The notes under the pieces are model-generated. The model did no database searches, had not been told where the DNA came from, and saw only the letters and a program-made list of their open reading frames with translations. Below, in pieces: positions 1 through 64,000 of a DNA stretch of 64,000 nt (position 1 is the first letter of the stretch; every line of letters begins with the position of its first letter). A program made the position numbers and the translations under genes. Origin of the DNA: Lingula anatina (taxonomy: Eukaryota; Animalia; Brachiopoda); the NCBI GenBank assembly GCA_051362555.1, contig CM120640.1, forward strand, positions 44,866,788 through 44,930,787, read 5' to 3'.

Positions 1-832
1 AAATATTTATTCCATGAGTGTTCATGGATATGATTGTGCAATGGAACTTGGTTGCAAAATGCTTTAATGTATGCAAGGCTCACCATATTGAATAGAAATT
101 AGTATAATTTTAGTAAAATTTCTTAATGTTTACTTGTTTACAAGAAGTATCTTATGAAAGAAAACCTGATATCACTTGATCATCCACAAATTATTGCATT
201 ATTTTGATTTAAAAAACACTCCAATTTTGAATAGACTTAAACTGAGATAAGTAACAATTACACTGACATGACATTCTGGTTCAGAGAGGCTGTTGTGCAC
301 ATTCCTTTGAACATGTTAATTTTACATTTGTGAAAATCCCCATTTAGCTCTGCATTTTGTATAACAACCAGCTGTTGCTAATGGTGTAATTAGAGTATTT
401 TAACAATATGCACAGATTTTAAACACAGTGGTATCTTTTTATAGCAGCTTTTAGTGTTTAATATAGAATATCATAGGTAACATTGACCTTTTTTGATTCT
501 GTCTAAATCTTTTAATATGATTGCATAAGACTGTATAGAATAGAATACAAATTCAGTTTCCTTGCCCTTTGTTAAATGTCACCTAATCTTGTATTCACAG
601 AAAAAAGGGAACAGATGATCCACATATACACCTATATTTAATAGTGTAAATCATTTCTGAAGATACTTTGTCAGATATGTGATCATTGTGCCTCATGGAT
701 AAAAAAAAGTTTTAAGTTTTCCTCATAAAAAATACACTTCACTTTACACTAACTATCCTCAGACAGGATTTGTTTTGATTTAGTAATTTTTTAAATCATA
801 TTTAATCAATCCAATGACATTTTTCTTTGCAG

Positions 833-951
833 TCTTGAAGGAACAATTTGTAGCCTGGTGTCATTGACAGCTAGCCATATCGCTTGCACAGCAGAAATTC
901 CCTTGGAGGTAATACTAAAGTCAGGGCCAGCAGACCTGTTCAAGGTACCAG
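833..951 (+). CDS. WDCP: WDCP exon (LEGTICSLVSLTASHIACTAEIPLEVILK...)
   Basis: ttgcag acceptor, CAG/gtaagt donor, open frame. Confidence 0.8.
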
Positions 952-3900
952 GTAAGTAACCTGGCAGATGTCGTTTAGGTGTCATATAGTTGGGGCTGCT
1001 AGTTCAGTGCCTTTAAGCTGTACATGTTAATAGTGCAGTTGTGGCTGTATATGTAGTCACCTCCTGTTGCACTGTCCTTGGTCTCTTTTTTGCTACCGTT
1101 GTAATTTGATTACAGATAGTTTGGCCTCAAGCTCACTGGAATTACCTGTATATGTGGAATATATATAGCTAATAAAGGACCTTTGTTGGTTTGACATGAA
1201 TTTATAGTTTCTAGACAGTTAAATGGATCAACACTTTCTTGTATTTTGATGAATAATTTTTAATATGTGTTAGAATATAAATGTATATGCTGTAACAACT
1301 GAGTTTTTTTTTTAATTTGACACTTTGTTTTCAGATGCCCCAAATGAAGTTACCAGTGAATCTTTGACAGATTCTGAAGAAATACTTCAACCAAAATTAA
1401 ATTCAGATACAAAGACTGCAGATAAGCTATTCTGCTTGGAGACAAATAGCCAAGTATGTTGTTATTGAATAATTGTTTGAAAGAAATGCACAAAACATTG
1501 AAATAGCACAGTTTAGATGTTATTTTTATCAGTTTTTGTCCTAATGTGCCAATACATATTTTTTATTTTTAACACATAGCTTTGATTATTATTGCATATC
1601 AATTTCAGAAAATCCATGACATATCTCAGCTATTAGTTGTGAGCATTGAATCTCGGACTGGTGAGCCTTTGAGGCTGATGGGAGCTGATCTAAAAGGAGT
1701 CTTGTCGCCAGACTTGCTGTACTTTGAGGTATTTGAGAATAGGGATTGCTGATTCTGAGAGAATATAAGTTGTTGTAATATAAGGTTGCCTTTAGTTTTA
1801 TGGCATAAAGTTACACGAAAAAATGTTGTAGAGGAATAGTTTGTGGGATGGAAGACATGCTCTCTGTTGAATTTAGGAAAGGTTTTTAATTTTTTCTTTT
1901 ACTTACCAGCCATTATATTTTGCATGGTGCATATGCTGAAGCCCAACTTGTGTTAATTGATTTTTGACAATTCAGTGGCTAATTTCATTGTTTTTGCATT
2001 ACTTTCATTTGCTTTTTTTTCATCCAGTTTTTCTGCAGGTTAAAGTTTGATTATTTATCAGATGTGTCTGGCACCATACATGAAAAAGTGACTAATTTGA
2101 ATATAATAGATATGTGTTAGACCCATGCAATGGTTTAAATTGTTATACCCAACAATAATTTGATTCAGTTTCATAATAATATTGATATTTCATAGTAGCA
2201 AGGTTACATAACTATATGGTAATGCCATTTGTGTAATTTCAGGGTAGCCAGCAGATGTTGGTGGTAGGTAGCAGTAACCAGGACACTATTCAAATCTACA
2301 GTATGGTGGACAAGCAATTGGAGAGAATGCATGCAATAGTAAGTCATTTTTATCACTTGTTTAAGGGGGGTTATGTCTGCCTCCCTTCTGTTATCTAGCT
2401 ATTCACCCATCTTTTTATGGTACTTTCATGGTACTATTGCCTGGAGTGGAATTTTAATTAAAACTACAACTAATCATTGTTTAACAGAAATACAAATTCA
2501 GTTTGAAAATTCTACAGCCAAGATGACATAAAACTAGAACACATTTGGTATAGCTTTTCTTGGGATGATTGGGTGGTCCTGATAAGGACCGCATGGTCAA
2601 CCATGGTGGGGCTATAGAAAAACAGCCAGCCAGTTGAGAAGTATAGTTCTCAGTGCTGTTTGGTGTCTATTGCTCCTTCAAACATAGAGACTGGGTTCGT
2701 AGACAGTGGAATACTGAATACATTCATGGCCCTGTCAGTCATGTTCTTGGAGTATCTCAGCAACATCTCTTTGAGGTCTTCCACATAGCTGAGCCTGACG
2801 GAGAGCTTCATTACCCAGGCTTGTCTTCTCTTATCTGATGCCCTGCTAATGCTGGCCCTTAGATGTTGGGCGTAGTTGTGCAACCACTGTGCATACACTG
2901 TGGCTTTGTGGCACTTGAGGAACGTGGTGTAGGTTGTATCGGCTGTAACAGCATTTCTTATTTCTTGGCAGTAGTTATCCATTCTGTGATATGGTAGTGG
3001 CTCTATCTTACAGTCCAATATGATAGCAGTAAGGTGGTGATTCTATATCAGCAAAGGTTTGCAAAGTTGGTGTTGATTCTTCTGCTCAGTATATGTTCTG
3101 AACCCTGTCAGGTAGTTGCAGTCTTATATATACCAGGGCCATGAGGTCTGTTAACATTCTGAATTTAATTAACAGTATGACACCTGCCATGTCATTGTTT
3201 TCTGTGTCTGTCAAGAAAGTCAAACAAGGTGACACTTCCCAGGTAGTAAACTGCCAGTCACCTGGCAGGCTGTCAGTGTCACCACGTAAGTGCTACCTGT
3301 AACTGTTGTCAGGTAGTAAATAGTCCTCTAAGATTCACCAGGTAGTTTCACCAGGTAGGAGGTCATTAATTCATCCATCTGTGCATTTATAATAATGATA
3401 ATAATCAGCCTTCCTTAATTTAAAATAAATGACAGAGGTGCTAGTAACACACAAGCTCAGCTTGCTATTTAGATATTAATATTTAATTTTGTTTGACATG
3501 TGTATAATAATGCTGTGAATATTCACCTGTAATTTAAGATATTGGGTATGCTAGCAAGAGGATTTGTTAAAGAAAGATAAACGAACATGAATGTGCTTTA
3601 TGTTAAGGCCTGAGTCCCAATAATTGCTGAACATGAGTATCACTTAATACATAAAGCTGAACATTTGGTCTAGCCCTTTGACAAAGTCATATCATTTATT
3701 TGGTGACAGTCTCTCTCATTGTATATTGTTAATTAGAAAGTGATATGTAATTAACACTTAATGCACTGGTATGCAATCAAGACTGAGACAGTTATTGACA
3801 CTGACAAGTTTGCAGCCTCACCTGAGAAATTGAGCTGACATGTTTGTTTATGCCACAGGTTGATGTGTCAATATATGTGTCAAAGAGGTTTTTTTTTTTT

Positions 3901-6900
3901 TAGATTTAGGCTTACTGCACACTTGAGAATAGATGTGATTCAAAACATCACTGTATCTTAAATAAAAAAGATGATTAAATGTTTTTTTTTAATGAAACAG
4001 ATCCAGTTAATTATTTTATATCACAAATTTAAAAGAAAGTATTGTTTGAAATGGATCACTTAATTTAAATAAATCTTTTGGAATGTGGAATGTGTATTTT
4101 TAGTGATTTTTTATATATATCACATTGTTGTCATTTACTTTATACTGTGGAAGATGTTAGTTGTAGATTTAAAAAAAAACTAAACTTTGATTTTTTTACA
4201 CAATTTTATAGTTTAACTAATTGATAATTACACTGTATCACATTTCAATAATAATAAAAAGATTCGAGATACATTGTTTGAAGGTTATTTCAGTTGATGT
4301 TTTTAGAAAAAAAGGCCAACTTCTTTCATTGAAAAGTGAATACCAAAATATTACCTCACTGGAAAGGTAGTCTGTATCTATGATAGAAGATATCTTTTGG
4401 GTCCTAGTCTATATATAAAATAACATTGAAGTGATACGAGTTACTATATATATTAAACCAAGGTCATTTTATACGTCCTTGATTAAACAGAAGAAGAAGT
4501 GACACAGATTAGAAATCAGCCAGAGCTTTTCTAATAAATCTGTGCTTCGTTATATATCTTCCAATTTGAAAAACACATTTACACTCAGTATCTTCTTTTG
4601 CAGAAGCTGAGCCAAGATGAGAGGCCAAAAGGGATATGTGGACTGTCCAATTCCTTGGCCACAGGGTCTGGCCTCTTAATTATGGTGGCCAAGCTGACCA
4701 AAAGTGATCCCACCTTCTTACCGTCCAGTCCATATGCTGAATATGAACTTTCACTGAAGTATATATCTATGCCACAAGGTAATTATTTAGTTTATTTGTT
4801 TGGTTGTTTTTTATGTTTATTAATGTGTTGTAGTACAATGTATGAAATATTCTTTTCTGAATATTTTTCATGTGCAGGTACTTGTCAGAGTTAACAAAAT
4901 TCAAAAATTGATACATCCAATGGTTTTTCAAATACCTTGCCATCAATAACATGCTTATAGCAAAAAAAATGGCTAAAAAGCATTAAAGATTTAATTTTGT
5001 TTGGCTTTTTTTTAACATCCCTTAATTAAGACTATAAAAGCCCTGGAGATTGGTCCATTTTAAATGGGCATAATTGGACTTTTCCTTCAATTTTTGCAGT
5101 AGTTTTTCTCATGAGTTTGACCTAAAGGACAATTTAACTGCCAAATGATAGGTTTGTTTGCAATAAAATCTTCGAGAATAACACTCGGGTCTAGAGTACA
5201 GGTCAAGGTTAATTGTAAAAGAGCACGTCTGATTATTCCTTACATATTTGTGATCCCTTTTTTATGAGTAAGGCCATGTAGAACTTGCACTTTGCAGTAG
5301 AATTAATCTTTTTCTAATGTTCGTCTTATTCTTCCAATATTAAAAATCCCACATTTTGGTCAGAATCCAACCTGCTTGAATCTTATTTACTTAAAGGCCT
5401 GTCAAAGACACATTTTTACAACAAATGTCCTAATTTTGTAATCACTCATTCATTGTTCACAATGACAACCACAGGGGTGTGACTATTAACTGTGCAAAGA
5501 CAGCTGCAAAGTTTTGCTTTGCTATTTTTCATTTTTATCTTTATTTTCAAATGTTCAATGAAGGTACACTTTAGCCATAATGTTGATACTTTATGATGGC
5601 TACAGTGATGGCTATCCCTGTTCCTCCTCTATTTAAATGGAAATGAATTTTTGTGCCATCTCAAATTATAATGAAAACAACACTCAGGTAGACTTGATTC
5701 CTGTTTCTCTTTAACTACATCTCTGTTTGTTTATGAAGTGGAGTTTAAAAACCCTGTAGCCAAATAATTCAAATTAACATTTATTGTTCGAAATAGCTCG
5801 GTTATGCCAGGATCAGTTTATGTTAACCGTTACTGAATTGGAAGATAGGAGTCGTGAGCTGACCGTGCCTAAGCGTTTGTTTTTTGGTTTTAACATATAC
5901 ATCTGAAGTAACTGAATAAACTGATAATTAGCATGGCATAAGGTGGGTTCTGCAAAAAACGCACATAACTGGATCCAATATAAGACCAAGTAATTATCTT
6001 AATCGTTTGGTATGAATCCTACTTGCTTGAATCCCATTTACTCAGATGCCTGCCAAAGTAATACCTTTACAAATTAAAAAAAAAATGTCCAAACTGTTCT
6101 CACTAAGCCAGAAGGCTCAGTGACCATTTTGTCTGACCAGTTCAGAGAGGTGTGACTGTAAACATGTCAAAACTGACCACTGCAATAGTGGAGGGGAGTT
6201 GGCAGCAATTATCCATACATCATGTATTAGGGAAGGGATGGCAAGTTGACAAGTTGGTCTTCCCATTTTGATTGCTGTCCTACCTCAGGCAAAGGTAAAA
6301 ACATTATTAGGGACTCTCTAAAGGTGAAGTTGTGTTGTCTATTACAGCCCCTAGTATAGATTTATATCAACATTAGTAACAGTAAGTATCAGAATATGTG
6401 CATATAATCATATGTCCTTTTGAACACATTTGTGTTTAGTTGTTTGTATATACTTTGCATATGGAAATAGTCAGATTATGGAAAATTTGTCACATATTGT
6501 GCACAGTTCTGTTTGAATGGTACCAAAATAAACACAAAGAGGGACTCAATATCAGATATTGATATTATATACGCATGCCCTCTGCAGTATATTGTATTGC
6601 ACAAAGCTACAGCAGTTCTGTCAGGCATTTTATGAATAGCAAATACCTGGCATATTTCGATTAAAAGGACTTGGGATATTTTTATTCATTAAACCCCAAT
6701 TGCTCTTTTGACAGTGGTTATTTGCTGACCCCAAAAGCACATCAGGTGCGCCAGCCATGTGTGCGTATGTAATACTGGTTTAATGTGTTTTATCATCTAG
6801 ACATTTTCACTGAGATATAGGTGAAGTTTAGGTGAGTGTTTTTATATATTATGTCAAGTTATAGCAGATCTAGTGCTATAAGGTACTGATAAAAGTAAAG

Positions 6901-9900
6901 CTACAAAAGTAACAAAACAAGTAAAGCTACAAAACAAGAGAGTTCTGGTATAACTTTTATTTTCCAAGATTTGTTATACTAGTTTGTGGATCTCACAAGC
7001 CCAAGATACGTATGTAGTGTAAGGTCACCACAGAGAGATATTGTCATCTTTTCTTATTTTTTTAATCTCTGGAAGTAAAATTGAAAAAATATACTTATTG
7101 ACCATGCTGTGCAGATGTTTATTAATTAATGTTATTTTTAACCACACTTAAAACAGTCACAGGTGTAGGTATAGTAAGTATATTGCCTGTGGCAGTAAGG
7201 CTCTGGTGAACCTTGCCACCAGCTCAGAGACATAAACAGTTATGGAAATAGACTACCTTTCTGTTATAAATAGATTACCCAGTTAACAGAGGGCTGTTAT
7301 GTGTACTCAAATGTTTTGTCAATGTGTTGCATACTTTATAGTGTTTTAATTTTTTCCCCTAAAATATGGCAGAGAATGTACCCGCGTGATTTTACTCAGT
7401 GAACTGTACCCAATGTCTCCGTGCCGCCTCTCTGTTTTGACTTAAACTGATATGCATGAGATCAAGGAAGTAAAAAGTGTTTTATTCAAAGGAAGTTTAA
7501 AAATTACTTTCTGCAAGACAAGGGTTCAGCCAACATACAGATATTTTGTCCTGGTGTATTTGGGGAGTTTGATCTCTAGACTTGTTCAGCATCTCAAGTA
7601 TTTCTCATGGTCTCCCTTCTAGAGCAAAATATGTAGGAGAAAAATGGGTGCATTTCTGTTACGTCTAATGCAGTGAGAATGACAATATATTTAAAGCAAA
7701 GTTATGAATCTCAATTACTCACCAGAGGTTAAGTGGCACCTTCTCTTGGGCTTGCATGACTCAGGGTAATGGAACTTACTGATGTGTACATGTGATTAAA
7801 TTGTAGTAAAATTGAAACATTTAATTCACCCTGAAAAAAAAAGACCTTCAAAGTGGTGACATTTGTGCAACAAAAACCACACTAAAGTTTCATTATAAAT
7901 CCATTACAGGTTAGAGATCATTATTTGTTGACTTGTCTATAATATATCCACCTTAGTGAAGGTGGTTTAGTTTGGTGTTTTGAAGTTGTTTTTGTGATAT
8001 GGGACCTGGAGGGAGGGAAGTTAGCAGAGAATTTTGGGGACCATCAGCTGTTCAGCTGTGTGAGGATTTCTAAAAAAAAGTCACTAAGAATAACAGATTG
8101 TTTTAACTGGTAGGTATATAGCCGTATCAGAAAGTATACTTCATCCAGGCCAGTGAATTAGACAGTTTTAAGTATCAGCTGTCTGTGTTTCTCTTCAAGT
8201 GCACAGTTTCATTTAAATACTTCTGTAACAAAGCTCAGTCAACCAACATTAATATTACAGCACCAATCCATCATGTCAGTGTCTGTTTTCCATCTCTTTT
8301 TTTTTCTTGTACATAAAGTGTTCAGATATCAAACTCCTTTTTTTTATCATGCATGTAACTATTATGTTCAGCTAACATTGAGGGTGTGTGGTGCTCTCAG
8401 ATAGATGGAAGTATATTATGTGGAGTAAAGTGGTACTTGTAGATATTAATGACGTATCCATCTTTGCATGTAAATCGTAGGATTAAACACTTATGATGTT
8501 TTTTAAATTATTTTATTAAGTCACATCTCAGTGTCTGCTGATGGCACACACAACATTACCACTGATATTTTTCTATAATGCTGCACCATTTCTATTTAGT
8601 CCATTAAGATATTTGGCTTCAAGTGTACCACTGCCAACATAACATTATGGAAATTTTTTAGGTTGCACATATTAATCCCCCCCTCCCCCTACCCCCCCCC
8701 CAAAAAAAAAAAAAAAAAAGGAAAGAAAGAAAAAAAAACATTCAGAGAATTGCATTGTGAAGTGCTATGTTACGGATATGACTCATGATCATCTGGCATG
8801 CAGGAAACAAATATAGAAAGTGAACCAGCATCTTCCAGCATCTGTGGCCGAGGTACATATGTCTCATACACACGATATTTCTCGAAAGGGGGACACCTTA
8901 TCCCCTTGTATATGGTAGAATCACAGAGTCTCTGGAGTAACATTTTCTTTGATGCAGGTCTTTAGGATAAACTACTGTATATTGATACTGTCCACAGTTG
9001 TTGACAAAATTTTAGTTTAAACATTGACAGCATAATCTAATACTGTTTGTGTGAGAATTCAGAAATGTAAAGTTGTACCAGCTAGTGTATCCATTTTAGG
9101 TTCCAACCAACATGTAATCAGAGTTATCTTATTTGTCAGTATTACAAAGAATTTAGATGAAAAGGTATTACCTGCACTTGCATGATTAATTCAGGCTGAC
9201 AAGATATATCATTGTTTAAGAATTGTGTCATCAAAAATACATGTACAAAGAAAGCAACTAACATATTTGCGGTGTCAGCTTCATTGGATGGTTACAAAAT
9301 GCCAATGTTAATATTTTATAACTGTACATTTAACTCTGAACTGTATTGTTCTACTTCAGGTTTGAAGAATGGTCCACCAACATTATTCAAAGAGCTGTTG
9401 CTAGCTAATGGCTCAGTACCCCAAACGGATTTCAGCACTTGCAAGGGAAATAGCATAAGCGCAAGCAAATTAGAAACCACCAAACAACTCTCAGCATCAA
9501 ATTCATTCTCAGGAGAGATGGATGCCCCTAAAATTCCACCAAGGAGGAATTCCAAACGAAGAAGCCAACTTGTGACAGAATTGAATGGAACAAATGGACG
9601 GCACTCAGATTTGGAGGTGGATAGAGTTGATTTTTCTCAGCAGCCACGGAGGTTTAATAAATCTAAATCAGAGAGTGACTGTACAAAACGCTTTAATGGA
9701 CTCCAGCTTTTACCCAGGACTGAGGATGCCCAGAGCAGTAATGGACAAGGAAAAGATTCTGATAACAGGTCTGTATCCCCAGCAAGTTCTGTTCAGTCAA
9801 GTACAATACAAGAAGAGGAGGATGAACAGCGACTTGTCGGAAAGGAATCTAAAGTGATCCCTGAGGATCGTTTGGATGGATGTGTAATTCAAAGTGAACT

Positions 9901-11813
9901 TGAGAACAATCAGGCTGTAAATGTTTCAAAAGAAAATGGTCAAACTGATGGAGACCAGAGACAAATACAGGCAATGGAGAACATACTGCAGGAACAGGTA
10001 TTTTCTGCCAATGGCTTTGATGACCTGTCATTTAGATGAAGTTGTATTGTGACATGAGGTTTAAATTATTTTGTGTTATGTCAGCATTGATTCAGTATTA
10101 ACCTATACTATTTCAGTTCTTCTTATGGATTGCATGAAATTCAGTTTTAGAAGTTCAAATTTTAATATTTGAAGGAATAAATTCATGAATGATGAATGAA
10201 AATATAGATAAAGAATTCAAGAATGATTAATTTATATATAGATAAAGGTAGATTGCAAAGATAACTTTGTTATTAATTTATATCCATTCATTCAAAATGC
10301 CATTATTTCAATCTTTTAGAATGCACAAATGACAATACTACAGAAGAGAATAGATGAAATAGCAAGGTAAAGAACCACTATAAAACACAAATCAACCATT
10401 TTAAAGTTAACCGGAAAGATAAAGCTGTCTCAGACTGGAAGCTATTTCGAAATTCTTCTCTTTCTTGCTTTTTAATATTCAGAGCAGCAATAACTAGGAA
10501 GAGGAAAATCTAACAATATTAGCTACAATTTTCCTGTAATGTGATAACACTTGTTTTCCCCTTCTGTCACCAGGCTCCTGGATGATACAAGTTGTGTGCC
10601 AGGCAGTAGATATCAAACAGTGAGTAAACCAGGTAAGTTGTATAGATGCCAGAAGAACAGGATCTTGTTTTACAAAATAACAAAAGTGAAAAAAGTTGTA
10701 CTTTGACCTAACACTCACACACACACACGCGCACGCACGCACACGCACACACTGTTTAACACCAAGATCAAGTAAAACAGACCCAAATGTACTCACTTTA
10801 GTGACCTTGTGCTGATCAATGACACTGAAGATTAAATTACTCCTCTTAAATTACTCCTCCAGACATCCAATGTCTGTCTTAGTGGCAATAGGGTGTCTCA
10901 GAAATCTGTCCAGTTTCTGATAAAAAATATTCCTGGCCTACTTGTAGCGTATACTTTTCTAGAAAACAGCAAACATTTTATTAAGTTATTTATAACTTAA
11001 CTTTTTATGTCTAATATAAAGTTGATGGAGACAAAGATATCTCTGCTCTTATTACCCAGTTGTATCTTCTTCTGCACTTCAGAAAATTACAAAACGGAAA
11101 TAAATGCCATTGCAAAATACCAACTTTTGCATACTTGCAGGTTATAAGTTCATAATCATAGATACATTTGACTTTGATGTATTTCTGTTTGATATTGTAG
11201 AAACTTTAAATGTGATTTACATGACTGGAGAGACCAAAGTTCAAAAGACCTTCCTCCTGGACCAGGGGAGATTGAAGTTGGAAGTTCTGCAAAATGCTTT
11301 TGACATTGATACAGTTGAATTAGCAATTGGTAAATTGATGCTTTTTTTTTTTTTTTGATAAAAAAAGATATGTTGGCAATTGTACTGCCTTTGTGAGCAG
11401 CTTGTTTTGAATTCATTTAACTGTTGTGGTTTGTTTCTTATGCATATCAAATACATAAATTTATGAATTATCTTGATTACTTGTGTACAGTGTTTTAAGT
11501 GCCATGATGCAAACAGTTACCCTAACACAATCCATATTGGAATGAATTTTAATTTGAAAGCACAAATGACTATCTCCAAAATATGTATTTCAAATCTCTT
11601 ACTCATCCCAATGACATAAAAATACTTTTGTTATAAAAATCTACTTTTCTCTATTTTCTAGACAAGTCCTGGTGTGTGTTAGGATCTAACATAGATGGAT
11701 ATGTTCCTATAAAGTTTGACCCAGAGACCACTGTGTTCATATGTGGCAGGCAGACAAGGAGGGTGCTGGCACCTAAAAATGGAGAAAATGATGCAGACAA
11801 AACATTATTATAG
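833..11813 (+). CDS. WDCP: WD repeat and coiled-coil containing protein (WDCP/C2orf44 orthologue), 5'-partial, 10 coding exons in window
   Basis: Exons 833-951, 1335-1453, 1609-1728, 2243-2338, 4604-4778, 9360-9997, 10320-10366, 10574-10632, 11201-11329, 11662-11813 (TAG). All are GT-AG and join in one open frame (about 550 aa). Motifs GVLSPDLLYF, VVGSSNQDTIQIYS, ERPKGIC...DPTFLPSS, LLDQGRLKLEVLQNAF and WCVLGSNIDGYVPIKF resemble remembered human WDCP (GILVPDLIAF, ERPKGICF, TFLPSS, LLCDGKLRL, WILLSADSEGFIPLTF). N-terminal exons lie upstream of the window. Confidence 0.9.
1335..1453 (+). CDS. WDCP: WDCP exon (DAPNEVTSESL...)
   Basis: tttcag acceptor, gtatgt donor, phase matches neighbours. Confidence 0.75.
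1609..1728 (+). CDS. WDCP: WDCP exon (KIHDISQLLVVSIE...GVLSPDLLYFE)
   Basis: tttcag acceptor, GAG/gtattt donor, 120 nt, phase 0-0. Confidence 0.85.
2243..2338 (+). CDS. WDCP: WDCP exon (GSQQMLVVGSSNQDTIQIYS...)
   Basis: tttcag acceptor, gtaagt donor, 96 nt. Confidence 0.85.
2554..2590 (-). terminator. Histone-type 3' processing signal (stem-loop plus downstream element) of the nested ORF
   Basis: Minus strand reads GGTCCT-TATC-AGGACC (2590-2575; 6-bp stem, 4-nt loop with U at positions 1 and 3), then ACCCA (2574-2570), then CAAGAAAAG (2562-2554). This is the arrangement of the SLBP site, cleavage site and U7-binding HDE (sea urchin consensus CAAGAAAGA). Confidence 0.8.
2650..2982 (-). CDS. 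Nested antisense intronless ORF, 110 aa, unknown non-histone protein (MDNYCQEIRNAVTADTT...GAIDTKQH)
   Basis: First ATG downstream of the TATA box, in strong context (agaATGg, 2982); TGA at 2652-2650; visibly more GC-rich than the host intron; flanked by a core promoter and a histone-type 3' end 59 nt past the stop. The ORF track starts it at a TTG (3018), which I do not accept. Confidence 0.7.
   Translation of the reverse strand: MDNYCQEIRNAVTADTTYTTFLKCHKATVYAQWLHNYAQHLRASISRASDKRRQAWVMKLSVRLSYVEDLKEMLLRYSKNMTDRAMNVFSIPLSTNPVSMFEGAIDTKQH
3095..3360 (-). promoter_or_regulatory. Promoter of the nested gene: TATA box, Inr-like site, CAGGTAG/TGACA motif cluster
   Basis: TATATAAG on minus strand at 3130-3123, with TCA (A at 3099) 31 nt downstream. 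CAGGTAG at 3109, 3240, 3293 (reverse), 3310, 3339, 3352. TGACA/TGTCA at 3106, 3178, 3190, 3209, 3230, 3271, 3277, 3307. CACCTG at 3181 and 3259. Confidence 0.7.
4604..4778 (+). CDS. WDCP: WDCP exon (KLSQDERPKGIC...FLPSSPYAEYELSLK)
   Basis: ttgcag acceptor, AAG/gtaatt donor; most diagnostic WDCP motif. Confidence 0.9.
5363..6165 (+). repeat. Diverged direct duplication (about 140 bp units near 5363-5490 and 6014-6165)
   Basis: gaatccaacctgcttgaatcttatttacttaaaggcctgtcaaag versus gaatcctacttgcttgaatcccatttactcagatgcctgccaaag, each followed by aatgtcc and ggtgtgact. Confidence 0.6.
9360..9997 (+). CDS. WDCP: WDCP large low-complexity exon ending at the coiled coil
   Basis: cttcag acceptor, CAG/gtattt donor; inside ORF 9212-10039; contains PKIPPRR proline motif and QIQAMENILQEQ. 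Confidence 0.85.
10320..10366 (+). CDS. WDCP: WDCP exon (NAQMTILQKRIDEIAR, coiled coil)
   Basis: ttttag acceptor, AAG/gtaaag donor, frame consistent. Confidence 0.8.
10574..10632 (+). CDS. WDCP: WDCP exon (LLDDTSCVPGSRYQTVSKP)
   Basis: caccag acceptor, CAG/gtaagt donor, frame consistent. Confidence 0.8.
11201..11329 (+). CDS. WDCP: WDCP exon (ETLNVIY...LLDQGRLKLEVLQNAFDIDTVELAI)
   Basis: ttgtag acceptor, gtaaat donor; conserved C-terminal domain. Confidence 0.85.
11662..11813 (+). CDS. WDCP: WDCP last coding exon (DKSWCVLGSNIDGYVPIKF...TLL*)
   Basis: ttctag acceptor, in-frame TAG at 11811-11813. Confidence 0.85.
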
Positions 11814-12035
11814 TGGATTATTACATACTGCTTCCACACAACTAGGCATTTATGATAGCAGTGCAAAAACAGTGTTTAGTAATTGTTTGACTAGGAGATT
11901 TACAGGTTGGAGCACATTTTGTTCTTTCCACCATCAACATTAATGGCATTTTGATCTCTGGTTGGTGTCAAAACTGCTAAGTACTAAATGGGTCTATGAT
12001 ATGTGTGTGTTTGTGTATGCATGCTTTCCTGCATG

Positions 12036-12038
<3 letters not shown>

Positions 12039-12126
<88 letters not shown>
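12039..12126. repeat. Compound (TG)n(GA)n microsatellite in the WDCP 3' UTR region
   Basis: Directly visible. Confidence 0.95.
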
Positions 12127-12134
<8 letters not shown>

Positions 12135-13697
12135 TTATAGGGATCTAAGAGTGCACCTCTTTTCGTTTTTTTCTTATTACTCTATAATGCAGCTGAAGGT
12201 CCTTTTCATTTTTTTCATTTTGCCTGAAAGAAAAATTGTTGAAACAGATTATTGAAATTGTTGTGTTTGCTAGATTTCTGTCTTAGAAATCAAATTTGCA
12301 TATACACAGATTGGTTCATGTTCAGTTCAGCAAGCCATATTGATCAAAATAGATGAAGTGTGTAAATGTGGCAATTGTCTGGATATTACTGATGACTTTA
12401 GTCAGAGTTAATTATTTGCAATAATTTCAAAAACATGAAAGACAATATTGAGTCATGAATCAAATTGTCCATATTATCTTAAAGAAAGTATAATGTTGAT
12501 GGCGGCAATTTAGTTTCATCAACTGCTGAATGTAATTTGCAATTATTTTTTTACGATAAGCAAAAAGAAATTGTATATTTGCTGGCAAATTATTTGCAAA
12601 ACAAAATACATACTCAGGGTTTTCTATTCAACATTATATTTAATATTATAAGGGTTTCATTCACATAAAACTCCATATGGTTCACAGTTATTGCCCTTGG
12701 GTTAAAAAACACTTTGATTTTGTTCCCCCCTTTTTTTGTAATGGTTGAATTTTTTCTACACATACGGTGAGAGGCTGCATGTATGTGCCAGTGCCTATTT
12801 GCCTAGATTGTCTGATCTATTGTACTTTTCACAGATTTACCTTTTCCGTAGTATATATACTAGCAGAATCTCCTTGTTAACTGGCAGCTGACAGAGTACA
12901 GCCATGTGAAAAAATGCCTTTTGCTTTTTATGCTAGTCTCTTTTTTGAAAGTTGTATAACAATACTTCAAGAATTATCTTTTGTTAAACAACAATATTGG
13001 TATGTTTGATATACTGGTCATTCTTTCAGATGTATATTTTGTGAAAATTGTATATGAGAAGTTTGATAGGTAAACTTTGGAGTGGAGTTCTACTTGATCA
13101 TGTTAACATGGATTTATATTGATGCATGAGAATATGAAGGAAACGTTCTCATAAGTGTCAGTACTTTTTTTTTAATTTTATTTTTCATCATTTTTTTTTA
13201 TTTAGTGTTTTTACTCTACTAGTTCTGTTGATATGTGTAATTGTTGTGAAAATTCCATTGAGCAAATAGAAAATGAGCCTTTCAGAGTGAGCATGTTTGT
13301 GTGTTCAACAAACTTAGGAAATTCTTATGAAGTAAATTATTATAAGTGTGGACGTTGACCCTAGAGATGTGATTTGGATGATAAATCAATTAGTTTTATA
13401 TATGAAACCATTCTTTCCATATGGTGAATATCTTTACAACTTTCTTATAGATGAATTTGCTTCAGTTCTTGAAAATTGCTATAATTTTGCAAACCTCCCT
13501 GTGTTTTTTAGAATTGTTTAAAATGTAATTGTCTTAGGTGCAGCTTGAAACTACAAAGAAAGGATTAATGGGCTGTTTCAATTTCAAATGCAGCTTTTTG
13601 TCATGAATTCCATATGTAATTATTATGTACAGATATTTATTATAAAAGATATATTTTGTCATTGAAAATAACAGTGCCTGCAAGCAATTAATGTGCA

Positions 13698-13703
13698 AAT
13701 AAA
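13698..13703 (+). terminator. Probable WDCP polyadenylation signal
   Basis: AATAAA at the end of a long U-rich, CpG-poor tract, followed by U/GU-rich sequence; CpGs reappear just downstream. Confidence 0.5.
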
Positions 13704-13922
13704 CGTTTCAAAGATCATCAGTTGTTCCAGTTTTAAAATTGTATACACATTGAAGAGCAGGAGGTAGGCCTAATTTCGTCGAACATCTTGGACCCATCAT
13801 TAAAGAAATATAAATGTCTTTGATCATGTTAATGTATAACTAAGCCAAAAAATAAAACAGTTATCACAAATTTCCAGGGATCCGGATAGTTCATCATAAT
13901 ATTGTTCAACAAGTTATTTCAT

Positions 13923-13967
<45 letters not shown>

Positions 13968-14423
13968 AAATCCAAAGAAGTCTAATGTTGATTTCAAATA
14001 CGTATAGGTATGGTGGAAGCAAACCTCGATTGTGACTACCTAGGTTGTGAACAAAACAGATTGTGCTTGCTGTGCCGTAAGTGTGCAGTCTTCTCTGTAG
14101 CATTCCCGTCAACTGAAACAGGCCTTCTGGTCAATCTGTTGATAGACTATTAGTTGCTTGTGAAAGGATAAAACCATTCAGACATGATATTTGATGAACT
14201 TATCACTGGTAGGTATAAAAATCAAAATGGCAAAATGGACATAGTATAGAATGTAAAATAGAGGTGCTGTATATTTTCATTGGACTAAGTTATACAGTAA
14301 CAGAGATGATCAAAATTTATGGATCCAAAACGTAGAGATATATCTGGTGAATTTTTATGACGGTCTCTTTAGTTGGGATTGAAGTATCCAAAATACCCTT
14401 CCCCAAAATACGGCGTGGGTGTA

Positions 14424-14424
<1 letters not shown>

Positions 14425-14472
<48 letters not shown>
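14425..14472. repeat. (ATT)n microsatellite
   Basis: Directly visible. Confidence 0.95.
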
Positions 14473-14888
14473 TTAATGCTAACTTAAATTTAACGCATTA
14501 CTGAGGATACAAATCCCATATACTGAAGATGGGGTCATAAGTTCTCGAGACTTGCGGCCTTACTTGAACGTCCCCTGAGCGGACCCTATAGACTGTTCAA
14601 TATACACAATTACGATTTGCCTTTTTGCCTTAAACGTTCTGAGAAAGTCTTAAGTCAGTTTTGAAGCTAAAATCTTAATATGATAAGACTTTGCAGATTA
14701 AGCAGGCCCTATGCCAAATACATTAATTTTAAGTCAATCAATTTAAAGAGAAATATCACAATGTCAACTTTGCACAGTCGGCTATTTTAGCAATCTGCAC
14801 TATCCAAAGAACTTGAGACTTCCTGTTATTGGTCTGAAACTTTGCAGTGGCGTGTTTTTTTCAGATAACCCTTGATAGATATTACATC

Positions 14889-15122
14889 CAGGGGCGGATC
14901 TAGGATTATTTGAATGGAGTGTCCGCACATGCGAAGCTGACCCCTCCCTCCCCCCCCCCCCCCCCAACCCCGCTGGCGTGGGGTTCGGAGCCCGCTGAAG
15001 GGCCCGAAAAATTTTGGTGTTTTACAGGGCGAACGGTGCCATTTTATTAGTGTGATTTTTTTTCATAAACCGAAGAAAGAGGGGGTCAGGACCCCACTGA
15101 CTCCCCTCTAAATCCCCCATTG
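14889..15122. mobile_element. Degenerate hAT-like MITE
   Basis: Begins CAGGGGCGGATCTAG and ends CTAAATCCCCCATTG (imperfect inverted repeat); GC-rich interior with a poly-C run; no clear TSD. Confidence 0.6.
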
Positions 15123-17645
15123 ATATCGATGGCTAAATAACGTGCATATAACGTGCATGTAATTACGTTCCTTTATATATATGTTTCTCATTTGAAAGTC
15201 AAATGCCTTTTTAATTACGTGATTTAAACTGTGAATTGTCTTTACCTTTTGAGCTTCTTAGAGTGCCGCGTAGTATCAAACTAAAGTAAGCTTAACAGTC
15301 TTTTGTAAATCACAGATGGTTTTGAGAAAATCCCTCGCCGGTAAATAGCATGTAAGCATTGTTTTTATCTTGAATTGGACTCCATTCTGGTAGATCACGA
15401 TGAAATCATTTTCAGTTTTCATTTTGACATATGTGTTAAACAAGTGTGGTGTCTGTCTGTTCTTATAATTTATTACGGCGGTGAACAGCTTCTCGTCACT
15501 GAAAACAATAAACTCCAAGAACAGCTGTCTCTTTTTAGTCACGTTTTTTTAAAAAAGAGACTGTGTGACTCGTAAAATCGCAAAAATTGCAAATTTGGTA
15601 CATGTCGCTACCATGCATGAGTCGATTATTTATTTATTTATTTGTTTATTTATTATGTTACATGTTAGACCCAAATTAATTGTAAACAGATATACAGATT
15701 AATGGTTCTTTTTTCTACAAATATTATACACAAAAATGTGGGGTGTTAAAACACACGATTTCTGAGTACTGAGAGCGTCATAAGTGATTGCTGATTGACC
15801 TTTTTTAAAATTCATAATAGATGAAAAGATGCGTTTTCGAGACGCAAAGTTTCGACTTGAAGTCTTGTATAACGTTTCTCCTAACCTCTCCTTCCTTGAT
15901 TCATTGATCATGTTCAATGCACATGTATTATCTGTTCATAATGCACTGGCTGTTCTTTTCTGTGTGATAATAACATGCGGTAGAGAATAATACCCGTGTC
16001 TATTCTCATCGCATTTGGCCCAAAAATAACTCGCTGAGTCATAAAAATAGATAAAAGCTCTCCCGGAAGTAAACAGCGCGCTATGGCTGTATAATTGAAA
16101 CAGCTGCAAATTCACTGGGATCTTTTTTTTTTTTTACTCGTATTATGACTGTACACTGACAGCCGCTTCTTCGATTATACGTTAGACGATTCTCGCTGTG
16201 TGTGTTCCAAAGCACTAATGCCATACAGAATTTCACAGCCGTAGACTGAAAAATACATTTGCACTAGTATCACTATCAACTTCTATCCTTTCGTAGTCTA
16301 TCTTGTAGGTCTTGAAACACGGAAATAAAAACCAAATGTCTTTTATTTTGATTTTTAACTCACAGCAGTTAACTGAAAGGACGCAATGTGTCAAATGGGA
16401 AAGTTTTTGATTTATTTCAGGTTTCTTTAAGGTCTTTAAGGAGTCGGGAATATGCGACGCTTTTATTTTGTTTTCTATTTTTTTTTTTCAGTGATTCGTC
16501 CTCTGCCTGATACAGCTGTGGTGAAATTAAGTGGATTTAAATCAGTTTTCTGGAATTTGCAATCTCATAAGTTGTCAATTATTGCGATTCATGCCTATAA
16601 AGATTTTGATAAATAGTATTATTTTAGCCATTTTCCCCGAAAATTGTTCAGCATGCCGTTGTCCTCCACCTGTTTTGTTGATGTTATACGGGTAACGAGG
16701 AAATAGGCCTAGAACGTTCCAGAAACGCTTGTACATGTATTTCACGACAAAAGAAAGGGATATGTTTCAGGAAAATCGACTTCTTTGCCGATTTGTATTT
16801 TCTCATTAGGCACTGAAAAAGGACGAGCCCATATGGTTCCCCACCTCGTATGCTAACCTTAAGAGAGATTTGGAACCAAAAACGAATCGATTTGTTAAAG
16901 ACGTAATTTAAACATATCAAATACACCATGAAAATGAATCAAGGTATAGAGCATTGGCAATTTCATTTTGTGATCCTCCTCCCCATGCCTCTGCCAACAA
17001 GCACTATGAACAACAGATCCTGAAGTTTCCCCGTTTTTTTACAGAATTTAAGTCAGTTCATTGTTTGCTTATATAAGGCTTCAATGCAAAGTGTAAAATT
17101 ATTGAAAAGGGGGAGGGAGGGACACCTTGCACGAATTAATCTCTACACACGCCCTCTTCCACACGAATGTTTATAAGACCGTTTTACAAACGGTTGTCTT
17201 GTTTCTGGCACCATAGGTAATTAAGTAGTGTTCACTATATTAAGTCACGTTCTCGCTGGTCAAATGATATGCTTTTAGTTTTCTGTGATAGTTTCAATGC
17301 AGGAGCCATCAAACAGCTGAGAATGTTACACAACCTTTACGAGGCAACATAGGTAAAAACGTCTCGACAACACTCGTGATAGCAATGCGATCGGACCTCG
17401 GGTCTGCTATGTTAATTCGTTAATAAATAACGACTGCTGACCATGTTTTTAAAGTTACAGATATCGTAGACATGAACTCTTGCACACCTTGCTGATCGCT
17501 TAAAGAACTGTATCCCTTGTAGGTTAGTTTATTACTTTGTATTTTGAGAAACCTGAGAAATCCATTAACTGAGGTACTGACCGCCTCGTGACCAAATACC
17601 GCAAGTGGCACACTTGGCACTGTCCATCAGATGATGTAGACCTAC

Positions 17646-17668
17646 CCTCTCTCTCTCTCTCTCTCTCG

Positions 17669-17713
<45 letters not shown>
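17646..17713. repeat. Compound (CT)n(CA)n microsatellite
   Basis: Directly visible. Confidence 0.95.
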
Positions 17714-17719
<6 letters not shown>

Positions 17720-20700
17720 TTTTGACTCATGAAAGTTTTATGAAACGATAGACATTGAACAGGCTATAGCATGCATACACACGTGAGCGGTACGTGGTAC
17801 GTACGCAAGCAGGTACGCACGTTCTTACACACAGATATTACAAGCTGACATTTCCTCGTTTCTCTTCCCTTAGCATATGTTTTAGCAAAAACGTAACATC
17901 TTTTGATACTAGTTAAATGAGTAAAGTGCTCCTTTTGTGTTTAGAGACGTTCTAAATATTTTGTGCTAACAAACTCAAGAGGTACCAAATATTTAAAAGT
18001 GATGTGAAGCATGCGCCAGGTTTTCTTGCTGATGTCCATTAGTATAATAAGTGTTTTTTTAATGGATACAAATTAAACAGTCTCCATGTATATGCAAAAT
18101 GAATACCAGTATTTTTTTGTTTCTGTATTAAAACACTATCATATTGTAACATATAATCGAAGAACAAAACATTCATATAAGGACAATATTACTTCGTGTA
18201 CTGAGCAATTATCTATTCAATTCACACAAAATTTAGCAATTATAATCTCCGTAGTGATGATCATTTCCGTTGGCAAACATATTATGTACCTATTTCTTTC
18301 GTATAAAGCAAGGTCTGCATGGGAATTTATTCACAGTTAGGCATGAAACTAAACTAGACGCTTGTTGTTCGAGATCGATATTTCAGGGGCCTACAATTTA
18401 GGGGCCGTAGAAATTTGATAAAGAAAGAGAAACGTTTCGCTTAGTTCTAGTTCCGAGCGTGGTCAGTATTTTAGAATGGACCACAACTGAAATCAAATTC
18501 CCAGGACACAAGACTAAATATTATTTATACTGGATATTGCCCACCTGCCTGGTTTCGATAACTGCATAAATGCAGGCTTCCCTAATTGGAATTATATATT
18601 GTTTTCGAGAGCATTTACGGGACGTCTCTTGACTATCTTGCCTAATTTTTAAAAGTTAACGTTGAAGACGCACAAGTCTTCTCTGCGCGTCTGTCTTATG
18701 ACTTGATTAAAAGCGTCTCAATTATTTCTTATTAGCAGTCTTTTAGTCCAATTATGCCCTGTCAAATTCTGAGTGAAACAAAACAGTCGCTCGTGTTCCC
18801 CCTAAGGCGCCAGTAATCGCCTGTTGTACAGATTTTCTGAGAATTTTTCTGAGCACCAAGATAATTGCCTGTACTTTTAACTAAATTGCTTCTAGTTAAA
18901 GCAACTGTTGCAAATGGAAAAATTCCAGTATTTTCCATTTAGTTTGGATTTTTTTGCGTGAGTTTTGTAAATAATTCTATGGAAGAACCTTCAGTGTCTT
19001 TCTCTTTGCAAAACTCTTCCGGGTATTTCGATAGACGATTTTTTGTTATTACAACAATACTAAAAGGTTCAGAACAATACATAGAACATGGTTTCCCGGT
19101 TTGTCTCCGGTCAGCAGTGCACATCATGGAAATAGTACAGCTTTGTTTTCACAGTGGGAGATTATGTCATTAGTAACCTCCGATGATGCAATAAGGTGCG
19201 AATAAGTTGTGCCACCTGCGTGTAAGGGTATTCATGGTATTCTACTTGCAGGAACTCATCAAGACCCCAAAATAAAGGAATATTTCTTCACATCTACATG
19301 CACTCCAGCACTCACGCTTACACACGCGCGCGAGCGTTATGATATACAGTACTAGTAGGTGTCCTGTGCTTGATCAATTTCATAACCGAGGATATTAGTC
19401 TATTGTTTATATTATATTCAATGTAAATTATACCCTGCTGTAAAATAATTATTGATTTGCGATGTTATTAAACCTTGTCTTATTCCGAAAGAGCAGGCAA
19501 CAGATGAGACGCAGACAACTTTCGATCAATCATTAGTCTCAGTTTAGAATTACCTCGGGATATCCCTTTTTTTCCAACCACCTAATCCCCCTTCCGCCTA
19601 TCTCCCCTGAGATAGATGGACGGTGAGAGAGAGTGAGAGAGAGTGAGAGAGTGCTCAAATACAAGTTTTAGGGCGCTTTCATTTCACCACCTTCGATGAC
19701 TATTCAACAGTGTATTTCACTTTTTGTTTACTAATTTATACGCAAACGCACGTGCAGACTGCGGATTGTGATGCGTTCAGAGCTTGCTTCCCATTACGTC
19801 ACTGTCTGATCAATTATCGAATTAAACAATTATCTATTTTTAACATTTTAAATTGGCTATAAATGTTGCCCTTCTAAAAATATGTTGTGTTTCATGTTCC
19901 GTCTAAGTTTATATCGACGTCAGGAAGTTATAAAATTGATTAAGATTTTGACTGTGATTTTGATTGCTTTCTTCAAAAATAGAGAAAGAGAGAGAGAGAG
20001 AGGGAGAGAGAGAGAGGGGTGGACCAATATTTCAAATAACTGATTGTACTGACTCTAAAATAACGTCTACGACCCGAAGAAAAACACAACGAAATCTTGT
20101 ACGTGCGATTGGAAAAGAAAGAATCGACCCTACGGGAATATGAATATTGATTACCACACTGCAAAACATATTATTACATAACCAATCACTCCCAAGATAT
20201 CAAAAAACTTTAAAAGTTACCAATCATCCGGAGAGGAAATCATGTCGCCGCCGAAGTAGCTGACGGACCGTGAAACAGAGAGTCCGCCCTCCATTCGTTT
20301 TATACATGTTAGGGTTAACCTGACTTAGTGGATCTAAATGCAGGACAGGGTTTACCTGTGCAAGCCAATGGGCACTGGCCCCTGTATCCCACAATACTCT
20401 CTAGTACACGGGACCGGGCTTCTCTCTGATCCACAGAATTGATTGCTTAGTTTAAATACCGAAGTGTATAGCATCTCCTGGGTATCCTAATACCCGCAAT
20501 TGAAAATAAATCATCTAGCTTTTGCTTCAGTTCACCCAAACGTTTGAATTATTTAACCCTCCAACCGTCAACGTGCCAAAAATAGCAATTTGGCACGGAC
20601 AAAAATGGCAAAAATCAATTATTGAGTGGAAGTCGGGAATCACAGCAAGACTGTGATTGATTTTAACGATCATGCAAAAACTTATATTATGAAGACATGA

Positions 20701-22327
20701 GAGAGTAAATTTGACAACACGTCATGAGAAGTCACGAATCAAAATAAAAGTAAAATAAATTCAATTTAATAGTGCAGACCATGCTGCGCTGTTCATTTTG
20801 GGAAACAACTACAAACATCAAAAACTTGAACAGAATTGTAGATTTGGATTAGCAATTTACACCAAGGAAAGCCGTGTATACTTTTTCTCTTTCGAAGATA
20901 AATCTAATTTAGAAGTACTGAGAGAGAGAAAGAGAGAGGCGTGATGAAAAAAACATTGAGATGAAAGACCAGCCAATAATCGGCGCCCTTGAGCAATGTC
21001 AGATTCTTTCTCATGAGTCCCTAGATCAGCCCGTAATCCTGGTGCTTAATATCTGATGCTTAATCTTACTTCCTTATTGACAGTTAATACCTTCCACTGT
21101 CCCTTAAATTCTCATAGTTTCCTCTTTGGATGAAAATTTGATCGATTACTGGAAATAACAATTGGCTTGCAGTGGCGTTCAACCAGCTAATGGCTAGTTA
21201 CGGGAAAAAGCACGCATAATTTTCCCCTTTTATTTCATTAAAATATAATTTTGAAGTAATTGCCTTATTACGATACCAAGCAAGCGATCGTTGTATATGA
21301 GAGACGGAGAGAGAGGGAGAGACTCACTATTCAATATTGAATAAGATCAAATGAGCCCCATATTAATTTTCAGTAAAAAAATATTAAAATATTTAATGCC
21401 GCCGGGTACTACCTGAAACTACCTGTCATTTTAATTTAATTAGAATAAGCTGGTTCGGCAAATCTAATAATAAACGAAATCAGAATATCTTCCTGTTATT
21501 TATTTTCGAACTTCTTCTAGGACGTCAGTCTGATAAATGTTAACCAGAAGTGTTATGCCACTTTTAATAAAACAAACAGCTAAAACTTTAATGTAAATTT
21601 TGGTTTTTATGAAATATCCGCTGAGCTGGTTTTGCTTGGCAAAGTCCCATTGAACATTTATAATCTACCGGCACAGGTGGGGCTTACGGAGAAAGATTGA
21701 TAACTTTGATTTATCAACATTGGGATTCTGTTACTCACGCTACTGCAAGTTAACGATTTATTTTGAAAACACTTGGCACGTGAGGATAAACTCAAGCCAA
21801 AACTGGCACAAGGACTCAATCTTATCCACATATTTGCACTCACCGGTGTAGCAAATGAGGATCTGGACTCGTACATACGTCCGTGTGAACAAATTTCTGT
21901 GAAGCGCACACATGCATCAACTCTCTCCCTCTCTCTCTCTTTTTTTTTATCTCACAAGCAGACAAGCACACAGATGGGATTTCTCTTTTCACATTTGAAC
22001 ACGCGCTTTACTTTTTAGTTGAAGGGGCGTAGAAATTAGTTTCTCATTAAAGTGACGCTTATGAATTATGTAGCGGACATGCACGAAGGAGAATATCGTT
22101 TGACATATCTATTAAATAGACTATTATTCAAAGTGATAAGTACGTGTTGTGTGCAATAGCGTAGTATGATGGGATGGATTATTTCTATTCATTTGCATAA
22201 AAAGTCATAAGTGTATTTCCTCTGGTCTAAATGAATTCTTCATTTGAAAGTGATCGATATTTTTTTAAATATCAAACCGATATGGAAATATGTGTACCCA
22301 CTAATTGGCTACTAAGTACATACTAAG

Positions 22328-22501
22328 GGGGGCGTCTCGATAGTCCGAAGGTTCATTGGTCCGAAGGTTCATTGGTCCGAAAAGTGGTAACATTTTCATC
22401 GCTTTTTTAATCAAGGGTTCATTGGTCCGAAGGTTCTATAGTGAACATTCGGACCAATGAACCTTCGGACTATTGAACCTTCGGACTATCGCTACGGCCC
22501 C
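22328..22501. mobile_element. Foldback/Mutator-like MITE with 16-bp subterminal repeats and 9-bp TSD
   Basis: TIRs GGGGGCGTCTCGATAGTCCGAAGG and CCTTCGGACTATCGCTACGGCCCC; internal GTCCGAAGGTTCATTG units in both orientations; exact flanking direct repeat CATACTAAG at 22319-22327 and 22502-22510. Confidence 0.85.
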
Positions 22502-23632
22502 CATACTAAGTATGTCATTTAATATGTAGATGACTACGCACGGAGTATTTTAATCAAAATGTGTATTATTTATGAACAAATCTTACTTCCTCATTCGTTG
22601 TGAAATATTACGACTTTGCGTTCGTTCATTTAAAGCCTGTGGTTAACATTTAATGACATTTGTCACCCAGTACTCTAGCTATTCAGACTAGGAGGGGTTT
22701 TTTTCTAGCAAGTACACGATTGACGACCCAGAGTCTATTCAACTTCTTTGTAATTGTCTTCAGGAAGCCACTTTCACCTACATGGTTGCCATCCAGTAGA
22801 GGTCGCTTAGTACAAACGGGCCAATTTTGTTTTACCCTTCTTTGTAGCGATTGAAGACAAGTGATTACCACAGAATGGGGCCATATATCTTTCTGAAATA
22901 CGATATGATATGAATGATATACTGTAACAATTTATATACCTATCTCCACGGGTGTCCATTTAAAGTACCACTCTTCAGACAACGTTCTGATATATGTTTA
23001 ATTCCGTCACAGGAATCCGCAAAGACCTCTAACTGTGCACTCATTAACCGGAAAATTCAGTGACAAGAATAATTTTGCTCGACAAGATTTGGTTCATAAG
23101 TAGGAGACTGCGATTACACTCATACATCTTATCTTCTAAATTGTATTATTTTATCTGTCCTTGTGTTGATTGAATCATTAATTACAAAATCAAATCACCT
23201 ACTACGATACTTCAAAGAGTTAAAAAGATATTTGAATTTTTTTAAACACCATTTCCCAGTATAACATTTCAAATGGGGGAAGTTTTCAAAATTTTAATCA
23301 CCCAGTACCATGAGACAGGTCCAGAAAAAATTGATCGGCATTTTGCCAACATTACAAACACATGTACTTATTGAGCGGGCGTTCACCCTCAACTGAATGA
23401 ATTTTTCTCACGCGAAGCGGAACTCCTTGATATGAATTTGATGTAATAGTCCACAGCGGTCATTATGATATACATTCAGGTTGCGCTTACATAACCCGCT
23501 CAGGTTTAAGTCGTGATAAAATAAGCGTGATAAATGGGATTGAAGTTAAAGTTAAGATAAAAATAGAAGGATAATGTGATCTCTCACACCTGAGATTAAA
23601 GAACAAAAGCAAACATGTGTAATCAAAAACTA

Positions 23633-23638
23633 TTTATT
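23633..23638 (-). terminator. Probable polyadenylation signal of the GPCR gene
   Basis: AATAAA on minus strand about 1 kb after the stop, followed by U/GU-rich sequence (gtttttgattacacatgtttgcttttgttcttt). Confidence 0.5.
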
Positions 23639-24621
23639 TGACAAATGAGAACAATATCAATATAAACAAATGTTTACCGTAACGTATAAAGATTGTCTCG
23701 AGCACGCACTCCATTCATCCATGCATTTTCATACCGTACCGTTCTCAGACATAAATTACATGCTCACTTTGTTATCTTAACCACGGTCAGTGATTTCAAT
23801 TCTAAGTTCAATGAGCCTTAACGAAATTAGCACCTATATTCAACGTATACATACCCTGCAGAGGTAAAGGGATAGATTTGAAACATGCATACGAACACAT
23901 TATATATCAATCAATATTTACAAAATATATGCAGGATGAAGTTACGTAATCAATAATAAAAGGGATAAAGAACTCGAAAAAGATTAACCTTTCTTAAGAT
24001 ACCAGCAAATCTCACCGAAGTGAATCTGAGTGGGAATCCCACTTACACCTGACTCTTCTCTTATTACTATGTAACAGAAACCCGTGCATGTTCCTTCACT
24101 ATTCCTTTCGACAGAATTCAGCTTTTGATCTTGCACGTTTAAGGTTTCACTCTTGACTTCACAGCAAGTCGGACGTATCCAGTCACTCTCATATGAAACT
24201 AGAGAAAAAAGGTCAATACATAGAACATCGGAAATGCTTGCGAGTCTTGTTCACTTGTCAGAGAGTCTAACAATGACAAATATATAAAAGGCCTGGGGAC
24301 CAAACTTTCACGCGGCTGTCGAGATGCTGACGGCAGCTGCTTTCTCGCTCGTCTCCACCATTATGATTTATAAATATGATATTACAGAATGTCATGATTA
24401 ATTGCAGACTTATATAATTTGTTTTCCAAGGCCCGCCGGAAATACGCACCCTTTGGTAAATTATGGCATCCATCATATTGGTTTTAGAAAACGACCACTT
24501 CACCATGTTAAATGTTACATTGAATTGTAAATCAAACTAAATTCAAATAAATCGAAATTAAACACTGACCGGGTATCTATTGCACAAATGCCATTGAAAA
24601 GAAACACTTTGAAACTGCCAA

Positions 24622-26214
24622 TCATCCAATAAAGAAATGAACACCATCCCCTTTAGTTCTAGTTATGTTATCAGCGCCTTCGGCCAAGTTTGACAAACTT
24701 GTACCTGATGAAGGGGATGCCATGGTCTTCATTTCTGTGTCTAACATTTCAGTCGTTGTTTTGAGATTACGTGTTTCCTGATTGTTGCAGTTTTCGACAG
24801 GTTCGTGGTGTTCGCTCGTTTGTCTGCCGTCTGTGTGATTGTCAAGCAAACTAATAGTAACAGCTTTCTTCATTTTTTCGTTGCCTGATGAAGTTGTAGA
24901 CGATGAGTCAGATCGGTTGATGGTAGAACTTGCTGAAAATGACCGAACCTTCAAACAATTCTGTTTTGTATCAACTCCTTGTAAAGCCTCTCTGTCTTTG
25001 GTTTCTTTAAAGCTAATGACACTTTTATTCCTTTGGTTATCTCTAAAATGCGATCGATCTTTCATGCACTTCCATTTTTTCCATAATCTCCGTAACTCCT
25101 TTTGAATCACTCTATTCCTGAAAACGTACACTATGGGATTGAGTGCACACGACGTAAAAGCCAGCCAAATGGACAAAACTTCCACCAAAGAAGGTATACT
25201 TGAGGGGTCCGACATAGTCGACTCGAGGACAATAATTATGAAATATGGTACCCAGCATATACAAAATGTCGACATCACGATCATGCCAGTTTTTGCTGCT
25301 TTACGATCATCTTTGTGAAAGAGCGAAATACTGCGGCTTAGAATGCTGCTTCGCCGTCGAAGCCCGTTGCTGCCAGCAACACCCTGAGCGCTCCCCCTCC
25401 TCGATCCCTCCCGGGGTAAGAGATCGTCGCTACTGAGCTCGGGTTGAACGCTATTTCGCCTTGCCCGCGCGCTCGTTTTCTGAGCTGCTCGAAATACAGT
25501 GATGTAAACCCATAATGTTATTAGAAAAGGAATGATAAAACATAATACTGATAAAAATATTGTGTAAAATTTGTCCTTTAAGACTTGTGTTCGCCACTTG
25601 ACAGTGCAGAGACATTTGTGCTTTTGGAATTCGATGTAGTTCCATCCGAACAGTGGTGGGATTGCAAATAAGCTAGCCAGAATCCATACCGCGCAGATCA
25701 TGAGATTGGCACGCAGTGTCGTGAACCTCATAGAATAATGCAGCGGTGAAGTAATAGCTGAGTATCTGTCCACCGATATGAGCAACAGAGTAAGAATACA
25801 CGCGGCGAAAAGCAGCGTGTTCGACACCCCCGTGACCTGGCACCAGAGGTTGCCAAAAACCCATTCCTGGGTCCACGCTGATGTCAGTGCAAACGGCATT
25901 ACGAGAAGTCCCATCAGAAAGTCACCCGCAGCCAGATTCAATATAAACCGATTCGATATAGTCAACAATGCCGACCGGCGCTTGTAAAATACTGCAAACA
26001 CTAAAAGGTTGCTGCAGATTGTGACTAGAAAAACCACTGACATTAATGTTACTGTTATGGCTATTTTCACGGGGTCATCTTCGACGCCACCGATCACTGC
26101 CATTTTCCCATTGTAGTCTGCTGCCACTATATTTTTAGAGAGGTTTGTCTCCAGTCCACTCACTATGGAAAAATTGCTTGCATGAGCAGCTGGCATGTTG
26201 TAAGTGTCAAACAT
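24622..26214 (-). CDS. GPR161: Class A (rhodopsin-like) GPCR, GPR161-like, 530 aa, single coding exon
   Basis: Seven hydrophobic segments; DRY, CWVPY and NPIVY motifs; LLTISNRFILNL, EWVFGNLWC, PPLFGWNYIEF and RVIQKEL resemble remembered GPR161 (LLTLSNKFVFSL, EWIFGVVWC, PPLFGWSSVEF, KTVRKEL). GPCR call is near certain; orthology (GPR161 versus GPR101-like or a paralogue) is less so. Confidence 0.8.
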   Translation of the reverse strand: MFDTYNMPAAHASNFSIVSGLETNLSKNIVAADYNGKMAVIGGVEDDPVKIAITVTLMSVVFLVTICSNLLVFAVFYKRRSALLTISNRFILNLAAGDFLMGLLVMPFALTSAWTQEWVFGNLWCQVTGVSNTLLFAACILTLLLISVDRYSAITSPLHYSMRFTTLRANLMICAVWILASLFAIPPLFGWNYIEFQKHKCLCTVKWRTQVLKDKFYTIFLSVLCFIIPFLITLWVYITVFRAAQKTSARARRNSVQPELSSDDLLPREGSRRGSAQGVAGSNGLRRRSSILSRSISLFHKDDRKAAKTGMIVMSTFCICWVPYFIIIVLESTMSDPSSIPSLVEVLSIWLAFTSCALNPIVYVFRNRVIQKELRRLWKKWKCMKDRSHFRDNQRNKSVISFKETKDREALQGVDTKQNCLKVRSFSASSTINRSDSSSTTSSGNEKMKKAVTISLLDNHTDGRQTSEHHEPVENCNNQETRNLKTTTEMLDTEMKTMASPSSGTSLSNLAEGADNITRTKGDGVHFFIG

Positions 26215-26812
26215 TTGTCCAGCTACCTCACGATTTTCTTCAGAAACATGAATATTTTAACACGCACCTAGTCCTTTTAAACATGTCCAGAGACTGTTCC
26301 GAGAATTGATTTTGTCAGCCTTTTCTTAGAATGTTCGATTATTGAGTACAACAAAAAGAAACCCTTGGCAAGCGCCACATCCATGGTTAGTAGCGTAGTT
26401 GTCAAACTTCAGATCGAATTCCCTAAATCTCTTGAAAAATCTCTTCCGTCCGTTCAAGACAATTTCTAGGAATGCTCCAAAGCTTTCACTGCGCTTCCAA
26501 TAATAACAATAATGAATGAACAGAATGGATTATGCATCCCACGTTGATGTTGCTCACTCGCTTTCATCGGCCGTTCTGATTCATCATGTTACATCGGCGA
26601 AGCGTGGATTGAAGCGAGCGAAATCAATTTACCGAAACCTGCTGAGTATGGTGATGGACCGTGCGGGCCATTCGAAGCCAGATCGTAACGTTTGTGATGC
26701 CTTCGCCGCGGACTTGATGAACCAACGGGATCGGCACCCAGCCTCTGGTCGTTAACAGGTTCGGCACAGCTACCTGGTGTGGGGGTGAAGCTGGAAATAG
26801 ACAGGCAAGAGA
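26215..26812 (-). other. Long 5' UTR part of the GPCR coding exon and its splice acceptor
   Basis: Minus strand tctcttgcctgtctatttccag (26812-26791) is a strong acceptor, giving a CpG-rich leader of about 575 nt with several uATGs. A candidate upstream donor AAG/gtaaga lies at 27998. Confidence 0.5.
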
Positions 26813-27249
26813 TTGTAACACACGCCTTACGTAAAACCAGATATAATTTACCTTTAAACTAATTAAATCAAACACGTGGTTAATTTATATCCGTTGATAA
26901 GCGCTTGGTTTTTATATACGGTTCCTGTCATTAATCAGTTACACTCACTGATATCTTACTACTTAATCATAGCTCAGTTTTATAGATATGCTTTCTCTTG
27001 ATTAATGACCTTCTTATAGAACGCATGACTGTTTTGCTTCATGGCATCACTGCTTATGTTCAGTTGCCTCATTAAGCTATATACCTGCATTAAAATGAAT
27101 CAGCTGGTGAAGGTAGATAATGAATATATGTTTCACACTAATATACCAGCGTGTCTGTGAAAGTCTTTTCCAATGTAAAATGAGTTAGGGCACAGATGAA
27201 AAGATGTGATAAAAACTTGGGACCTATACATGGTCATGCACATCATATA

Positions 27250-27422
27250 CAGGTGTGGCAGGAATGGCAGTCCTAGGAATGGAAGTCCGAGGTTCCGATA
27301 TGTTTAGTACAGGTTAGGGTAAGTCGGAGTGTTGGGGTTAGTATGTGGGACGAATGTCACCTGTACAAAGTGTTGGGGAACGGACTGTGGTTTCTAGCAG
27401 ACTACCATTCCTGTCACACCGG
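27250..27422. mobile_element. MITE with 23-bp imperfect TIRs and telomere-like GGTTAGGG interior
   Basis: CAGGTGTGGCAGGAATGGCAGTC versus reverse complement of GACTACCATTCCTGTCACACCGG (3 mismatches). Confidence 0.7.
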
Positions 27423-30400
27423 CTACACAGATCATCACAGCATCGTCTGCCTGTAACCTTGTACATAGCACAGCCGTGGGCACTGCGATCTGAATGACAT
27501 GATAATAATTTATAATCAACTGAAAGTTTTCATAATCATGTGGGAAACAATTTAACATCCTGGTATCCTACATACAGCAAAATTTTTATAGGTGGCGATT
27601 TGTGGGGGAGCAAACTTTATAGATAATCGGGGACGGTTTTAGAAACTCTGAAAATATTAAATCTAAAGTGCTATAACGCAAAATATCAATCAAATAACTA
27701 AAAGCTGAAATATAATACCGCTAAGTCTGGGAAAACTAGGGCATGCTTTATCAACTCGATTAATAACAAAATAATTACGTCGGCGCGCACTGAAAAGTAC
27801 GAGCGCAATGCGTGATCAAAATCATATCAACGAAAAGCTGATCAGATTGAAAGTAAACATAAATTCTTATTACACTGTGGGTTTTGCATTGATGACAAAA
27901 TATGGTCGAACTGCTCCAGATATAGAAAGCAAATACATTCTGGCAGAGAGACAAAACTGTAGTCGTTGGAGTCTCAGCTGAGAAAAATTTCTCTTACCTT
28001 GGCAACCGACGCATGCCTCCAGCAACAATAATAGTCAATTACCTTCGTTTTCAATCCGTACAGAAATTACGTCATAGGAGTCTTTGTAGTGAATAGGTAA
28101 ACTGGGCGACCTTTACCGTTAACTGACATTTTAACTATTGTCTCCAAGTCCGATTATTATAAGTTCTACCAAATATTTTCACAGATACCTATAAATTCAG
28201 TAGAATGTAGGAGATACTTAAACCTGTTTTTTAGGCTACATGGAAAGTAAAGGTTATTCATACTTAAAGCGAGCCCGTCTCACAAGCCTAATGTAATTTA
28301 CATTTTCCTCTTATCTAAATCCCTTAATTGCTGCGCCTGTTCTTTTATCTTATTACTTTGAAAAGCCTCCCATTTTGCCTGATTACGGCTACAAGTGATA
28401 CATCTGAATTTTTGTCAAACAGGAGCATAAATTCCATGTATATAACTGAAATAAAAAGACCAAAACTGAATACGCCAAGGAATCTATTCTTTTCACTGAT
28501 CCGGTTATCAGTATGTGTGATCTAGAAAGACAGATATGAAAGACTTTCGACGATATTAAGACACCCAATCTACGAAGATCAAGGTATCGGATTTCCATCA
28601 GAAGTAAAATTTGCACAAAACCCGTTGAATCAAAAAGACAGATCTGTACGAAGTGACCGGGCAAAGTCGACTACCAGCTAGGAAGAACACGACAACCTCA
28701 GGTGTTTTGAGAAAATGAACACCATTATGGCCCACTCAGCTAATGTACATTACGATTACGAGGGATTTTAGTCTTCTGTGGCGTATCAAACTTCCTTTTA
28801 AGTGTAATCCAGAGCTCAGTGCTCTCAAGTAGGCAGTCTTATTATTAAAACTTTTTTTAAGACAACTCACTGGAAGTATGACAGGCGCGTTTAATGTATT
28901 TGATGAGATAATGCTTTAAGTGAATCCTTCGTGTGTGGATTATAGAACTTAAGGTAGCTGTTGCACCTTCCCTAAACACATAGCTCATATTGTGACATAT
29001 CTGTGCATACGCACGCACGCACACTCACACACACACATTCAATCGGGATTAGTGTTAAATTTCGAAGGAAGGAAGCCTATGGACGGTTCACAGCTTATTA
29101 CAGCATGGCAGTTGTAGCAGCACACAAACCGGAGCAGAAACTCATTGATTCAATAGTATATAAAACCTACGAGGGTTTTAGCTGATTCACGTATATCCCG
29201 TGAACAGAATACCTTTGGTCGTACCTTGGGCAGGATAAGAGTAATACTTGCGTGTCTGGATCGAGTACTACAGAAAGTGCACATTACTAAATATCTTTCA
29301 ATACACAAAGGACCTGCATTCTTTTTCGCAAAAGAAAAGCTCAACGTTGGTTTTATGCAGGCTAGGGTTTTGTATTACAAAATTCTATAGGATTCGCGCG
29401 ACCTTGCTGCTAAAAGAAAACAAGGAACAAAGATGGTTACAAGATGAAAACAAAAATTTCGATTTTCATTATCAAAATTGTATGTTTTTGTGATTTAATG
29501 AAAAGATTGGGGATTGTGAAACAGCTTCTTCATAAGACATTCAACACTCCTAAAAACCAAAGGTGATATCTTATTGTGGCCTAAGGGGAATCTGCTTGTA
29601 TTCTGAAGCTACACACAACACATCAATGGGACTTGTTTTCAGTGAAGCTGGATGACGGCGGTTTTTGTCAGGACATTACGTTTTTTTTTCACCTGACAGG
29701 AATCGCGTAACAAAGAAAACAAATGGGAAGGTGATTGAATCATCTTGTATAGGAACATCCTATATAAATGTAAGGGCTTTGAACATCCCTGCCTTGCATA
29801 ATGAATCGACAATATATCCTGCATTGAATTGTAGTTGTCTTTTACTTGTTTGTAGACATAGATATATACAAACCTTGCTTCAAGTATACATAAACAGTTC
29901 CAAAGCATCCTCAAGTTTCGACTAATTATCACATAAAAGTCCCACAAATGTATCAAAAACAAAGGTCCCATTTTGTGTCTACCATGGTGGGCATTTTCTG
30001 TGACCGCGTCTCCTACTGCATAATGGTGACTTTTACTATTAATATGGAAAATTTTGACAACAAACATAGGGCATTACGTAATTGAAAACATATTCAAATT
30101 TAGAAAATGGCGTTATTTTCTGTTGGTGAGGTTTTCGGATCATGTCGCCACTTCACAAATGTATTAACTCAGATTGTTCAGCTGCTAGAATTCAAACGAC
30201 TCACTCACGCTGCCTCAGCCGAATTTAATATTGATAAGTCACATACTTCTAGCGATTTACGTCATTTTTCTATTTCAAAAATAAAGCCATTTATTTATTT
30301 TCACCAGATCTTTGTTTTCTTTTTGTGGGCTATTCACATATTGTCTAAAGATTTAAACGGTGCGTTGGATCCGGTGAAACTGGCATGTTTCTTCGAATAT

Positions 30401-30692
30401 AAAAGGCTAAGAGTTCATCTATTAGGGTCAGTGAACCCTCGGCGTTTATACAGTTGTTGAAATTAAGTTACTGCCTCTTTTCACGAGTAAAGCCCACCTG
30501 TAGGCTAGATACATTAAAATCGAAGTTTTTATGGCGCAATTTACTGCAAACGGCAGGGGAAAAGACCAAGGTCGGCTATCTGGAATTTATGGATACAAGC
30601 CTAAGCTGTGTCTCGTTTGCCTACAAGTTATTGCTGATCGTTTTAATAGTCCCTAAAAGAATTCACTTTCCTATCTTACGATAGATCCCCAG

Positions 30693-30830
30693 TACCCTCT
30701 ACCAGGGCCACAGGTTGATTTTTCACTAGATATTAACAGATATGTCTCTGGTTAAATAGATGGCTAATCTCTGCACTGCCTAAGCAAAAAATGTCCACAG
30801 AATAATAACTGCGGCCCTGGTAGAGGGTAT
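30693..30830. mobile_element. Short MITE with 21-bp TIRs and ATCCCCAG target-site duplication
   Basis: TACCCTCTACCAGGGCCACAG and CTGCGGCCCTGGTAGAGGGTA (1 mismatch); ATCCCCAG at 30685-30692 and 30831-30838. Confidence 0.8.
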
Positions 30831-33800
30831 ATCCCCAGTATGTCTTCAGTTCCCATGACTAGTATAGTATGACTCGAGATGCAAGAATATGATTTATACA
30901 CTGTCAGAAACCATAGTCAGCTCCAGTAATAGTGACTAATGCCGTGAAACCCTATTAAAAAGGGTGCGACGTAGGGATAGCCCTTATCTGACATGTTTTG
31001 CCAAGGTGCTACACAAAGAATGTGAAAATAATTAGACAGAAGTTAAATAAGCGTTTAAACCTACCTAGCCAAGTTAGACGGTGAAGGTCATATTTTCTCT
31101 AATGCTGCATGACATGGAAAATCCCTCTTAGGTGATCATATCCTTAATTATGACACGTAATATTTTATAGCCTACCCAAGGTCGAGAAGACGATTAAGGA
31201 TTGCACTTTAATGACAAGAAGCCAAATCATAAATTTGTTAGCGTACTTGCCGTTCCTGGCTGAAGACCACCCGAAGCAGAATTGTGGTGCTAAACAGCTT
31301 GAACATTCATCTACAACAAGAAATCCTTGCAACGCTTCTCCGTCAATACTCTAATAATTATTCAGTTTGTTTAAATCATCCACAGAACATGTGCATGGAA
31401 AACTTGCCTTCCTTCTACTGTTTTCCTAGGGCTTCCGATGAGCTCTACAAAATATCCGTGATTCAACAAGACGAAGGGAACAAATAAATTGTCCTCTCAT
31501 CTATATGTCTTTGGTCGGCTTGCCCTTTGTTAGAGGAGCACCAACTTCCTTGCCTTTGTATTCAAAGTGGCTCTGCGCCACTACAGTATGCAATACTTGA
31601 CTGCGCGCCCTGCGGCGGTTGGGAAATGACAGGGCTTTACTTAGCGATACCCATTTATAAATAGCAACCCAAGCGGTGAAATCCGACACTTAATTAATCG
31701 ATAGAGCCTAAAAATAGCTGGGGCCTCCGGCCGGCGCGTCGCGTTATACATTTAATATTTTCATCACGACTAACCCAACGTGTTTTTTCATTCAATGATA
31801 TCTCGCTGGTGCATTATCATTATTTCAATGACGGGTAATAAGATTAAATTCCCTTTTTTGACGATGTGGAACTCCACGGATGAGCAGTAATGTGGCAACT
31901 TGAAAGATCAATAAACAGATAACAGCTTGGAAAAGGCACTGCACATAAACAAAAGCCGGGCGTATGACCTTCTAAATTACTGCTTTAGTGAAATTCAACC
32001 TTGTCTCGCAAATATAGAAAATATTCATTAATTGCCAGAGCCAATTTCTCTAATAAATATTCTTCAATCTATTATATTGACCGCTGAGGCGTTATCTTGC
32101 TGGTATTCATATTTAGATCAATATTTCTGTTGTCGTAACAGATGGACTGCAGGCAGCTGCTGCCAAAGTTACAAACGGCTTTCAAATGTAGTGTAGACTT
32201 CATGTCTCACAAAAGCCTTGGGCCACCTGTCCTTGAAGCCACGTTGGGCAAAACTTTTTTGATCTTATACATGTACTGTATGCTTATGTGCAGTGCATTA
32301 TAATCATATTAAATCATACATCCCTCATAGAGTTTTATGAATATAGGCTTAGTGAATTATAATATATAAAATATTGTACATTGCTCAAGTATGTAATAAA
32401 CGCTGTCTATAAGTTGGAAAAATCATCCCCTCTTTACTTCATATTTTATTTGGTTTGAGTTATTAAAACATCTGCTTGCACTACCTTATCATATCAAAAT
32501 GAAATATGTATTAGCGAGCGAAATGGTGGCTTCAAACAATATTGCGCATATGAAGTAACAGTGCGCCTTGGTGAGAGTCAGACAAGTCAGTCATAGGTTT
32601 TACATTTTAATTAATTAAAAATGTACTTTGAAATTGAATTTGAAACTCTTGCACACCTAGCGATATTATGATAATCGTATAAGGCCGTTGCAAGTGACGT
32701 TATGAGCAACATTTTACCTCGCGAACCGGCAAGAAGAGCCCAGGGGCTGGTTTGGCAAAACCGTTAAACTAACAGCCCCAACACTGGTCTAAACCTTTGG
32801 GTCCAAATTTTTTTCTACGTCAGCAAAAGAAATCCATAGTAGTCCACTACAGACTACTATATAGTATGTTATACAGTAAGTATTGGTCTGAAACATTAGC
32901 CACGCCTCTCCTGCTATACTAGGCGCAGCATTCATTTGGACTACTTCCGATCTATTGTGAAAAATGTTACAGAAATAAACACAGAAATGATTCTTTATGC
33001 ATATACATAAATATATCTGCTCAAATGGAAATATTGTCATTTACGGGAGTAAAATTGCCTGCTTAATGTGCATAGTGTAAGATTTTCCCGCAAAAACTCA
33101 TCCCATCGAGCTCGATTTTCGCGTAGACGGGTGGCAAGATTTGTCAGGAGCTGGTAAATTTTATTTGTTTATGCAACATTAATTTATAGCATTCATCTGT
33201 GAAAAAATGATTTAAAAATATTACTTGTCGTCAGAAAAGTAAAAGAAGTACTTAACGTGTGTTTCACATCCTATATTTTGTCACTTAAAAAACATTCAAT
33301 TTTCTCCTCTTCTCCGCTACATGGCATAAACAAGCACATTATAATCACATACCTCGGAAGCCTCAGCTTCGAAATATTTCTCCGATCCCTTCGGTCATCT
33401 GCCATAAATTGTGAAATCTACAGGTGAGTTCTATCATAACTCCTCAATTTATGTCAAATTTTGATGGGTTTGGTTTTTTTACTTTAAAAGTGACAGTGGT
33501 GCTATTAACCTCGCAGAGGTGGGGTGGTCACGGGTGTGAAAAATAAACTACATCATTCACCTTGTATTGCATGGAAATGACAGATATACCTGATACCCAG
33601 TCTTTATAGTATCTCTTCAATCTCGTGCGCATGTCACCTGTTTATACAATGGGCTTCAGACAAAACGATGAAACTAGCTGTCACACTGAGCTTACAGAAG
33701 GAGTGATGAGGATATTGTATGTCAACGACTAACTGCTGTATAACTGACTCCTATCAACTGTCAACGCTCATTTCTATTCACGTGAAAGACAGTGACGTTT

Positions 33801-36409
33801 TTGTTTGGACCGTACTACGCGTCTCCACCACATTTCCCAATATTACAACTGAGACCAAAAAACTCTAACTGGGACACATTTCTTGTAAACGCGTCTTTCT
33901 CTTACTTATTACTTGGTACAACATAAATAACAAGTCTGTGCATTTACTAACCTTTAATGTAGACAATTCTACATTTACTAAGTAATTCAAAATTCCCGGT
34001 CCTAAACCAGGATGACTAAATTTGTGAAGACGGCGTAATTGTTTACCCTGAACTTCAGGATTTTGAAACAAACTAGTTACATTTTGAGTCTGAGACTGCT
34101 GGCTTGGTTGATTTATTTGTAATATTGGCTTTTAATTTCCGTTCTGTAGCACGTTATTGCTTACGGTTTTTACACTTATCATTTTGACACTTGGTTTCCT
34201 TTTTCACGTCTCTCAAACGCGCTGAAGTATGTGGATAAAACGACCAGTCGTAAAAGGCATAACATTTAACTTAGGTCAAACACCGAAAACCGAAACATCC
34301 GGAAATAATCAAATTATTGCCGAATCATTAGATCATTTGGGATAAAATCCTAGTCTAAAAAAATCTGATTTCGATCGGTAGAGACCTGCGGCATTTCATT
34401 TTATTCATTCAGTTAGTCAGTCAGTCATTCATTCGTAATTTCAATATTAACTTTATCTGTGCACAAGTCGGGTTGTTTCTCTGTACTAGCTTGATGCTTT
34501 ACGAACACCAAAGAGTAAAAAAAAAAAAAAAAAAAAAAAAAAACATCAGTATCTGATAAATGTACCAAAAAACGTTTAGCAAAGTGCACTGCGTTAATAG
34601 ACTTCTATCGTGCATTTTTTTCTTTAGTGAAACCTGACGATAAGACCTTTGAACTAATCAAAAGTAATAATCACCAAACAGCATGAAGCTAAAATCCGTA
34701 TTTAGTGCACGAGGACACGTGTCCTGTACTTTGCACCAGAAGCCCTTCTTGGTTGAAGGACCGATTTTGTAACAGCCCGGCCGATTTGGTAACAGATAGA
34801 AGAGCCTCTGACAGAGATTTTGTGCCCTGCATGCCCGCCAACGCCCTTGTGATTTTTTTCATCATCATCAGCATCTTGCGCGCGAAGTCCTCCATTAAAA
34901 TCAATCATTTTGACTTAAAAAAATGTGATTGGGGCATCTCACGCTACAAAAATTGGCTTATCCATCAATTTTCTCGCAAGCATGCAGACCACAAAAGTCG
35001 TAAAGAGGCCTTATTTCAGCCAGGGTTATTCTCAGGTCTTAGTTTCCGTTGTCACCGATATTGAATGTTATTAAAGAAGGGAATGAGAGAAAAGGCATCG
35101 ATGGCCCTGTTGTTTTGAGAACAAGTACGGAATTCTATTAAAAACTTATTTTTTAACCATTAAAAGATGTTTGTTTTAAACACTAGATTTGGAGACCTAC
35201 GAAGCAAATAACTAATTTAAATGATACGAGTAGATACCGGTAGGACTAATTACCCAGGAAATTGGCCCACAGATTTATCTTTTTGGGTATGTTAACGACT
35301 TTGATAACAGTAGAGATGCTAGTTTCTCAGACAGAGAAGAGTATAAGGCCCTATGTAGAGGGAAATCATAGCTTTGGATTTATTGGAAAATGTTTCGCAT
35401 TCGATGGTCTTGCAGTCTGAAGATCACCTACTTCAAGGTATCTTTGCATTCGAGTATTCTTTCAATCCACTAAGCTTAAATAAGCCTAAATGCAAAGGTC
35501 CTGAGTTTTTGTCTTAAATGTAAGCACTTAACTAATTTAAAGCTATAAGAACTGATCAAGTATGAAAATCATCGTGTTGTTTTGTTCATGTCGTACTTGA
35601 TCATTTTGGAGTCTCCGTCAGTTTATTCAACTTAAGACAACTAGGTTTTCAGGTGCTCTTATGAAGAATATGCACTTGCAGTGTAGAAAAGAAAAAAAAG
35701 GGTCTTAAAAATGAGTGGTAAACTGGCATTCCTGTGACGCCTTAAAACCTGCCACTACATAAAAGCCCTACCAGAGTACATAGAAATAAATTAATATAAA
35801 ATAAATAATAGGCTAGAGAAACCTAACATAAAACAAAAATAGAATAGGCCCTAATGCATAGGCCTATAGGGCCTACATAAAAATTATTTCACATAATTAC
35901 TTTGTCTCATTGTCTTTTTTTTTTTTTTTTTTTTGTATTAAATTTAATGGCATTAAATTTAATACACAAAAGAGAGAACGAACCAAAGATAATTAACTGA
36001 AGAAGTGTAGGCCCCAACTGGGGTAGGCCTACATGTAGGCCCTAGGATTAGGCCTACGTGTACAGTAGGCCTACTTGTGCAAGAGAATAGAATTAAAAAT
36101 CCGATCGCCACGTGTTACATAATGGGGAATGGTAACGTTCTTGTTCACCAACGGCTAACTTCAGACTAACATCGTTATGAATTCTTAGAGGATACAGATG
36201 TCAGAAAAATCTTTAATATGGAATATGCACAGTGTTAGGCCTAGCCACCTCTCTTTTCAACTTCACATTCAGGTATTTAAACGGGTAAAATCGCGTCATA
36301 CAGCAAACGCATTGTAAAATTTTCATTTCTATCATGATTTAAATTAGCCGTAGCAAATATCACTAGGTATTTGTTTGATTTTTCGTCTGGATATTAATAA
36401 ACGTTACTT

Positions 36410-36561
36410 TACTTTTACCGGCGTCTTCAGCACGTTGGCAGCAATTTCCGGGCTTATCGGTGCATAGTTGTTTACCTTTTTCAACATGTCTACCGTGGGT
36501 GGAATGTTTTCGGCGATTCTATTAAAATTGGATTTTTCGAAATAATTGTGGAGCCAGTAAG
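36410..36561 (+). promoter_or_regulatory. Probable SYNRG promoter and non-coding first exon
   Basis: Last CpG-rich patch before the CpG-poor gene body; ETS-like TTCCGG at 36446; donor-like TAAG/gtaata at 36561; next strong acceptor at 37724 precedes the ATG. Confidence 0.5.
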
Positions 36562-37769
36562 GTAATATTACGTTTAACATATTGTTCCTTATCAATGTAC
36601 TGGTTGATAACAATTTACGCACTAAATTTACTTGCGATTTCTTAACGAAGGGCTATGCTCCATGACCTAGTGTCGATCAAGTCATCCGACCACAGTTCTA
36701 ACTCTGTGCACATAGACAGTAATGAACAAATAAGAGACCATCATTAACATGTAGTTATATGCCAAGTGTAAATGACATTTAAACAATTTTAAACTTTCTG
36801 TAAAATCCAAGGCTCTGGAACTTTGTTGCTGTCTGTCATAGACTAGTGACATGTATTATGACAGTGACATGGCAGTTTATCATTCTTGTGTAAGAAAAAA
36901 GCCGTTGGTATGATTGTACTTTACATTCAGAGGGTATAATGATGTGTATAAGATAACATCTGGAAAGTGGTCACAAAATGGGCAGCACCCATGATCTGAC
37001 TTAAGCATGGAAATTCATGCGTTCACACTTTTAAGACCTATTTACATTTGCTGATATGTATGATATGAGCTAAATCATGAGAGATATAGGTACAGATAAC
37101 TGTACAATGATGTCTAGCTGCGGGTGTACTCAAATTTTTTGCCGACTTCTCACTGCCTCAAGTGGCACACTGCTAAAAGCCAACCACCTCTACCGACAAC
37201 GACATTGTGTGTAAATTATGTCATGGTGAAGTTGAACAACCATTTAAGATGGGCATGAACAGAGTTCATGATACCTAAATTAGGGTGCTAAGCTAACCTG
37301 ACCATGGTAACCTGACCAGAGACGCTAGGATAAGTGTGTATTTTCTAATTAAAATACCCTTTTCATTGTCTTCCCACATAGAATTCCATTTCCAAAGGTA
37401 AAATAATGTCAAAGAAAAAAATTACTCTAAGAAGCAAGTTAATGCAATTTTTTATACTGATAAGATTAGAATAACATATCCCTAGTTGACAGTGGTAGAT
37501 TTAAAACACTTCCACACACACACACACACACATACATACATGCACCCACGCACACATGCATGCACGCACGCATGTACACAAGCATACACACATGTATACA
37601 CATGCAAAGAAAGAAATTAGGAAAGTAAATTTGCAGTTACCTCTATCAGAGTGGCTGTATGATGACATGGGACATTGTATAATGAGCAATCTCAACCTCA
37701 CTTTTCTTTTTTCTGTATTTTCAGATATATAATAGAGCAGCAATATTTCTACAGTAGACCACAAACACA

Positions 37770-62412
<24,643 letters not shown>

Positions 62413-63322
62413 GGAGGGAAGAAAGCATAGCCGTAATTATGTATCTATATGTGATGATGAGGGAGAAGCAACAGCCAAGGAGATTCATGAACATTTTTTA
62501 TAATCAGGAGCCTAGTCACCTTCATGCATGTTTTAGTTATGCCATAAATATTATTGAAATATTTGAATATGTAATTTTAATGATTAAAATTAATTTTGTT
62601 AGGATAAGAAAATCATGTGTGTGCATATTTTTGCTTTACTTTTGGCAAAATGCTCAAATGTGCATAAAAAGCTATACTACACTTTAGCTTCTGCAAATCT
62701 AAAATATAGGAATGATTATGAGAATTTGGCAGTTTTTTCCACCTGATCTTGATGGTGCAACCCCTACATTCCAGTTTGATCAATAATTTGTATATTAGCC
62801 TGTGTCAAATGGATGAAACTGATTCTTCTTTGGAAGTTGGAACCAATCTTTTGGGAAGTAATTTGAGTGAAATGTGGTAACAGTTAGCTGTGAGAATAAA
62901 CTTTTGATCTGATATTTTCAATTTAATTATAATTCTTTAGATTATGTGAAAAGGAAGAACTTTTGAGGCAAAATGTGTGCGCTTAAGTCTGGCCGTGCAT
63001 TATATGTGTGGTAACAGTATTACACTTTATAACAGTCATTGGTTTTAATGACACTATTAGGTTCTAATTATTGAACATGACCAGCATCTAAATACAGTTT
63101 TAATAATTTACTAAGTTCTAATATTATACTAAGTTCTAATATTAGAACTAGATCCTAGTTTACCAACTTGAGTTTTTGCATTGTTTTTGTTGTATCATTT
63201 AACACCCTTACCTGGTCTCTACACAAGTCACATTGGAGTCCTGCTCTTCCTGGTTTCAGATATCGATTGGTCCACATTTGTGGTATGATCAAAAGTATGG
63301 GTGCAAATCAGATGTATGTTTC

Positions 63323-63420
63323 AATAAATGAAAAAAACGTGCAATATGTAATTAAGTGTTAATTTATGTCAGTATGTTTTAGATTGTTTTGTGATATATG
63401 GGTCCAAGCTTCAGTAATAA
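63323..63420 (+). terminator. Candidate SYNRG polyadenylation signals
   Basis: AATAAA at 63323 and 63415 (another at 62895), the last followed by GU-rich sequence. Confidence 0.5.
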
Positions 63421-64000
63421 ACATGTTGTTATTGAAATGTTTTGGTTATTTGCATTATTCTCTGTGATTGAACAGACGACTATTTGATCACAATTTCCCC
63501 TTATATCTTAATATACCTGAGAATTGAAGTAATACAAATGTAATCAATCTTATTCACTTTTATTTCAATTTTCCCCCATCTCTCTTTAATATACAAATAA
63601 TATTTATATTTACACATATATACACTTTAAACACTAAAGTTTATAGATATTATATACATATTTACATGCATAGACATATTTCTATAACACTAATTACTGT
63701 TATTAACTGTAAACTAATTTCAGGAAAGTAAGGAGTCCATTCTATTCGTGAAATTAGAAATAAGTCACTTCTTGCGCAAAAAAAGGCGTTGATTTAACCA
63801 GGTGTTAGAGATTCACACACAGACTAATTTCTTTTAAATGAAGATTGTTTCCTGAGGCCAAGAGTTGGTTGGTGTGTAAGTTAGACTGGTACTTGGAAGT
63901 TTAACAAGGTGTTTCCACTTCTTCTTCGCTCTCTAGAAAAAAATGGGTTATTATGAAGCACGTATATATTTACAATAAATACAATACCACACCTTGCTCA

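Follow-up and report, generated by a model that had tools for sequence, protein, structure and literature searches.

Within an intron of the WDCP gene, and antisense to it, the window (the whole stretch of 64,000 nucleotides that was analysed) carries a unit that combines the anatomy of a small intronless gene, a histone-grade 3' signal and an open reading frame (ORF) with a coding signature and no likeness to histones. The unit is histone-gene-like in layout, yet it is not a replication-dependent histone gene, because its product is not a histone. We favour, with a little more confidence than doubt, the reading that this is a real gene for a non-histone protein of 110 amino acids, the message of which would be cut after ACCCA by SLBP and U7 rather than polyadenylated. 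The original prediction, in which a non-histone mRNA co-opts histone processing, agrees with the histone-grade 3' signal, the coding signature, the lack of histone likeness and the orientation of the RNA reads; the amount of those reads, on the other hand, lies near background.

If the favoured reading is right, a zinc-finger activator would bind a cluster of CAGGTAG motifs and fire a TATA promoter, and an unspliced RNA of ~530 nt (3099 to 2570) would, if its anatomy and the way in which histone messages are processed are a guide, be bound by SLBP. U7 would then pair with the purine-rich element, CPSF73 would cut after ACCCA, and SLBP would drive translation before a quick decay, so that a small basic protein with a helical hairpin might appear in a brief pulse. 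The timing of this pulse, most likely early embryonic or proliferative, would be the weakest step, being drawn only from analogy with the CAGGTAG (TAGteam) genes of flies.

Anatomy of the unit and its host intron

All of the elements that had been predicted on the minus strand (TATA box, TCA, leader, agaATGg, ORF, TGA, UTR, stem-loop, ACCCA and HDE) were found again in the sequence, base for base, at their positions (Table 1). The nesting of the unit, antisense, in a WDCP intron was upheld as well: the exon that follows the intron gave a match to WDCP in Pfam (E 1.4e-8), whereas the other five of the six host-strand segments scanned matched nothing. Joints in RNA reads are listed for the two introns upstream of the host intron, and none is listed for the host intron itself. 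Elsewhere in the window, positions 24622-26256 of the minus strand hold one long ORF for a GPR161-like receptor of the rhodopsin family, and the exons at 57134-61082 (plus strand), which encode acidic repeats of the DDDFxDF type, are candidate exons of synergin gamma.

Table 1. Features of the unit and its surroundings, in window coordinates
Feature	Position	Strand	Basis
Host intron of the WDCP gene	2339..4603	+	GT...AG ends in sequence; Pfam WDCP on next exon
Direct repeat of 14 nt, right copy	3661..3674		possible target-site duplication, weak
Six CAGGTAG (3109, 3240, 3310, 3339, 3352 on +; 3293 on -), with CACCTG at 3181 and 3259	3109..3358		sequence
TATA box TATATATAAG, including TATATAAG at 3130-3123	3123..3132	-	sequence; function inferred
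Initiator-like TCA, predicted transcription start	3099..3101	-	sequence; inferred
ATG-free 5' leader, ~117 nt	2983..3099	-	sequence
Intronless ORF for a protein of 110 aa, 12.9 kDa and pI 9.4, modelled as a helical hairpin; searches gave no homologue	2650..2982	-	sequence, model, negative searches
3' UTR, 59 nt, in which more hairpins are predicted; CATGC, non-consensus, precedes the stem	2591..2649	-	sequence, folding
Histone-type stem-loop GGTCCT-TATC-AGGACC	2575..2590	-	sequence, Rfam Histone3, comparison with histone loci
ACCCA, after which (~2570) cleavage is predicted	2570..2574	-	sequence; cleavage by analogy with histone mRNAs
HDE-like CAAGAAAAG, 12 nt past stem	2554..2562	-	sequence; spacing equal to an H2B locus (L048)
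Direct repeat of 14 nt, left copy, one mismatch to the right copy	2541..2554		possible target-site duplication, weak
ATTAAA, candidate alternative poly(A) signal, 112 nt beyond the predicted end	2453..2458	-	sequence

The 3' end compared with those of histone genes

The stem is a perfect helix of 6 bp closed by a loop of 4 nt, and both of the positions reported as diagnostic for histone stem-loops, a G-C at stem pair 2 and a U at loop position 3, are present (10.64898/2026.10.14.759114). The TGA lies 59 nt from the stem and 54 nt from the 26-nt element, the latter value falling within the 25-60 nt given for the distance between stop and 26-nt element in histone genes (10.64898/2026.10.14.759114). 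The scan with Rfam Histone3 that had been proposed as a check gave a divided answer: over 1301 nt of the locus the stem-loop scores 29.4 bits (E 4.9e-6; by rescaling, ~6e-8 for this one family across the whole window), but this is below the gathering score of 34, at which a scan of the whole window returned 0 matches. Five distinct hairpins of the GG..CC type with 6 bp and 4 nt occur in the window, and the one at 2575-2590 is the only one with ACC directly after it. The stop codon and UTR (2591-2652, minus strand) fold into more hairpins, and the 108-nt 3' region as a whole is unusually stable (z -3.5; 1 of 200 shuffles equally stable).

How does such a score compare with those of genuine histone genes? 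Since the loop at 2575-2590 has A at position 2, metagenome contigs were scanned for the loop variant with A at that position, which yielded 132 matches in 120 loci from 60 of the 64 parts of the collection. Histone sequence precedes 18 of the 132 matches, 12 by tblastn and 6 by H1-like Lys/Ala/Pro tails. The very 16-mer of the window stands behind a canonical H4 ORF (L031) and behind an H1-like tail (L100), and an H2B locus (L048) carries CAAGAAAAG at the identical spacing of 12 nt. In eight histone-linked loci of the same loop type, which we selected among 12 loci scanned, Histone3 scores range from 26.6 to 36.6 bits and only one reaches 34. The score in the window therefore lies inside the range of real loci, seven of which fall below the gathering score as well, and is ordinary for a genuine signal of this type. 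Judged by this calibration, the 3' element is histone-type, as had been claimed.

A rival idea is that the elements of the unit stand together by chance, or that a Helitron-type terminal hairpin merely resembles a histone signal. The score under the Rfam threshold would be in keeping with this idea. The 19-nt pattern also turns up in contigs of high GC content that seem to be prokaryotic, as well as in six viral contigs (the six viral matches were taken as chance, having no histone context), and a CTAGT does lie downstream of the hairpin. In Helitrons, the hairpin stands ~10-15 nt before the CTRR end. Here, CTAG lies 37 nt beyond the hairpin, and a Helitron end was rejected because the first CTRR-T starts 38 nt past it, too far. 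As stem, ACCCA, HDE, position of the ORF, GC bias at third codon positions, TATA box and motif cluster all coincide, we regard chance or a Helitron as very improbable.

Two features that went unmentioned in the original prediction, the CATGC flank and the ATTAAA at 2458, speak against its reading. The flank has no A at -3, where 17 of the 18 histone-linked matches have one, and thus lacks the adenines of SLBP/U7-processed mRNAs; two 5' adenines are reported to be necessary for wild-type affinity of SLBP (PMC10388802). The downstream element CAAGAAAAG has no perfect AAAGA and agrees at 4 of 5 positions with the universal UCUUU box of U7 (PMC5054213). Flank and imperfect AAAGA together count against full function of the 3' signal. 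The absence of AATAAA from the 59-nt UTR was confirmed, the nearest hexamers being the ATTAAA at 2458 and an AATAAA at 1567; the former makes an ordinary poly(A) route possible and so weighs against processing by SLBP and U7.

It is conceivable, although we rate it as unlikely, that the unit is a real gene, or a young relic, in which a 3' signal of histone origin goes unused or is in decay, and whose RNA, if made, is polyadenylated downstream, at the ATTAAA, or is bimorphic like that of H2A.X. The A-poor flank, the imperfect match to U7 and the ATTAAA would all fit with decay, as would the depletion of CpG in the ORF (5 observed against 18 expected). On the other side stand the perfect 6-bp helix, identical to live-type signals of H4 and H1, and the intact ACCCA and spacing; moreover, A-poor 5' flanks are also found at some H1-like loci (L110, L089).

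The reading frame and its predicted product

The coding sequence is continuous, with its agaATGg start at 2982, codons from 2982 to 2653 and TGA at 2652-2650. An ATG-initiated ORF of at least 110 codons that ends no more than 70 nt from the stem arose in 4 of 5000 shuffles. G or C occupies 65 of the 110 third codon positions versus 89 of the 220 first and second positions (Fisher p 0.0016), a GC3 that was reached by 5 of 2000 stop-free shuffles (the positional chi-square by 26 of 2000), and equal periodicity appears in none of the 68 other GC-matched tiles of the window. By the measures of GC3 bias and shuffling, the ORF has a coding signature. Codon-usage log-odds gave no coding signal for it, in a test that failed on the GPCR of the window as well.

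The proposed search for relatives came back empty in protein, metagenome and viral collections, so that there is no comparison by which selection on the ORF could be shown. Word-indexed search returned no protein relative near the length of the ORF and, among longer proteins, 58 candidates with none at E <=1; nor did any relative emerge from phmmer against 1.84 billion representatives, from exact look-up, from PHROGs, from PDB sequences (best E 0.42), from metagenome and viral contigs or from the ESM Atlas (recognition 1843, uninformative). The single Pfam match, IFT122 at E 0.035, was rejected.

That the protein has no recognisable histone fold, as originally maintained, agrees with the searches by sequence and by fold. 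Pfam, up to E 10, finds neither a histone family nor a transposon domain in it, and tblastn with H1, H2B, H3 and H4 from fetched loci has its best hit at E 0.07, outside the ORF (H2A was absent from these seeds and is covered by Pfam); by Pfam and tblastn, then, the ORF encodes neither a core nor a linker histone. A single-sequence structure model has two long helices in a hairpin (pLDDT 66.7), for which Foldseek gave no match at E 0.001 against PDB and BFVD. The best VIA-align score, Z 10.5, denotes a generic helical hairpin with unrelated rows tied, and no histone is among the fold-search matches listed. A histone, or a variant of the histone fold, that has diverged almost beyond recognition would make the unit an ordinary replication-dependent histone gene, and could be suspected from the length of 110 residues, the basic pI, the helical prediction and the histone-type layout of the gene. 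In view of the negative Pfam and tblastn searches, the modelled two-helix hairpin, the fold matches and a content of Lys plus Arg of only 15 in 110, we find it barely credible. Its role is where our reading is least constrained; a small basic helical hairpin would most likely bind a nucleic acid or another protein.

Promoter and motif cluster

The distance from the TATA box (its first T) to the A of the TCA is 31 nt. The motif cluster that had been noticed by the promoter consists of CAGGTAG heptamers: 6 of the 13 copies in the whole window fall within 3109-3358, and no 7-mer occurred six times in any of 2000 shuffles of this region. To judge from this clustering, the CAGGTAG copies and the CACCTG motifs are likely activator sites, and zinc fingers of the ZEB/Snail type, which bind similar sites, are candidate activators.

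In flies, the early genes of the TAGteam/Zelda system are polyadenylated. Like the unit, they are short and have CAGGTAG heptamers clustered close to their start (PMC5832190). In Drosophila, CAGGTAG goes by the name of TAGteam motif, belongs to the zygotic genes that act earliest and is bound by Zelda, which is described as a Pancrustacean factor (PMC5832190). By contrast, the GPR161-like receptor of the window has its best matches outside arthropods: named matches come from nemerteans, amphioxus, molluscs and an annelid, with no arthropod among 34 matches, and in a quick tree it groups, with weak support (77), with annelid and nemertean rows, outside a mollusc clade that is itself well supported. 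Because Zelda is Pancrustacean and the named matches include no arthropod, Zelda is unlikely to be the activator of the cluster.

RNA reads over the unit

Four RNA runs under one species label, with tissue and stage unlabelled, were mapped to positions 1300-4900 (of each run, ~6 to 25 in 100 was read). Stranded reads over the locus, another of the checks that had been called for, have the orientation expected: in the stranded runs X11 and X16, first mates from host exons lie on the minus strand and the reads at 2752-3114 lie opposite, as a minus-strand RNA predicts. Their amount, however, is small (266 and 223 bases, or ~one pair each in X11 and X16) and close to background, given that ~2 of 3 antisense fragments fall in the unit, which makes up 15% of the stretch (P about 0.06). 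X11 has one further antisense pair, at 1905-2146; X17 has no reads in the unit, and X14 none on the stretch at all. X11, the source of one of the two read pairs over the ORF, is a poly(A) library, which would suit an RNA polyadenylated downstream of an unused histone signal. The 3' end itself was not reached, as no read covers 2510-2751 in the four runs. A search of sequencing runs listed ten DNA runs, from 4 studies and under one organism label, that contain part of the stretch, and no RNA run. Altogether, the reads are compatible with a minus-strand gene and prove nothing.

Relation to known systems and significance

With the replication-dependent histone genes of metazoans (RF00032 Histone3; SLBP; U7 snRNP; CPSF73), the unit shares a short intronless ORF, a TATA box, a stem of 6 bp with a loop of 4 nt placed 54-59 nt after the stop, ACCCA, a purine-rich element 12 nt further on and a UTR without AATAAA. 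Unlike them, it encodes a protein that is no histone, stands alone and nested antisense in an intron, lacks the usual adenines in its flank, and is known here from its sequence. The bimorphic mRNA of H2A.X (H2AFX) is described as having a stem-loop end and resembles the unit in the candidate poly(A) signal farther downstream (PMC4604434), but the window protein is no histone and its ATTAAA is only a candidate signal. The U7-repressed HERV1/LTR12 elements and lincRNAs are likewise non-histone sequences with a U7-type element; there, U7 is reported to repress transcription via HDE-like motifs with no cleavage at a stem-loop, whereas the ORF in the window is followed by stem-loop and HDE in the layout of 3' cleavage (10.1101/2023.08.25.554787).

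Among cellular mRNAs, those of histones are described as alone in lacking a poly(A) tail and in serving as ligands of SLBP (PMC4604434, PMC5054213). In HeLa cells, SLBP is reported to have bound no mRNAs other than those of histones (PMC4604434), which counts against processing of the present message by SLBP and U7. Genes of this kind would necessarily have escaped the most recent stem-loop survey, which searched behind histone coding sequences only. In a literature search from which subscription papers mostly fell outside, no paper on a non-histone mRNA with a histone stem-loop end was found. If the favoured reading is true, a non-histone client of SLBP overturns the rule that only histone mRNAs end in this way, annotation based on poly(A) misses a class of genes, and nature provides a test of stem-loop function apart from histones.

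Origin of the 3' signal and tests for a mobile element

By what route could a histone 3' signal come to stand behind a non-histone ORF? The signal resembles the ends of H1 and H2B genes, so a histone gene was probably its source, and a mobile element perhaps did the copying. It is a further step to suppose that the unit is itself the interior of a mobile element, i.e. a non-autonomous DNA transposon or captured cassette of ~1.1 kb (2555-3660), in which CAGGTAG would be a subterminal repeat and the ORF an accessory gene that maybe uses the histone end. What invites this thought is the 14-nt direct repeat, the left copy of which adjoins the HDE so that the pair would bound such an insert, and the fact that the unit is a GC-rich island in an AT-rich intron. 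Controls for the direct repeat gave 1/300 (narrow and post hoc), 29/300 (wide) and 4/67 (empirical), which makes it a lead only. The 48 terminal inverted repeat candidates are weak and AT-rich, none with a duplication above 4 nt; no second motif cluster or second stem lies at the other end of the unit, no second copy of the unit occurs within the 64-kb window, and the protein has no transposon domain in Pfam. A mobile-element interior thus appears distinctly unlikely. Membership in a MULE or another TIR transposon was rejected, no TIR with a target-site duplication having been found around the unit. Clusters of short inverted and tandem repeats at 22343-22489 and 36026-36070 of the window (16-nt units of the GTCCGAAGG type; AGGCCTA-rich palindromes) are probably MITE-like repeats.

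Histone-type stem-loops behind other non-histone sequences

The scan for the loop variant also uncovered stem-loops in transposons. Of the 132 matches, 58 lie within the inverted repeats of a Mutator-type element, or MULE, at 46 loci that all belong to a single assembly (L002, L014, L020, L056, L120 and 41 more). L002 contains an ORF with a Pfam MULE domain (E 2.3e-13), the stop of which precedes the stem-loop by 42 nt, and the long terminal inverted repeats of the element hold the last codons of the transposase, the stop and then the stem-loop with ACCA and AAAGAG. Target duplications of 9 bp flank three of the four complete short elements. The stem-loops score 31.4-34.3 bits with Histone3 and are nearly identical to the end of an H4 gene (L102) in the same assembly. 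Such an arrangement points to a transposase message that would end like a histone mRNA; a literature search that did not extend to subscription papers found no paper on a transposon or Mutator transposase mRNA with a histone stem-loop.

Like the window unit, the MULE has a non-histone ORF that ends ~40-60 nt before a histone stem-loop, followed by ACC and a purine-rich element. Unlike the unit, it has a transposase, long inverted repeats and 9-bp duplications, none of which is clear in the unit, and the two share no sequence. Its terminal repeats, with the signal inside and duplications around full elements, lend something to the thought of a mobile element in the window; what the MULE, which belongs to another organism, shows, as far as sequence comparison goes, is that histone 3' signals can be captured behind a non-histone ORF, which is a route only and not the history of the window gene. 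To return to the favoured reading, it might be widened as follows, tentatively and with considerable doubt: some invertebrates may route non-histone messages, those of fast-evolving orphan genes and of DNA-transposon genes, via SLBP and U7; the present gene may couple this end to a CAGGTAG promoter and so produce, outside insects, a burst in the early embryo; and Mutator elements may be one of the means by which captured histone 3' ends are carried to new genes.

Further stem-loops of this type were met in other contexts. Two repeated families carry the same stem-loop with no clear ORF upstream, one with seven loci (L009, L010, L043, L063, L090, L091, L112) and another with four (L046, L054, L060, L105). 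On the minus strand of L082 (280-324), a stem-loop of 33.3 bits follows a non-histone reading frame by 23 nt, within the 300 nt of upstream DNA covered. Finally, L019 (113-940, plus strand) holds an intronless non-histone ORF of 255 amino acids with no Pfam match, the last codons of which overlap an AATAAA; a stem-loop of 30.5 bits with AAAGAG stands 20 nt after its stop, and the C-terminus of the protein perhaps resembles P2X7-tail/Kolobok accessory proteins.
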